Positions 1 through 64,000 of a stretch of 64,000 nucleotides of DNA are shown here, piece by piece. Made by a program: the position numbers and the translations under genes. How positions within the stretch are numbered: position 1 is the stretch's first letter; each line of letters opens with the position of its first letter. Under the pieces are notes generated by a model that saw only the letters and a program-made list of their open reading frames with translations, ran no database searches and was not told the origin of the DNA. The DNA comes from Thermodesulfobacteriota bacterium. Its GTDB lineage: Bacteria; Desulfobacterota_D; UBA1144; Nemesobacterales; UBA2774. The stretch covers positions 2,048,001-2,112,000 of the forward strand of contig OZ244197.1 of assembly GCA_965216785.1 (NCBI GenBank). Reading direction: 5' to 3'.

Positions 1-427
1 AGGGTTTAAGAACTCTAAGGGACAAACTAAACCTTCATTTTCCGCGGACGTATTAGGCGGCGGAAGGCTGATGTACATGGATAATACGATTAACTTCGGC
101 GGCCGCGGGCCGGTAGGAGTATCGAACCAGGTTTCTGAGAGTGAAACATGGTTTGATTTTATGGTCGGCGCGAGAATAAAATGGCAGATGTTAAACAGGG
201 TATTTTTTACTTCACGGACCGATATAGGCGGATTTGGTTTTGGATTCTCATCGGATTTCTCATGGAATTTTGTCGGCATGTTCGGTGTGGACGCGACCGA
301 CTGGATGCAGATACTGCTAGGCTACAGGGTCTTCTATGACGATTACAGCAACGGGTCGGGGAATAACCGCTTCGTATACGATGCATGGATGACCGGGCCT
401 ATGGTTGGTATTAATTTCTACTATTAA
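1..427 (+). CDS. Outer-membrane beta-barrel protein, 5'-partial (ORF runs off the window start)
   Basis: Frame is open from position 2 (GFKNSKGQTKPSFSADVLGGGRLMY...). Amphipathic beta-strands and an aromatic C-terminus (GPMVGINFYY). Confidence 0.7.
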   Translation, partial: GFKNSKGQTKPSFSADVLGGGRLMYMDNTINFGGRGPVGVSNQVSESETWFDFMVGARIKWQMLNRVFFTSRTDIGGFGFGFSSDFSWNFVGMFGVDATDWMQILLGYRVFYDDYSNGSGNNRFVYDAWMTGPMVGINFYY

Positions 428-485
428 AAGTTAGAACTGAAAGTATGGCTTGGTTTTAAATAATCTCATATGCGGAGGGCATATA

Positions 486-1730
486 ATGAGACATATAAAC
501 AAACTCGGCGGATTGCTTTTTTTACTTATGATATCTGCAGGTATAGGAATTTACTCGGTTGATTACCTTGTGGATATGTCGGCGCCAATTGAAGCTTCGG
601 CGCAAACTGAAAATTCACAGACACCCAAAGGCAGACAGCCTGTCGCGATAAAGAACGGCAAGTATCCTGCCAGCTATTTCCCGAATACCGAGCTGCTCGG
701 TGCTGATGAGATGAGGATCACGGCTCTTGGCACGGGTATGCCGAACCAGGCCAAGAAGGCTGCGTCAATCTCATATCTCGTTGAGCTGGGTAATGGGGAC
801 GTGTTTTTATTCGACATAGGTCTGGGCTCGATGTCAAACCTGTTCGCGCTGCGGCCCGACTTCTCGAAGATCGATAAGGTGTTCGCCAGCCACTTGCACG
901 TGGACCACGTGGGCGATTTCATGGGTCTTCATATAGGCGGCTGGCTTTCGGGGCGCTATACGCCGATACACATTTACGGGCCCACCGGTTCCACCCCGGA
1001 ACTTGGTACCAAGACGTTCGTTGAGGGCATGCAGAAGGGTTACGCTTGGGACCTTGCCACCCGTACCGGTGCGCTGCCTGATCAGGGCGCGCAGATCGTT
1101 GTGCACGAGTTTGACTATATGCAGCAAAATGAGATCGTCTACCAGGACAACGGTGTAACGATCAGGTCCTGGCCTGCAATTCACAGCCTGGACGGCTCGG
1201 TGAGCTACAGCCTCGAATGGAACGGGCTCAAGTACGTATTCGGCGGCGATACCTACCCAAACAAATGGTATATAGAATACGCAAAGAACGCGGATGTGGC
1301 CTCGCACGAGTGCTTCCTTCCGCCCGAGGCCCTGGCTGAGTACTTTGGCTGGGACTTGGCCCAGGCGACTTATGTGTCGACGAGAGTGCACACCGAACCC
1401 CAGGCTTTTGGGAAGGTTATGTCCACGATCAAGCCCAGGCACGCCATTGGCTACCACTCGGTGCAATCGCCAGAGAACAACGCCGCGATCATAGATGAAG
1501 TCCGAAAGACCTATGACGGTCCGCTGTCTTTAGCGCGCGACCTGATGGTAATAAATGTCACTAAGGATAATATCGTGGAGCGTATGGCCGTGGTCGATGA
1601 ATATGTTCTCCCGCCCGATGTGACAAAGCAGTACATCGACGCACCCCGCACGGATCAGAAGCACCCGTCAGAGAAAGTTGAAAGCGGCAAGTGGAAAGGG
1701 TATACGCCTCCGCCGATGCCGGAGAGATAG
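486..1730 (+). CDS. Exported MBL-fold hydrolase, RNase Z/AtsA arylsulfatase (GntH-like) family, paralog 1
   Basis: LGTG motif, FDIG, SHLHVDH (HxHxDH), AIH, FGGDT, HEC, HT. N-terminal hydrophobic segment. GGAGGG SD favours ATG 486. Confidence 0.85.
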   Translation: MRHINKLGGLLFLLMISAGIGIYSVDYLVDMSAPIEASAQTENSQTPKGRQPVAIKNGKYPASYFPNTELLGADEMRITALGTGMPNQAKKAASISYLVELGNGDVFLFDIGLGSMSNLFALRPDFSKIDKVFASHLHVDHVGDFMGLHIGGWLSGRYTPIHIYGPTGSTPELGTKTFVEGMQKGYAWDLATRTGALPDQGAQIVVHEFDYMQQNEIVYQDNGVTIRSWPAIHSLDGSVSYSLEWNGLKYVFGGDTYPNKWYIEYAKNADVASHECFLPPEALAEYFGWDLAQATYVSTRVHTEPQAFGKVMSTIKPRHAIGYHSVQSPENNAAIIDEVRKTYDGPLSLARDLMVINVTKDNIVERMAVVDEYVLPPDVTKQYIDAPRTDQKHPSEKVESGKWKGYTPPPMPER

Positions 1731-1857
1731 CTGTAGTGCAGATATTTATGAGTTCTGGTATAAATAAAAATATCGTATGGGCTTGATTGTACCTTGCACG
1801 ATTGGGATTTTATTATTTAGGGCATCTTTCGCCACATTGTTGTAGAGAAGAGAAATA

Positions 1858-3006
1858 ATGATCCCTAGAATACAAATTATGCTCGTGATTGTTTTGTTCT
1901 TAATCTCGGGTATTGCTGTAGCCCAAAACACTGAGAAGCGGTTACCTACATATTTCCCGAACACCGAAGAGCTAAGGCCGGATGAGATGCGCATCACTGC
2001 GCTCGGCACAGGACTCCCGACACCAACCACTCGGGCCCAGAAATCAACAGGCTTCATGGTTGAGTTAGGTAACGGCGATGTATTCCTGTTCGATATCGGG
2101 TCGGGTACGATGGAAAATATTTTCGGGCTGCGCCCTGACTTTTCGAAGATGGACAAGATTTTCCTAAGTCACCTGCATTCCGATCATTTCGGTGATTTGG
2201 ACGCCTTCATTGTCGGAAGTTGGTTAAGCGGGCGCTATACGCCGCTTCACGTGTACGGGGGTTCGGGGGAAACGCCCGAACTGGGTACCAAGGCAGCCGT
2301 AGAGGCTCTGGTAAAGGCCCTTGCTTGGGACATTAAGGGCCGCACCGGATTACTGCCCGATGCCGGCGGTAAAGTCATTGCTCACGAGTTTGACTACAAA
2401 GAGGAAGACCAGGTGGTCTATGAAAAGAACGGTGTCAGGATTACGAGCTGGCCGGCCATTCATAGCCTGGACGGCTCAGTGAGTTACCGATTGGAATGGA
2501 ATGATCTCAGCTTCGTGTTTGGAGGCGATACCCGGCCGAACAAATGGTTCATAGAATACGCCAAGGGAGCTGACTTTGCGATACACGAGTGTTTTCCTAC
2601 GCCCGAAGGGTTAGCGGCATTCAACGATTGGGAAATACGCCCGGCTACATTCGTCTCGTCGTACATCCACACACCGCCGCAGGGCTTTGGTAAGGTCATG
2701 TCAGAAATCGAGCCGCGTATGGCTGTGGCCTTTCACACGGTGCTGCTGCCGGATATTCAGCAGGGGATGCTCGAAGGAATACGCGAGACTTACAATGGCC
2801 CTCTGACCATAGCCACAGACCTTATGGTCTGGAATGTAACTAAAGACACTATCACCACAAGAGAAGCCGTCTTCCCTGACCGTGTCACACCGCCGTCAAC
2901 CACACAGGCCTATCATACAGCGCCTAGAAGCGGCGAGGCCAAGATGTCCGAGTACATAATGGAAGGGGTCTGGAAGGGGTTTACGCCGCCTCCGTTGCCT
3001 GAATGA
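1858..3006 (+). CDS. Exported MBL-fold hydrolase, RNase Z/AtsA (GntH-like) family, paralog 2
   Basis: Signal peptide (..AVA/QN), LGTG, SHLHSDH, WPAIHSLDG, FGGDT, HECF. Closely similar to paralog 1. Confidence 0.85.
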   Translation: MIPRIQIMLVIVLFLISGIAVAQNTEKRLPTYFPNTEELRPDEMRITALGTGLPTPTTRAQKSTGFMVELGNGDVFLFDIGSGTMENIFGLRPDFSKMDKIFLSHLHSDHFGDLDAFIVGSWLSGRYTPLHVYGGSGETPELGTKAAVEALVKALAWDIKGRTGLLPDAGGKVIAHEFDYKEEDQVVYEKNGVRITSWPAIHSLDGSVSYRLEWNDLSFVFGGDTRPNKWFIEYAKGADFAIHECFPTPEGLAAFNDWEIRPATFVSSYIHTPPQGFGKVMSEIEPRMAVAFHTVLLPDIQQGMLEGIRETYNGPLTIATDLMVWNVTKDTITTREAVFPDRVTPPSTTQAYHTAPRSGEAKMSEYIMEGVWKGFTPPPLPE

Positions 3007-3143
3007 TTAGGAGCTGAACGATGAATCATTGAACTGGCTCCGGAACGAAAGACTGAATAGATGACAGCTTAAACATGTGCTGATATGGTAATGTAATTGA
3101 TAGTCCAAAATGTTTGGTCGCACGATAAAGGAATAAACAGCTT

Positions 3144-3941
3144 ATGAGAATCTTATACGCATTAATACTCCTGGCACTCTGTTTCACATTTAACCGGATT
3201 AGCTATGCGCAAACCGAGGAAGATCTTGCCAAAAAGACACAAAACCCGATAGCGGATTTGATCAGCATACCATTTCAGAACAACTTTGATTTTAATATGG
3301 GCCCGCACGACAGAACACGCTATACGTTAAACATACAGCCTGTTATCCCATTTCATATAACTGAGAACTGGAACCTTGTTACCAGAACAATCGCACCTGT
3401 AAAATATCAGCCTGACGTCACTGAAAACAGCGGCGGGGAATTTGGTCTTGGAGACATAAACACCTCTTGGTGGTTATCCCCATCCAAACCGGGCAAAGTA
3501 GTCTGGGGCATAGGGCCGATCCTTCAATTCCCTTCAGCGACGGATGATTCACTCGGTACAGGTAAATGGGCAGCCGGGCCTTCTTTAGTAGCTCTTGTCA
3601 CACCGGGCAAATGGGTAGTAGGTTTTCTGGCAAACAATATTTGGTCGTTTGCCGGGGACTCGGATAGAGACGATGTAAACTTCTTCACATTTCAATATTT
3701 TGTAAATTACAACCTACCTAAAGGCTGGTACCTTGTATCGGCACCAATCAATACCGCGGACTGGGAAGCTGATAGCAGCGATCGGTGGACCGTGCCTCTC
3801 GGAGGAGGCGCCGGTAAGGTAGTAAAACTCGGCAAGCTGCCTATTAATCTGCAGTCTCAGGCGTTTTATAATGTGGAACACCCACAGTTCGGGCCTGAGT
3901 GGCAGCTGAGAGTTCAATTTCAGCTCCTGTTCCCGAGGTAG
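3144..3941 (+). CDS. Outer-membrane beta-barrel ('neuromedin U'-annotated / MetA-pathway-like channel)
   Basis: Signal peptide, LAKKTQNPIADLISIPFQNN, LNIQPVIP, GLGDI, C-terminal QFQLLFP. Confidence 0.75.
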   Translation: MRILYALILLALCFTFNRISYAQTEEDLAKKTQNPIADLISIPFQNNFDFNMGPHDRTRYTLNIQPVIPFHITENWNLVTRTIAPVKYQPDVTENSGGEFGLGDINTSWWLSPSKPGKVVWGIGPILQFPSATDDSLGTGKWAAGPSLVALVTPGKWVVGFLANNIWSFAGDSDRDDVNFFTFQYFVNYNLPKGWYLVSAPINTADWEADSSDRWTVPLGGGAGKVVKLGKLPINLQSQAFYNVEHPQFGPEWQLRVQFQLLFPR

Positions 3942-4015
3942 TGGGGTATGAAGAACGAGATTGATAAGCTCGTTCTCCGGGCTTATCAATCTCGGAAATT
4001 CTGTGTTTTTATTCT

Positions 4016-5335
4016 TTATTCCTTTTTCTCTTCTACCATGCCCGTATAGGCAGGGAAAACATTTGTGCCGTTTTCCTTATTAAACCTTTCAATCATCTGG
4101 TTAGTTACCTTAGCGGCAGGTACATCAATGCTCTCTCTATCGAAAGAACTAAACGGGAACTCGGCTGCTGAGTCAGGCGGCTGTTTTACCATCTGAACCG
4201 GAGCCGGGAAGGTTTCATGATTCGGTACACCCATTCTCGTGCGGACACCATCTTTGGTAACGTTCCAGGTCATAAAGTCAGTCGCAAGATCAAGAGGGCC
4301 TGAATACGTTTCACGAATAGCCGAGTGAACGGCAAGCGCTGTATCAAAATCGTTCTGGAAGTGATAGCATACAGCTTTTACAGGCTTTGTCTGCTCCATA
4401 ATTTTGCCAAACGCCTGTGCCGCGGTGTGCCCCTGGGTACCGACAAACACTGCTTCTCCCGGTGTGAAACCGTAGCGCGCCATCATCATTTCAGGCGGGA
4501 TGAAACATTCATGAATGGCAAGATCAACGCCTTTGGCGTGCTCTGCCCACCATCTTGTCGGAAGCGTGTCGCTTGAAAACGCGAAAGTAAGACCGTTCCA
4601 CTCAAGTATGAAGCTAACTGACTGCTCGCCATGGATCGCGGGCAGTGTCCTTACCTGAACGCCGTTTTCGTCAAAGATAACATTGTTCACAGCTTTCCAG
4701 TCAAACTCGTTAACTTCAAGTTTTAGACCCCTTGGGTCAACAGCGGCTCCCCTGGTGGCCGCTTCCCATGCCCACATCTTAACCATATAGTCAGCCCATG
4801 CTTTTGTGCCCCACTCGGGCTTTACGCCGTTAGGTCCCCACAGACGCACTGGGGTAAGACGGTTGTTCACAGGACCGGTGAAATAAAAAGCCGGGAAATC
4901 CCCCGCGTGGTCCAGATGAAGGTGGCCGAGAAAAACTTTGTTGAGCTGGTCGAGCGGAATGCCGAGTGCCATGAGTCTTTCGTATGACCCCTCTCCCATA
5001 TCAAAGATAAATTTCTCACCGTTTCCAAGCTCGACGAGGTAGCAGGCCGCAGCCTGTTTCAGACGGGGCTGAGGCATCCCTGTGCCGCATGCTATAACAC
5101 GCATCTCATCAGGTCCAAGCTCTTCAGTGCCCGGGTAATACGCCTCATGCTGAGGGTAGGGTTTCGTAGGTGACCATTTCTTAGGCCCTTTCTGCTCGGC
5201 TACAGCCTCTTGGCTATCGAGCGCCGAAATTGTGCTTTTAGCGGCGTCTCCGACATTTATATATCCCTTACCAACTACAAAGCCAAAAGCCGCTATTATT
5301 AAAGCAGCAAAAACTAATGATAAATATACTCTCAT
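4016..5335 (-). CDS. Exported MBL-fold hydrolase, RNase Z/AtsA (GntH-like) family, paralog 3
   Basis: CGTGMP, FDMG, GHLHLDH, AIH, FSSDT, HECF. N-terminal TM segment. AGGAGG SD. Confidence 0.85.
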   Translation of the reverse strand: MRVYLSLVFAALIIAAFGFVVGKGYINVGDAAKSTISALDSQEAVAEQKGPKKWSPTKPYPQHEAYYPGTEELGPDEMRVIACGTGMPQPRLKQAAACYLVELGNGEKFIFDMGEGSYERLMALGIPLDQLNKVFLGHLHLDHAGDFPAFYFTGPVNNRLTPVRLWGPNGVKPEWGTKAWADYMVKMWAWEAATRGAAVDPRGLKLEVNEFDWKAVNNVIFDENGVQVRTLPAIHGEQSVSFILEWNGLTFAFSSDTLPTRWWAEHAKGVDLAIHECFIPPEMMMARYGFTPGEAVFVGTQGHTAAQAFGKIMEQTKPVKAVCYHFQNDFDTALAVHSAIRETYSGPLDLATDFMTWNVTKDGVRTRMGVPNHETFPAPVQMVKQPPDSAAEFPFSSFDRESIDVPAAKVTNQMIERFNKENGTNVFPAYTGMVEEKKE

Positions 5336-5579
5336 AGTTCCCTCCTAAGGTCTTTTGTTACACTAAATCCAATCTTATCTTAACAAATCCGAGACTCTGT
5401 ATACATCAAAAAACGGCAAATATGCTTTTATAAAGATAATTTCGAAGCGGATGAATTATTATTTGTATATACTATAAACGTTGTGTACGGGTAACCAGAC
5501 CGGACATATATAGATATTATAATAACATAAATAAGCGCATATGATTAACACTGGGTAGTATATATAAATAATTTGACCT

Positions 5580-7343
5580 ATGAACAGTAATAATATAAAG
5601 CTTACCGCAATTTTAATCATCTTGATTTCATTTGCTGAAATTGCCGGTGCGGACTATATAAACTTCACGGGCGCCGAGCTTAGCTCGACGATTGCCGAAT
5701 TCTACATTGAAGACGATAAAATAGTACTCGTTCTCGAGATAGGGGAAAGAGACGAGGAGGCTTTTTCGGACCTGATTTCAGAGGCTGGTGAAAGCACCCC
5801 TGGCGAAGTACAAAAGCTGAGAAAACGCTTCTTTAAAGAGGGGCTTGTAATTAAGGCTGACGGGGCTCCGCTCGTAGGAGAGGTAAGGGTAGGGGAAGTG
5901 AGGGAAAGGATACAAAGGCCCTCTAGGTTCAATAAACCTCCCGGAGGTCAAAAGCCAAGCCAGTATGTAAATTATGTTGAGATTGAATATCCGTTTAAGC
6001 AACAACCCGAGACAGTAGAGTTTATACCTCCTTTGGACGAAAACGGGTATGCCGACGCTAGCATAGGTTATGTGGTCTACCATAAATCGATCCCGGTGAT
6101 TGATTTCCGTTTCCTCGTCCCGGGCGCCGAGCTGAACCTTAACTGGGAAGACCCCTGGTATTCCAAGTTTGATAACCCGAACCTTAAACGCCACCACAGC
6201 TCTTCACTGATGTCCTTTTTATACATAGAGCCCTTTGAAGTGCGTCATGAAATTCTAGTAAGGCTTAAGGACATGGAAGAGTGGATCGATTTTGATTTTG
6301 AGAATGATGATATGCTCGGCGCTGAACAAAAGAGTGTAATAGAAGAGAAGCTGACTCAATACTTCCTTACCCATAACACTGTGGAAATAGACGGGGATGA
6401 AGTAAAACCCATATTAGACCGGGTGAAGTTTGTACGAGCAAACCTGACCGGGATTCAGTACCTTGAAGACTCGGAGGAAATTGAATACCTCTCGGCTATC
6501 GTAGGGATAATACTCGCATACCCTGTTGAAGGGATGCCTAAACAGGTGACTGTAGATTGGGATATGTTTAGTGATAATATTCAGAGCGTCCCGGCCAGAA
6601 TGGTAGACCCCGCGGGGCCGTTCCCATACTTTCTGTCTCCTGACGACAACGTACTTACGTGGAATAATTATCTTAAGAACTTCAGCATGCCCGAGATTTC
6701 GGAGCTCAGCGTAGAGGACTCGGCAAACAACGTGAGCCTTCCTCTCGGAACACTTGCTTCCCTTATTGTCTTCATAGGGGTTGCCTGGCAGATAAGGGTA
6801 CGTAATGGTAAAAGAGAAAAACCTCGGGTTCTCTACGCTATAGCCGTTATCGCGCTGATTGCCGGAGCTTTGTTATTCCCGTACCTGAGGGTCTCGATAA
6901 CGGAGAAGGTGCCTACTAAGCTTGTGCTCAATGAGGAGCAATCGGCGTTCATTCTCCAGAACCTGCTGAAAAATGTTTACAGGGCCTTTGATTTCAAGAA
7001 CGAAGAGGACATTTACGACAAGCTCGCGCTTAGCCTGGACGGCGATCTTTTGAGCGAGGTGTATCTGGATACAAAAAAGAGTATGGAGATAGAGCAGCAG
7101 GGCGGCGCAAGGGCGAAGGTGGTGGACATCGAGCTGTCGGACGTTCAGAGTGAGCCGCTTGAAGGAGAATTCGGGCTTAAGTATCATAGCACGTGGAGAG
7201 TCTCGGGCAGTGTCGAGCACTGGGGGCACAAGCACAATAGAATCAATCAATACGAGGCGGAAATTACCGTAAAGCCTGTGGACGGCGCCTGGAAAATTAC
7301 CGACATAGACCTGATTGAAGAAAAACGGGTTCAGCCGATATGA
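5580..7343 (+). CDS. Uncharacterised exported/membrane protein coupled to an ABC module
   Basis: 587 aa with a signal peptide, two internal TM helices and His-rich motifs (LKRHH, EVRHE, VEHWGHKH). Its stop overlaps the next ATG. Confidence 0.7.
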   Translation: MNSNNIKLTAILIILISFAEIAGADYINFTGAELSSTIAEFYIEDDKIVLVLEIGERDEEAFSDLISEAGESTPGEVQKLRKRFFKEGLVIKADGAPLVGEVRVGEVRERIQRPSRFNKPPGGQKPSQYVNYVEIEYPFKQQPETVEFIPPLDENGYADASIGYVVYHKSIPVIDFRFLVPGAELNLNWEDPWYSKFDNPNLKRHHSSSLMSFLYIEPFEVRHEILVRLKDMEEWIDFDFENDDMLGAEQKSVIEEKLTQYFLTHNTVEIDGDEVKPILDRVKFVRANLTGIQYLEDSEEIEYLSAIVGIILAYPVEGMPKQVTVDWDMFSDNIQSVPARMVDPAGPFPYFLSPDDNVLTWNNYLKNFSMPEISELSVEDSANNVSLPLGTLASLIVFIGVAWQIRVRNGKREKPRVLYAIAVIALIAGALLFPYLRVSITEKVPTKLVLNEEQSAFILQNLLKNVYRAFDFKNEEDIYDKLALSLDGDLLSEVYLDTKKSMEIEQQGGARAKVVDIELSDVQSEPLEGEFGLKYHSTWRVSGSVEHWGHKHNRINQYEAEITVKPVDGAWKITDIDLIEEKRVQPI

Positions 7344-7996
7344 TAAATATACAAGATCTTAGTTTTGAATACCCCGGAAGCGGTTTTAAGCTGGATATAT
7401 CGGAGCTCCAGATACCAAAAGGGATTAAAGCCGCGGTCATAGGCCCGAGCGGTTACGGTAAGACTACGTTCTTAAATCTTGTCTCGGGTATATTCACTCC
7501 TTCCAGGGGGAAGGTAGAGATAGATGAAATGGTTATCAGCGCACTCCCGGACGCCGAACGCCGCAGCTTTCGTATATCGAATATCGGGTTTGTGTTCCAA
7601 AACTTTGAGCTTGTCGAGTACTTAACGGTTATTGACAATATTCTTCTTCCCTACCGAATTAACACCTCTCTTAAGCTCACACCCGAAGTAAGGTCCCGGG
7701 CGGAAGAGCTGGGGAATAAAATGGGGCTTGGAGATAAGCTCAGGCGCAATGTGACAAAGCTTTCACAGGGCGAGATGCAAAGGAGTGCGGTTTGCAGAGC
7801 ACTTGTGACAGGACCCGACATACTGCTGGCCGACGAGCCCACGGGGAACCTTGACCCTGAGAATAAGGAGCACACAATGAGGACTCTATTTGATTATTCG
7901 GTAGAGTCAGGGAGCACGCTTATTATGGTTACGCACGACCACGGCTTGCTCGGCGGGTTTGATACAGTAATAGACTTAACGGCTTACGCGAACTGA
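7340..7996 (+). CDS. ABC transporter ATP-binding protein (LolD/MacB-like)
   Basis: Walker A GPSGYGKT, signature LSQGE, Walker B LLADEPTGNLD, H-loop VTHD. Confidence 0.92.
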   Translation: MINIQDLSFEYPGSGFKLDISELQIPKGIKAAVIGPSGYGKTTFLNLVSGIFTPSRGKVEIDEMVISALPDAERRSFRISNIGFVFQNFELVEYLTVIDNILLPYRINTSLKLTPEVRSRAEELGNKMGLGDKLRRNVTKLSQGEMQRSAVCRALVTGPDILLADEPTGNLDPENKEHTMRTLFDYSVESGSTLIMVTHDHGLLGGFDTVIDLTAYAN

Positions 7997-7998
7997 AT

Positions 7999-9177
7999 AT
8001 GATAGATAGTCTATACCTCGCATGGCAGTACATTCTTAACAACAAGATAAAGACCGTAGTGATGATAGTTTCGGTGACCGTTATTATCTACCTTCCGCTC
8101 GGGCTTAATATCCTTGTTAATCAGAGTGAAGAGCAGCTGCTTAAAAGGGCCTCGTCCACGCCGCTTATCGTTGGGGCCAAGGGAAGCTCGCTTGATCTGG
8201 TCATCAATACACTTTACTTCGAGCCCGCCGAATTTGAAGCGCTCACAATGAGCGCAGTGGACAGGATCGAGCAGAGCGGGCTTGCGGTCCCGGTCCCGAT
8301 GCACGTGCGCTTTAAGGCCCGGGGGTACCCGATAGTAGGAACCGGGCTTGAATATTTTGATTTCAGGGGGCTGGAATTAGAGAAGGGGAGCGGCATAGCT
8401 TTTCTGGGCGACTGCGTCATCGGCTCCACTGTATCTTCAAGACTGGGTTTGAACCCGGGAGACACCATAATTTCCTCACCTGAGACAATGCTCGATATTG
8501 CAGGTGTGTATCCTCTAAAGATGAATATAGTCGGGGTGCTGAGGGAGTCTCACAGCCCTGACGATAGAGCGATCTTCACCGATATGAAGACAGCCTGGGT
8601 AATCCAGGGGCTCGGACACGGACATGAGGACCTCGCTAAGACCGAGGATAAAAGCGTTCTGCTCGGTGTGGAGGACGGTAACTACAAGGCGAACGCGAAG
8701 CTGTATCAATACAATACTGTGTCTGAAGATAATGTAGACGAATTTCATTTCCATGGGGATCGATCGGGCTTTCCGGTTACGGCCGTTATCGCGGTTCCGA
8801 ATAGTGAAAAAGATAAGACCCTTCTTATGGGAAGATATATATCAAGCGCTGAGATGTCGCAAATTGTGCAGCCGGACAAGGTGATCGAAAAACTCCTTGG
8901 CAGCATCTTCAAAATTAAGGGGTTTCTCGATTCGGTATTCGTTATAGTCGCGGTATCCACGGTGCTGCTGCTCGGGCTTGTGGTTATGCTTTCTCTTCGG
9001 CTCAGGAGCCGGGAGATTCAGACCATGTACAGGATGGGCTGCAGCAGGTTTAAAGTAGCTGAGCTGCTGGGGTTTGAGATCGGCATCATATTAGTCGTAA
9101 GTATAATTTTTTCAGCGATTTTAATGATCGCTACTATGAGGTATGTATCCGAGTTTATTAAAGTTTTTATCGTTTAG
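7999..9177 (+). CDS. ABC transporter permease (FtsX/MacB type)
   Basis: One N-terminal TM, a large periplasmic loop with GHGH, and C-terminal TMs with R.REI..M..MG.SR. Confidence 0.85.
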   Translation: MIDSLYLAWQYILNNKIKTVVMIVSVTVIIYLPLGLNILVNQSEEQLLKRASSTPLIVGAKGSSLDLVINTLYFEPAEFEALTMSAVDRIEQSGLAVPVPMHVRFKARGYPIVGTGLEYFDFRGLELEKGSGIAFLGDCVIGSTVSSRLGLNPGDTIISSPETMLDIAGVYPLKMNIVGVLRESHSPDDRAIFTDMKTAWVIQGLGHGHEDLAKTEDKSVLLGVEDGNYKANAKLYQYNTVSEDNVDEFHFHGDRSGFPVTAVIAVPNSEKDKTLLMGRYISSAEMSQIVQPDKVIEKLLGSIFKIKGFLDSVFVIVAVSTVLLLGLVVMLSLRLRSREIQTMYRMGCSRFKVAELLGFEIGIILVVSIIFSAILMIATMRYVSEFIKVFIV

Positions 9178-9251
9178 TCTCAATCGAGACGGTCCTTAAT
9201 AATTCACCGCCTTTGGTGTAGCGCTTCTAATAGCGCATTCCCCTCTCAAAT

Positions 9252-12209
9252 CTACTTGTTAAGCGCGTCCCAGAGGACTTCCGCCGGGTGGTAGGCTCTA
9301 CGCTGGGCGCCGTCTTTAATCTGGTGGCGGCAGCTGGTGCCCGGGGCGACCACTATCGTATCCTCGCCGTGTTTTCTGACCGTGGGTAGGAGCACGAGCT
9401 CGCCGACCTTCATAGAGACGTCGAAATGCTCGCTCTCGTATCCGAACGAACCCGCCATACCGCAGCAGCCCGAGGGTATTAGCTCTACGCTGTAGTTCTC
9501 GGGGATGGACATCATCTTCTTTGAGTGATCGAGGGTGGAGAGCGCCTTTTGCTGGCAATGGCCGTGGAAGATGAGCTTTCTCTCTTCTTTGGTAAAGCTG
9601 TCTTTGGTAATATTCCCCTTATCTATTTCCCTTGAAATAAACTCGTCAATCAAAAATACGTTCGGGGCGATATTCTTCGACGCCTCTTTCACGTCGCTGT
9701 CCGCAAGGTCAGGGTACTCGTCCCTGAAGCTGAGGACCGCCGAGGGCTCAATGCCCACAAGAGGGGTATCTTCGGTAATTAGATTTTTGAAAATACGGAG
9801 GTTATTGTTCGCGATCACTTTGGCCTCGCGGAGAAGCCCTTTTGATATGTGGGCGCGTCCGCTCTCGTCGTGCTCGACGACTTGCGGATAGTAACCTAAC
9901 TTATCCAGGAGCTTTATCATCGTTATGCCGATTTCCGCGTCCAGATAGTTTGTGAACTCGTCGCAGAACACGTAAACCTTGCCGTTTTTGCCTTCTTGCA
10001 GAGTGCCTTTATTTTTTTTATACCAGTCCCTTACGGTCTGAATGGAGAGGGGAGGGACAGAGCGCTTTAGCGCAAATCCGGTCAATTTCTTAATAATGGG
10101 CGCCGTGACGGAATTTGAGAACATGAAGTTATAGGCCTGGGGGAAGACTGAGTTTAGCTTTGCGAATTTATTAAAGTTCGCGATCATACGCGAGCGCATG
10201 GGCACACCGTGCTTATCGTAATAATGCTGATAGAACTCTGTTTTTAGCTTTGCAATGTCAACGTCCGAAGGGCACTCGGACTTACAGCCCTTGCATGAGA
10301 GGCAGAGGTCGAGCACATCATGGATTTCCTCGTTCTCAAAGGGCTTCGGATCGTTTGAGCGTGTAAATATTTCACGCAGCATATTAGCGCGGGCCCTGGT
10401 GATATGTCTTTCGTCGCGCGTAGCCATATAGGAAGGGCACATCGTGCCGCCGGCGTGCTCGGTTTTCCGGCACTCCGCTGTGCCGATACACCTCTCGGCG
10501 TGTCCTACGAACCCTTCACTGCCCCAGTCAAAAACCGTATCGAATGTCGGGTAATGGGTGTCTGCGTCGTAGCGAAGGTTAGTATTGTTTCTGGGAGCGT
10601 CGACTATAGTTGTCGGATTGAAAATGTCCTCGGGGTCCCAGGTGTATTTTAAATCCTTCATGAGCCCGTAGATTGTGGAGCCAAGCATGAACTCTATGAA
10701 CTCTCCTCTTAGCCATCCCGTGCCGTGCTCGCCCGAAAGGAATCCTTTATATTTCTTCACAATAGCCGCTGTGTCCCGCGTGATGTTCCTGAATAGCTCT
10801 CTTCCCCCCTCGGTTTTTGTGTTGAAATACGGGGTGATGTGAAGCTCGCCCGCGCTTGCGTGAGCGTAGTACATCACGTGCAGATTGTTTTTTTTCAGGA
10901 GCGCGTCTACTTCGGCGATAAATTCCGGCAGGTCCTCAATGTCCACAGCGCAGTCGTCAATGTTAGTTGCGGGCTTTTCGTCGCCCTCAACGTTTGAGGC
11001 TACACCGAGAGCAGCGTTACGGAGGTGCCACACGTGGTCCACATCGCACGAGTCGACGATGGGAAAATGGTATCCGTACCCCGTCTTCTTTACGTCGTCT
11101 ATTATCTCTTGGGCCGCGGCCCTTGCTTCTTTTTCCGTATCCTTTGTTACTTCAATCAAAAGCACCGCGCCGGGCTTGTCCTTTACGAAAAATAGCTCGT
11201 CCCGCAGCAGCGCGTTTTCCCTGGCGCACTCGATCGTATAGTCGTCTATAAGCTCGCAGGAAGTTATATCGTGCTTACACACTGTTATATTGGCCCTTAG
11301 AGAATCATCGAGGGTCTTGAAATTGATGCACGCGAGGTTTCTGTACGCAGGAGGGTGGGGCACGGCTTTAACCTTTAGCTCATAGATAAATACGAGCGTT
11401 CCCGCCGAGCCCGCGATGAGCTTACAGAAATTAAACGGCTCGCCCCCCTTGGTGAAGGGCTCCATCCTGGACATCTCATCGAGCGCGTAGCCGGTGTTGC
11501 GTCTGTATATACACTCTTTCGGAAAATTCTCGTTAATAGCGTCTATGTTTTTCTTATCCGACAGCATGTCGTTAATCTGACGGTATAGCTTTGTCTCTAG
11601 AAGGCTCTCATCGCCACCGCACTTGGCCTTAAACTCCTCGGGGGTGAGCTCGCCGAAGGTGACTTCGGTGCCGTCGGCCAAAAAGCCCTTAACTTCGAGC
11701 AGGTGCCTTCGGCTGTCACGGTATACGACGGAGTTTGCGCCGCATGAGTTGTTGCCCATCATGCCGCCTATCATAGCGCGGTTCTGGGTGGAGGTCTCCG
11801 GGCCGAAAAACAGGCCGTGAGGATCCAGCACTTCATTCAGCTCGTTCCTGATTACTCCCGGCTGAAGTGCTACCCAGCCCTCATCCTTATTTATCTCGAG
11901 CACTTTGTTCATGTAGCGCCCGACGTCTACAACTAGGCCCTGACCGATGGGCTGGCCGGAGAGCGAAGTGCCCGCGGCCCTCGGTGTAATGGGCACTTTG
12001 TTGTCCCTTGCGAACTCGACTATGCGCCTTATATCCTCAGAGTCTCTAGGAAGGGCTACCGCCTGGGGGAATACCCGGTAGGAAGAGGCGTCAGTCGCAT
12101 ACAGAGTCCTCATTCCGTGGTCGTAGAACAGATCGCCTTTCAGTTCTGCTTTTAATTCATCCCATTTATCAGTGCTTATAGTTCTCTGGTTATTAGAATT
12201 AGCGCTCAT
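9252..12209 (-). CDS. FAD-binding and Fe-S-binding 2-hydroxyacid oxidoreductase (GlcD/YdiJ-like, with CCG domains)
   Basis: YATDAS, RAAGTSLSGQ, SGEHGTG, CIGTAEC, CLSCKGCKSECP, HGHCQQK, CCGMAGSFGY, PGTSCRHQ. Confidence 0.9.
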   Translation of the reverse strand: MSANSNNQRTISTDKWDELKAELKGDLFYDHGMRTLYATDASSYRVFPQAVALPRDSEDIRRIVEFARDNKVPITPRAAGTSLSGQPIGQGLVVDVGRYMNKVLEINKDEGWVALQPGVIRNELNEVLDPHGLFFGPETSTQNRAMIGGMMGNNSCGANSVVYRDSRRHLLEVKGFLADGTEVTFGELTPEEFKAKCGGDESLLETKLYRQINDMLSDKKNIDAINENFPKECIYRRNTGYALDEMSRMEPFTKGGEPFNFCKLIAGSAGTLVFIYELKVKAVPHPPAYRNLACINFKTLDDSLRANITVCKHDITSCELIDDYTIECARENALLRDELFFVKDKPGAVLLIEVTKDTEKEARAAAQEIIDDVKKTGYGYHFPIVDSCDVDHVWHLRNAALGVASNVEGDEKPATNIDDCAVDIEDLPEFIAEVDALLKKNNLHVMYYAHASAGELHITPYFNTKTEGGRELFRNITRDTAAIVKKYKGFLSGEHGTGWLRGEFIEFMLGSTIYGLMKDLKYTWDPEDIFNPTTIVDAPRNNTNLRYDADTHYPTFDTVFDWGSEGFVGHAERCIGTAECRKTEHAGGTMCPSYMATRDERHITRARANMLREIFTRSNDPKPFENEEIHDVLDLCLSCKGCKSECPSDVDIAKLKTEFYQHYYDKHGVPMRSRMIANFNKFAKLNSVFPQAYNFMFSNSVTAPIIKKLTGFALKRSVPPLSIQTVRDWYKKNKGTLQEGKNGKVYVFCDEFTNYLDAEIGITMIKLLDKLGYYPQVVEHDESGRAHISKGLLREAKVIANNNLRIFKNLITEDTPLVGIEPSAVLSFRDEYPDLADSDVKEASKNIAPNVFLIDEFISREIDKGNITKDSFTKEERKLIFHGHCQQKALSTLDHSKKMMSIPENYSVELIPSGCCGMAGSFGYESEHFDVSMKVGELVLLPTVRKHGEDTIVVAPGTSCRHQIKDGAQRRAYHPAEVLWDALNK

Positions 12210-12439
12210 TGTAAAATATGGATCCTCCTAAGCTATTTATACACTTTTTTTAGTTTCCGTACAACATTTAAAGTTAAGGCTTTATATACACCGGGCTCAG
12301 TCTTTATAAATAATGTGATACTGTGCTTTCCATAAGGTTGCTTATTGGTCCTGCCGCCTTGCTTTCCTGGCGCTAATACGTGAAAATAGCTGTAGCTTCC
12401 AAGTTGAGATCAAACAGGGAGCTTGCGGGATAGATCGCT

Positions 12440-13225
12440 ATGAATCTTATAGAGATATTTTCATTTATTGTGGTACTGGGAGCCGCCGTAGCAGGGGGGT
12501 TTTATCCTCTGACGAGAAGAGAGTCCGCAAGGAGCGACGAGGGGTTCCCGTACGGTGAGGCCTTTACGGCGGGGGTGTTCCTGGCGCTCGCGCTTGTAAT
12601 CATGCTCCCCGCGGGCCTGCACCTTTTCGAGAAGGTGTATCCGCAGGAAGTGCTTCCTGTTGCCGTGATAATCGCGATCGCCGCATTTCTGATACTCCTC
12701 GGGATAGAGCACGCGGCGGTTAAGTCCAGGCTCAAAGCGGGTGCGGGCGGGCTTACGCCGGCGTCGATCCCTGTAATAATGACTATCATGATCGCAATAC
12801 CCTCTTTTCTACTCGGTACCGCGATTAGCCTGAGCCAGACTGAGACCGCTCTTTTTATCCTGGCGGCGGTGCTGGCGCACAAGAGCTCTGCGGGGTTCGG
12901 ACTTGCGCTCTCTATGGTGAGGAGCAAACTCACGGTCAATCAAACTTATATTCTCTATGGAGTGTTCGCTCTATCGACCCCGGTCGGCATTCTAGCGGGC
13001 GCGGACGCCAAGCACTTTTTGAGCGGGGAGAGCCTTGTCGTAGTAAAAGCTTTTACACTGTCGATCGCGGCAGGGGTGTTCCTTTATTTGGCAACGCTCC
13101 ATGAGTTCTCAAACGCGCCTTTCATACGGCACTGCTCAACACCAAGGGCTTTTCTGGTTATGCTCGCGGGACTCCTGCTTACAGTGTGCGTGAAAGTAAT
13201 ACTAGAGCTCGGTCACGCCGGGTGA
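12440..13225 (+). CDS. ZIP family metal transporter
   Basis: About 8 TM helices with AGVFLA...MLP, AHK, STPVG and AAGVFLY motifs. Confidence 0.85.
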   Translation: MNLIEIFSFIVVLGAAVAGGFYPLTRRESARSDEGFPYGEAFTAGVFLALALVIMLPAGLHLFEKVYPQEVLPVAVIIAIAAFLILLGIEHAAVKSRLKAGAGGLTPASIPVIMTIMIAIPSFLLGTAISLSQTETALFILAAVLAHKSSAGFGLALSMVRSKLTVNQTYILYGVFALSTPVGILAGADAKHFLSGESLVVVKAFTLSIAAGVFLYLATLHEFSNAPFIRHCSTPRAFLVMLAGLLLTVCVKVILELGHAG

Positions 13226-13367
13226 ATTTTTCCTTCGGGGCTTGGACTACGGGCCAGCCTACGCGCCTGAATCTCCTTTATTTACGGGTTTAATCTTACA
13301 AATAAGTGCTTTTTGACTCGTAATGTTTGTAATATGACCAAAATTTTCCCCGATATTTCAAGGCTGT

Positions 13368-13472
13368 GACAAGAATTGTCGACGCGCAGCGTTATGACGT
13401 TCGTTTGCGTGCAAATAATGTAGTAAAGAGAGCTACTTAGCAATATTTGACCCGTATGGCATGGGATTTGCA
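13368..13472 (+). promoter_or_regulatory. Sigma54 promoter with a possible enhancer site
   Basis: TGGCATGGGATTTGCA at 13457-13472 has exact -24 GG / -12 GC spacing. Inverted repeat GACAA-GAA-TTGTC at 13368-13380. Confidence 0.65.
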
Positions 13473-13524
13473 CAATTTAAAGGTTAGGGAATATTGTATT
13501 TTTCATGCTCCCCGTACGGTCAAT

Positions 13525-16500
13525 ATGGAAACTGATACACTAAATGACAGAGCGAAGCACTCAGGGTTTCTGAGGTTGCTATTCATTGCTGTTACTACCC
13601 TCAGCCTTGGGATAGCCGTGTTTAGCGTTGCGGCAGGGGTTTTCGGGTTTCTTCCGCAGGCTGCGCACTCGAGTATATCCGCGATAACGGCTGCCACGGT
13701 ATCCACGGCCTTTATCAGCGCGATTCTATGCCTGGCGCATAGCTCGATCGAAAGAAACGTATTTACGCGCGTTTTGGGGGCTTCTTTATTAAGCGCGGCG
13801 GTCATGGGTGTATTCACGCTGTTTATCGCCGGGGGAGTAACCGTGAGCGGGGCTTCGGAGCAGGCCTACACCATTTCTATCCCAGTCGCTCGGCTTTTTC
13901 CCGCCTTGGTATTGATTCTCGGGGCAGTGCTTGTACTTAGAAACCACATAACCGACAAAAAGCTTCGAGACGACGGTTTGTTCAAAGTCGCGGCCTCTGT
14001 TATTGTGGCGTTAGGAATAGCCGCGATTTACATTTTCTCCAATACCTCTTATGCGACAAACGCAATAGAGGGCTCATTTTGGAGAGCTATCCCATTTACC
14101 GCCACTGTTCTGGCGGCAGCTGCCGCTGGCTGGTACGGAAGGCGTGACAGGTCTATTTTCTACTATGTTCTTCTATTGAGCCTTGTGCCTCTGTTGTGCT
14201 CGGATGCGCTATTGGCTTTTGGATATTATCTGCCTTCCGCATATCTGCTTAGAGCTTTAGCGTTCTTAGTGCCTGTCCCCGCGCTCGCAGTCTTGTATTC
14301 AAACAACCTCAAGGGTCTCGGTACACTTGAGAAATCTCTTAGGAGTAAAGAGGCGGCGCATGAGAAAGCTATGGGTCAAAGTGCTAAGGCTATCGAAAAT
14401 CTTAACGAGGAAATATCGAGGTTGAAAGAGGACGAGGAGATCTTCAAAGCGCTCTCCGGGGGATTGAACGCTGGAGCTTATATAGCTCAGGGAGACAGAA
14501 TCGTATATGCAAATAAAGGACTCGAACGGCTCACCGCTACGGCGCAGGAAGAGCTTTTGGGTGCGAAAATCACTGATCTTATAGATCCTTCGGACCGTCA
14601 TAATGTGGCTGAGAAGTCGGCGCAGATGCTCAAAGGTGAGCGGGTAAAACCCTACAGATACAGGATAAAAACCTCAAACGGCATCCCCGCGTGGGTGTCG
14701 GAGACGGTTACAAAGATCGTCTACGGGGACGGGGAAGCCGTTTTAGGAACTCTTACGGATATTACAGATACGCGCCGCGTGGAGGAGATGCTCGGAACAC
14801 TTTCGAATAGCTCTCAAATGGGTATATACATAGTAAAGGACAATCAGCTGAAGTTCGTAAACTCACAGTACTGCGACTACACGGGCTACAGCGAAGAGGA
14901 GCTTCTGGGCTCTTCGCCTGAGAGTTATATACACGCCGGGGACAAGCAGGAAGCCGCCGCTAATATGAGTCGTATGCTTCAAAACAACGATACTTCCCCT
15001 TACGAATACAGGCTTGCGAGAAAGGACGGCGAGCTAAGGTGGGTAATGGAAACCGTCAAAAAGATCAAGTTTATGGACGGTCCCGCCGTGCTCGTGACGG
15101 TTTCGGACATAACCGACCGCAGAAGGGTGGAAGCGATGTTAAGGACACTTTCCAACAGCTCACCGATCGGAATATATATACTACAGGGAGGGGAATATAA
15201 ATTCGTAAATCCGGAGTTCCAAAAATACCTCGGCTATACGGAAGAGGAGCTTACCGGTAGCGCTTCGCTCACTCACGTTTATGTAGAGGATAGAGATAAA
15301 GCCGAGAAATCCGCTTCGCGTATGCTCGTGGGTGAGAATACCAACCCCTATCACTACAGAATGGTAAGGAGCGACGGTAGCCTGATGTGGGTGATGGAGG
15401 TAGTAAGGTCTATTCAGTACCAGGGGGACTCTGCGGTGCTTGGGACCGTGATGGACATATCTGAGAGAATTCAGGCCGAGGAGCTGTTCGAGACACTTTC
15501 TGAAGGCTCGCCGATCGGCGTATACATACTCCAGGACAAAAAGTTCCGGTTTATTAACCCCGAGCTCGAGAGGTTTCTAGGGTACAAGAGCGAGGAGCTT
15601 GTGGACACGAACCAGTGGAAGCTCGTCTACGCGCAGGACCGCTCGGACGTAAGGGAAAACAGCAGGCTCATGCTCAAAGGTGAGAGGCACAATCCCTACG
15701 AATACCGAATTATTACAAAAGAAGGCCACATTAAGTGGGTGATGGAAACAGTCACTTCTATACAGTACAGGGGCAGGCGCGCGATACTGGGGAGCTTCAT
15801 GGATATAACAGAGCGAAAAAAATCCGAAGTAGAGCTGTATCAGGCCAAGGAAGCGGCTGAGGCCGCTAACCTGGCGAAGTCTGAATTTTTGGCTAACATG
15901 AGCCATGAGGTAAGGACGCCGCTTAACGCGATAGTCGGCATGACGGAGCTTACGCTTGAGACAGAGCTCTCCGGTGAGCAGAAAGAGACTTTGAGGGTGA
16001 TCCAGAGCTCATCTGAATCGCTTCTGGGGCTAATAAACGATATTCTCGATTTCTCCAGGATAGAAGCGGGGCAGATGGAGATAGAAAAGAGCGATATGAG
16101 CCTGAGGCGGCTAGTCGAGGACGTTGCCGAATCTCAGTCCCTAAGAGCGTTTAACAAGGGTATAGAGCTCCTTTGCTATATCGATGATAAAGTGCCAGAT
16201 ATTCTAAATGGTGATTCTACGAGAATAATGCAAGTGCTTGTGAACCTTGTAGTAAACGCGATAAAGTTTACAGACGCAGGTGAGGTGGTTATCAATGTCT
16301 CGATGGTGGACGAAGGGACGCTGGGCAGAAAAGAGCTTTGTTTCAGCGTATCGGACACGGGTATCGGCGTACCTAAGGATCATAGGGAAAAGATCTTCGA
16401 GAAATTTACACAGGTGGACAGCTCTACAAAGAGAACGGTGGGGGGCGTGGGTCTAGGACTAAGCATATCTAAATCGCTTGTGGACCTTATGGGTGGCCGG

Positions 16501-17484
16501 ATTTGGTATGAGAGCCGTGAAGAGGGCGGATCGAAGTTCAGTTTTACGCTGCCGTGGGGCTATGTATCGGAAGACCCGGACCAGAGCAGGGGGTATGATG
16601 AAAGATTTAAAGGTAAGCTCGCTTTGATTGTGGAAGTTAACAAATCGAGCAGGGAAATATTGCAGAAATTAATTGCCCGCACGGGGCTGCAGGTTCAACT
16701 TGCCCCCGGTGCGAAAGCCGCGCTTAATATGCTGAAAAATACTGACGTCACTCCAGATGTGGTGCTGCTTGACTACGCCACCAGGGACTCAGGCGGTATT
16801 GAGCTTGCGGATTATGTGAAGAGCGGGCCGGGTCTATCAGATACAAAATTGATACTGCTCTCACCCCTTGGAACTGTGAGCATAGAAGAGCTTAAGAAGC
16901 CCAAGATAGACGATTTTATTGTAAAGCCCGTCCGGGCCGCCAGGCTGAGGAGTGCGCTCGAGGCCCAGCTGTTCGGAGAGGGGGTTGATGAAAACGGCGG
17001 GCCGGCGAATGTTGAGGAAGTGGTTGATGCCGAGGCCGAGAACGTAAACGGCACGGTAGAGAATGTCCCCACAATACTGGTAGTTGACGATACGGACGAC
17101 AATAAGAAACTGGTAAAAAGGATGCTCGAGCTCGGGGGCTATGCGGTTGACCTGGCAGGGAGCGGTGAGGAGAGTATTACCGCCGTATGCAGGAAGGACT
17201 ACGATCTGATATTGATGGACCTGCAGATGCCCGTGATGGACGGCTTTGAGGCTACAAAAGCGATAAGGACATCGGAGAACGGCAAGCACAGGACTCCGAT
17301 CATCGCTGTTACCGCGCACGCGATCGCGGGGTACAGGGAGAAGTGCCTTGAGAACGACATGGACGACTACATTACAAAGCCCTTGAGGAAAAAGGAGCTT
17401 TTGGATATGGTCGGGAAATGGGTAGGCGAGAAGGATGAAAGACCCGCTCAAAATGTGAGCCCAGGCATGGACGCCGTGCATTAG
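13525..17484 (+). CDS. Membrane hybrid sensor histidine kinase: TM sensor + 4 PAS + HisKA + HATPase + 2 REC
   Basis: Four tandem PAS/PAC repeats, FLANMSHEVRTPLN, DTGIG, GLGLSI, a degenerate REC, then ILVVDD...LMDLQMP...KP. ATG 13525 chosen because it lies downstream of the sigma54 site. Confidence 0.9.
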   Translation: METDTLNDRAKHSGFLRLLFIAVTTLSLGIAVFSVAAGVFGFLPQAAHSSISAITAATVSTAFISAILCLAHSSIERNVFTRVLGASLLSAAVMGVFTLFIAGGVTVSGASEQAYTISIPVARLFPALVLILGAVLVLRNHITDKKLRDDGLFKVAASVIVALGIAAIYIFSNTSYATNAIEGSFWRAIPFTATVLAAAAAGWYGRRDRSIFYYVLLLSLVPLLCSDALLAFGYYLPSAYLLRALAFLVPVPALAVLYSNNLKGLGTLEKSLRSKEAAHEKAMGQSAKAIENLNEEISRLKEDEEIFKALSGGLNAGAYIAQGDRIVYANKGLERLTATAQEELLGAKITDLIDPSDRHNVAEKSAQMLKGERVKPYRYRIKTSNGIPAWVSETVTKIVYGDGEAVLGTLTDITDTRRVEEMLGTLSNSSQMGIYIVKDNQLKFVNSQYCDYTGYSEEELLGSSPESYIHAGDKQEAAANMSRMLQNNDTSPYEYRLARKDGELRWVMETVKKIKFMDGPAVLVTVSDITDRRRVEAMLRTLSNSSPIGIYILQGGEYKFVNPEFQKYLGYTEEELTGSASLTHVYVEDRDKAEKSASRMLVGENTNPYHYRMVRSDGSLMWVMEVVRSIQYQGDSAVLGTVMDISERIQAEELFETLSEGSPIGVYILQDKKFRFINPELERFLGYKSEELVDTNQWKLVYAQDRSDVRENSRLMLKGERHNPYEYRIITKEGHIKWVMETVTSIQYRGRRAILGSFMDITERKKSEVELYQAKEAAEAANLAKSEFLANMSHEVRTPLNAIVGMTELTLETELSGEQKETLRVIQSSSESLLGLINDILDFSRIEAGQMEIEKSDMSLRRLVEDVAESQSLRAFNKGIELLCYIDDKVPDILNGDSTRIMQVLVNLVVNAIKFTDAGEVVINVSMVDEGTLGRKELCFSVSDTGIGVPKDHREKIFEKFTQVDSSTKRTVGGVGLGLSISKSLVDLMGGRIWYESREEGGSKFSFTLPWGYVSEDPDQSRGYDERFKGKLALIVEVNKSSREILQKLIARTGLQVQLAPGAKAALNMLKNTDVTPDVVLLDYATRDSGGIELADYVKSGPGLSDTKLILLSPLGTVSIEELKKPKIDDFIVKPVRAARLRSALEAQLFGEGVDENGGPANVEEVVDAEAENVNGTVENVPTILVVDDTDDNKKLVKRMLELGGYAVDLAGSGEESITAVCRKDYDLILMDLQMPVMDGFEATKAIRTSENGKHRTPIIAVTAHAIAGYREKCLENDMDDYITKPLRKKELLDMVGKWVGEKDERPAQNVSPGMDAVH

Positions 17485-17642
17485 TCATAATTCAATATGA
17501 ATTTTATTCACCCGCTTTTTACTCCAGACAAATTTTCGTAATACTTCAGAGCTTAATGTGCCCTATCCCCTTGGGCATGGTTGAAATTACGTATAGAATA
17601 TTTGCGGACTACATCTAACAGATTCGGGGGGGACCATAAGAG

Positions 17643-19214
17643 TTGAATACCGAAAACGATTGTCTAAACGAAAGCATGGAGGCTGAGATCCGATCCAGAG
17701 GTCTTGATCCCGGGACAGTGAAATCACAGATTGAGACGTTTAGGAAAGGTATTAAGCCTCAGGAGCTCGCACGGCCATGTACGCTCGGGGACGGTATCGA
17801 ATCGGTCGGTGATAATTTAGAGCAGCTCTCTTCTTTATTCGATCAGTACTGCGGGGACAAGAATATAGTCAAGTTCGTTCCGGCTTCAGGAGCCGCGAGC
17901 CGTATGTTCAAAGAGCTCCAGGCGGCGCTGTCCTCTGGTGAGGTTACTCGGGAAACTCTGCAGGCGGCTTCAGACTCCGGGGATAAAGAAGGAGCCGCGG
18001 CACTAAAATTTATTGAAGGCATCGAGCGCTACGCCTTCTATAAGGAATTGGCGTCTTCACTTGAGTCAGAGGGGATCGATATGAAGAGCCTGCTTCGGGA
18101 AGGAAGTTTTAGGGAGATAATCGGCCATACTCTTGGAGAGCCCGGTCTTAACTATTCAAACCTCCCTAAGGGGATAATAAAATTCCATCTCTATGGTGAT
18201 TACCCAAGGACCGCGTTTGAGGAGCACCTGGTCGAGGCCGCGCATTACTCCATCGGCGCAGGTGGTGTCGCGCGCTTGCATTTCACGCTGTCCGCTGAGC
18301 ACGAAGGCGAGGTTAAGTCCCTTATCTCCAGAACGAAATTCCTTTATGAGAGCGAGGGTGTGAGCATTGAGGCTTCATACTCCGTACAAAAACCCTCGAC
18401 TGATACTATCGCGGTAGATTTGAAAAACAAGCCGTTTAGAGACTCAGAGGGAAATCTGCTTTTCAGGCCCGGCGGGCACGGCGCTCTCATAGAAAACCTG
18501 AATGACCTTGAGTGTGATATGGTATTCATAAAGAACATAGATAACGTCGTCCCGGACAGGATAAAGGGGGAGACGTACACCTACAAGAAAGCGCTCGGCG
18601 GTTACCTGATAGAGCTTGAGACCAGGGTGTTCAGCCTTTTGCGCGAGCTTGACGGCGGATATTCCGAGAAAGCGGTTAATGAGGCGCTCACAGAGCTCTC
18701 GGCGATGGGTCTTCTTGTAGAGCTTCCCGAATATTTAGACGACGCTACACAGAGTGAGAAAGCCATGTACGTGAGGGCCAGGCTGATGAGCCCCATCAGG
18801 GTGTGCGGGGTCGTGAGGAACCAGGGCGAGCCGGGTGGCGGGCCGTTTTGGGTGAGGGGTTTTGACGGCTCACTTAGTAAGCAGATAGTCGAGTCCTCCC
18901 AAGTGAATATGGACGACCCTACGCAAAAAGCGCTCTGGGAATCCTCTACCCATTTTAACCCCGTGGATCTGGTGTGCTCTGTCAGGGACTATGAGGGTAG
19001 CGCGTTTGACCTGACTCAATATATCGACCGCGACGCCGGGTTTATCTCTCATAAATCAAGCGGGGGCCGAGATCTAAAAGCGCTCGAGCTGCCGGGGCTG
19101 TGGAACGGGGCAATGGCCTATTGGAATACTGTGTTTGTAGAAGTCCCGCTCATCACGTTTAACCCTGTTAAAACCGTGCTCGATCTTTTGCGTCCTGAGC
19201 ACCAGAACCCCTAA
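17643..19214 (+). CDS. DUF4301 family protein
   Basis: KFVPASGAASRMFK, RPGGHGAL, FIKNIDNV, GEPGGGPFW, LELPGLWNGAMAYW, TFNPVKTV. Confidence 0.88.
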   Translation: MNTENDCLNESMEAEIRSRGLDPGTVKSQIETFRKGIKPQELARPCTLGDGIESVGDNLEQLSSLFDQYCGDKNIVKFVPASGAASRMFKELQAALSSGEVTRETLQAASDSGDKEGAAALKFIEGIERYAFYKELASSLESEGIDMKSLLREGSFREIIGHTLGEPGLNYSNLPKGIIKFHLYGDYPRTAFEEHLVEAAHYSIGAGGVARLHFTLSAEHEGEVKSLISRTKFLYESEGVSIEASYSVQKPSTDTIAVDLKNKPFRDSEGNLLFRPGGHGALIENLNDLECDMVFIKNIDNVVPDRIKGETYTYKKALGGYLIELETRVFSLLRELDGGYSEKAVNEALTELSAMGLLVELPEYLDDATQSEKAMYVRARLMSPIRVCGVVRNQGEPGGGPFWVRGFDGSLSKQIVESSQVNMDDPTQKALWESSTHFNPVDLVCSVRDYEGSAFDLTQYIDRDAGFISHKSSGGRDLKALELPGLWNGAMAYWNTVFVEVPLITFNPVKTVLDLLRPEHQNP

Positions 19215-19285
19215 TTTGTCCGCTTCATATTTTTTTAGACCCTCAGACCCAAAACGGGTGTATTATTTAATTGAGGTTATTTAAT

Positions 19286-19606
19286 ATGAGCGATACGAGC
19301 AATGCATATGACATAGTGCGCGTCGATCCTGACTACGCTGATCTGGTGCCGGGGTTTTTGGATAACAGGCGTTCAGAGATTGATATTATAAGAGACTCCG
19401 CGGCCCGTGGAGAATTCTCTGAGATAAAAAGGCTCGGGCACGGTATGAAAGGCGCGGGTGCGGGGTACGGCTTTGATGTAATTACCGATATAGGCAGGAA
19501 TCTTGAAGACGCGGCGATTAAAGAAGACGCTGCCGCGATTGAAGCAGAGCTGGAGCGGCTCGGCAGGTACCTGTCCGAGGTTCGAGTAGTTCTCGATACC
19601 GACTGA
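19286..19606 (+). CDS. Stand-alone Hpt (histidine phosphotransfer) protein
   Basis: LVPGFL..R, RLGHGMKGAGAGYGF (H-x-x-K-G). GAGG SD before ATG 19286. Confidence 0.88.
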   Translation: MSDTSNAYDIVRVDPDYADLVPGFLDNRRSEIDIIRDSAARGEFSEIKRLGHGMKGAGAGYGFDVITDIGRNLEDAAIKEDAAAIEAELERLGRYLSEVRVVLDTD

Positions 19607-19670
19607 GATTCCGTATTTTCAGAACCTCCCTCTTTCCCTAATTCCCTTTTACATGCTAATGTTTTAGCCG

Positions 19671-20987
19671 ATGACTGTAGATAAACGCACGGCTGTGGTC
19701 GATGTGGATGTTTCACTGCCCCGGGACTTGCGAGCTGTATCTGAAGCGTTTTTAAAGGCGCTTGGGATGATTGATGAGCTTTACAGCATGCAGCTCGGGG
19801 GACGGGTAGCGGGGGCCATAACGAGAGCGCAGGAATGTAGAGCGTGGAATGGGATCGTAGAGGCGCTGAGCGGCTGTGCCGAGACGCTGCCGGAGCAAGC
19901 CAGAGCAGCTTTTGAGGAATCTCTTCAGGCTCTTAAGGGCGGAATATACGACCTTTATCCGGTGAGTGTTGTGGGCGGTGATGAATGCCGCGGCGGGATA
20001 GAGCTTATTTTAGGTAAGGTATTTCTTTCGTCCGGCGGAGGGGAGGGGTATTACTCGGGCGCCGCGGGTGTAAGCAATAGTGAGTTCGAGCGCTTAATCA
20101 GGGATTATGACGATCATATGCCGCTTTTTGCTCAGCGGCTTGAGGAGCTTTCCGAGACCTGTAAAATCAACGTCCCAGATGTGATTCCGGAGCTCAGGTG
20201 CCTGGATATATTCTCGCTTGCTGGCGGCCTTAACACAGAGCACAAGCCGATATGCGTCTTCTTTTCGGGCGGCCCGAAGGAAAACGTATCGTCGCTCTCT
20301 AACATGACGGTGTTCATCAATCTCTACCGGTCAAGGTTCAAAGAGATTACGGAGAAGATCGCCGGGCGTTATATAGCAGGGGCCGAGCGCATGCTTTCAG
20401 AGCTTTCAGATGAGGATACCGCGCGGCTTCTTCTCACTTGGCTCAGGGGGCACGACGTGGGGCACTTCTTCGGCGAGGATAATCTGGGCTCTTCGATGTC
20501 AGAGTTTGATATGGACTACATGATTCTTCACGAGCTTAAGTCTGATTTTATCTCACTGTATAACCTCGGGCATTTAGATAGCGCTTTACTGGGTGGGCGC
20601 AGGCTCGAGCAGGCGTATTTAGTCGCTATTTCAGAGATGCTCCGCTACATCAGGCGGGGCGGTATATACAAGCACCCTGACTCGGGCTCTGCCTATCTTA
20701 CATACTGCGCGCTTAAGGGCGCGGGAGCACTCATATATGATAAAACGTCCAAAATGCTGTCATATGATACCGTACTCTTTGAAAAAGCGGTGAAAGAGTG
20801 CACGGCCACGCTTCTTGAACTGTTTTCAAATGGAGACTCATCCGCCGCCAGAGCGTATGTAAACAGCTGGGGCGAGCTTGCGGATGGGGATGAGCGCGGT
20901 GTTCCAAAATCCTGCCCGGAAGAACTGCGCTTGATCACGCTTGATGAGGAAATCGCGGATTTCATTGATTATGATTATAGAGTATAA
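19671..20987 (+). CDS. Peptidase M49 (DPP III)-like protein with a variant metal motif
   Basis: HDVGH occupies the HExxH position, followed by LHELKSD (cf. EExKAD) and EMLRYIRRG. Confidence 0.55.
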   Translation: MTVDKRTAVVDVDVSLPRDLRAVSEAFLKALGMIDELYSMQLGGRVAGAITRAQECRAWNGIVEALSGCAETLPEQARAAFEESLQALKGGIYDLYPVSVVGGDECRGGIELILGKVFLSSGGGEGYYSGAAGVSNSEFERLIRDYDDHMPLFAQRLEELSETCKINVPDVIPELRCLDIFSLAGGLNTEHKPICVFFSGGPKENVSSLSNMTVFINLYRSRFKEITEKIAGRYIAGAERMLSELSDEDTARLLLTWLRGHDVGHFFGEDNLGSSMSEFDMDYMILHELKSDFISLYNLGHLDSALLGGRRLEQAYLVAISEMLRYIRRGGIYKHPDSGSAYLTYCALKGAGALIYDKTSKMLSYDTVLFEKAVKECTATLLELFSNGDSSAARAYVNSWGELADGDERGVPKSCPEELRLITLDEEIADFIDYDYRV

Positions 20988-21056
20988 ATAAAACGTCAGT
21001 AAAGCAGGTCTGCGCTATATGGGAATGTAGTCGAGTCGGCATGTGTAAAGGAGACT

Positions 21057-22568
21057 GTGGGGATTACTAAAATATATTCAAATAAGACTTACAGGATAGC
21101 GGGAGCGCTGTTTATACTGCTCTTTGCCTGCTATGCTTATTTCGCTCAGAATGCTGGGAACTGGAATACCGTGCCGAGGGTCGCGCTGACGCTTGCTATG
21201 ATTGAGGATCAGAGCCTGAGCATAGACCAGTTTCGTAGAGTGACCGGCGATATAGCATACTACAAAGGCAAATATTATACGGACAAAGCACCGGGTATGT
21301 CGTTTATGGCTTACCCATCTGCCGCGGGCGTTGTGTTCGCTCTAAAAACACTTTCACCACATATCGACTGGGTGCGGTTTCGGGATGGTAAGATCGTTTG
21401 GATCGACTCCAACCATATGATTACGGAGCCTTTCATTATCTTAAGTCAGGTCGTAACAATAGCTACCTCAGGTCTTCTTACAGTGTTTGCGGCCCTAGCC
21501 ATTTACTTTGTCGCGATTAAGCTGGGGGCGGGCTTTGGGGGAGCTGTGTTCGGCTCCCTTGCGTACGGGATGGCCACACCGGCCTGGGGATGGTCTACAG
21601 CGTTCTTCGGCCACGCATCCGCCGGGGGGTGCCTGTTTTTGGGACTCGCGGCAGTTTTCTTTTTACTTCAGAGCCCGCATGAACGGCGAAGGGATATATG
21701 GCTGTCGTTCGCGTCCGGAGCGCTGCTCGCATGGGCCGTCGTCATTGAGCTCACCACAGCGCCGCCGGCATTCGTCATAGCGCTGTACGGTTTATACAAC
21801 ATGCGGGCGTGGGATAGGCGCAGGCTGCTCAAAGTGTTTATCGGCGCTTTGGCAGGAGGGCTGATATTTATTTCCCCTCTACTCATATATAACTATGCGA
21901 TATTGGGCAAACCTTTCGGGTCGCTTTACTCCTATACAGTGAACTTTCCCAATATGACTAAAGGGTTTTACGGTCTCGTGTACCCTGACTTTGGCGTTTT
22001 TATGAAGCTCCTTTTCAGCGGCAAGCACGGTATATTGTGGTTTTCCCCTCTGCTTGTGGCCGTGCCGTTGGCCCTAATTGCTCTGTGGCGCCGTCCAGGG
22101 CAGAGATCACTGGCCGTTATCTTGACAGTGATTCCTATTTATTATTTTCTATGGAATTCTTCATTTTTAAACTGGACCGGCGGAGCATCGACAACGCCAA
22201 GATATCTTACCCCTATGTTGCCGTTCCTCTGTCTGCCATTGTCTTTGCTCTGGGCGGGCTCGGGAAAAATTCTTCGAGCGGTGCTTTTGGCTCTGCTTGC
22301 GGTGAGTATGTTAATATCCCTTATGAGCGTCTCGGTCTCGATGCTTCACGGTCAGTCCGCGAGCGGTAACATAGTCACTACTTACCTTGTGCCCGAGTTC
22401 TTTCACGGCCGCATCCCCTGGTTTTCGCTTCCGGTGATACTTATATTTTCTAACCCTGTAGTGAAAGGTTATAACGGGCAGTTGGCGTTGATACCTCTTT
22501 ATTTTATTATCGCCGCGTGCGTGCTTTATATCTTCGGGGAGCTTAGAAAAAACGATCAGGCAAGCTGA
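21057..22568 (+). CDS. Polytopic GT-C-type glycosyltransferase-like membrane protein
   Basis: More than 10 TM helices, YYTDKAPG, ATPAW, YNY...G.PF, PRYLTPMLPF. Paralog of 45569-47152. Confidence 0.65.
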   Translation: MGITKIYSNKTYRIAGALFILLFACYAYFAQNAGNWNTVPRVALTLAMIEDQSLSIDQFRRVTGDIAYYKGKYYTDKAPGMSFMAYPSAAGVVFALKTLSPHIDWVRFRDGKIVWIDSNHMITEPFIILSQVVTIATSGLLTVFAALAIYFVAIKLGAGFGGAVFGSLAYGMATPAWGWSTAFFGHASAGGCLFLGLAAVFFLLQSPHERRRDIWLSFASGALLAWAVVIELTTAPPAFVIALYGLYNMRAWDRRRLLKVFIGALAGGLIFISPLLIYNYAILGKPFGSLYSYTVNFPNMTKGFYGLVYPDFGVFMKLLFSGKHGILWFSPLLVAVPLALIALWRRPGQRSLAVILTVIPIYYFLWNSSFLNWTGGASTTPRYLTPMLPFLCLPLSLLWAGSGKILRAVLLALLAVSMLISLMSVSVSMLHGQSASGNIVTTYLVPEFFHGRIPWFSLPVILIFSNPVVKGYNGQLALIPLYFIIAACVLYIFGELRKNDQAS

Positions 22569-22569
22569 A

Positions 22570-24657
22570 TTAGCGAGTGAGGCGCCGCTCGAGCTCGGCA
22601 AGTTTACTTTCAAGCTCAGTGCCGGAACGGGAGCCACAGAGACGCCAGAGAGCGATCTTCCTTACTAGCTCGCGGGCGAATTTGCCTGTGCCCGTGGCGC
22701 GTGAAAAGCTCTCAATCTCTGAAAACACGGCGTCCTCTTCACCACGCGCTAATGTTGCGCACAGCTCAAAGAGCGTAGACGATTTCTTGGGGATATTCTC
22801 TTGTTCGCTATCAAACAATTCCGAGAGGTCAATGCCCCCTAGCGCTCGTGTAAGGTGACGTACATACAAACCGAAGATATTCATAGCCAGAGAAAAACGC
22901 TCTAGCTGTCGCATATATTCCCCGGTGCTTGTGGAAGTCCATTTGTCTCTGCCGTAAGTTGCCGCTGAATCAACGGAAGATTGTTTCCGCGTTTTTAAAA
23001 GATCTTGCGCTGTAGCCCCGAGTGAGCGGAACCAGAACCTGTAAAGGTTTCCCGCTAAGTCCAGAGTAGCAGGGTCTAAGGGGCGTGTATGAAGATGTTT
23101 TTTAAGTAATCCCCCCGCTAAATCCAGCAGCCTGAGCTCCTTTTGGGTATTATCAAGCCGCTTTCTCAAGACCTCCGGATCTGAAAGGGGCTCGTATCTG
23201 TACTCTGCGCGCCTTTGGGCGGGCCGCGTCCAAACGCGCTCTCTTGTTGCGGTGTACTCCGCTCTGAGCTCCCTGAGCTTCTTATCCTTCTCTCCTGTGC
23301 TTATAATGGATTCGATGAGCTCGTCTATCTCTCTTATCTGCTCGTCCACAGAGTCAGGAGAGGTGTCTGCAGCGGATGTGTCCAGAGTGCCGGAGATTTC
23401 GCCGAGTATAAAAGGATCGTCTGAAAGGTAGGTAAGTAAGAGCATTATGTTCGCGTACTCCCCGTCACCGAGATTTGCGCAGAGGCGGCGCACATCGTCC
23501 CTTACGCTCTCAAGACCAATGTTTCTGGCTAGATACAGCGCGGCGAAATAGTGATAGACATACTCGTACCTAAAGTAATATTCCGCTTCTTTCAGACCCA
23601 AAGCGCCTGATTCAATTAGTGTGCTAAGCCACTCTTGCGCACGGTTCTGTGTGCCCGACTGCTTCTCAAAAAGCTCAGCCAGCTCTAGCGCTGTCGCCGA
23701 GGATTTCCTCTCTGTGAACATCAGATTCGCGAGCTGGGATAGATAAACCATCAAAGCTTCCAGACGGTCGGCGCCCGCGCGCTCCTTAAGAGGCTTTGTG
23801 ACCAAGTGCTCTATGTAGTAGCCGTAAGAGCTTTGTGAAGGCTCTTGGTCTCCGGAATCTCCGATGTTCAGGATCGTGAGTAATATCAGCGGGTAAGAGG
23901 GCGCGAGGTCCCTGCCGATTACCTCGTCCATGATATTTAGCGCAGACTCGATTTTGGCGTCTATGCTAACGGTATCTCTCTCTCGCTCTTTTGCAGGTAG
24001 GTTATGCCATTTACTACAAAGCTCGCGCCTTAAGTCAATGCTGAATTCCATGAGTTCAAAATTTAGAGGCTCTTTGTCTTGAATAAATTCTGAAGAGAAC
24101 GTTTCACCCAGTAATGGAATGCTCGTAGTAACAATTGAAAATCCGAATTCATCTGCGAGCCCATGAAGTATTTGTCTGTCTGGTCTCACGCTGTCGATAT
24201 TGTCCAGGAGACATATCTTTTTATCACTGCTTGAGGACAGTATTTGCTGAAGAGATTTCTCTGTGTACTGTTTTTCGTATGCGCTGCTGACAAGCTCTCT
24301 CTGCCCGTTCCGGTCTATGCTCCCGATACGGCTGCAGTCAATGTAAAGGGGGAATAGTCCTGCGGCGGCGTAGTACTTCATAAGGATTTTCAGAAGCGTA
24401 GTTTTGCCGGAGTCTGCCGGGCCTGTGATAAATACGAGGGGTGAGAGGCTCTCAACCCGTAATAATTCTCTTGAGCTTATTATCGCGGCTCCGCTTGAGC
24501 CCGGCTCCCCGATGCCTGCTGTTGATAGCATAAGCTTTGGGAATACGAAAAAATCCTCAAGAATAAGCGATTCATTGAGTGGGTTTCTGACACCGGTTCC
24601 GGGGTCGTTTAGGAATTTCAGGAACTCTTCACAAAACTCTATAGCATGTTTTTCCAA
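22570..24657 (-). CDS. STAND/NACHT-like P-loop NTPase without an evident N-terminal effector
   Basis: EDFFVFPKL pre-motif, Walker A GPADSGKTT, Walker B CLLDNID, PSYPL (GxP-like), YYFRYEYVYHYFAA winged-helix motif. Confidence 0.7.
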   Translation of the reverse strand: MEKHAIEFCEEFLKFLNDPGTGVRNPLNESLILEDFFVFPKLMLSTAGIGEPGSSGAAIISSRELLRVESLSPLVFITGPADSGKTTLLKILMKYYAAAGLFPLYIDCSRIGSIDRNGQRELVSSAYEKQYTEKSLQQILSSSSDKKICLLDNIDSVRPDRQILHGLADEFGFSIVTTSIPLLGETFSSEFIQDKEPLNFELMEFSIDLRRELCSKWHNLPAKERERDTVSIDAKIESALNIMDEVIGRDLAPSYPLILLTILNIGDSGDQEPSQSSYGYYIEHLVTKPLKERAGADRLEALMVYLSQLANLMFTERKSSATALELAELFEKQSGTQNRAQEWLSTLIESGALGLKEAEYYFRYEYVYHYFAALYLARNIGLESVRDDVRRLCANLGDGEYANIMLLLTYLSDDPFILGEISGTLDTSAADTSPDSVDEQIREIDELIESIISTGEKDKKLRELRAEYTATRERVWTRPAQRRAEYRYEPLSDPEVLRKRLDNTQKELRLLDLAGGLLKKHLHTRPLDPATLDLAGNLYRFWFRSLGATAQDLLKTRKQSSVDSAATYGRDKWTSTSTGEYMRQLERFSLAMNIFGLYVRHLTRALGGIDLSELFDSEQENIPKKSSTLFELCATLARGEEDAVFSEIESFSRATGTGKFARELVRKIALWRLCGSRSGTELESKLAELERRLTR

Positions 24658-24902
24658 ACGTCGCTTCCTTGTGGTCTTAAGTTGTTATGTGAAACCGGTA
24701 TTGATGTCTGTAATTCAGGGTGTAATTATTTAGATTATACTGGATTTGCGAAGGGTCATGCAAATTAAAACCGGAGCCGTGTGTAATTATAAATATGATT
24801 ATTTTCCGGACGGTATTCTCAAATCCAAATTATGGATATATAATACTTAGAGTCGGGTGATGTTTACGGGTCGAACTTTAGAAATTGCTGGAGGATCGGA
24901 AG

Positions 24903-25265
24903 ATGAAAAACTTTGTTGCCGCAGTTCTTATATTACTCACGGGCGCTCAGATTTGCGGGGCCGAGTCACTTACGGACTTACTCTATATTGAGGAGCGTGG
25001 CACCCCTGATGAGATTGAGCACTATGACTCAATAAAATATGTTACGGGAAAAAGCGAGCGTCATTACAGAGAGGCGTGGCTACAGGTATTTAACGAAGAT
25101 AACTACGTTAACCAGTGCGTGAGCACGATTAAAAATCAGGCTGTATGCGTTGGCGCTAACGCGGTGGTAAACCTTAGCTGGACCCTTGAGCACGAGTACC
25201 CGGACAACTGGTACACAGTAGTTTGCCAGGGACTTGCGGTCTGGAAATACAGCGATTCTTATTGA
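24903..25265 (+). CDS. Hypothetical exported protein
   Basis: GGAGG SD, signal peptide; A...GANAVV resembles YbjQ-like small folds. Confidence 0.55.
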   Translation: MKNFVAAVLILLTGAQICGAESLTDLLYIEERGTPDEIEHYDSIKYVTGKSERHYREAWLQVFNEDNYVNQCVSTIKNQAVCVGANAVVNLSWTLEHEYPDNWYTVVCQGLAVWKYSDSY

Positions 25266-25497
25266 TATCAGCTACTTAAGTTGTTAAAACTAGAAAGTAA
25301 TTGAGCTTTTTGTTGCTAGATTCGGAGCACCCGTCTTGCGGTTGCCAACGTTAAAGCTTTCCTTGATCTCAATTACCTATTCTAAATAAATTTCTCCGAA
25401 TTTCACTTTTTATTCATAAGAATGTCTTTCCATTCCCGTTAACATCAATTATTATTTCCCCTACAATCTGTGAAGCTCAGGAGGAGATAGGGACGTA

Positions 25498-25956
25498 ATG
25501 AAACCACTAACATTGATAATACTCGCGGCGATTTTCCTTTCGGCGTGCTCTAGCGGCAACAGCGAAATCAAGCCCATTTTTAACAGTATGAAAGAAGCCG
25601 GCTGCCAAAAGAACGTGGATGAGTTCTTTACACATGTGAGCATGAACGACATCAGGAATAATTTTAATGAAGATACCGTAGATAAGATTTTGGAAGGGGC
25701 CTACGAAGATAAGCTCTCTGAGCGGGCTCAGGAGCTTAGCGGAGTTGAATGGGAAAAAATGGCCTCACGCTACGTGCTCGAGGTCATGCAGCTTTACAGG
25801 GACGAAGTGCAAAAGGGCGAGACGGGCCAGATATGCAGGATGCAAATCGTATCCATAAAGAAAAATACCGCGACCGTGAAAATGCCGGGTGAGCCGGATA
25901 TAAGATGGGTCTTCGGGCAATCACGCGGAAAGCTAAAGCTTGTGTCGGTTTACTGA
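25498..25956 (+). CDS. Hypothetical lipoprotein
   Basis: AGGAGG SD and lipobox LSAC. Confidence 0.65.
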   Translation: MKPLTLIILAAIFLSACSSGNSEIKPIFNSMKEAGCQKNVDEFFTHVSMNDIRNNFNEDTVDKILEGAYEDKLSERAQELSGVEWEKMASRYVLEVMQLYRDEVQKGETGQICRMQIVSIKKNTATVKMPGEPDIRWVFGQSRGKLKLVSVY

Positions 25957-26151
25957 TGGGTCTTCGCTTTATCTCCTTAACTTTAGCATAGGCCCCTTAG
26001 CTGCTCTAAGCCCTTGCTAGCCGCGGGTAGAATAGAGACTCCGGATTTATTTTTATAGAATAATTTGCTCATTTACGATGAGGGTATTATATTATGCTCT
26101 GAGGGTGGTGCATAAGTACAACCAAGGGTCAACAAAGCAGGAGGATAGGAA

Positions 26152-26415
26152 TTGGATAGAGTGGATAGAGAGACTTTCGGACCGCTGACCGATTTGTTCG
26201 GTAGTGATACACAGGGGCGGTTAATTTTTGATCTTGTAAGAACTCTTGTAGCTAACAGAGTAAAATTGAGAGCGCTTGAAGGAGTGCTCATAGACAAAGG
26301 CATAATAACTCCGGAAGAGCTGAACGGGATATATGAAAATGTGTTGTCCGCAAGCTCGGACGATATAATTAATGAGGTACTTCAGGAGTTCGGCGGCGGT
26401 AATACGGATTATTGA
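26152..26415 (+). CDS. Small hypothetical protein
   Basis: AGGAGG SD before TTG; helical ALEGVLIDKGIITPEEL motif. Confidence 0.6.
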   Translation: MDRVDRETFGPLTDLFGSDTQGRLIFDLVRTLVANRVKLRALEGVLIDKGIITPEELNGIYENVLSASSDDIINEVLQEFGGGNTDY

Positions 26416-26594
26416 GCCCTATTTAAGCTCATAACAATCTTACAATGCGGTGCGCGAAGCTTTGGGAGAAGTGTAGTTTTAGTACTGCGGTTATTGCGCA
26501 CATGATTTTCTTAGAACATCGGAGCTGCGCTCGCAATTAATTTTAATGTATGTATTTTATAACAGAGTGGACTGGATGAACTAAGGACTTCGGT

Positions 26595-27167
26595 ATGAAG
26601 AAATATATAAATATTCTATTATTCCAGCTGGTATTGGTACTTTTATTCAGTTGCTCTTCTGATAAAGGCGGCGGGGAGTATGACTTTAGGAATACGAGCT
26701 GGGGTATGAGCCAAGAGCAAGTGAAGGAATCTGAGAGCGAGCCTCCGACTGAAGAGCTGCCGAACGTTATAACGTATGTAAGTGAGTTTGAGGGTATGCC
26801 CGCGGTAATAGGCTATTTGTTCGATGACGGCAAGCTGACACGCGCGGGTTATGTTGTGACCAAGAGTCATGAAGAGCCGAATATGTATGTAAACGACTTC
26901 GTAAAACTGAGGGATTTTCATACGATGAAATACGGCAGACCCGCGTACGATACAGTGAATTGGAATGAAGGCGCGGAGTCTGATATAAAAACAGAGGATT
27001 ACCCTCAAGCAGCTTGCGACGGGCAGCTGCAGTACACGGCGGGCTGGGAAACGCAGGGATCCTTGGTTAAGCTAATGCTTCATGGTAGAGAGGGAAAATG
27101 CGAGCTTGGCGTAATGTACGATAGTAAACAATATTACGTTGTCCCCGAAGTGAAAGAAAAACAATAG
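26595..27167 (+). CDS. Hypothetical lipoprotein, 'FR.T.WGMS' family
   Basis: Lipobox LFSC and YDFRNTSWGMS. Similar to 51656-52189 and 52650-53183. Confidence 0.7.
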   Translation: MKKYINILLFQLVLVLLFSCSSDKGGGEYDFRNTSWGMSQEQVKESESEPPTEELPNVITYVSEFEGMPAVIGYLFDDGKLTRAGYVVTKSHEEPNMYVNDFVKLRDFHTMKYGRPAYDTVNWNEGAESDIKTEDYPQAACDGQLQYTAGWETQGSLVKLMLHGREGKCELGVMYDSKQYYVVPEVKEKQ

Positions 27168-27250
27168 CGCGGATCGCAGGTGGAGCGGGGCGGTAATAGA
27201 TAAAGGACTTCTATCGCGATAATACAGTTAGAGCCCGGGATGAATACACT

Positions 27251-27490
27251 ATGATTAACTATAAAGTGGATAATTTGACTCTGATGGAAGATGAGAAATC
27301 TTTTCTCGTCGATATTACGATTGAGCTTGAGGACTATGATCTCTCGAGTGAAAATGTTTATATCTCTATCACTTTTCCTCTCGCAAACGATTCAAACGAT
27401 GTTGAGGATATTAAGGAAAAGGCCGTCATTCACGCCAAGAGCATACTTAAGCGAGTACTTCTTGAAGACGCTCAGCAAGAGCTTTTCTAA
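27251..27490 (+). CDS. Small acidic hypothetical protein
   Basis: 79-aa ORF with protein-like composition filling the gap before the convergent trkH. Confidence 0.5.
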   Translation: MINYKVDNLTLMEDEKSFLVDITIELEDYDLSSENVYISITFPLANDSNDVEDIKEKAVIHAKSILKRVLLEDAQQELF

Positions 27491-27570
27491 AACAGGAGCT
27501 TTTCTAAAGAGGGCGCCCCTCTGCCGTAATTTATTCATGACGCATAAGTGGCTATGTCTTGCGACCCAAT

Positions 27571-29025
27571 TTATTTTCTCCAAAACAGCGGGGTGAAAAA
27601 GACGAGCACCGTATAAATCTCAAGCCTCCCGAGAAGCATCAGGAAACACAGCCAGAGCTTTGAGAAGACTGATAGGAATTTATAGTGATAAGCCGCGCCT
27701 ACTTCCTCGAAACCCGGTCCTACGTTCGCGAGCGTTGCGGTGCAGGCCGAAAGAGCTCCCAGTATAGATATATCTTCAATCGATAGAACCACTAATACCG
27801 AGACCACCAATATCACAATGAACAAAAGGAAGAAGCTCGTCACGCTCGAAATGACCTCTTCGCTGACAGCCCGTTTATCAATCCTTACCGGGAGCACAGC
27901 TTTTGGCATGATGAGATGGTTGATCTCTCTGATGCCCTTTTTTATCAGAACCAGGACCCTGATAACTTTTATGGAGCCTGTGGTGGAGCCCGCGCATCCG
28001 CCTATGAACATGACGGTCAGTAGAGCGAATACGGCGAATTTCGGCCAGAGGCCGAAATCGGTAGAGCTGAAGCCGGTGCCCGTCAATATGGAAACTACCT
28101 GAAACGACCCGTATTTGAGCGCTTCTAAAAACCCGGGGTATTCACGCAGCCGAAGATCAAGGGTGACTACGACGATGAAGATAAGGATCAAGGTTATGAA
28201 GAACCTGAACTCTGAGCTGTGTAAGAGCTTTGAAAATTTGCCTGTGAAAAAAAGATAGAGAAGAAGGAAGTTTGAGCCGCCGATGATCATGAAAATGATT
28301 ACGATAAATTCCACAAGTGTGCTGTCGTAAGCGCCGATGCTGGCGTTGTATATGGAAAAGCCCCCCGTGGAAATGGTGCTGAACGTAGTGGTAATCGACT
28401 CAAAAGCGCTCAAGCCTGAAAGGTAGAGAAGCACTATCAAAAGAGCGGAAAGGGCTACGTATATGAACCATAGTTTTTTAGCGGTGTCGGCAATCTGGGG
28501 GGTAAGTCTTTCGGTCTTGGGCCCCGGGGCTTCTAGGCTCATAAGCTGCATTCCTCCCACCGAGAGCTTGGGGAGCACGGCAATAGCGAGCAGGATGATA
28601 CCCATTCCCCCGAGCCACTGTGTAAAGCTTCTGTAAAAGAGCAGCCCGCGCGGCAGGACTTCTATGTTGGAAATAATAGTGGCCCCCGTGGTGGTGTACC
28701 CAGAGATTGATTCGAATAACGCGTCTACGGGGCTGAAAACCGATGGTATGAATAGATAGGGCAAAGAGCCGAACAGGCTTGCCGCGATCCAGCAAGACAG
28801 CGCGATGAAAAACGCGTCTTTTCTGTAGAGCTCTTTTGCTTGCTTTGCTTCTTTGGTCGCTCTTTCTACTACAAAACCCAGCACAGAGGTCGTAAAGGCC
28901 GTAAGCAAAAAAATATACCAATCGGAGTCTCTGTAAATTATCGAGCAGATAGCCGGGAGTAACTGTAGTAATCCGAAAAATTTAAGGAATGTGCCGACTA
29001 CATGAAGGGACAGTTTAATGTTCAT
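27571..29025 (-). CDS. trkH: Trk system potassium uptake protein
   Basis: FESISGYTTTGAT, QWLGGMGII, STGGFS, GGCAGSTTGSIK, NVGPG, LGRLEI. Confidence 0.95.
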   Translation of the reverse strand: MNIKLSLHVVGTFLKFFGLLQLLPAICSIIYRDSDWYIFLLTAFTTSVLGFVVERATKEAKQAKELYRKDAFFIALSCWIAASLFGSLPYLFIPSVFSPVDALFESISGYTTTGATIISNIEVLPRGLLFYRSFTQWLGGMGIILLAIAVLPKLSVGGMQLMSLEAPGPKTERLTPQIADTAKKLWFIYVALSALLIVLLYLSGLSAFESITTTFSTISTGGFSIYNASIGAYDSTLVEFIVIIFMIIGGSNFLLLYLFFTGKFSKLLHSSEFRFFITLILIFIVVVTLDLRLREYPGFLEALKYGSFQVVSILTGTGFSSTDFGLWPKFAVFALLTVMFIGGCAGSTTGSIKVIRVLVLIKKGIREINHLIMPKAVLPVRIDKRAVSEEVISSVTSFFLLFIVILVVSVLVVLSIEDISILGALSACTATLANVGPGFEEVGAAYHYKFLSVFSKLWLCFLMLLGRLEIYTVLVFFTPLFWRK

Positions 29026-29326
29026 ATTGTTTCACATTCTGCGCGCCGCAGAAGCGGCGGGCGGTCATTACACCGCGTGATCGTTTGTGAATTGTTTATT
29101 TGCGCGATATTCGCTTAGTCAGGCTACATAGGAATAATATATCAATATTCACCTATATCAAAAAAATTCCGGCCTCACTGCTTCGCGCGTATCGCATAGC
29201 CCGGGTGTAAGGGGGGAAGCACGGACTTGCTTTTTTGTCTTTCTATTGCGTTATGATACGTTCGGGTCTCTTTGCCGCCCGAAAGGGGGGTGTTTAATTT
29301 ATGGGATGGAATATAGCTCTGTGCGC

Positions 29327-29590
29327 TCAGTAGGATGCGCCTTGCTCGTGGGGACTGTAGGTGCCTCCCGGGACGCATTTGTCATATAGTCCGCCGTTTT
29401 GGGTGCATTCCGCGTCACCATGGCACACGTAGCCTTCCCAGCAGTCAGATTGCGGGTCGTCGGGTTTGTGGATACAGTCGCATAAAGGCACAGCTATAAG
29501 CACTTCGGGTTGTTTGGAGCAGCCGGAGAATATCGCTATGCTTATGAGGATGAGCGGAACTAGCAGGAATGTTCTGTAATGTATGGACAT
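29327..29590 (-). CDS. Small cysteine-rich lipoprotein
   Basis: GGAGG SD before ATG 29590, lipobox FSGC, six further Cys in about 40 aa. Confidence 0.65.
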   Translation of the reverse strand: MSIHYRTFLLVPLILISIAIFSGCSKQPEVLIAVPLCDCIHKPDDPQSDCWEGYVCHGDAECTQNGGLYDKCVPGGTYSPHEQGASY

Positions 29591-29735
29591 AGGTGCCTCC
29601 AAGGGTTTACGTAACACATATTATACCGATAAATCGGCGCGGAGCTAAGGCTTTATTTTCCTGACGAACCGCGCCCGCAGGCTCGAAGCATTTATGCGTT
29701 TGTTGTAAGAGCCGCGCGAAAGCTATATCCTAAAT

Positions 29736-30344
29736 ATGGTCATGAATAACTTAAGTCCACTAAGCGAGGCGTGCGAGAGGAACAAGGGGCCCATACTGAA
29801 AATTCTCCGCGGGGCGTTTAGGGATGTACGCTCGGTGCTGGAGATCGGAAGCGGCACGGGGCAGCACGCTGTTCATTTCGCGAAGAACCTGCCGTACCTT
29901 ACCTGGCAGCCTAGTGATCTGCCTGAGTACCTGCCCGGCATTAAGGCGAGGCTGGAACAAGAGGGCTCATCTAACATTGAGGAGCCCGTTCTGCTTGACG
30001 TTACCGCGAGGCCCTGGGAAGTAGGGAGTTTCGAGGGTGTATTCACTGCAAATACGTTTCACATTATGTCAGAAGCTTTGGTGGAGCTGTTCTTTCTCGG
30101 TCTTGATGCGGCGCTCAAGGACGGCGGGACTCTGTGCGTATACGGCCCGTTCAATTACGGCGGGGAATATACGAGCGAGAGTAACGAGAGGTTCGATGAA
30201 TTCCTCCAGAGCCGCGACCGGAAAAGCGGCATAAGGGATTTTGAGTGGGTGAACTCTCTTGGGGAGGCCCGAGGACTCAAACTGCTGCACGATCACGAAA
30301 TGCCCGCCAATAACCGCCTGCTCGAATGGCGGAAAGTATCTTAA
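29736..30344 (+). CDS. DUF938 family SAM-dependent methyltransferase
   Basis: ACERNKGPIL, VLEIGSGTGQH, WQPSD, YGPF, SNERFD, MPANN. Confidence 0.92.
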   Translation: MVMNNLSPLSEACERNKGPILKILRGAFRDVRSVLEIGSGTGQHAVHFAKNLPYLTWQPSDLPEYLPGIKARLEQEGSSNIEEPVLLDVTARPWEVGSFEGVFTANTFHIMSEALVELFFLGLDAALKDGGTLCVYGPFNYGGEYTSESNERFDEFLQSRDRKSGIRDFEWVNSLGEARGLKLLHDHEMPANNRLLEWRKVS

Positions 30345-30448
30345 ATAAACTTATCTTACTTATTTATTAGAGAAACAGATTGTTTCCTTCCCTGGTAGCT
30401 GATATAATCGGAAAGACCAGTAAAAGCTTAAGTCAAGGAGGTAGTTAT

Positions 30449-30895
30449 ATGTACTTATTTAGATATATATGGAGCATTGCGCCGGTTTTTCTAATAATAG
30501 CCGCATTATCAATTGGTAGTGAGGTGAATGCCCAGGAAACAGAGGCAACGGTCGAAGAGCAGGTAGCTGCGGAGATGCCGGTGCTCAAAGGGGACATCTG
30601 GGTAACTATGACCCCCGCGTCCAAGCTCGCTTTCGTGTGGGGAGCCGGGCACGTGGTAACCATCGAGCAGGTGCTGATGCGTCAGTACCCCGAGCTTAAG
30701 AGAGAGAGTTTTGTTCTTAAGGTCGCGGAGTCTCAGGCCGCGAGTCCTATGAAAATGCAGGAAGTTGTCGCAACTGTAGATAACTTCTACACTCAAAACC
30801 CCGATAAGCTGGAGACGCCGGTTATGCACGTAATCTGGGACACGATGATAGTACCCAACATCCAGACCGGTATAGGCGGACAGCCGGTTAATTAG
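30449..30895 (+). CDS. Hypothetical exported protein
   Basis: AAGGAGGT SD, signal peptide, G..W..M....KLAFVWG and VDNFY..NPD motifs. Confidence 0.7.
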   Translation: MYLFRYIWSIAPVFLIIAALSIGSEVNAQETEATVEEQVAAEMPVLKGDIWVTMTPASKLAFVWGAGHVVTIEQVLMRQYPELKRESFVLKVAESQAASPMKMQEVVATVDNFYTQNPDKLETPVMHVIWDTMIVPNIQTGIGGQPVN

Positions 30896-30898
30896 AAT

Positions 30899-30990
30899 GA
30901 GGACAGAGGCTGGGGGCCGCGAGCGAACATAGTGTGTGAGCGAGAGCAGGCATAAAATATAAGCGAGCGATGCCGGGGTAGGAATAAAAT
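30899..30990. repeat. Modular REP-like repeat, copy 1 (G-rich strand on +)
   Basis: Reverse complement of modules at 38030-38171 and 52207-52555 (GGACAGAGGCTGGGGGCCGCGAGCGAAC...; AGCGATGCCGGGG). Confidence 0.85.
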
Positions 30991-31014
30991 TATTAATACC
31001 AAGGAGAATAAACA

Positions 31015-31233
31015 ATGAAAAATGTTAAATATTTGATCGCGGGACTAGTACTCGTAACTTGCCTCACCGGGTGCTCCGGGATGTCGAGCACAGAGAAGAG
31101 CACGCTTGGCGGCGCGGCTATCGGCGCGGGCGCCGGAGCGGGTATCACAGCCATAGCCGGGGGTAACCCTTGGGTGGGAGCAGGGCTCGGAGCCGCAGCG
31201 GGCGGACTGACCGGGTACTTAGTCGGGAAATAG
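31015..31233 (+). CDS. Glycine-zipper lipoprotein
   Basis: Lipobox LTGC and GAAIGAGAGA...GAGLGAAAGG. Confidence 0.85.
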   Translation: MKNVKYLIAGLVLVTCLTGCSGMSSTEKSTLGGAAIGAGAGAGITAIAGGNPWVGAGLGAAAGGLTGYLVGK

Positions 31234-31258
31234 GGATTTTTAAAAGACAGCTCCCATA

Positions 31259-31744
31259 TTATTCGCCGGGGTGCAGAAAACTTTCGGTTGAGAGCACGGC
31301 CGCGTATGTCATATATGAGGCGACTGCGCCCGCGAACACCGCGACTGCCGGTATTACAATATAGGTGGATATCTCGGCGTATTTCGGAAAGGCGGCTCTT
31401 AACAGCAGTGCCAGGCCCAGGACGAAAATAAACGCAAGTACCGCGCGAAAGAGCGCTTTAATGAGAGTTATCCTGAACCAGGGGATATCTCCCGCGCCTT
31501 CTTCCTTATGGGTCTTGAGTGTAATCCAGACCGTGACAAACGTGACTGCTATGCTTATTATTAGGGCTCTAGGGATTAACGCGCCTATTAAAGAGTGGTT
31601 CCATTTCTCAGCAACAAGCGCGAACAGCGGTACTTCGGTCTTACCCATAAGCGCGAAATAGAGGATCACGATGTTTACGATTCCCGCGGCTATACCGCTT
31701 GTCAGGGCGCGTCTTTTCGCAAACTTTATCAATATTTCCGACAT
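31259..31744 (-). CDS. Hypothetical 4-TM membrane protein
   Basis: 161 aa with four hydrophobic segments. Confidence 0.65.
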   Translation of the reverse strand: MSEILIKFAKRRALTSGIAAGIVNIVILYFALMGKTEVPLFALVAEKWNHSLIGALIPRALIISIAVTFVTVWITLKTHKEEGAGDIPWFRITLIKALFRAVLAFIFVLGLALLLRAAFPKYAEISTYIVIPAVAVFAGAVASYMTYAAVLSTESFLHPGE

Positions 31745-31881
31745 CAGAGTAGTTATGATACATTAAAAATTGTATATCTATAAGCCGGGCTTTAGTTTTT
31801 ATAAAACTGCAATAGCATGCTATTAAGATGTCTTAATCTTGCTCACAGACACATAGTAGGTACAATTAATCTCTCAACTGC

Positions 31882-31958
31882 GCGCCCGTAGCTCAACTGG
31901 ACAGAGTGCTTGACTACGGATCAAGAGGTTGGGGGTTCGACTCCCTCCGGGCGCGCCA
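31882..31958 (+). tRNA. tRNA-Arg (anticodon ACG)
   Basis: Acceptor stem GCGCCCG/CGGGCGC, anticodon arm CTTGA-CTACGGA-TCAAG, GGTTCGACTCC T-arm, encoded CCA. Upstream TTGCTC/TACAAT promoter. Confidence 0.97.
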
Positions 31959-32002
31959 GGATATCCTGCTAGTCAGATATTAGCAACATAGTGAGTAGTC
32001 AA

Positions 32003-32255
32003 GACTGCGGATCAAGAGTTGGGGGTACAAATCCGAGCGAGCGAGGATTTGGTCCAATTTGAGAGAAGTATCGGAATTACAAGACTTGGAAATTTGACGG
32101 GTATTAAAGAGAGCGAGGACTTGGTCCATGCTCTTAGAATTGAAAAATTTGCAATACTTGGCAAGTGCGGATGGATCGAAGTTTAACACTCCCTCCGGGC
32201 GCGCCAGGAAATCACATTTTAAACATATCTTGCGACATAAGGGAGTAGTCAAGAC
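32003..32255 (+). repeat. Degenerate duplicate of the tRNA-Arg 3' half plus trailer, interrupted by a ~160-bp insertion
   Basis: 32003-32026 matches the anticodon-to-T-stem region. 32188-32209 is an exact 22-bp copy of 31940-31961. Both units end in GAGTAGTCAAGAC. Confidence 0.85.
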
Positions 32256-32257
32256 CG

Positions 32258-32890
32258 ATGACAGGTAAAGAAAGCTTAGAGCAGAAGCTGGACAAAGAGG
32301 TAGAGGATTACTTAGAAGTGGTAGAGGGGACGGAGGAGATCACATCGCTTATGGGGGACGGTATATCCCGTGAGGACTATGTGAGGCTACTTAAGACCTG
32401 CTACGTTATTGAGCACGTAAGCCGGAGTGCGGTGCTGCTCGCAAGTGACGTGACCGAGAATACCAACCCTTATCTAAGCAAGAGGTTCAAGTTCTGCGCT
32501 AAAGGTGAGGAGGGGCACGCAGAGATGGCTCTTAGGGACTTAAAGGATATGGGCGTAAAGGGAGTTAAGCTTTCGGATTTGCCGCATGTTGAGGACTATG
32601 GCTCTATGCTTATGGACACCGCCGAGAATTTCCCCCTCGGGATACTCGGCCATTCCTACCTTTTCGAGAACGCTTCGGGGATTATGTTCCCGAAACACAG
32701 CGGCCACGACTATCCATCTGAATTTATCCGGGTCCACGCCAAGGAAGACCCCGGGCACTCGATTGCCATAAAGAGGACCGTGAGGCACCTTGAGAGTGAT
32801 CTCTCGGAAGATGATATAGAGAACACCGCCAGGTTCGCGCGCGAGAGCGGGGAGTTTCTTCTGAGGATCTTCCAGGACATTCAGGGCTGA
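32258..32890 (+). CDS. Heme-oxygenase-like iron-containing redox enzyme (HDO/TenA/PqqC superfamily)
   Basis: EEGH, SYLFE and FIRVHAKEDPGH metal-ligand pattern; all-helical. Confidence 0.7.
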   Translation: MTGKESLEQKLDKEVEDYLEVVEGTEEITSLMGDGISREDYVRLLKTCYVIEHVSRSAVLLASDVTENTNPYLSKRFKFCAKGEEGHAEMALRDLKDMGVKGVKLSDLPHVEDYGSMLMDTAENFPLGILGHSYLFENASGIMFPKHSGHDYPSEFIRVHAKEDPGHSIAIKRTVRHLESDLSEDDIENTARFARESGEFLLRIFQDIQG

Positions 32891-32932
32891 GTACTGAATC
32901 CATTATTGTGAAGTATTAAAGAAAGTTCTTCT

Positions 32933-33100
32933 CTTCTTTTGAATGATCAAAAGAAGCAAAAATCACCGCCTAGACATAAATTACGCTAAAAATTAATTAT
33001 TCCAGCTAAACCTTATAATTCCACCCCATCCCATATAAGGTTTTTAACGCTTCCATAATTCATTTTCTTAACGCTATTTATGTATGTCGGAATCTTAAAA
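32933..33100. ncRNA. ~170-nt structured repeat / putative ncRNA, copy A
   Basis: Similar to 59610-59779. Nested stems with compensatory changes and a possible 5' pseudoknot. Confidence 0.7.
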
Positions 33101-33132
33101 ACAATATTGTTGCCTTGTTCTCTGGCTTGGAA

Positions 33133-33226
33133 TGGCGGAGAGGGTGGGATTTGAACCCACGAAAGGGTATAAGCCCTTTACTCGCTTAGCAGGCGAGCGC
33201 CTTCGACCGTACTCGGCCACCTCTCC
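33133..33226 (-). tRNA. tRNA-Ser (anticodon GCT)
   Basis: GGAGAGG/CCTCTCC acceptor stem, CTCGC-CTGCTAA-GCGAG anticodon arm, long variable arm, GGTTCAAATCC, CCA. Confidence 0.97.
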
Positions 33227-33273
33227 GTGCGTTGGTTTTTATCGTAGGGGTGAGATTATACCAGTATCATGAG

Positions 33274-33365
33274 AAAAAATCTAACTCGCCCAAAGATGCC
33301 GATGATGGGGGTTCCTTAGGAGGGTTAGTACACTTGTGTACTCACTTCCTTCGGGCGAGTTAGAT
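33274..33365 (-). ncRNA. Putative small RNA or large-loop terminator with C-rich loops
   Basis: 13-bp perfect stem ATCTAACTCGCCC/GGGCGAGTTAGAT followed by a U-run on -. Internal hairpin AGTACAC/GTGTACT. Loop contains ACCCTCC and ACCCCC. Confidence 0.45.
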
Positions 33366-33416
33366 GTATGTTACATAGGGGTCGTAGATAAGCCGATATC
33401 TTTAAATTTAGTAATG

Positions 33417-33452
33417 AAAAGTCCCGGGCGCGGAGGGTCAGGCCGCGCCCGG
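33417..33452 (-). terminator. Intrinsic terminator of the RHH-hicAB operon
   Basis: 10-bp GC stem CCGGGCGCGG/CCGCGCCCGG followed by ACTTTT on -. Confidence 0.7.
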
Positions 33453-33497
33453 ATGTAGATGGGGGACAAATAGGAATGCTGTGTTTAGTAGTATTCA

Positions 33498-33920
33498 TCA
33501 TGATGCCTGTCTTATGTCGAAAAATGTCGAAGTACTATCCGGCTCACAATGTATTATGCCGTCCTGTCTGAGTCCTTCTAAGTGAAGGCGCACAGAGCTC
33601 AGCATCAGTTCCTTGGTCTCGTCGAGCGTGTCGCCTACGGCAACGCATCCCGGAAGGTCGGGGCAGTAAGCCGAGTAGCAATTCTGCGATTTTTCTACTG
33701 TAATCTCATAGTGCTCGCGCTCCGTAACGGCTTCTGTATCGAAGCAGTGTTTCAGAGAGTAATAAAGAGCGCCTTCCGGTAGTTCTTTATCCATCATACA
33801 GTTGAGCGTCACTCTTTGCTTTCTGCTCCTTAGTTTGAACTGTCGGTGGCTGCCGCATATCCTGACCAGGTACCACCCGTTATTCTCGACCAAAAACTTG
33901 ATTACCTCTCTAACTTTCAT
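33498..33920 (-). CDS. HicA toxin - HicB antitoxin in-frame fusion protein
   Basis: aa 1-60 MKVREVIK...GWYLVR.CGSHRQFK...RVT...ELP.G.L (HicA, catalytic His25). aa 70-140 YEITVEK...YSAYCPDLPGCVAVGDT...HLEGLRQDG (HicB). No stop between the two; GGAGAGG SD. Confidence 0.85.
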   Translation of the reverse strand: MKVREVIKFLVENNGWYLVRICGSHRQFKLRSRKQRVTLNCMMDKELPEGALYYSLKHCFDTEAVTEREHYEITVEKSQNCYSAYCPDLPGCVAVGDTLDETKELMLSSVRLHLEGLRQDGIIHCEPDSTSTFFDIRQAS

Positions 33921-33960
33921 TTACCATCCTCTCCGTATGTGTTTTCGTTGAAAGCCAGCT

Positions 33961-34182
33961 TTAATCGTCTTCTTGTTTGAACATTGCTACATTCTTAAAT
34001 TCCTCACCGGTCATTGCATTATCGAGATACTGTGTAAGAGCCTCCTCTATGATCTTGGATTGGCTAGTTCTCGATACGAAAGAGTACAACCTGAGCCTTT
34101 CGTAAAGCATTGAGGGTATGTAAAGAGACCCTCTGTGCATCTTCTGCGGGTTAGCCCGCTGCTGTATAGTTGCCGCTGTCAC
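33961..34182 (-). CDS. Ribbon-helix-helix (CopG/Arc-like) DNA-binding protein
   Basis: Beta-strand RGSLYIP, helix SMLYERLRLYS, helix SQSKIIEEALTQYL. Confidence 0.8.
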   Translation of the reverse strand: MTAATIQQRANPQKMHRGSLYIPSMLYERLRLYSFVSRTSQSKIIEEALTQYLDNAMTGEEFKNVAMFKQEDD

Positions 34183-34188
34183 AATCTA

Positions 34189-34217
34189 TTTATAGCATCA
34201 TTACGTAATGATGTCAA
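34189..34217 (-). promoter_or_regulatory. Sigma70 promoter containing an 18-bp palindromic operator; leaderless start
   Basis: On -: TTGACA-17-TATAAA with an extended TGn. Palindrome CATCATTACGTAATGATG at 34196-34213. GTG start 6 nt after the -10. Confidence 0.8.
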
Positions 34218-34396
34218 TAGGGTATTTTATTAAGATCGCAAAATTCACCTGATATAACAGCACTTTCGGCGTTTTGGCCATATTTTAATTAGTTTTTGTG
34301 AATCGCAAGCAGTGTGTTATATGACACAATTTAGGGGAAAAACGGGTTTTTTTGGCAATTTTCTAAAGAGAATGAAAAGGGGTGGATTTCTGCCTT

Positions 34397-34537
34397 CCCG
34401 GCATCGGCTGGAATAGGGACAGAGGCTGGGGGCAGCCACGATCCGGGGGAATAAAGTCAGAAAGTGTGATGCCGGGGTGGGTGATATAAAAAAACAGAGG
34501 CGACCCTTCGACTGCACACTGTGTATGCGCTCAGGGT
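34397..34537. repeat. Modular REP-like repeat, copy 2, plus a CCCTTCGACT...CGCTCAGGG hairpin element
   Basis: CCCGGCATC/GATGCCGGG inverted pair flanking GGGACAGAGGCTGGGGGCAGCC. Second REP-type motif at 34503-34537. Confidence 0.7.
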
Positions 34538-34583
34538 ATGCGGCTTTAGTATTGTAGTGGTCATAGCATAGTGATGTCTATCT

Positions 34584-35888
34584 TTATGCTGTGCTTTTTC
34601 TTCTGACCGCGAGCAATCCAGCCATGCCCAGAATTACCGCTGCAGCGAACATACCCCACTGGCTCAGAGTCGGTATCGCGACCGGAAGACACCGGTATAA
34701 ATATACTTGTAGCTCATCGTTAGTAGTGTTCGGAAGTATGTTGCCCGTTGAGCTAAACGTAAGGAGCTCTCCCGTGGCGTCGAGCTTAGGGTTTTGATTA
34801 AAGCCTGTCGTAAGGTTAGTTATCTGCTCGAAAGTGTCATCGGCAATGTTAAAAGTAAATAACTGCTGTATTCCTAAAGGGTTTTGGCCCGTTAAATTGG
34901 CCGGCGATTGAAATACGATAATGTTGCCATTGGCGTTGACAAAGGGGTTTTGATTCTCGAGTCCTGTGAATGTGACCTGAGTAATAACACCTGTATCGTA
35001 AAAGTAAATCTCGCGGGCGTTTCCGGGGTTTCCGCCGTTAATATTTGAGGTGCTCTCAAATGAGATTATCGTGCCGGTTGAGTTAAGTGAAGGGTCGAAG
35101 CTGTTTCCGTTATCCTCCATCGTAATAGGAATGAATGTTGAAGAACCTATGTTGAAAGTATAAATCTCCTGGTTCTTGTTTGGGTTAGTGCCGTTTATGT
35201 CTGCAGAGCTTTCAAAGCCTATTATAGTACCGTTTAAGTTTATGAACGGATCTCTACTATTTTCCAAAGAATCGGTCACTTGTGTGATTATGCCGTTTGC
35301 AGGGGTTACGAAATATATTTCCGAGCTGAGGTCCCCGTTTCCGCCGTTTATGTCGGAGTCAGACTGAAAGGTGATAATGCCTCCGGCTCCGTCTATGGAT
35401 GGACTGAATATGTTCTTGCCGTCGTCTATATTGGTTAACTGCTGGAAGGTGCTCGTATTTACGTCAAAGAGTAAAAGTTGATTCTCGTTATTAGAGTTGC
35501 CGCCTGTAATGTCAGCTGTGGATAAAAACGCGATCTTCGAGCAATCGTTGTTAACATCAGCGGTATCGTTCTGACCGTCGATATTGCCTGGTGTAATTTG
35601 AGTGAGCTTCTTGCTCTCGATATCGTAATGAAATATTTGAAAATTGTTGTTAGGATTCTGACCTGTAAGATTTGAGCTTGATTCAAAAACAACACAGCTG
35701 CCGTCCGGGCTCAGCACGGGGTTTCTGCTAGTTTCTTCAGGATCGTTCGTTAAACGCTCGAAAATACATTTTTCCTGAGCCTCCACACTTGAGACTCCTA
35801 TCAAGACTGATATTACAATAAAGAAAATAGAGATTATGACTAAACTAAATGCTGGTTTTCTATATCTTGAATTATTGGCTCTGTCCAT
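34584..35888 (-). CDS. IPTL-CTERM surface protein with TolB-like beta-propeller repeats
   Basis: ~50-aa repeats (Q.T...S..P.I...G..I.F.S..NI.G.N...IY) and C-terminal AIPTLSQWG-TM-RRK. Start uncertain (35888 has an SD). Confidence 0.85.
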   Translation of the reverse strand: MDRANNSRYRKPAFSLVIISIFFIVISVLIGVSSVEAQEKCIFERLTNDPEETSRNPVLSPDGSCVVFESSSNLTGQNPNNNFQIFHYDIESKKLTQITPGNIDGQNDTADVNNDCSKIAFLSTADITGGNSNNENQLLLFDVNTSTFQQLTNIDDGKNIFSPSIDGAGGIITFQSDSDINGGNGDLSSEIYFVTPANGIITQVTDSLENSRDPFINLNGTIIGFESSADINGTNPNKNQEIYTFNIGSSTFIPITMEDNGNSFDPSLNSTGTIISFESTSNINGGNPGNAREIYFYDTGVITQVTFTGLENQNPFVNANGNIIVFQSPANLTGQNPLGIQQLFTFNIADDTFEQITNLTTGFNQNPKLDATGELLTFSSTGNILPNTTNDELQVYLYRCLPVAIPTLSQWGMFAAAVILGMAGLLAVRRKSTA

Positions 35889-35999
35889 CCACTTTCTCCC
35901 ATAAGCAATGTTGAATACAATATCGCACAATACTCAAGAATTATCAATACCTATAATTGGTAAGCTTAGTTCGTTAAAACTAGCAAGTCGGTCGCTTTT

Positions 36000-36512
36000 C
36001 TATATCCACCTTCGTGTGCGTTTTTTATAAGTGGTGTAATCAATGCCGAATTTGCCTTCCAGGTAGCGCTCCTCGCGCTCGATTACACCCTTTTGCATGA
36101 CTATTATGAACGGGAGAGTGAGGATTAATATCCATATGTTGCTTACGAGGACGGAAATGGCGATCATAAGGAGCGCCATCGAGAGATACATCGGGTTACG
36201 GGTGAAGCGGTATATGCCCTCGGTAACTACGCTCATGGAGGGTTTACGTACGTCTATGTTAGTGCCGGCTTTTCTCATCTGAAGCACAGCCAGGCTCATT
36301 ATGAGCACGGAATAAACGAGGAAAATCGCGCCCACTATAGTGCGCAGAGGGCCGTGGATAAAATGCATCGGGAAAAGATTGTGGAGAATTACGCCTACGC
36401 CTATAAATGCGATTAAAATTAGCGGAGGAAGGGCGATCACGCCCGGGTAGTCTTTCTGAGCCGGCGCTTTTTCCCCTGCGGGCCCGGTCTTTTTTTCTTG
36501 CTCGGCGCTCAC
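36000..36512 (-). CDS. Isoprenylcysteine carboxyl methyltransferase family protein
   Basis: TM helices, GIYRFTRNPMY, EERYLEGKFG..Y..YK...RRWI. Confidence 0.88.
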   Translation of the reverse strand: MSAEQEKKTGPAGEKAPAQKDYPGVIALPPLILIAFIGVGVILHNLFPMHFIHGPLRTIVGAIFLVYSVLIMSLAVLQMRKAGTNIDVRKPSMSVVTEGIYRFTRNPMYLSMALLMIAISVLVSNIWILILTLPFIIVMQKGVIEREERYLEGKFGIDYTTYKKRTRRWI

Positions 36513-37034
36513 TTAATATCTCTCTCCCGGAGGGTGGGGCGGTCTCATTCCCTCATGCGGCGCTCCTGGCGGTCCCGGGGGTCCCATCCCAGGAGGGCCG
36601 TGGCGTCGGTGTCTTCGCATTTCTTCAATAAATTCGGAGAGGGCTTCGCGCTCTTCCTGGCTTAAGTTCTGAGCAAGCTCTGACACAGTGGATGCCATAT
36701 CCATTGTGAGTACACCCAGGAGATCGTGGAGCTCACGGGCCTCACCTTCAAACCGCTCGGGATCGAAATTCTCCGCCGTGAGTGTTTCGATAAGCTCTCT
36801 ACGTGTTTTCTCCAGCTCTATTTTAGCGCCTCTGGTCTCGCGTCTCAGCTCTTTCATGGCGCCGAGTATCATCTCCTTCTTTTCTTCTGGGAGGCTGCCT
36901 AGGGTCTCTTCCATATCTGCCCTCATTTTTCCCCAGTGGGCGGCCCGCTTTGAGAAATGGCCGATGGTAAGCCCTATGAACAGGAAATTTAATATAATTG
37001 AGATTATGAATACTGCCTTTAGTCCCTTACTCAT
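36513..37034 (-). CDS. Periplasmic heavy-metal sensor (Spy/CpxP/ZraP-like), membrane-anchored
   Basis: SIILNFLFIG anchor, helical body, L..E.FDPE, LSQEER, His/Pro-rich tail. Confidence 0.8.
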   Translation of the reverse strand: MSKGLKAVFIISIILNFLFIGLTIGHFSKRAAHWGKMRADMEETLGSLPEEKKEMILGAMKELRRETRGAKIELEKTRRELIETLTAENFDPERFEGEARELHDLLGVLTMDMASTVSELAQNLSQEEREALSEFIEEMRRHRRHGPPGMGPPGPPGAPHEGMRPPHPPGERY

Positions 37035-37452
37035 AAAGCCCTCCGTCGTTGTAAATGAGCTCGGCAATTTGAACGCCCTCGGGCTCTGAAGCCAGCTCGT
37101 TTGCCGGGTATAGGTATCCGGCTACAATCCCCACTACTAATATAATCGGTAGAGCGATTGCGGGGCTCGGGATCGGGAAGGTCGAAAATAATTCTTTTAA
37201 TGAACCGAATATGGAATTTTGTTTCTCTTGACCTATGGCGCTTGATATAATTCTATCGCTTAGTCCGTGCGAGCTTTCTTCAAACTCTCTTTGCATGAGA
37301 GCGTCCTCAAGCGATTTTTCGGCTTCGAGCAACTCCGCTAGCTCTGTTGAAGCTCTGAGCGCGCGGTTGGCGTCTTGCGCTAAGGCTTGTGGCCAACTGT
37401 CGATATCGGCGCCGTAGACGCTTAGATATTCTAAAAACTTTTCCCTATCGAT
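37027..37452 (-). CDS. Anti-sigma factor, probably initiating at a non-canonical ATC
   Basis: The in-frame extension upstream of the listed TTG reads (I)DREKFLEYLSVYGADIDSWP, an anti-sigma-type N-terminus. GGAGGTG SD lies 7 nt before ATC. One TM helix. Confidence 0.7.
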   Translation of the reverse strand: MDREKFLEYLSVYGADIDSWPQALAQDANRALRASTELAELLEAEKSLEDALMQREFEESSHGLSDRIISSAIGQEKQNSIFGSLKELFSTFPIPSPAIALPIILVVGIVAGYLYPANELASEPEGVQIAELIYNDGGLYE

Positions 37453-38023
37453 TGTAAGCCACCTCCGTTTTTGGATTTGTGTTTAATTTTGCTCTTAAGC
37501 TGCCTTTAGCCCTCATAAGTAGTGATTCTAGTGCTTTTACGCTAATGTCCATTACTGACGCTGCCTCTTTTTGGCTCACTCCCTCGTAAAAACATAGCGC
37601 GAGCGCCGTCTGCTGGTTCTCGGGAAGCTCCCGTATTAGCGCTTCCACCTTGTCCTTAGCGCTCTTTAGCTCAGAAGCTTCTTCCTGCGAGCGCGCCTCG
37701 GATGTCAGCTCGTTAATATCGTTTGCTACAGTGTATTTTACTCTTTTTTTTACATCGAGACAGGCGTTTACTACCACCCTGTAGAACCACGTGGTGAACT
37801 TAACGTTCTTTGACGGGTCCCATTTCTCGGGCGAGTTCCACAACATAAGGAAAGAATCCTGCACTACGTCCTCGGCTCCTTCACGCTCTGAGAGCATGCG
37901 GTAAGAAAGAGCGTAGTACCTTTCTGTGTGGCGCCTTACTATTTCTGAGTACGCATCGCCGTTCTTTTCCATCACAAGCTTCATTAGTTCCTCGTCCGTA
38001 AGGTCTTTTGTGTCTTTTGCCAT
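37445..38023 (-). CDS. ECF sigma-70 family RNA polymerase sigma factor
   Basis: Region 2 AEDVVQDSF...KFTTWFYRVVVNACLD; region 4 LPENQQTALAL...SQKEAA...KALESLLMRAK. Confidence 0.93.
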   Translation of the reverse strand: MAKDTKDLTDEELMKLVMEKNGDAYSEIVRRHTERYYALSYRMLSEREGAEDVVQDSFLMLWNSPEKWDPSKNVKFTTWFYRVVVNACLDVKKRVKYTVANDINELTSEARSQEEASELKSAKDKVEALIRELPENQQTALALCFYEGVSQKEAASVMDISVKALESLLMRAKGSLRAKLNTNPKTEVAYNR

Positions 38024-38029
38024 GTTTCC

Positions 38030-38171
38030 ATTTTATCCTGCCCCGGCATCGCACTAAAACGCTCGCCTCCGTCCCCATATTTTATTCTGCCCCGGTATTG
38101 CCCGCTTATTTTTTATGCCTGCTCTCACTTACACACTATGTTCGCTCGCGGCCCCCAGCCTCCGTCCCCAA
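38030..38171. repeat. Modular REP-like repeat, copy 3
   Basis: CCTGCCCCGGCATCGC...GCTCGCCTCCGTCCCC and CTGCTCTCACT.ACACACTATGTTCGCTCGCGGCCCCCAGCC modules. Confidence 0.85.
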
Positions 38172-38254
38172 AATAATAACATGTTAAGCATAATAAATAC
38201 GGAAGGGAGAGAGTTTAATCCCTCCCTCCCGCGAGAATGGAGGAGTGTAGGACG

Positions 38255-38716
38255 TTATTCGCTATCCGTGTTTCTGTCTTTCCCGAACCTTCCGTGCGGT
38301 CCGCCGGGTCCCTTGGGGCCCATCTGCGCGAGCACTTCCCTTTCTTCCTGTGTCAGCTCGGGCGCGAGCTTAGCCACGGCGTCCGTGAACGTGCTGAAAC
38401 GCTGGGCCATGAGAGTCTCTAGCTTCTCGGCATTGGCATTGAAAGCCTCGGCATCAAAAGTATCTGCCGTGAGGGCCTGCCTCATCGCTTCTCTAGTTTC
38501 CTTAACCTCTTCCCTGAGCCCTTCGTTCTGCTCTCTTACTTCCTTCATGGTCGAGAGTATCAGAGTCTGCGTATCGGGCGAGAGCTCCATAAGCGCTTCC
38601 ATGTTGGCCCTGCCGTGCCTTCCGTGTCCGCCGTGTCCCCAGTCGCCCGCGTAGGCTGCTATGGATGTGGTAAGTCCGATTCCGAGAATCGCCGCTGTCT
38701 TAATGTATTTGTTCAT
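38255..38716 (-). CDS. Periplasmic heavy-metal sensor (Spy/CpxP/ZraP-like), secreted
   Basis: Signal peptide, His-rich N-terminus, ALTADTFD, LTQEER. GGAGG SD. Confidence 0.82.
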   Translation of the reverse strand: MNKYIKTAAILGIGLTTSIAAYAGDWGHGGHGRHGRANMEALMELSPDTQTLILSTMKEVREQNEGLREEVKETREAMRQALTADTFDAEAFNANAEKLETLMAQRFSTFTDAVAKLAPELTQEEREVLAQMGPKGPGGPHGRFGKDRNTDSE

Positions 38717-38906
38717 TTCTGACCTCCTGGGTCGTGAATTTTTTTAGCCTTTTCGGCCTCTTTACTAATTGATACGAGCCGGCGAGGAAAACCCTTCGGT
38801 GTTTTTTTTATGTTGTGAAAAAATATTCCGGTATTACGTCCGCATGGCTTGGCTGAGCTGTTTTCATGTTCTGTTTTTTCAGGATGTATGTGTTAATATT
38901 CGATAG

Positions 38907-39404
38907 ATGAGGTTATTACTTTTCACATTTCTGACACTGACAGTATTTATTGCGGCAAATACTCTTTATGCCCAGGAAACCCCGGAGCAGATAAGAGCCC
39001 AGGTGCAAGCGCTAATTGAAGAGACGCGTGAGTCTTCTGACTGGTTGTATATCGGCCAAACGGATCACGGCTATGTTGGCTTTATGGGTAAAGACCGTTT
39101 TCAGGTGAACGGACCCGAAAGGCGGGCGTGGACAAAAGTGTTCGTCCGCGGCGGAGAGACGGTAAAGACGAAAAACGGCAAAGAAAAAACTATGATATAC
39201 AGACTGACGCACAGAGTCTACGACTGCTCTCTCAACAGACTCTCGGACATCAAGTCCGTCGATTATTTCTCTGACGGTACGAACGAGAGTCTTGATTACG
39301 TGAGATTTTATCAGACTTATCCGGAGAAGAGGTGGACGGAGATCGTGCCGGGGAGCATCGGGGACGTGCTGCTTAAATTCGTATGCGAGTACGACCCTAA
39401 ATAA
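38907..39404 (+). CDS. Exported protein, surface-adhesin E-like
   Basis: Signal peptide, W.YIG, AW.K, YDC...R, W.EIVPGS.GD.L..FVC. Confidence 0.6.
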   Translation: MRLLLFTFLTLTVFIAANTLYAQETPEQIRAQVQALIEETRESSDWLYIGQTDHGYVGFMGKDRFQVNGPERRAWTKVFVRGGETVKTKNGKEKTMIYRLTHRVYDCSLNRLSDIKSVDYFSDGTNESLDYVRFYQTYPEKRWTEIVPGSIGDVLLKFVCEYDPK

Positions 39405-39450
39405 GCTTTCCCGGTCTGGAAATTCAAATCTTTTATATAGGAGCGCAACC

Positions 39451-40053
39451 ATGGCGGAGAGGAATATCAGCATTGTAGCTATAAAGGGGAGTGTGAGGCC
39501 CAATAACTACACGGAGATGGCGCTCGCGCTCGTGCTGGACGAATTTAAAAACCACAGCGGGGTAAATGTCCATCTTTTCGACCCGGCGGTGATGCACCTT
39601 TATCCCCCCGGACTTGGGGGCGACAACCCCGACCCAGGGAGGATGAGGGAGGCCGTTATAGAGTCAACGGGGATGGTGCTCGCTACACCGGAGTACCACG
39701 GCTCTTTCTCTAGCATCATGAAGCTCGCGATAGAAAACCTGGGGTTTCCCTCCGTAATGTCGGGTAAGCCGGTCGCGCTGCTGGGCGTAGCGGCGGGAGC
39801 CATAGGCGCTATCAAATCTCTTGAATCGCTAAGGGGCGTGTGCTCGCACGTAGGCGCTATAGTGCTGCCGGGACCTGTTTCCGTGGCCAACTGCACAGAG
39901 GTATTTAACGAGGACGGCACCTGTAACGACGAGAGGACGGAGAAGCGGATCCGGGGTGTTGCTACAAACATGATGCACTATATTGAAGACAACATCTGCC
40001 CTCGCGTATCGCTCGAAGCTATGGTTAGGGGAGAGGATCTGCCCGAGCGCTAA
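39451..40053 (+). CDS. NADPH-dependent FMN reductase
   Basis: GSVRP, ATPEYHGSFSS.MK, GKPVAL. Confidence 0.9.
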   Translation: MAERNISIVAIKGSVRPNNYTEMALALVLDEFKNHSGVNVHLFDPAVMHLYPPGLGGDNPDPGRMREAVIESTGMVLATPEYHGSFSSIMKLAIENLGFPSVMSGKPVALLGVAAGAIGAIKSLESLRGVCSHVGAIVLPGPVSVANCTEVFNEDGTCNDERTEKRIRGVATNMMHYIEDNICPRVSLEAMVRGEDLPER

Positions 40054-40092
40054 CTTCTTCGTAATCTGATTTTTAATCTGATTGAACAGGGG

Positions 40093-40824
40093 TTAGGGTC
40101 TCTGTCCGCCAAAAAGCGCGAGCTCGAAGATCTTAAAGAAGCAGTCTACTTCGTTAAAACCGATTTCCCGAAGCCATTCGCACTGATCTTCCACACCGGC
40201 GAGTATATTTTCATCTTTATCGGGACGGGTCTTGAAATTATGCGCAATCACAGCCCTTTCTTTTTCTCCGTCATTTTTGACGTTGTATTTGTACAGGCTG
40301 TCAATGATGAGCTCATCGCTAAGGGATTCTATCCACTCGGACCTAGATGCCACATGCTCTAGGTTCAGAAAAAAGCCGCCGGGTTTAAGCAGGTTAAAAA
40401 TGTCGGTGTAAATTCTTTTCTTGTTCTCATCAGTCTGGTGGTGGATGGAATAGCCCGATACGACAAGATCGAAGGGGCCGTGCTCCGACGCGTCTTTCCA
40501 CCAGTTTACGTCTTCATAATCCGACTTTATAAAAGAAGCCCTATCACCTTGCACGCTTAACGATTTACGGGCCTCTTCCAACATGGGTCCCGAGTAATCT
40601 AAAAGCACTCCCTTGCTCTCAGGGAAGTTTGAGAGTATGACCGCGCCCAGGATCCCGTTTCCGCAGCCGACGTCAAGGAAACTGCGGACCGGGCGGTCGA
40701 GGGATTTTACTATGTGGACAATAACGTCGAGCTGCTCTTCGGCAAACGGAATAGCGCCCCTGATGTCCTTTAGAAATGTGCCTATAAATTCTTTATCTTT
40801 CCAGACTACGTCCTTAGCGTTCAT
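40093..40824 (-). CDS. Class I SAM-dependent methyltransferase (CmoA-like)
   Basis: LDVGCGNG, SIHH, LKPGG, WLREIGF.EVDC. Confidence 0.88.
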   Translation of the reverse strand: MNAKDVVWKDKEFIGTFLKDIRGAIPFAEEQLDVIVHIVKSLDRPVRSFLDVGCGNGILGAVILSNFPESKGVLLDYSGPMLEEARKSLSVQGDRASFIKSDYEDVNWWKDASEHGPFDLVVSGYSIHHQTDENKKRIYTDIFNLLKPGGFFLNLEHVASRSEWIESLSDELIIDSLYKYNVKNDGEKERAVIAHNFKTRPDKDENILAGVEDQCEWLREIGFNEVDCFFKIFELALFGGQRP

Positions 40825-41062
40825 CTGATCTCACCTGTGTAGATAGATCGATATTTAATATCCGTGTAGTGCCTATCTATGCTATCATCAATTTATATTA
40901 TTGCTAATTAAACAGTGAGGGTGAGTTAATATCTTTGATAAATCCAGCGCAAAGGATTTTCGGAGCTTTGTTACAGGTGGGACAGCGTATCTAATCCGGC
41001 TTATATGTATAGCCCCTGGAGTTGTCGAGGACCTGGATTTTGAACTCTGAATTTCCTATATC

Positions 41063-41111
41063 TTGACACTAATGGGAAGCACGGTATATTGATATTGATA
41101 TTGATTTTCAG
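41063..41111 (+). promoter_or_regulatory. feoAB promoter with an overlapping Fur-box-like site
   Basis: TTGACA (41063)-16-TATATT (41085). ATTGATATTGATATTGATTTTCA hexamer array resembles GATAATGATAATCATTATC. Confidence 0.7.
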
Positions 41112-41159
41112 GAAGCGGTAGAAATCACTTCCAAATTCACTTAGGACCGGGACGAAAAA

Positions 41160-41381
41160 ATGACATTATCAGAGTTAAAACAGGACGCGGAAGCAGAGCT
41201 TTTAGGGCCTTTTTCAAGCAATAACCCTCATCTGAATAAGGTTGAAGCAATGGGTCTTCGCTCCGGCGCTAAGATCGTTATACGTAAGATACACGGTAGA
41301 AACATAGTAGTGCAGGTGAAAGACCTAGGGGTTGACCTCGTAATAGATAAAGAGCTGGCGGGTATGCTGGAGGTAAGTTGA
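41160..41381 (+). CDS. feoA: Ferrous iron transport protein A
   Basis: 73 aa, MTLSEL...AMGLRSG; overlaps the feoB start. Confidence 0.85.
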   Translation: MTLSELKQDAEAELLGPFSSNNPHLNKVEAMGLRSGAKIVIRKIHGRNIVVQVKDLGVDLVIDKELAGMLEVS

Positions 41382-43459
41382 AAAGAATTACCGTCGGGCT
41401 TGCTGGTAACCCGAATGTCGGCAAAACCACAATACTCAACAACATAGCGGGAAAGAACTTAAAGGTCGGCAACTGGGCCGGCGTCACCGTAGAAAAAGCC
41501 GAAGTAGAATTTACCTATAATAACTACACACTCCATATTATAGATATTCCCGGAATTTATAACCTTACCGCGACCTCAGACGCGGAAAAGGCAGCCGTGC
41601 AGTTCCTCGTAGACGGCGAGATCGATGTCGTCGTAAGCGTGCTCGATTCCTCGAACCTTGCCAGAAATCTGCTACTGACGGTAGAGCTGATGGAGCTCGA
41701 AAAACCAACCGTTCTGGCCTTGAATATGGCGGACGAAGCCAGAAGTAAAGGGCTGGAGCTGGATTTGGAGAAATTAAAAACTATTCTCCAGACGGACGCG
41801 TGCTTCACGGTAGCCAATTCAGGGGAAGGGATAAACGATCTTCTGGATAAGATAATTAACTGCTTTGAGGAAGGTCCCGACCCGGCGAAGCTAAAGTATG
41901 GCGAGAGTGTCGAGACGGCGCTCATTACAGCAGCCGAGAAATCGGGTATGTCCGCTCCCAGTAAGTATGAGGCTATAAGGGCGCTTGAAACAGGTGAGCA
42001 GGAAGCGGATGAAGCCGAGCGCTCGCTCGGAGTAAGTGTCACGAAAGCCTTAAACGAAGAGAGGTGGAAACTTGCTTCTTCAGTCGCCGAGAGCGTTAGC
42101 ACGTCATCAAAAGTAAAAGCGGAGAGCGTCTCGACTAAGCTCGACAGGGTACTTCTTCATCCCTTTATGGGTATTGCCATCTATATCGCGCTCTTTTATC
42201 TGATGTTCAAGATCTCCTTTGATTTTTCCGCTCCCTACATGGACTGGATAGACGGGTTTATGAACAATTTCCTGGCCACGGCCTCAAGCAAGCTATTACT
42301 TACGCTTGGGATACCGGATGTGGTTACAAGATTTGTGTCCGAGGCAGTGATAGGCGGCGTGGGATTTGTATTAACGTTTGTTCCCCTTGTGGCGATACTG
42401 TATTTTTTCATCACATTTTTCGAGATGTCGGGTTACCTGCCGAGGATCGTATTTATGATGGATAGGTTCATGCACCGTTTGGGGCTGCACGGGAACATGA
42501 TGACGCCTCTCTTGCTCGGGTTCGGCTGCAACGTTCCGGCCATTATGGCGACAAAGAATATGTCCAGCAAGACAGACAAAATGCTCGTTACCATGATGAT
42601 CCCTTTTATGAGCTGTCCGGCAAGGCTTGTAGTGTTCGCTTTCTTCGCCTTTATATTCTTTGACAATCCCGCTCTCGTAATAGTATCGCTCTATGGAATA
42701 GGCGTTATAGTGGCGCTGATTACGGCTCTTTTACTGAGAAGGTCGTATTTAAAAGGTAAAGCCGCAAATTTCCTTCTGGAGCTTCCGCCCTACAGGCTCC
42801 CTTCGCTAAAGACCGTATCTACGATTGTCTGGGCACACGTTAAGAGGTTTATATATAAGGCCGGGACGTTCATTTTTCTGGTATCGATAGTCGTGTGGGT
42901 GCTTCTGAATCTGCCCCCCAATATTAAAAGCCCCGACGAGAGCATAGCGGCTAGGATAGGTAAGACCATAACCCCCGTGTTCGAGCCGATCGGGCTTAGC
43001 GACTGGAGAGCCACGACTTCGCTGATACCGGGGTTTCTGGCAAGAGAAGTCGTGCTCAGCTCGATGGGGATAATCTATAAAACATCTACTGATGACTCGC
43101 TGGAGGGAAAGGACGAGGAGAGCCTCGCGCTCCTCTTAAAGGAGCAGGCAGTGGAATTCGGCGAAAGTGTAAAATCCTCCTTTCTCTCGATAGTCACGTT
43201 TGGATTTTCCACATTTGAGGTTGAAACGTCGGAAGAAGGTGAGGGGCTCCGCCAAACTATAAAGAAATCATTTACCGCTTCTTCGGCTTACTCGTTCATG
43301 ATACTATTACTCATATATAACTCGTGCGTCGCCACTGTGGCTATCATGATCCGTGAGATTGGGAGAAAGGCTTCTTTTTTATTTCTAGGCTACAGTTTTG
43401 TGGCCGCCTGGGTTCTCGCGTTCGTGTTTTACAACGTATCGAATCTTCTGTGGCCATAG
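41378..43459 (+). CDS. feoB: Ferrous iron transport protein B
   Basis: G1 GNPNVGKT, NWAGVTVEK, DIPG, NMAD, GFGCNVPA, PFMSCPAR, LELPPYR. Confidence 0.96.
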   Translation: MKRITVGLAGNPNVGKTTILNNIAGKNLKVGNWAGVTVEKAEVEFTYNNYTLHIIDIPGIYNLTATSDAEKAAVQFLVDGEIDVVVSVLDSSNLARNLLLTVELMELEKPTVLALNMADEARSKGLELDLEKLKTILQTDACFTVANSGEGINDLLDKIINCFEEGPDPAKLKYGESVETALITAAEKSGMSAPSKYEAIRALETGEQEADEAERSLGVSVTKALNEERWKLASSVAESVSTSSKVKAESVSTKLDRVLLHPFMGIAIYIALFYLMFKISFDFSAPYMDWIDGFMNNFLATASSKLLLTLGIPDVVTRFVSEAVIGGVGFVLTFVPLVAILYFFITFFEMSGYLPRIVFMMDRFMHRLGLHGNMMTPLLLGFGCNVPAIMATKNMSSKTDKMLVTMMIPFMSCPARLVVFAFFAFIFFDNPALVIVSLYGIGVIVALITALLLRRSYLKGKAANFLLELPPYRLPSLKTVSTIVWAHVKRFIYKAGTFIFLVSIVVWVLLNLPPNIKSPDESIAARIGKTITPVFEPIGLSDWRATTSLIPGFLAREVVLSSMGIIYKTSTDDSLEGKDEESLALLLKEQAVEFGESVKSSFLSIVTFGFSTFEVETSEEGEGLRQTIKKSFTASSAYSFMILLLIYNSCVATVAIMIREIGRKASFLFLGYSFVAAWVLAFVFYNVSNLLWP

Positions 43460-43494
43460 CAGCGCCCGTTAACTAAAAAAAGAGGTATCTCTAA

Positions 43495-44685
43495 ATGTTA
43501 AAAAGCTTCATCATATCGGCTGCTTTAATTCTTCTCGTCTCAGGCTGCGCTCAAAAGCAAGTGAATGTTTCAGATACGCCCGAGGCCGTGACTGAAACCG
43601 GGAATCCGAAGTTTGAACAACGCTGGACGTTTAGCCGCCAGTACTCAGAGGATAGCGGCATGAAGCCAAGGGGAGGCACCAGTACGGGAGCGCCCGTAGC
43701 GCTCGACAGTTCTCCTAACGAGGCGTATCTGTCTATAAGCGAGCCCGGTATTTCCAAGTTCGAGCGGGACCGAAGGGCGATACTCGCAATGGCAGGCACT
43801 TACAGAACATCATTCGATTTTGTTGAGACTGTGTCCCTTAAGCAAGGCTATGAGCTTGACCGCCCGTATCAGTCCTGGGCGACGGAGATCGTGGAGGTCA
43901 TAGAGGACAGGGGAGATTTCATAAGCCTCCAGCATATACTCGTGATGTACCTCATTGACGAGGAAGGAAGTAGACAGGGTCCTTTTGTCAGTAAGCACTG
44001 GCGGCAGGACTGGATGTATGAGGACGCGGACGTACTTACCTACAGAGGCAATAGTACATGGGAGAAAGTTGCCGTACCCGAAGATGAGTCCCGGGGCAGG
44101 TGGACACAGGCGGTGTACCAGGTGGACGATTCTCCCCGATACGAGTCGGTCGGCGAGTGGGAGCACGAGGGGAATTACTCGGGATGGACGAGCGCTGAGA
44201 CTTGGAGGCCCCTTCCGCGAAGGGAGTTTAGCGTGAGGGACGATTACGGCGTGCTCGAGGGGGTGAACCGGCATATTGTTATCCCCACAGGCTGGGTGCA
44301 TGAGCAGGATAATATAAAGCTCATAATTGATGAAAAAGGCATGCCTGCTCCTGTGAACCCGTATATCTCAAAAGAGGTCGGGCTGAACCGCTATGAGAGG
44401 ATAAGCGGCGAGGAGTACGCTCCGGGAGAGGAGTACTGGGAGGCGACGGGGGAGTTCTGGGGTGACGTACGGGACGCGTGGTCGGGGTATATAGAGGAAA
44501 ACAATACGATAAAACTAAAGAGTAATGTAGAGGGGAAAAAGCTGTATCAGTATCTTTTCGAATACGCCGCTCAGGTACAGGAAAGCGGAGCTTATGATAG
44601 CGAGGCCGGCTCAAAATTCGCCTCCAAAACCATAGGGAGCTTTATAGTCTCAGATGACGCAGAGCCCGTTAGCGGCGTCTATTAA
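43495..44685 (+). CDS. DUF6607-like lipoprotein
   Basis: Lipobox VSGC, DRRAILAMAG.Y..SFDFVET, LQHILV, KHWRQDW, VYQVDDSPRY, WRPLPRRE, GWVHEQDN.K. Confidence 0.75.
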   Translation: MLKSFIISAALILLVSGCAQKQVNVSDTPEAVTETGNPKFEQRWTFSRQYSEDSGMKPRGGTSTGAPVALDSSPNEAYLSISEPGISKFERDRRAILAMAGTYRTSFDFVETVSLKQGYELDRPYQSWATEIVEVIEDRGDFISLQHILVMYLIDEEGSRQGPFVSKHWRQDWMYEDADVLTYRGNSTWEKVAVPEDESRGRWTQAVYQVDDSPRYESVGEWEHEGNYSGWTSAETWRPLPRREFSVRDDYGVLEGVNRHIVIPTGWVHEQDNIKLIIDEKGMPAPVNPYISKEVGLNRYERISGEEYAPGEEYWEATGEFWGDVRDAWSGYIEENNTIKLKSNVEGKKLYQYLFEYAAQVQESGAYDSEAGSKFASKTIGSFIVSDDAEPVSGVY

Positions 44686-44711
44686 TCATTGCTTAGTTAT
44701 AATTTACTTAC

Positions 44712-45539
44712 ATGCCCGAAGCCATTAATAAACATTCTAAAACGCCCCGGTTTATTAAAGCGCTATATATAATCATCATCTTGGCCGCGCTTAATATACT
44801 GCTCCATCTGGTATTTTCGATATTTACTCAAAACGCGGACGTATCGGCCCTCTCTCACAGGGGCGCCGCGGCGATCGCGCCCGAGAACACTCTTACCGGA
44901 GTAATGGCGGGCGTCGCAACAGGCGCGCCGTTCATAGAAGTGGATATCCGCATGACAAAGGACGGGGTGCTGGTGCTCATGCACGACAGCACTGTAGACA
45001 GGACCACGGATGGGAGCGGCAAAGTAGGTGATCTTTCATGGGGTTACTTAAACACTTTGGATGCCGGCGCCTGGTTCGGTGATGATTTCAAGGGAGAGCC
45101 CGTGCCCCGATTGGACAGCGTTCTTGAGTATATGAAGGGAAAACCGTCTACACTGGTAATTGAAGTTAAGTCGCCGGACAGCTATCCGGGTATAGAGACA
45201 AATCTGACAGGCGCTCTATTGCATTACGGCATGGAAGGGGAGGTCGTTTTAATCTCCTTTGACGGCGGTTGGGTCGAGCGGGCCGGGCGTCTGATGCCTG
45301 GTGCGACGCTCGGAGTGCTGTACGTCTATCCAATTACCTTTCCCCGTGCAGGTGAGGTTGAATATATAAACGTATTCTGGCCGAGCCTGGTCCTTGACCC
45401 TACGCTCGTATGGCGTTTAAAGAAAAAGGGATTTAAAGTTTGGGCGTGGAATATTGATAGCTCCCTCATCGCAAGGTTCCTCATATGGAAGGGTGTTGAC
45501 GGCCTTACGCTGGACAGAGCGGGGCTGATAGGCAATTAA
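44712..45539 (+). CDS. Glycerophosphodiester phosphodiesterase
   Basis: SHRGA...PENT, EVDI..TKDG.LVLMHD..VDRTTDG, IEVK, SFD. Confidence 0.92.
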   Translation: MPEAINKHSKTPRFIKALYIIIILAALNILLHLVFSIFTQNADVSALSHRGAAAIAPENTLTGVMAGVATGAPFIEVDIRMTKDGVLVLMHDSTVDRTTDGSGKVGDLSWGYLNTLDAGAWFGDDFKGEPVPRLDSVLEYMKGKPSTLVIEVKSPDSYPGIETNLTGALLHYGMEGEVVLISFDGGWVERAGRLMPGATLGVLYVYPITFPRAGEVEYINVFWPSLVLDPTLVWRLKKKGFKVWAWNIDSSLIARFLIWKGVDGLTLDRAGLIGN

Positions 45540-45568
45540 AATCTCAAAGTTTCATTCAAATTATAAGT

Positions 45569-47152
45569 CTACTTACTCTCTGAGAGTTCTTCTCTGCGCA
45601 GAAGCTTGCGTATATACAGTCCCCCTAGTAAGAGAACCAAAAACAGGGGTACTAGAGTCAGGAGGATTTTAGGACCGCTCATTTTCATAAATACTATAAA
45701 AGGTATAGACAGTAGTACTTGATTGATTTCTCCTTCGAAAAACCTGGGGATAAGTACGCTAGTAAGCATGTTGGAACCCTCTGTCAGGGTTATTATCTGA
45801 ACGCTTGCTGATACGAGAGAAGTAAAAAAACTGACTACAAAGAGTGCGGCCAGTCCCCGTTTCAGCCAGGGGCCGGCTTTTGTCCATAGCAGCGCGAAAG
45901 GCAAGCATATAAAAGGGAGTATCGGTACAAGGTGTCGAGGACCCGTTGCTAAACCGCCGTGCCAATAGAAGTAAGAGGCGTTCCATATGAGGTAGTAGGC
46001 CAAAATGGCGCATATGGTTATTACTTCTCCTTTTGATTCCGGAGCGCGCCAGTACACGTAAATGGCAAACGGCGTCAGGAGCAGTATCGGTGAGAACCAG
46101 AAAAGGCCCCTCTCTCCCCCGAATAAAATGCCGTAGAGTCTTTCTATACGAGGGTATGTGAGGCCGTGAAAACCCTCGTCCATTCCGGTAAATATGCCGA
46201 GATTGGTTACGTACTGATATCCGGTACTGAATGGTGAGTCAAAAGCGACATAGTTGTAAATAAGAAGCGGGAGAATGAACAGGACAGCGGCTGCTGCTGC
46301 TGTTAAAAGTGTGCGGGCCGTCTTGCCCCTTTCCCACCTGGCTACCTTCGACAGACCGTAAAGCGCGATAATTACTGAGGCTAATGCGGCGGGGTATTCG
46401 ACAACTACAGCCCAGGATAAAAGCGCCCCCGCCGTGAAAGCAAGAGTAATTTCTTTATATCGTGAAGGTTTAGAGAGATTATTCAGATAATAAAGGCTTG
46501 TAAATGCTATAAAAAGGCATGCTCCTGTAAGCACATGAGCGTGGAATGATGAGGACCATATAAACGCGGGTGTAGCAAGCCCATAGGTTAGAGTGGCAAA
46601 CACCGCTCCAGCGGTGCTCGCGCCGATTTTCAGGGCAAAGAAATAGATAATAAGCGCCGTAAGCGCAGAGATAAGCCCTGAAGCGAAATATGTGCCCAAT
46701 AGCTGGATGAAATCAAGCCCTCTACTCCCCGCTACTTCCCCCGGTACTCTTTTTTGGTAAGAGCTTAATTCCGAAGGCTCATCGGGCGTTATTACATAGG
46801 TGAGATTATTATTGTTGCAGGCTCTACTGATAAGCCTGTTTTTCGAATCTGAAAACCCCATGTCTTTACACAAAGAGGTGAAAATTTTATAACCTGTCCA
46901 GATTGCTGGCAGCGCGGTGAAACTATAGCCCGGGGCTTTATCAGCATAGTAATTATCCTTATATAATGCCTTGTCTACTGTGATTCGATGGTACTTGTTA
47001 ATATTAACCGTACCGCTCTCGACCATAGACAGCGCGAGTACGGCGCGGGTCCTGGAGTTTGGGCTCCAAGTGTTTCGCATGAAGTAAAAGAATGAGAACA
47101 CGAGTACTAAGAAGAGCGTTATAGCTATTTTGAGCCTTATGTTGTTTTTCAT
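45569..47152 (-). CDS. Polytopic GT-C-type glycosyltransferase-like membrane protein
   Basis: YYADKAPG, ATPAF, YNY..FDSPF, GPRHLVPILPF. Paralog of 21057-22568. Confidence 0.65.
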   Translation of the reverse strand: MKNNIRLKIAITLFLVLVFSFFYFMRNTWSPNSRTRAVLALSMVESGTVNINKYHRITVDKALYKDNYYADKAPGYSFTALPAIWTGYKIFTSLCKDMGFSDSKNRLISRACNNNNLTYVITPDEPSELSSYQKRVPGEVAGSRGLDFIQLLGTYFASGLISALTALIIYFFALKIGASTAGAVFATLTYGLATPAFIWSSSFHAHVLTGACLFIAFTSLYYLNNLSKPSRYKEITLAFTAGALLSWAVVVEYPAALASVIIALYGLSKVARWERGKTARTLLTAAAAAVLFILPLLIYNYVAFDSPFSTGYQYVTNLGIFTGMDEGFHGLTYPRIERLYGILFGGERGLFWFSPILLLTPFAIYVYWRAPESKGEVITICAILAYYLIWNASYFYWHGGLATGPRHLVPILPFICLPFALLWTKAGPWLKRGLAALFVVSFFTSLVSASVQIITLTEGSNMLTSVLIPRFFEGEINQVLLSIPFIVFMKMSGPKILLTLVPLFLVLLLGGLYIRKLLRREELSESK

Positions 47153-47258
47153 TCTGTGTCCAGGATTATGATTTTCGCTGTCTTTTAATTAGGCTTATCG
47201 GGCATGAGCCTAATATAACTCTCTTGGGCAGTGGGGGCAAACACATAGTTTAATAGGC

Positions 47259-47702
47259 CTACTTCGTTACCGGATAACCTTCTTCTTCCCAGGCTACAAT
47301 GCCGCCCTGTATATCGTAAATATCAATAAACCCGAGCTCTTCTAACTGAGCTCCGGCTATTTCGCTCCTTCTGCCGGAGCGGCAATGTATAACGTAGGTT
47401 TTTCCGGGGTCGAGCTTTGCGGCGTCTTCTCTGAAAGATTGGGACTTCACGTCTAAATTTATAGCATTTTCTATGTGTCCCTGGGAAAATTCCTCAGGAG
47501 TTCTTACATCCAGTATTATAAAATCGGGATTGCTCTTATTCTCTTCTATTAGCGAAGCCGTGTCTTTAACGCTAATCTGCTTTACCGGTGCGGCGCTCTC
47601 TTTTTGCTTTTCATTATCCTTGGCCAATAGCATAGGGCCGGCTGCCACAAGAAGACAGAAGAAGATCAGGGTCCATGTAAATGCACTGCGGAATCGGCTC
47701 AT
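47259..47702 (-). CDS. Exported rhodanese-like domain protein
   Basis: LDVRTPEEF..GHIENA, active-site loop CRSGRRS. Confidence 0.9.
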   Translation of the reverse strand: MSRFRSAFTWTLIFFCLLVAAGPMLLAKDNEKQKESAAPVKQISVKDTASLIEENKSNPDFIILDVRTPEEFSQGHIENAINLDVKSQSFREDAAKLDPGKTYVIHCRSGRRSEIAGAQLEELGFIDIYDIQGGIVAWEEEGYPVTK

Positions 47703-47851
47703 TTTATCAAATTACCCCCTTAGATATAATTTTATTGACTCTGCGTAACTTGGTTATTCTACCTTAATACCTCCATCCTAACATGTTAGATGTCGGTTTT
47801 TACTGTTAACTTGCACAAAATTCTAAAAGAAAAGTATAATTACTAAAGTAG

Positions 47852-50086
47852 ATGAATAATGTGAACAACTCCGGATCTAAAGATCCTTCGGGGACAATAG
47901 ACAAGAATTTAGGCGTTTTAATAAACATAGTTGAAGCTGTACATAAATCAAACGACCTAAATGAGATATACAACACCGCGCTCGACCTGGTGATTGAGCT
48001 CGAAAAGGTGGATATGGCCACTATTTACCTTGTCGACGAGTCAAAGAACGAAGCGGTGCTGCAGGCGCAGCGTAACTTCCCTGAAGACTATGTTAAGAAC
48101 GCCTCTCGTATACCCCGCGGGAGAGGGATTACCTGGCACGTCATTCAAACCGGGGAGATCTTAAACGTCGAGGACGTACACAAGCATCCCGTAGGTCCGG
48201 CCGGTAAAAGAGTGGGTTTTCACGGAGTTTTGGGCGTTCCCATTATGCTCGATCAAAAAGCGATCGGGGTTATCTACTTTGTAAGATACGAGGATGAGAA
48301 ATTTACGCAGAGCGAAGTCGAGTTACTAACGACTATCGGAGACCAAATTGCTATCGCTATCGCGAGAGCCAAACAGACGCAGGAGCTTGAACGGCGGAAT
48401 CAGAATCTATCGGTGCTTAGCGCTATTACCGAAAACGTGCATAAATCTGTCGACCTTGAGAACACTTATGAATCGTTTCTGAAAATGACTGAGGACATCG
48501 ATGTTTTTGATCTGATGGTGCTGTATCTTATTGAGGGCACAGGGCAAGATCAAGTGGCCGTGCTGCAGATACAGAGCGGGTTCCCGCAAGAGTATCTTGA
48601 TAGAGCCAGCAGGATACCGCGCGGGGTCGGGGTTACGTGGAAGGTTATCGAGTCGGGCGAGCATTCATACTATGAGAGCATGAACGACGAAGAGAACGTA
48701 GTAGGTCCCGCGGGAAGAGCTCTCGGGTCCCGTTCGATACTGTCGATTCCCCTTAAATCAGCCAGCCAGACCATAGGCGTTATTCATTTTATGAGCCTGG
48801 AAAAAAAGTCGTTCAGCAAAATAGAGATGGACATTTTGTTCTCGCTCGGAAACCAGATTGGTACCGCGATATCCAAAGCTAAGACTTTCAAGGAAGCGAG
48901 CGACAGGGCGCTTGAGCTGGAGAGTCTTTACGAGAACCTGCAGTCGGCGCAGAGCCAGTTAATACAGTCTGAAAAACTCGCATCGCTCGGGCAGCTTGTC
49001 TCGAGCATCGCGCATGAAATCAATAACCCCCTGACCCCGATACTCGGTTACTCGCAGTTGCTTATTTCCCAGTCATCCGTAGACCCGGTGAAACAAGACA
49101 AGTTCCTGGGAGTGATTCACGAATCCGCGGAAAAGGTAAAGAGAATTGTGGAAAACCTCCTGTCTTTCGCGAGGACCGACAAGCCCAACAGGGAATACAC
49201 GGACATAAATAAAATTGTGGAAAAAGCCGTTGAATTTAGAGAGTACCAGCTGGGTGTGGAAAATATCGAAATTCAAAGAGATTATGACTCTGAGCTTCCC
49301 AAGACCATGGCGGACGCAAACCAGATGCAGCAGGTGTTTACGAATATAATATTAAATGCCTACTACGCGATGGTAAACGGGGAAAACGGCAGCGGGAGAC
49401 TAACAGTCTCCACCTGCTCAGATGACGAGAAAGAGCTGAAAATCATGATATCGGACAATGGTCCCGGTATTGAAGAGGAGGTGCTAAAGAAAATTTTTGA
49501 CCCGTTCTTTACGACAAAACCACTGGGGATAGGCACTGGGCTTGGTCTTTCGGTGTCCTATGGGATTGTAAAAGAGCATCAGGGTGAAATAGTAGTTGAT
49601 ACAGAACTAGGCAAAGGCACGAAATTTACAGTCATACTACCTGTGATCGATTACAGTGAGTACATGTATATGCAGAGTATGACTCTGGAAGAGGAGCAAT
49701 TAAGCGATATGAGTAGCAATAAGGCAAATATAGAGAAAGTTCTAATTGTAGAGGACGAGGAGATTATTACTACCTTGATAAAGGGCATCCTGGAGAATGG
49801 GGGCTATAGCGTTGATCTGGCGTCAAACGGCGAGGACGCGCTCGCGAAGATAGACGGAAACAATTACGTCTTTATAGTGTGTGATATCAAGATGCCTCAG
49901 ATGGACGGTAAGGAGTTTTTTAGCAGAATTAGGGTATTAAATGAAGGACTCGCGTCAAAAATCCTGTTTATGACGGGTGACCCGAGCAAGGAAACACTCG
50001 ACTTTATTCGGGAGACCGGCAACAGTTACCTTGCCAAGCCGTTTAAGATTGAGGAGTTTATGGAGGCTATTACGGATTTGGGTTGA
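47852..50086 (+). CDS. Cytoplasmic hybrid histidine kinase: 2 GAF + HisKA + HATPase + REC
   Basis: Duplicated [48 protein letters not shown]. Confidence 0.9.
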
Positions 50087-50244
50087 GCGCAAGCGCTGTG
50101 TGTCTCATGAGCCTTTATTGCTATGGGGCCGGGCGCGTACGCTCGTTCAAAACCGCTCCTGATTTTGTACGTTCCTGTTTAAACCCTGTAGAGGGAGACG
50201 TATAATTAATAGCGCGGGAGATTCTTTAGCGCCGGAGGCTAAGT

Positions 50245-50841
50245 ATGAGCAGTAGTAGAATTATGATCGCGCTGTTTTTGCTGGTCACACTCTCGGTATC
50301 AAGTGCCGAAGAGGTAAAGAACGACTCGGTGCCTGCGGGCACCGGTATCGGGCAGATTCCGGAGGTGAACGAGGTAACGAGGCTCGGCACGAGCTCGCTT
50401 GTTGCCGAGTATATGCCCATGGATAAGGGGAACGCCTGGACTTACAGTATTAAAAAAGACGGTAATATAAAAGAGCATACTCAGAGCGTAGTGTCGGAAA
50501 GCGGAGGCTGGTCGGTGTTCGATAACTATTTCGGAAAGGACGCTGTTTCGCTCAGGATTGCTCCCGGAGGCGAGCTGCTGGTGACAAGCGAAGGTGTGGT
50601 GAGCTCTTTTTACAACGATGAGGTTACTACGAGCTTTCCCGAGGAGGCCGTTGAGACACCGGGGGGCAAATTTGAGCAGGCCATGGTGGTAACCATCCCT
50701 GAGGACAAAGAATTCTGGTTCCGGGACGTATATGTAAAAGGGGTGGGCCTTGTCTTTCACGAGCATAAAACCCCAAAAGGCAGTACTTCCTATTCACTTC
50801 TGAAAGCCAATGTCGGCGGTAGCGTATATCCTGCGGAATGA
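50245..50841 (+). CDS. Hypothetical exported protein
   Basis: Signal peptide, YMP...GN.W.Y, VETPGGKF, YVKGVGLV. Confidence 0.65.
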   Translation: MSSSRIMIALFLLVTLSVSSAEEVKNDSVPAGTGIGQIPEVNEVTRLGTSSLVAEYMPMDKGNAWTYSIKKDGNIKEHTQSVVSESGGWSVFDNYFGKDAVSLRIAPGGELLVTSEGVVSSFYNDEVTTSFPEEAVETPGGKFEQAMVVTIPEDKEFWFRDVYVKGVGLVFHEHKTPKGSTSYSLLKANVGGSVYPAE

Positions 50842-51133
50842 CACTATAGATTAAGCGCGCACAAGGCTTACTAACCGCTCCGTTTACTTCCCTCAGGAAG
50901 AAAATTATCTCACTTGCCACGCGCCGTTCAATATAACTGCACTACATAATTACCCCATCAAAAATACATTGATTACCCGATTGATTATTCCCCCCGGATA
51001 AAAGATAATAAACTTATTCACTTTAAGCTGAGTGTTTATAAGATGAGACAGTGGATAAATATTTGTTCGGGCAGGATGAATACAAACTAAAAATGAGTAG
51101 GTTGGGATATGAATAAAAATAGCACCGGGGATA

Positions 51134-51583
51134 TTGCTGCCCTGTTATAAAATGCAGGCGAATGCCGTGAATGAGTACCGGGATATGCGTATGGAAAGCT
51201 CTGTATATACCACTAAAGGAAAAAGCAGTCAGATGGAGTTAGCCAAATTTGAGAATATAGACGCGATAATGATTCCGACCGAGGGGTGCCGGGAAGGGCT
51301 TATCGTGATTCAAAATAAAGGCGATTCGATGGAGAAGCTTATAATGGACGGCTCTAAGGTTGTAGTGGACACCTCAAGCACTGTCATCGTGTCGGGCTCT
51401 ATTTACGCGCTTTCCGTACCGTGGGAGGGATGTATCCTGCGGGAATGCCACGCGGAACCCGATAGGTTGATCCTTAGACCTCATAACAAGAATTATCCTC
51501 AGACTACGCTTAAATGGGACGAGTTTGACCCCGCTATGGTTATCGGAAAGGTGTTCTGTAGTGTCATTAACGTGTTCAGGTGA
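51134..51583 (+). CDS. Peptidase S24 (LexA/CI C-terminal)-like domain-only protein, probably inactive; start uncertain
   Basis: GDSM, I.DG..VVVD, L.P.N.NYP, VIGKV. The catalytic Lys position reads R (EGCILRE). No HTH domain. Confidence 0.65.
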   Translation: MLPCYKMQANAVNEYRDMRMESSVYTTKGKSSQMELAKFENIDAIMIPTEGCREGLIVIQNKGDSMEKLIMDGSKVVVDTSSTVIVSGSIYALSVPWEGCILRECHAEPDRLILRPHNKNYPQTTLKWDEFDPAMVIGKVFCSVINVFR

Positions 51584-51655
51584 TTTGGAAAATATGTGTA
51601 ACTGACAGCGGAGAAAGGCAGTAGAATCGAATAATATTCTTGAAGGAGGGGATGT

Positions 51656-52189
51656 ATGAATACGAAGAATACGGCTATATTGCACGAAGTGCCGGACTGC
51701 GATTTCCGAAGCACGTTCTGGGGTATGAGCATAGAGGGGGTCAAACACTCCGAACCCAGTAAGCCAGAGAGCGAGAGCCCCTCGCACTTGAGCTACAAGG
51801 ACACCGTTTTAGAGCTTGACACCGTAGTGGGATATCATTTTATCGACAATTCCCTTGTAGAGGCGGGGTATGCCTTTCGTGAGCAGTATGAGCGTGAGGG
51901 GCTGTATATAGAGCAGTACGGAAAGTTAAAGGATTACCTCTCGGCCATTTACGGCTCGCCGATGCTGGATGAAGACATAAACACCTTCTGCCCTGACGCG
52001 GGCGGGGAGGGTGAGCAGGAGCCTGAAAGCCTGATGCTTCTTACCGAGTGGCTTACTGACCGCTCGATTATCAGAATGATCCTGATGGGTGATGTGCAAA
52101 GATGCGAGTTCGGTGTACTACACAGGAGCCGGGGGCACATTCACGTGATCGAGAGTACGGAGAAGTCGGTCAAGTGGGGGATAAATTAG
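51656..52189 (+). CDS. Hypothetical protein, 'FR.T.WGMS' family, no signal peptide
   Basis: DFRSTFWGMS, VGYHF.D..L..AGY, YG.P..D, CEFGV. Aligns with 26595-27167. AGGAGG SD. Confidence 0.7.
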   Translation: MNTKNTAILHEVPDCDFRSTFWGMSIEGVKHSEPSKPESESPSHLSYKDTVLELDTVVGYHFIDNSLVEAGYAFREQYEREGLYIEQYGKLKDYLSAIYGSPMLDEDINTFCPDAGGEGEQEPESLMLLTEWLTDRSIIRMILMGDVQRCEFGVLHRSRGHIHVIESTEKSVKWGIN

Positions 52190-52206
52190 ACTATCATCCG
52201 GGGCGC

Positions 52207-52555
52207 TTAATTTTGTTCCTGCCCCCGGTATTATTTTATCCTGCTCTCGCTCACACAATACGTTCACTCGCCGCCCCCACCGGCATCGCTGTGTTTTTAT
52301 TAATACCCCCGGATCGTGCTTCGCACTCCCGGCTGCCCCCAGTCTCTGTGCTCTTAAATTTATTCCTGCCCCGGCATCGCTGTGAGACGCTCGCCTCTGT
52401 CCCCATAATTTTATTCCAACCCCGGCATCGCTGTGAGTTTTATTTTATCCTGCTCTCACTCACACACTACGTTCACTCGCGGCCCCCAGCCTCTGTCCTC
52501 TTAATTTTATTCCAACCCCGGCATCGCTGTGAGACGCTCGCCTCTGTCCCCATAA
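52207..52555. repeat. Modular REP-like repeat cluster, copy 4 (about 8 modules)
   Basis: CCCCGGCATCGCTGTGAG x3, (GACGCTCG)CCTCTGTCC x3, CTGCTCTCRCTCACACA..ACGTTCACTCGC x2. Confidence 0.9.
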
Positions 52556-52649
52556 ATAAAATTGTAATTTCACCCTTGCTTCGTTAAAATTTTTTTAAGC
52601 TTGAGTTGATTTGGAGTGGGAAAAACTAAAGAGGGAGGTTTTACCTGCT

Positions 52650-53183
52650 ATGAGGGTATCCATATTATTCCTAACGGGACTTTTGTTTTTAGCTGTCGCC
52701 GCAACTTCCGGCGCATACACAAAGCCAAGTGACGTTTATGGCTGGGAGAATCTCAAGTGGGGTATGCCCGCAAGTGAGGTCGAAAGCGTTTTGGGTAAAG
52801 GCGTTATAAAGAGGCAGGTCAAGCACGATAAACAGGACGGTGTGTATACCGATCTTGAAATGAAGGACATTAATATAGGCGGAAGCAAGTTCAGGGCAAG
52901 CATCTGGATGGATGAGGACACAAAGGAGCTCTCCAAGATCGTTTTTGTCCCTCAGGCTAAAGCAGATGGGTATAGCTTGGCCGAAACTTTCATAAAGCTC
53001 GAGGAGAGCCTGGCTGAAAAATACGGGGATCCGGACGTAGAGAAGACATCTAATGATCCGGGCACATCCGCAGAAAGGGTTTGGAATTTTCCCTCTACCG
53101 AAATTGAGCTGTCGTACCTGAAAATCGAGGACTCGGAGCTCCTCCTGCTTATATTCTCTGAAAGAGAGAAACTCCCGGAGTAA
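52650..53183 (+). CDS. Hypothetical exported protein, 'WGM' family
   Basis: Signal peptide, GWENLKWGM...EV, L.EKYGDP, W.FP.T.I.L. Confidence 0.65.
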   Translation: MRVSILFLTGLLFLAVAATSGAYTKPSDVYGWENLKWGMPASEVESVLGKGVIKRQVKHDKQDGVYTDLEMKDINIGGSKFRASIWMDEDTKELSKIVFVPQAKADGYSLAETFIKLEESLAEKYGDPDVEKTSNDPGTSAERVWNFPSTEIELSYLKIEDSELLLLIFSEREKLPE

Positions 53184-53353
53184 GAGCGCTGCCGCTCCGT
53201 GACGCGCCAACGACTATAACAGCAACGGACGCGTTGGAAAAGATATCTCTATATCTTGCCGGACCTGCTCACTTAGCTATATAACCCTGAAAATAAACAC
53301 TGGAAGGCTATTCAGTACATGTTATGATTACAAAAAAATTTAGGAGGGAATTC

Positions 53354-53944
53354 ATGAATAGGATTTCACTGTTTTCAGTATTGGTTTTGATGCTCGTCTC
53401 ATTTGCCGCGGGAGCTTTTGCTCAGGAAGCGGCGGAAACTGAGATAGAGGCTGGTAAAAAGGGAATCGAAGTAGCCGGAGCAATACAGATGACGGCCACT
53501 GTGCAGGCTATCAACGTAAACGAGAGGGAAGTTGTGCTCGCGAACGACGCCGGTGACGTGAAGGTTATTGAAGCGGGTCCCGAAGTTAAAAACTTTGACC
53601 AGATCGAGGTAGGAGACAAAGTGGTAATCGAGTATTATGAGTCCGTCGCGCTTTTCCTGGGCAGCTCTGAGGACAAACCCGAAGGCGCGCAAGCTCAGGC
53701 GGTGATGACTGCGGAAAAAGGGGAAAAGCCCGCGCTGCTCACGGTTGACGTTCTTGACGCAGTGGCAGAGGTGGTTTCGATCGATAAAGAAAACAGAAAG
53801 GTGGAATTAAAAGGGCCAGAAGGAAAGGTTGTGACAGTTAATGTCGAGCCTGAGATCGGGGACCTGGAAAATATTAAGGTCGGAGACAAAATACGCGTCC
53901 AATATACAGAGGCTCTGGCGGTTTCGGTACAGAGCCCGGAATAA
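53354..53944 (+). CDS. Exported protein with two OB-fold-like repeats
   Basis: Signal peptide and duplicated A.V..I....R.V.L....G.V.......V..F..I.VGDK. AGGAGG SD. Confidence 0.75.
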   Translation: MNRISLFSVLVLMLVSFAAGAFAQEAAETEIEAGKKGIEVAGAIQMTATVQAINVNEREVVLANDAGDVKVIEAGPEVKNFDQIEVGDKVVIEYYESVALFLGSSEDKPEGAQAQAVMTAEKGEKPALLTVDVLDAVAEVVSIDKENRKVELKGPEGKVVTVNVEPEIGDLENIKVGDKIRVQYTEALAVSVQSPE

Positions 53945-53973
53945 CCCAAGATTAATAAAAGAATATAATTAGT

Positions 53974-54021
53974 CCCCACCTGTCCGGCGTTCTCGAAAAT
54001 GCGGGGCAGGCGGGGAGCTTT
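53974..54021 (+). terminator. Putative intrinsic terminator
   Basis: CCCCACCTGTCC...GGGGCAGGCGGGG hairpin followed by a short T-run. Confidence 0.5.
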
Positions 54022-54262
54022 CCCTAATCTCTGGTGCGCTATAGTATTTATCTTGGCTGTAGCTAATTAAAATGGTACTCCACCATCTGTTCCTTAAATA
54101 GCGGTTATATCATATAATATTCCGTGCTATATTATTGTATTAAAGGGAATGTAACTGGGCCGCATCGCCGTTGGTCTCTTAATTTCTTTGCTTGAGAATT
54201 GTGAGCCGCGCCGCTATAGAGCCCAGAGGTGTGATGGGTTATTTTTTTTTACAGGAGAAGGA

Positions 54263-55987
54263 ATGATGAAGAGAGCTATCCAATCGATACCCCGTCTGGG
54301 TAAGTGCTTAGTTCTATTTGCTTTAACCCTTAGCTTTTCACCAGCATACGCACAAGTAATCGAGACCGAAGAGCGTTCCGTGTCGCCGCAGCTGAAGATA
54401 AACCACACCTCTGAGCGTGGGATGAGAAGAATGGGGAAGCGGGACGGCAGGGGATTTAAATTTAAAACCAGATCAATGGACGGGAGCGGGAATAATAAGA
54501 AAAACCCTGAAATGGGGGCAGCGTTTACCGAGCTCTCAAGACTCCTCCCGGCAGATTACGCTGACGGCGTATCCGCGCTTTCAGGGCAGAGCCGCCCGAG
54601 CGCGAGAGCCGTGAGCAACGCCGTTAGCGCGCAGACTGGCTCTGTGCCGAACTCGCTCAATACAAGCGATTACCTCTGGCAGTGGGGACAGTTCGTAGAC
54701 CATGATATAGACCTTACCGAAGGGGTAGATCCCCCAGAGCCGGCTGATATTGCGGTCCCGGCCGGTGATATGTATTTCGATCCGGATGCGACCGGGACGC
54801 AGGTGATCGAATTTAACCGTTCTATTTATATTGCGGATACAGGTACTTCAGCGGATAACCCAAGGCAGCAGATGAATGAGATCACGGCATGGGTAGACGC
54901 CTCGAACGTCTACGGATCTGACGATGAGAGGGCGAGCGCGCTCCGCACAAACGACGGCACCGGAAAGCTCAAGACTAGCGAAGGAGACTTGCTCCCCTTT
55001 AACATTGACGGATTCCCAAACGCCGGGGGAGATTCCGACGCTCTATTTTTCGCCGGTGACGTGAGAGCAAACGAGCAGGTCGGGCTTGCCACTCTCCACA
55101 CTCTGTTTGTCAGAGAGCACAACCGTATGGCAGAGGAGTTTAAGCGCGAGCACCCGAGATGGGACGGGGACAAGATATACGAGAAAACAAGGCGCATGGT
55201 GGGAGCCCAGATGCAGGTGATTACGTATAATGAATTCCTCCCTGCACTGCTGGGACCGGGCGCGATTTCTCCTTACCAAGGCTATGACAAAAAAGTTGAC
55301 AGTTCTATAATGAATATGTTCTCAACAGCGGCGTACAGGTTCGGGCACAGCGCGCTAAGCCCGACGCTCCTTCGGCTGGACGCTTCGGGCAGTGTGATCC
55401 CTGAAGGAAACCTGGAGCTGAGAGACGCTTTTTTCAACCCCGAGGCCCTGATTAACGAAGGCGGGATAGAGCCGGTTCTAAGAGGCCTTGCGGCTCAGGC
55501 TCACCAGAGGATCGATCCCCTTATAATAGACGACGTGCGGAATTTCCTGTTCGGCCCTCCCGGAGCGGGCGGGTTTGACCTGGCCTCGCTAAACATCCAA
55601 AGGGGCAGGGACCACGCTCTTCCGAGCTATAACGACGTAAGGGAAGGACTCGGGCTGACAAGGGCTCAGGATTTCTCCGACATAAGCTCTGATCAGGAAG
55701 TGGTGGATCGTCTTTCTTCTGTATACGATAGCGTGGACGATGTTGATTTGTGGGTAGGCGGGCTTTCCGAAGACCCGATGCCGGGCGCTCACGTGGGAGA
55801 GCTCTTTTACGAGATAATAACTATGCAGTTTGAGGCTCTTCGGGACGGAGACCGCATGTGGTACACCCGCATGCTGAATAGAAAAGAGATAAGAGAAATC
55901 GAGAATACTAAGCTCTCTGATATTATAAGAAGGAATACCGGTATCGAAGGGGAAATTCCCGACGACGTGTTCCGTGTGAGCAATTGA
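54263..55987 (+). CDS. Exported animal-type heme peroxidase (peroxidase-cyclooxygenase superfamily)
   Basis: RSMDGSGNN, distal WGQFVDHD, T.WVDASNVYGS, GDVRANEQ, REHNR, proximal AYRFGHS, NIQRGRDH. AGGAG SD before ATG 54263. Confidence 0.93.
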   Translation: MMKRAIQSIPRLGKCLVLFALTLSFSPAYAQVIETEERSVSPQLKINHTSERGMRRMGKRDGRGFKFKTRSMDGSGNNKKNPEMGAAFTELSRLLPADYADGVSALSGQSRPSARAVSNAVSAQTGSVPNSLNTSDYLWQWGQFVDHDIDLTEGVDPPEPADIAVPAGDMYFDPDATGTQVIEFNRSIYIADTGTSADNPRQQMNEITAWVDASNVYGSDDERASALRTNDGTGKLKTSEGDLLPFNIDGFPNAGGDSDALFFAGDVRANEQVGLATLHTLFVREHNRMAEEFKREHPRWDGDKIYEKTRRMVGAQMQVITYNEFLPALLGPGAISPYQGYDKKVDSSIMNMFSTAAYRFGHSALSPTLLRLDASGSVIPEGNLELRDAFFNPEALINEGGIEPVLRGLAAQAHQRIDPLIIDDVRNFLFGPPGAGGFDLASLNIQRGRDHALPSYNDVREGLGLTRAQDFSDISSDQEVVDRLSSVYDSVDDVDLWVGGLSEDPMPGAHVGELFYEIITMQFEALRDGDRMWYTRMLNRKEIREIENTKLSDIIRRNTGIEGEIPDDVFRVSN

Positions 55988-56017
55988 TTCTGCTGTTAAT
56001 TGAATGAAGGAGAGTGT

Positions 56018-56356
56018 ATGAAGACCGAGATTGTAATGAGGGTTTTGATGTGGCTTCTTTTCGCTCTATTTACTTTGGGCCCGTTTTACGCGGGTTTTAC
56101 GAGTGACTTTAATTATCAGGCTTTCGCACAGCCCGATGACGGCACAGCTGAGCCGCCTAGAGATGGACGCGGAGGGCCGCCCGAAGAAGCTGTCGCCGCA
56201 TGCCAAGGGCTTAATGAAGGTGAAGTGTGCTCGTTTGAGTCTCCGAGAGGAGATTTGATACTTGGTATCTGTAAGATGACAAGAGCAGAGGTAAAAGCGT
56301 GTGTTCCGGAAGGGGGTCCTCCGGGAGGGCCACCGCCGCCTAAAGAAAATGAGTAG
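56018..56356 (+). CDS. Small exported protein with a 4-Cys 'PP.EA..AC...EG..CSF' domain
   Basis: Hydrophobic N-terminus, GGPPEEAVAACQGLNEGEVCSF...GIC...ACVP, Pro-rich tail. Confidence 0.75.
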   Translation: MKTEIVMRVLMWLLFALFTLGPFYAGFTSDFNYQAFAQPDDGTAEPPRDGRGGPPEEAVAACQGLNEGEVCSFESPRGDLILGICKMTRAEVKACVPEGGPPGGPPPPKENE

Positions 56357-56436
56357 CTGTTAAAAAGTAAGTCCCTTGTAAATGAGCTGAGAGCGTAAGC
56401 TCATACGCCCTCAGCCGAACTGTTTAATATTTAATG

Positions 56437-57471
56437 TTATTCCGCCCAGGGCAAAAGCACTACGTTTCCGCCGACTTTATTACCCGCTATAAGTTTATGC
56501 GCCAGCGAAGCTTCCTTTAAAGGCAGGGTTTTCCCGACTACCGCTTTAATTTTGCCTTCTTTGACTTGTTCAAGGCCCCATTGCAGATCTTCTTTATCAC
56601 CTGATAATGTGCCTCTTAGCTGTTTCTGAGTGAAGAAGAAGTTTCGTATGTCAAACGTGGTCTCTGTTCCCGCGACGAACCCGAAAATAACTATAACTCC
56701 GAGCTGTTTAGCCGCGTCGATGCTCCTGGGGAGCACGTCGCCCCCGAGGTTGTCTATGACTACGTCCGCGCCTTGGCCTTCGGTCCACTCGATCACTTTC
56801 TCGACGAAATCTTCTTTCTCGGTGTTGATTATGAGATCAGCGCCTACTCGTTTCGCGAGCTCTCCTTTCTCGTCGCTCCTGACAGTGGTCGCGACCTGAG
56901 CTCCAAGGGCTTTGGCCACCTGAATCTGCATACTCCCGGAGCCTGAGGCGCCCGAATGTATCAGCACTTTATCTCCGGCTACTACGCCTCCGACTTTCTT
57001 AACCGCCCTTACACCTGAGGCGAGAACCACAGGGAGCGTGGCGGTCTCTTCGGGCGTGAGCCCGGTATCGTCTTTTACAATCCACTCTTCCGGGGTTTCT
57101 AAATACTGAGCGTAAGTGCCCGGTGTGCCGAGACCCTGAAGCGTAAAGCTGGGAGCTGTAGCCGCAGGACGCACGCCGTATTCATTCTTTTCAACTGGGA
57201 ATCCCGGAACCGTGATTACGCGATCTCCAACGGAAAAGCCTGTTACGTCTTCGCCTACTGCTTCGATTTCTCCTGACGCGTCGATTCCCAAAATGTGCGG
57301 GAAGGCAAGCTCAGGCGTTACCGAGCCTTCTCTTATATAGTGATCAAGCCTGTTTACCCCGGAAGCGAGTATTTTTACAAGAACATGCCCCGGACGTACA
57401 CCCGGCTTTGCAACGTCTTCGTATCTTAATACGTCAGCGTCGCCAAATCCGTGTATTACAGATGCTTTCAT
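56437..57471 (-). CDS. Zinc-independent MDR / NADPH:quinone oxidoreductase
   Basis: MKA....FG...VL, GVNRLD, PHILGID.SG, HSGASGSG, GADVVID. AAGGAG SD before ATG 57471. Confidence 0.88.
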   Translation of the reverse strand: MKASVIHGFGDADVLRYEDVAKPGVRPGHVLVKILASGVNRLDHYIREGSVTPELAFPHILGIDASGEIEAVGEDVTGFSVGDRVITVPGFPVEKNEYGVRPAATAPSFTLQGLGTPGTYAQYLETPEEWIVKDDTGLTPEETATLPVVLASGVRAVKKVGGVVAGDKVLIHSGASGSGSMQIQVAKALGAQVATTVRSDEKGELAKRVGADLIINTEKEDFVEKVIEWTEGQGADVVIDNLGGDVLPRSIDAAKQLGVIVIFGFVAGTETTFDIRNFFFTQKQLRGTLSGDKEDLQWGLEQVKEGKIKAVVGKTLPLKEASLAHKLIAGNKVGGNVVLLPWAE

Positions 57472-57516
57472 GATATTTTTCTCCTTTTGAAATGATTTTG
57501 TCGAACCGATTGAAAT

Positions 57517-57558
57517 AAAAAAACGGCGGAGGAGAACTGGTCTCATCCGCCGCTTTTT
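57517..57558 (-). terminator. Terminator-like hairpin between the small secreted gene and the oxidoreductase
   Basis: CGGCGGA/TCCGCCG stem flanked by A7 and T5. Confidence 0.6.
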
Positions 57559-57582
57559 CCGGGCTTGCGTGCGCAAGCCATT

Positions 57583-57858
57583 TTATATCACCTGGTCGCC
57601 GCTTACGTTTATTCCGAATACCGTATAAACGTTCTCGTGCTCAGTCTCTTCAATCGTCTCTTTGGACTCTTTATTGTTGAGCTTCTGAACATTCAGAGTG
57701 TCCATAAGGCCCTGAGCAACGTAGCCGCCGCGGCTCGTATCGCTTACTTCTTTGTTCTCAAGAGGAAGACTAACGCCAAACGCGTTTACTTCCGCCTGAG
57801 AGGTGAGCGGGAAGCTGAGTCCCACTGCCAATGCACTTGCTAGAATTAACTTCTTCAT
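57583..57858 (-). CDS. Small secreted protein
   Basis: AGGAGG SD, signal peptide ending SQA, terminal motifs AFGVSL and VFGINV. Confidence 0.7.
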   Translation of the reverse strand: MKKLILASALAVGLSFPLTSQAEVNAFGVSLPLENKEVSDTSRGGYVAQGLMDTLNVQKLNNKESKETIEETEHENVYTVFGINVSGDQVI

Positions 57859-57916
57859 TTTACTGCCTCCTGTTTTAGCGGGTTTTGACCCGCCGTATTT
57901 TTTACATTCACTACAT

Positions 57917-57934
57917 TAGTTGCAACTGCAACTA
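57917..57934. promoter_or_regulatory. 8-2-8 inverted-repeat operator
   Basis: TAGTTGCA-AC-TGCAACTA in a divergent intergenic region. Confidence 0.6.
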
Positions 57935-58084
57935 TAAAGGATTCAAAATTATTCTTATGCTCGGTTTTACGTTTGCTGCGATAATTTATGAGTGCGCGGG
58001 GTAAGGTTAACAATCGACCGAATTAGTGTAGAATTCTCACATAAACAGCTCATATGGATAGAGCATTATTTTTACGGCGAGCGT

Positions 58085-58783
58085 ATGATAATTTCTCATA
58101 AATACAAGTTTATATTCATAAAAACCAGGAAAACCGCGGGCTCGAGCATACAGATATATCTCTCTGAGCAATGCGGCGAAGGGGATATAGTCAGCACGAT
58201 AGACCGCCCGGAGAGACCCTACAGGCCAAGGAACTACAGGGGTTTTTATAACCCCTTGCCCGAGCTTATGGAAAGGAATTCAGCCGGGGGCGTGATGAAG
58301 ACCCTTGGCAGGTTCATTGCGCTTAAGAAGTTTCAGTCTCACATAAAAGCCCGTGAGGTCAGGGAGCGCGTGCCCAAAGATATATGGGAGGGGTACTATA
58401 AATTCACGGTTGAGAGAAACCCCTGGGATAAGGTGCTCTCGCACTACCACTTCGCGCGTAAACGTTATGACAGATACGCTACAGATATCTCATTTGACGA
58501 GTACCTAAGGACCGCCGATCTGCCTTATAACTACAGGAAGTACACGGACCTAGAGGGGAATATTATGGTCGATCGGGTAGTGCACTACGAGAATTTGAAC
58601 GAGGAGCTGGGCGAGGTGTTCGGGCAGCTGGGAGTGCCGTTTGAGGGCTCGCTCGGCGCGCAGGAGAAATCGCACTACCGTAAGGACAGAAGACCGTATC
58701 AGGAAGTATATACAGAAGAGCAGAAGTCACTTGTCGCGGAGCTGTTCTCCACGGAAATAGATCTTCTGGGGTATAAGTTCTAA
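58085..58783 (+). CDS. Sulfotransferase family 2 protein
   Basis: MIISHKYKFIFIKTRKTAGSS (5'-PSB), F.VERNPWDKVLSHY (3'-PB), HYENL. Confidence 0.85.
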   Translation: MIISHKYKFIFIKTRKTAGSSIQIYLSEQCGEGDIVSTIDRPERPYRPRNYRGFYNPLPELMERNSAGGVMKTLGRFIALKKFQSHIKAREVRERVPKDIWEGYYKFTVERNPWDKVLSHYHFARKRYDRYATDISFDEYLRTADLPYNYRKYTDLEGNIMVDRVVHYENLNEELGEVFGQLGVPFEGSLGAQEKSHYRKDRRPYQEVYTEEQKSLVAELFSTEIDLLGYKF

Positions 58784-58798
58784 TCTCTTTAGACCGGT

Positions 58799-59497
58799 TT
58801 AAATTTTCTCCGCAATGTAGCCGTTTATCATCAAATTTTTCCAGAATAGCCGGATGTTTTTAAAGCCAGCTTCCTCCAGCATCGATATAGTCTGGGCTTC
58901 GGTTAGAATGGGCAGGTTCTGGCGTACCCTTTCAAGGGTTTTTTCTATTTCTTCCTCATCGTCGTCCCTGTGGGTTTTTTGAAACGCCTCCCACGCGAGC
59001 ATGAACGCAGTGAATCTTTCGTCGTCTCTACGGCCCGTGATGTCCGCTGTAAGGAGCGGCGCGCCCGGCTTTAGCCTCTTTGCTATACCGCTTAAATACG
59101 CGGGCTTGTCGTCATAGGGTATAAAGTGCTTAACAAGGATGGAAGTCGCGGCGTCAAATGATTCAGAAGGCGCGTCATCTATAGTGCCGTGAATGATCCG
59201 GACCCTTTCCCGCAGCCCCACGTAGGCGATCTTTGCCTTCGCTACGAGGACCATCTGATCGGAAGGGTCAAAGCCTGTAATATTCCATCCGGAGTTTTCG
59301 CTTGCGTACGATATGGCTTCGGTTCCCGTACCCGAGCCGCAAACGAGAAGATCGGCGGATTCGGGAAGGGATGTGCCGAGAATATGCCCCGCGGTTGAGT
59401 GAAGGGACTCGTAGCCCGGGATTATATTCGCGACCTCTTTGTCGTAAAGCTGCGCTCTATCGTTAAACCTTCTAACCGGATCAAATGGCTCTGGCAT
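58799..59497 (-). CDS. Class I SAM-dependent methyltransferase (CmoA-like)
   Basis: A..YD.....IPGY, LVCGSGTG, FDAAT, RLKPGA. Confidence 0.85.
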   Translation of the reverse strand: MPEPFDPVRRFNDRAQLYDKEVANIIPGYESLHSTAGHILGTSLPESADLLVCGSGTGTEAISYASENSGWNITGFDPSDQMVLVAKAKIAYVGLRERVRIIHGTIDDAPSESFDAATSILVKHFIPYDDKPAYLSGIAKRLKPGAPLLTADITGRRDDERFTAFMLAWEAFQKTHRDDDEEEIEKTLERVRQNLPILTEAQTISMLEEAGFKNIRLFWKNLMINGYIAEKI

Positions 59498-59609
59498 TTC
59501 AATATGTTACATGATGCAACAATGAGTGTAAGGGTATATATAAATTTACCGACATAGAGGAGAAATGAATATTAGTATGCTGGAAGTGCAATATGGTTAA
59601 TTAAGATTT

Positions 59610-59779
59610 CTTCTTTTGCATGATCAAAAGAAGCAAAAATCACCGACTGGACATAAATTACGCTAAAAATGAATTCTGTAAGCTAAACCTCCACAATTCC
59701 GCCCACACCCCGTGTGAGGTTTTTAACGCTTCCATAATTCATTTTCTTCACGCTATTTATGTATGTCGGAAGCTTAAAA
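59610..59779. ncRNA. ~170-nt structured repeat / putative ncRNA, copy B
   Basis: Similar to 32933-33100, with compensatory stem changes. Confidence 0.7.
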
Positions 59780-59882
59780 ATTAAAGTGCAAAGTATTCAC
59801 TTCGTTTGGAAGCTTTAGAATTATTTGCTGTCTTGACGGATGCGGAGCCGGGAATATCTGGTATATTAATCAATTCCAAGTT

Positions 59883-60302
59883 ATGAATAAAACGCGAAGA
59901 GATATCAGAGACAGGGAAGATTTGGACAAACTGATGGCCCGGTTCTACGAGCGAATGATGGTAGACGATGTCATTGGGTACATCTTTACCCACTACGCCA
60001 AGATAAACCTTGACGAGCACCTGCCTATCCTTTCAGATTTTTGGGAGACGATTCTTTTCGAAAGGCCCGTGTACAAGAGGGGTCCTAAGGCTATGAACGT
60101 GCACATAGACCTAGCCAAAAAAGTGCCGCTGAGAAATCAGCATTTCAACCGCTGGCTGTACCTTTTCGACACAACTGTGGACGAGCTGTTCGCGGGCGAG
60201 CTTGCCCTTAAAGCCAAGGAGCGCGCGAGCTCAATCGCAAAGACAATGCAAAAGAGAATCGGCCCGCTTCCAGACTGCGGACTAGACGTTGTAGCCGTTT
60301 AG
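59883..60302 (+). CDS. Group III truncated hemoglobin (trHbP)
   Basis: DI..REDL..L...FY, D.VIG.IF, EHLP....FW, H..L, HFNRWL.LF..TVDELF.G. Confidence 0.9.
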   Translation: MNKTRRDIRDREDLDKLMARFYERMMVDDVIGYIFTHYAKINLDEHLPILSDFWETILFERPVYKRGPKAMNVHIDLAKKVPLRNQHFNRWLYLFDTTVDELFAGELALKAKERASSIAKTMQKRIGPLPDCGLDVVAV

Positions 60303-60946
60303 CTTGTAAGCCCTTTTACCTTCGTATATATATACGCCCCGGCGGCAGAGCCGGCGAATCCGTCCAGAAAGCCCCAGAGAGTCCAGTAAAAAACTTCTGA
60401 ATAGGTTTTGGGAAATAAAAGGTACGACTGCCTCGCCTTATACAAAAACTCGTTTCTGAAAAACTCCTCAAGCTGTGTAAACAAAAGAAAAAGGGGTCTT
60501 ATGCTGAAGTCGAACATCCTGAGATTGAGCGCGTACTCTACGCTTATAACAGCCAGAACGCCCGTGCAGAGGCCGAAAACTATGCCGAAAGAGAGCGCAA
60601 AGCTGAGCACTGAAAATCCGGGAGCGGCTTGTTTGCTTTGAAAAAGTTTATATATGAGGGCGATGAGAGCCCCGCTTACAAATCCGTCCGCAAAGCCAAG
60701 GAGCGTTGATAGGATGATGTTAACAGGTGTGAGGGGCATGCCGTTTTCGGCATAGGAGATAATTCCCTCGAAATGAGAGCCTAGCCCAAGAGCATCAGCG
60801 GCTATGAGCGCCGATCCTGTGAGGGGCCTGAAATCCAGCTCGACCCATGAAAAAGCCTCTCCGTTGGCAATGGAGATGATTACCAGCAGGAGCGCGGCGC
60901 ATGCCCACACTATCCCTGAATATATTGCAAAGCGTATCGGCCTCAT
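60299..60946 (-). CDS. Membrane protein with an internal duplication
   Basis: Both halves carry F..RP and GF.DGF..GA..A.IY. Confidence 0.65.
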   Translation of the reverse strand: MRPIRFAIYSGIVWACAALLLVIISIANGEAFSWVELDFRPLTGSALIAADALGLGSHFEGIISYAENGMPLTPVNIILSTLLGFADGFVSGALIALIYKLFQSKQAAPGFSVLSFALSFGIVFGLCTGVLAVISVEYALNLRMFDFSIRPLFLLFTQLEEFFRNEFLYKARQSYLLFPKTYSEVFYWTLWGFLDGFAGSAAGAYIYTKVKGLTS

Positions 60947-61144
60947 TTATAAAACTTTACCTGCTACGGCTATATATTTAACCGCACCGGGAAAGACGCG
61001 CGGCACGGAACGGGTATGTCGTATAAACCGTATCGTATAAAAAGCATATATTACATATATACGCAGTAATATATATCAAACTACACTCCGGTTAAAAATT
61101 GCGTTACATTTATTTATAAAGAGTGAGATGGAAGGGTCTTTCTT

Positions 61145-62845
61145 GTGGATTTAAACGCCAAGCTGAGAAGTATTAAAATAAGCTGGATAAAAACGACTTC
61201 CGAGCGAAGAAAGCTTGTTGTCAGAGACGTAACGGCAGGCTCTGAGCCCGGGATAAGGTTTTATCTCCTGCTCTCTACCTCGGCGCTCATCGCGGCGTTC
61301 GGTCTGATCGCCAACAGCGCGGCTGTAATAATAGGCGCGATGCTTGTGTCACCTCTTATGACGCCGATCATTGGCAGCGCGCTCGGGCTTGTGATCGGAG
61401 ACGCGAGACTATTCGCTAACGCCCTTAGATCGGTCATAGTGGGGACGGTGCTCGCGATCCTGTTCTCCGCGTTACTGGGCATACTGCCGCTCGCGCTCGA
61501 AGCTACGCCCGAGATGCTGGCGCGCACGAGTCCAACGCTCCTTGACCTGTTCGTAGCCATCCTCGCCGGTTTTGCGGGCTCATACGCGATGATCGACGAG
61601 AAAGTCAGCCCCGCGCTTCCCGGTGTGGCGATCGCCGTTGCCATTGTGCCCCCGCTTTCAAACACGGGCATATGCCTTTCTCTCGGGTACTATGACGGCG
61701 CGTTCGGCTCATTCATGCTTTTCTTCGCGAATTTCCTGTCAATACTGCTCGTAGCGGCGGCAACGTTCATTGCCGCCGGCCTCACGCCCCAGTATCAGCT
61801 TAAAAAAGATAAGCACTTCGTAAGGAGTTTTGTTATCGCGGTCGTGGGTTTTGTAGTCGTAGCGGGATTCCTGACTATTTCTCTTGTAGAAATAGTAAAA
61901 GACAGAAAGCTAAAAGAGTCTATTGAGGGCGTTTTATATACCGAATTCAACAAGCTCCACTCTACATCCGTTGACAATTATATATATGACATTGAGGACG
62001 GGAAGCTATTTATACTGGCCTCCGTTAGGAGCCCTGTCATAATGACTCCAAAAGATGTAAAGAAGCTTGAGAACAGTTTCAGAGAAAAAATAGACATGCC
62101 TATAGAGCTGATTGTCAGGAGCATTATTTCAAAAGACGTGAGCGCCTTTGGGAGCGCAAGCGAGGTCATGGGCCAAAACCTGGACGGCTTCTTTATGAAT
62201 AAGGACCTTACAGAGGACCAAAAGATGATCAGGCTCTCCGAGCAGGTAATACTGGAAAAACTCGCGTACTGGCCGAGGATGAGGCTTCTGAACGCGGAGC
62301 TGATAAACCTGCCCAGGGGGCCAACGATATTGGCAACCGTAACAGGTTTCAGGGTGCTCACTGAAAATGAGATCAGAGGTCTTGAGAGGAGCATCAGGGA
62401 AACGCTTGAGAATGACGAGATACAACTGGTGGTCAGGACCATTAAGACCAATTTAACGGACAACCAAGGTGACGTGCTGTATGGATGGATATACGGACTG
62501 GATATGTCCGATGATAAGAAAGAGATTATCAAAAAAGCCGATCAGAGCATACGGGCTAAATTTAAAAGATATAAGAACATATTCCCTGTAAACATTCATA
62601 AAAGGTTTAAGGGCGATGAGCTGCTTGTCCTTGTCGAAGCCGTAGGCGCAAAGCCATTATCTCCTGCCGATATAGCCTCGATGGAGCTAGAGCTTAATGA
62701 GGAGTTCCACAGACCGGTTAACCTTGATGTTTGGTATAAAACCGATGCCGTAATCACCTCTGAAGGGTACAGATCGTTTGAAGACTATAACGAGCTCAAT
62801 ATAGCGGACCTTGAGCGAAGACTCAGGGAACAGAATCAAGACTGA
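61145..62845 (+). CDS. DUF389 / TIGR00341-type membrane protein with a long C-terminal extension
   Basis: IAAFGL..NS.AVIIGAMLVSPLM.PI, RT.PTLLDL, LPGVAIAVAIVPPL. Confidence 0.88.
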   Translation: MDLNAKLRSIKISWIKTTSERRKLVVRDVTAGSEPGIRFYLLLSTSALIAAFGLIANSAAVIIGAMLVSPLMTPIIGSALGLVIGDARLFANALRSVIVGTVLAILFSALLGILPLALEATPEMLARTSPTLLDLFVAILAGFAGSYAMIDEKVSPALPGVAIAVAIVPPLSNTGICLSLGYYDGAFGSFMLFFANFLSILLVAAATFIAAGLTPQYQLKKDKHFVRSFVIAVVGFVVVAGFLTISLVEIVKDRKLKESIEGVLYTEFNKLHSTSVDNYIYDIEDGKLFILASVRSPVIMTPKDVKKLENSFREKIDMPIELIVRSIISKDVSAFGSASEVMGQNLDGFFMNKDLTEDQKMIRLSEQVILEKLAYWPRMRLLNAELINLPRGPTILATVTGFRVLTENEIRGLERSIRETLENDEIQLVVRTIKTNLTDNQGDVLYGWIYGLDMSDDKKEIIKKADQSIRAKFKRYKNIFPVNIHKRFKGDELLVLVEAVGAKPLSPADIASMELELNEEFHRPVNLDVWYKTDAVITSEGYRSFEDYNELNIADLERRLREQNQD

Positions 62846-62894
62846 GGGTTTACGCGAGCTACCGAATATCCTTAAAACCCCCGTTTAAAGATAC

Positions 62895-63044
62895 TGCCTA
62901 TAAATTAGGACGATATGTTCACTAATTAGGCAATCGTCTTCAGTTCCGGATTCACTTTAATTACTCCCCCTCTCATAACCGCATACAAACAAAGGATAAT
63001 ATTAAAATAGTCCTGTGTTTCCCGGACTTGGCATGGCGTTTGCT
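62895..63044 (+). promoter_or_regulatory. Sigma54 promoter with two tandem bEBP (NtrC-like) sites
   Basis: TGGCATGGCGTTTGCT at 63029-63044. 17-bp sites TGCCTATAAATTAGGAC (62895) and TGTTCACTAATTAGGCA (62916), 21 bp apart. Confidence 0.75.
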
Positions 63045-63055
63045 CTATATGTCTG

Positions 63056-63155
63056 TATGCCGATAAAGCATAAGAAATGGTGAGCTCATTTCTTCAAACC
63101 TCCTTACTATCCGGGGGTCGGAATTCATGGAAGTTCCCGTCCCCGGATATTTTTT
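63056..63155 (+). ncRNA. Putative sigma54-dependent small RNA
   Basis: 5' hairpin AAGAAATG/CATTTCTT, unpaired AAACCTCCTTAC, terminator TATCCGGGG...CCCCGGATA + T6. Confidence 0.6.
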
Positions 63156-63230
63156 ACGGATGGTTTTTGATTGAATTTCTTTCTGACGTATTACTCTTGC
63201 AGCGAAAAAGCATTCTTGCACCTTTAGCTA

Positions 63231-63274
63231 AAGTCCCGGGCCGGATACTCGCACCTTCGGTCCGGGATTTTTTT
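63231..63274 (+). terminator. Second intrinsic terminator upstream of the ATP-grasp gene
   Basis: TCCCGGGCCGGA/TTCGGTCCGGGA stem (G-U pairs indicate + strand) followed by T7. Confidence 0.65.
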
Positions 63275-63336
63275 GGTTTAGCGGATACGCTACCGCCGTA
63301 AACTGCTTTAATAATTTACGATGTTATAATAGATAA

Positions 63337-64000
63337 ATGGTCTCCTACTACGAGAACTACGACACCGAGGGATTTTACGACGAGTATTTTGAGCCCGGGG
63401 GTAAGCCCCGTACTGGCGCGCACGTGCTTTTAGAAAGGCTCGAGGCCCTGCCCACTGGCGAGCTGAAAAAGAGACAGAAGGCGACTGAGGCAAGACTGTT
63501 TCAGATGGGCGTCACGTTCACTGTCTACGGTGAGGACAAGGGGACCGAGAGGATATTCCCCTTTGACATCATACCCAGGGTGATTGAGTCGCGTGAGTGG
63601 GAAAAGATCGAAAAGGGGCTGAAACAAAGGGTTTACGCCCTTAATCTTTTTATCGACGATATCTATCACGACAAAAAAATAATTAAAGACGGGATTGTTC
63701 CTAAGGAGCTTCTTAATTCAAGCATGACCTACAGGCCCGAGTGTGAGGGCTTTAACCCGCAGCGGGGCATTTGGTGCCACATTTCAGGCACGGACCTAGT
63801 GCGGGACAGCGACGGAGAGTTCTATGTGCTCGAGGACAACCTTAGATGCCCCTCCGGGGTCTCATATGTTCTCGAGAACCGTCAGGTGCTGAAACGTACG
63901 TTCCCGAGGATATTTGAAAAATCCTACATTCGTCCCGTGGACGACTACCCAAACCGGCTAAAGGAAATGCTTCAGTACTTAGCTCCCGAGGCAGAGTTAA
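63337..64000 (+). CDS. Circularly permuted type 2 ATP-grasp protein, 3'-partial (absent from the ORF track)
   Basis: Translated by hand: MVSYYENY...FYDE...GVTFTVYG...ERIFPFDIIPR...GLKQRV.ALNLFIDDIYH...GTDLVRD...VLEDNLRCPSGVSY.LENR. TGtTATAAT lies 6 nt before the ATG. Confidence 0.9.
   Translation, partial: MVSYYENYDTEGFYDEYFEPGGKPRTGAHVLLERLEALPTGELKKRQKATEARLFQMGVTFTVYGEDKGTERIFPFDIIPRVIESREWEKIEKGLKQRVYALNLFIDDIYHDKKIIKDGIVPKELLNSSMTYRPECEGFNPQRGIWCHISGTDLVRDSDGEFYVLEDNLRCPSGVSYVLENRQVLKRTFPRIFEKSYIRPVDDYPNRLKEMLQYLAPEAEL

Follow-up and report, generated by a model that had tools for sequence, protein, structure and literature searches.

We report that the stretch of DNA analysed here (64,000 nucleotides, hereafter the window) carries on its minus strand a small module in which a HicA toxin and a short HicB antitoxin are joined in a single chain, preceded by a separate gene for an RHH protein, and that this module is shared across one family of Dadabacteria. 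Our preferred reading, to which we give a probability of roughly 0.45, is that a Class 1 hicAB pair has been fused into one auto-inhibited RNase that would be released by a host-stress trigger, either thiol or metal chemistry or proteolysis. Whether chromosomal toxin-antitoxin (TA) modules are true host regulators or selfish or anti-phage elements has been argued over for a long time. A module that seven genera have kept by vertical descent, and whose toxin domain is roughly on a par with RecA in conservation in three of these, bears on that argument, and suggests that a selfish toxin module became a stress switch that cuts RNA and is likely to be self-blocked.

The fusion ORF (33498-33920, minus strand) encodes 140 aa, seven of them cysteines. 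Its HicA half (aa 1-60; 33741-33920, minus strand), with a dsRBD-like RNase fold, holds G23 and H25 as well as C41 and M43, and matches the Pfam model HicA_toxin at aa 4-53 (37.4 bits, cut-off 27). An acidic linker (aa 61-70; 33711-33740, minus strand), in which aa 61-69 read DTEAVTERE, occupies what would formerly have been a stop and intergenic region. It leads into the short HicB half (aa 71-140; 33498-33710, minus strand), a partial RNase H fold that includes C81, ends in QAS and matches HicB_lk_antitox (PF15919) at aa 71-126 with 35.2 bits, above the cut-off. This match covers model positions 1-57 of 123, the part of the model for the DNA-binding domain (DBD) being missing; the chain stops about 14 aa past it, and the C-terminal RHH or HTH domain is absent. 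The RHH protein is encoded by a 73-aa ORF of its own (33961-34182, minus strand), 5' of the fusion gene on the same strand, with an RHH_1 match of 21.6 bits that lies just above the cut-off of 20.5. The preliminary description, made from the letters of the window, had given this same anatomy (the 140-aa fusion with seven cysteines and its linker, a GSH motif with His25 intact, a HicB without DBD and a separate RHH gene in the lead), and all of it stands, with H25 present in 42/42 sequences. In the genome to which the window belongs (G000, 3.1 Mb) a profile search found the fusion to be the sole HicA and the sole HicB match. No NCBIfam family covers the fusion protein, and in Rfam nothing beyond a tRNA reached the gathering score.

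Structure prediction agrees with this domain assignment. With a deeper alignment of 46 rows, which took in sporadic fusions from other lineages, five AlphaFold models reached pLDDT 83-85 (best pTM 0.81) and showed both expected folds; with 26 rows, pLDDT 80 was reached by one of five models. In the first model, aa 1-61 resemble the solved HicA 6g26_E (Z 5.8, rmsd 1.9 over 59 aa) and aa 69-140 the solved short HicBs 1wv8_A (Z 5.4) and 6g1c_V (Z 4.9), these Z values being middling. Foldseek returned no match in the PDB at E <= 0.001, its top rows nonetheless being HicA and HicB. A predicted complex of two fusion and two RHH chains scored 0.25, against a mark of 0.32, and we let it count neither for nor against an interaction.

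A sequencing or assembly artefact can be ruled out, because contigs from three of the four sequencing runs (X5, X7 and X8) bridge the fusion junction with no indel and no stop, and because the junction is uninterrupted in each of the 22 family genomes that gave a fusion match, one of these sequences ending with its contig at aa 109. The earlier statement that the ORF contains neither a stop nor an in-frame internal start has to be divided. The first part holds, the junction being free of stops in 42/42 fusion coding sequences, and the second does not, since M42, M43 and M106 are in frame, none of them in the linker. Between residue 56 and Y71 an NTG codon occurs in one of the 42 sequences, and the other 41 have no start codon in the linker. 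We considered a HicB-only product made from an internal start and rejected it: M43 has no SD in 42/42 sequences (mean anti-SD pairing -1.25 kcal/mol, vs -6.7 kcal/mol at the true start of the fusion), and M106 lies too far in for a HicB fold. As M43 does not serve as a start, its invariance (42/42) likely reflects constraint at the protein level.

The preliminary description had allowed that the fusion might be a singleton, and this is not the case. Among 120 genomes of the phylum a stop-free fusion was found in 22, all within the window's Dadabacteria family (22 of 33 genomes, seven genera) and none among the other 87; the RHH gene occurs in exactly the same 22, and 42 non-redundant fusion sequences were assembled. 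A protein search gave 30 matches, 25 of them full-length at 61-93% identity, and the few taxon names attached to these were Dadabacteria or Thermodesulfobacteriota; among named genome records the nearest is 'Candidatus Dadabacteria bacterium UBA2774' (96%). When metagenomes were scanned for the 22-bp promoter-operator described below, 48 loci were recovered, of which 36 carry the RHH gene, five are too short to read and seven are unrelated. A fusion start follows in 34 of the 36, and the other two end at a contig edge.

Within the family, the module is present in all 21 genomes in which tRNA-Ser(GCT) is assembled (the isoacceptor in G079, G090 and G093 being judged from 92-93% identity and not from the anticodon). 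In the window this tRNA gene lies at 33133-33226 on the minus strand (ARAGORN); we treat it as context, its membership in the system being putative at most. It stands within about 1.5 kb of the fusion in 17/22 loci and is unlinked in G079 and G090. Where the module is missing, in 11 family genomes, no match at the level of tRNA-Ser(GCT) was obtained either, the best matches being GGA or CGA isoacceptors or nothing; the flanking gene is missing from ten of these genomes, and in the eleventh the contig ends 265 bases past it. Since the tRNA and the flanking gene are missing alongside, these absences are best read as assembly gaps. This region does drop out of assemblies more than usual, recA being missing from 3/33 family assemblies and the tRNA-Ser(GCT)/module region from 11/33. 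In G078 the region is split over two contigs. The DNA beyond tRNA-Ser(GCT) varies in length among loci, and an insertion hotspot is suggested at this tRNA.

Selection on the module has been strong. Pooled Nei-Gojobori dN/dS, calculated over 109 non-independent pairs from the 42 coding sequences that were left once 50 had been made non-redundant at 98% identity, was 0.02 for HicA, 0.13 for the linker, 0.05 for the HicB core (aa 71-122), 0.13 for the tail and 0.08 for RHH. Such values, far below 1 and lowest in the HicA half, rule out decay, as does the persistence of fusion, RHH gene and operator in 22/33 family genomes; the view that the locus is not decaying was thus well founded. For the 20 genomes having both loci, genera g1, g2, g4 and g6 each form a clade in the recA tree and in the module tree, and pairwise identities of recA and module are correlated (Spearman 0.76, over pairs that are not independent). 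The deep branches of the module tree are weak, with five of 17 splits in common with recA and a single split at 95% support or more. Identity of the HicA half is 92% between g1 and g2 and 97% between g2 and g6, where RecA gives 86% and 89%; it falls to 45-80% against g3, g4 and g5. The best reading of these sequence comparisons is that the module is vertically inherited, core-like and fixed in one Dadabacteria family.

In trees with split Class 1 pairs, the two halves of the fusion behave alike: each is monophyletic (FastTree support 0.98 and 0.84), with the split pair of the family genome G070 weakly the nearest. Because each half is one clade nested in Class 1 hicAB without DBD, the fusion arose once from such a pair. 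The locus had been called rearranged, in the sense that the RHH domain was cut off HicB, and here the comparison points the other way. The nearest Class 1 pairs already have no DBD, and relatives of the RHH protein were found neither near split pairs (none in 11,435 ORFs of 83 split-pair loci) nor as part of a longer protein among 8,000 candidates, the latter being weak evidence. The RHH gene was therefore probably recruited rather than cut from HicB.

The control region of the operon is compact. A -35 hexamer TTGACA (34212-34217, minus strand), identical at 22/22 genome loci, and a -10 hexamer (34189-34194, minus strand), which reads TATAAA in the window and is TATAAA-like across loci, are separated by 17 bp, and the RHH start codon follows 6 nt after the latter in the window and 6-9 nt after it across loci, so that the RHH mRNA is predicted to be leaderless. 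The spacer is filled by a perfect 18-bp palindrome (34196-34213), the predicted RHH operator, which is unchanged at 22/22 loci in otherwise variable flanking DNA and whose exact form occurs in the same 22 genomes as the module. A consensus scanner called neither the promoter nor the terminator of the operon, probably because the last base of the -10 is not T and the terminator loop has 9 nt. The RHH ORF matches RHH clusters of the Atlas at a score of 0.94, its recognition strand MHRGSLYIP is invariant in 19/19 sequences, in step with the unchanged palindrome, and it bears a conserved C-terminal tail, missing in G079. An RHH protein with a palindromic operator in its own promoter has the arrangement of an autorepressor, and we infer binding and repression from this layout. 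G000 contains one exact copy of the palindrome and none at 1-3 mismatches, which points to local control; a wider RHH regulon was considered and, for this genome, rejected, the six sites at four mismatches being fewer than the mean of the shuffled control. In G079, the most divergent member, a second exact operator copy lies directly ahead of the fusion gene, which ties the repressor to the fusion and not to itself alone. The G079 locus (L199, 8150-8430) encodes a tail-less RHH of 56 aa, its second operator goes with a weaker -35 (TTTACA), its linker is 4 aa shorter and it has no linked tRNA.

Ahead of the fusion start, the SD-like motif GAGGATGG (33924-33931, minus strand) is retained at 21/22 loci in an otherwise variable intergenic region; it contains an upstream ATG whose frame varies, and in G000 it stands ahead of just 3 of 1,819 long ORFs. 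The motif may have a role beyond that of an SD, such as translational control. Past the fusion stop, a GC-rich hairpin with a U tract (about 33417-33454, minus strand) is a likely terminator: the 90 nt that follow the stop have a fold energy of -23.3 kcal/mol, and other genera have different hairpins in the same place. Pairing of the fusion SD region with the 3' end of tRNA-Ser (inverted repeat I1) was dismissed as purine-rich chance, being strong in some loci only, at -8 to -22 kcal/mol as calculated without a shuffle control. In the seven unrelated metagenome loci (L155, L156, L162 at 2001-2022 on the minus strand, L175, L176, L177 and L188), the 22-bp TTGACA-palindrome precedes an operon for a MerR-family regulator and then a VIT/vWA protein, and represents either a convergent operator or chance on a -35 box.

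Fused HicA and HicB proteins as such have been described. A 2024 survey by Gerdes distinguishes 14 HicA contexts, among them the fused classes 11 (A-B-DBD), 12 and 13 (both B-A), reports that none of the fused classes has been experimentally tested, and leaves open how Class 1 operons without DBD are regulated (PMC10865869). To call the locus an undescribed system was therefore too strong. Our locus shares with Class 1 hicAB the A-then-B order, the domain sizes and the small HicB without DBD (PMC10865869), and the split pairs among which its halves are nested are about 40% identical to it. Class 1, however, consists of two genes in a bicistronic and patchily distributed arrangement, whereas the fusion is one family-fixed chain with a dedicated upstream RHH gene, an operator and invariant new Cys and Met residues. 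With classes 11-13 it shares HicA and HicB in one polypeptide, and with it the need for a trigger (PMC10865869). Class 11 likewise has HicA at the N-terminus but is monocistronic with a C-terminal RHH or HTH, where our RHH is a separate upstream gene, and the monocistronic classes 12 and 13, the former with a small HicB, have the opposite domain order. Within the sections of the survey used here, no class combines an A-B fusion that lacks a DBD with a separate repressor (PMC10865869), and the family motif HRQFKLR is absent from its Table S1, whose three Dadabacteria rows belong to class 2 and class 4. Our literature search, whose scope stopped short of subscription papers and bioRxiv supplements, found no description of the locus. 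The three-gene TA operons omega-epsilon-zeta and PaaR2-PaaA2-ParE2 also begin with a gene for a separate DNA-binding repressor, followed by separate toxin and antitoxin; the locus resembles them in that first gene and differs in that toxin and antitoxin are fused and that the toxin is HicA. Judged from its sequence, it retains the HicA fold, the Gly-x-His turn and the partial-RNase-H HicB fold of HicAB type II TA systems and departs from their two-gene layout.

Sporadic A-B(short) fusions do occur in other phyla, in 2/79 split-pair loci and more elsewhere. Among the ones inspected, many either retain a Met ahead of HicB or show a scrambled helix 2; seven of nine looked up fall in clusters of 1-3 members. 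The ESM Atlas holds clusters of 72-170 proteins of 125-140 aa with both Pfams (score 0.89, a lead only). The bare architecture is thus not unique, and what distinguishes the present case is family-wide fixation, the dedicated RHH gene and operator, and the gained Cys and Met residues. Independent in-frame read-through fusions of HicA and HicB that keep the HicB Met were seen in an Anaerolineaceae locus (L064, 8001-8405) and in a gammaproteobacterial MAG (L100, 1660-2070).

G23, H25, R26, Q27, F28 and K29 are invariant in 42/42 fusion sequences, and G23 and H25 align to Gly22 and His24 of the HicA structure 4c26, both of which are needed for toxicity of a characterised HicA (PMC3969222). In solved complexes HicB blocks or buries the catalytic His of HicA (PMC11594946), so conservation of His25 could also be structural. 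Set against 67 split HicA and 78 split HicB sequences, the fusion has five residues that never vary within it and that less than 10% of split relatives share (L30, C41, M43, S78 and C81), two being Cys and one Met. C41 and C81 occur in 42/42 fusions; in split relatives the first column is G in 97% and the second S, N or G, and the background of Cys in long ORFs of G000 is 0.8% of residues. C41 aligns to HicA position 40, spatially near the catalytic His (PMC3969222), while C22 (36/42) and C24 (16/42) flank the catalytic turn, with neither present in 3/42. The candidate role for cysteines put forward in the preliminary description gains support from the fusion-specific C41 and C81. The HicA half is also more basic than its split relatives (+7.7 vs +5.6). 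In the HicB half, E115 (41/42) is a candidate His-masking Glu by comparison with the HicB contacts of B. pseudomallei HicAB, an assignment that we do not use as support.

The C-terminus is likewise conserved: the fusion ends in -AS in 41/42 sequences, against a background of 7/1,718 long ORFs, and split HicBs end in -AA in 19/73, resembling the host tmRNA tag. A DAS ending acts as a weak degron of the ssrA type (PMC7505660), and by analogy the -AS end could be a weak protease signal, which we offer as a lead only. The adaptor SspB was not found in G000 (92% complete).

Taken together, our preferred reading of a host-triggered, auto-inhibited RNase would run as follows. An RHH dimer would bind the palindrome between -35 and -10 and limit both its own leaderless transcript and the fusion gene. 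The tethered HicB half would cover His25 in cis, as the solved HicAB complexes and the compact AlphaFold model lead one to expect. Because toxin and antitoxin are a single chain and no free antitoxin is possible, differential synthesis cannot free the toxin and release must be post-translational. The trigger is the least certain step: it would most likely be thiol oxidation or metal binding at C41, M43 and C81 together with C22 and H25, or alternatively proteolysis from the conserved -AS end. The effect, rather than addiction, would be that RNA is cleaved reversibly and translation slows. A precedent in working, and not in fold, which is unrelated, is FhepTA, a fused MNT-HEPN RNase whose activity is controlled by redox state and by proteolysis, the former through two cysteines unique to the fused form (PMC13000451); against it can be set the two cysteines gained here, of which C41 aligns beside the catalytic His. 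In its most specific form, held tentatively and judged unlikely as a whole, our proposal is of a formerly mobile HicAB module, since domesticated as a family-core RNase, in which a Cys/Met/His site (C22, H25, C41, M43 and C81) gates the lid by thiol redox or by a soft metal, Cu(I) or Zn for instance. If true, a TA pair would have become a brake on translation under chemical gating, with the recruited RHH protein as its homeostat. The locus in any event offers one answer to how Class 1 systems without DBD may be regulated, by a recruited RHH, and a trigger hypothesis in its two gained cysteines; the module is small (140 and 73 aa and an 18-bp operator) and so testable in E. coli.

An alternative that we regard as unlikely, though worth weighing, is that the HicA half is silent or permanently masked, and that the protein serves a housekeeping role as a non-toxic RNA-binding regulator or as a thiol- or metal-sensing partner of RHH. 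Several positions that are 84-97% conserved in split HicA are replaced in the fusion (H30L, G35S, G41C, T51A, S54Y/H), so that catalysis could have been lost or altered; in HicAB complexes the active-site His lies at the interface; near-RecA conservation and core-like presence are unusual among toxins; and the conserved C-terminal tail of RHH could bind a partner. Against silence, the G-x-H-R-Q-F-K turn and the basic patch are retained in 42/42 sequences or nearly so. Co-regulation would have no wider regulon to serve, the operator being single-copy in G000, and a role as RHH partner sits poorly with the missing RHH tail in G079.

Gerdes proposed that the fused classes 11-13 act as CapRel-like phage sensors (PMC10865869), and applied here this would have a phage protein bind the HicB half or the linker, unmask His25 and bring about abortive infection. 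The anatomy of a fused TA that needs a post-translational trigger fits such a role, as does the tRNA gene adjoining the module in 17/22 loci, and CapRel SJ46 is indeed a single-chain auto-inhibited TA (PMC10865869, PMC13000451). CapRel SJ46, however, is a tRNA-pyrophosphorylating toxin triggered by a phage protein, whereas the HicA-HicB locus is conserved, core-like and, being in every family genome in which the linked tRNA is assembled, not patchy. No hypervariable sensor segment is apparent, dN/dS being 0.02-0.13 throughout. PADLOC gave no defence match for seven proteins at the locus. No family member was found on viral contigs in IMG/VR (four matches at 51% identity or less, the one inspected being a split pair) or on plasmids (52 records, all below 60%). 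The neighbours in the four loci examined are housekeeping or stress genes, with products that include a haem-oxygenase-like protein (below cut-off), ICMT/PEMT, two Metal_resist proteins with an ECF sigma factor, and an FMN reductase. With its vertical inheritance, this neighbourhood and a conservation close to that of RecA, the locus looks more like a domesticated stress switch than a phage sensor, and phage sensing, which the preliminary description had listed among the triggers, is for the same reasons of vertical inheritance and very slow evolution less favoured and in our view quite unlikely. Improbable, finally, is an anti-addiction decoy or neutralised relic, a toxin locked off that persists as an antitoxin to Class 1 HicA arriving on mobile DNA. 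Some family genomes do hold split Class 1 hicAB pairs (G070, G073, G077 and G090 among them) and accidental A-B fusions arise often elsewhere, but selection is stronger on the HicA half than on the HicB half, the reverse of what a decoy needs, a HicB occupied in cis makes a poor antitoxin in trans, and G000 has no other HicA or HicB.

Several features around the module deserve mention in their own right. Upstream of the module, at 36000-38716 of the window, a conserved cluster encodes an ECF sigma factor, a small membrane protein, two Metal_resist proteins (PF13801) and ICMT/PEMT; several genera keep it in synteny with the module. In G000, the ICMT gene and the RHH gene are separated by a gene (34584-35930) for a PD40/TolB-like propeller protein that bears an IPTL-CTERM sorting signal. 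This gene lies in a stretch of lower GC content (0.41) and is missing from the corresponding position of L033, a locus of the same genus, which points to a recent insertion or to loss in the relative. Between the fusion terminator and the promoter of tRNA-Ser, at 33279-33365, there is a 17-bp inverted repeat whose arms are 94% complementary and 53 nt apart.
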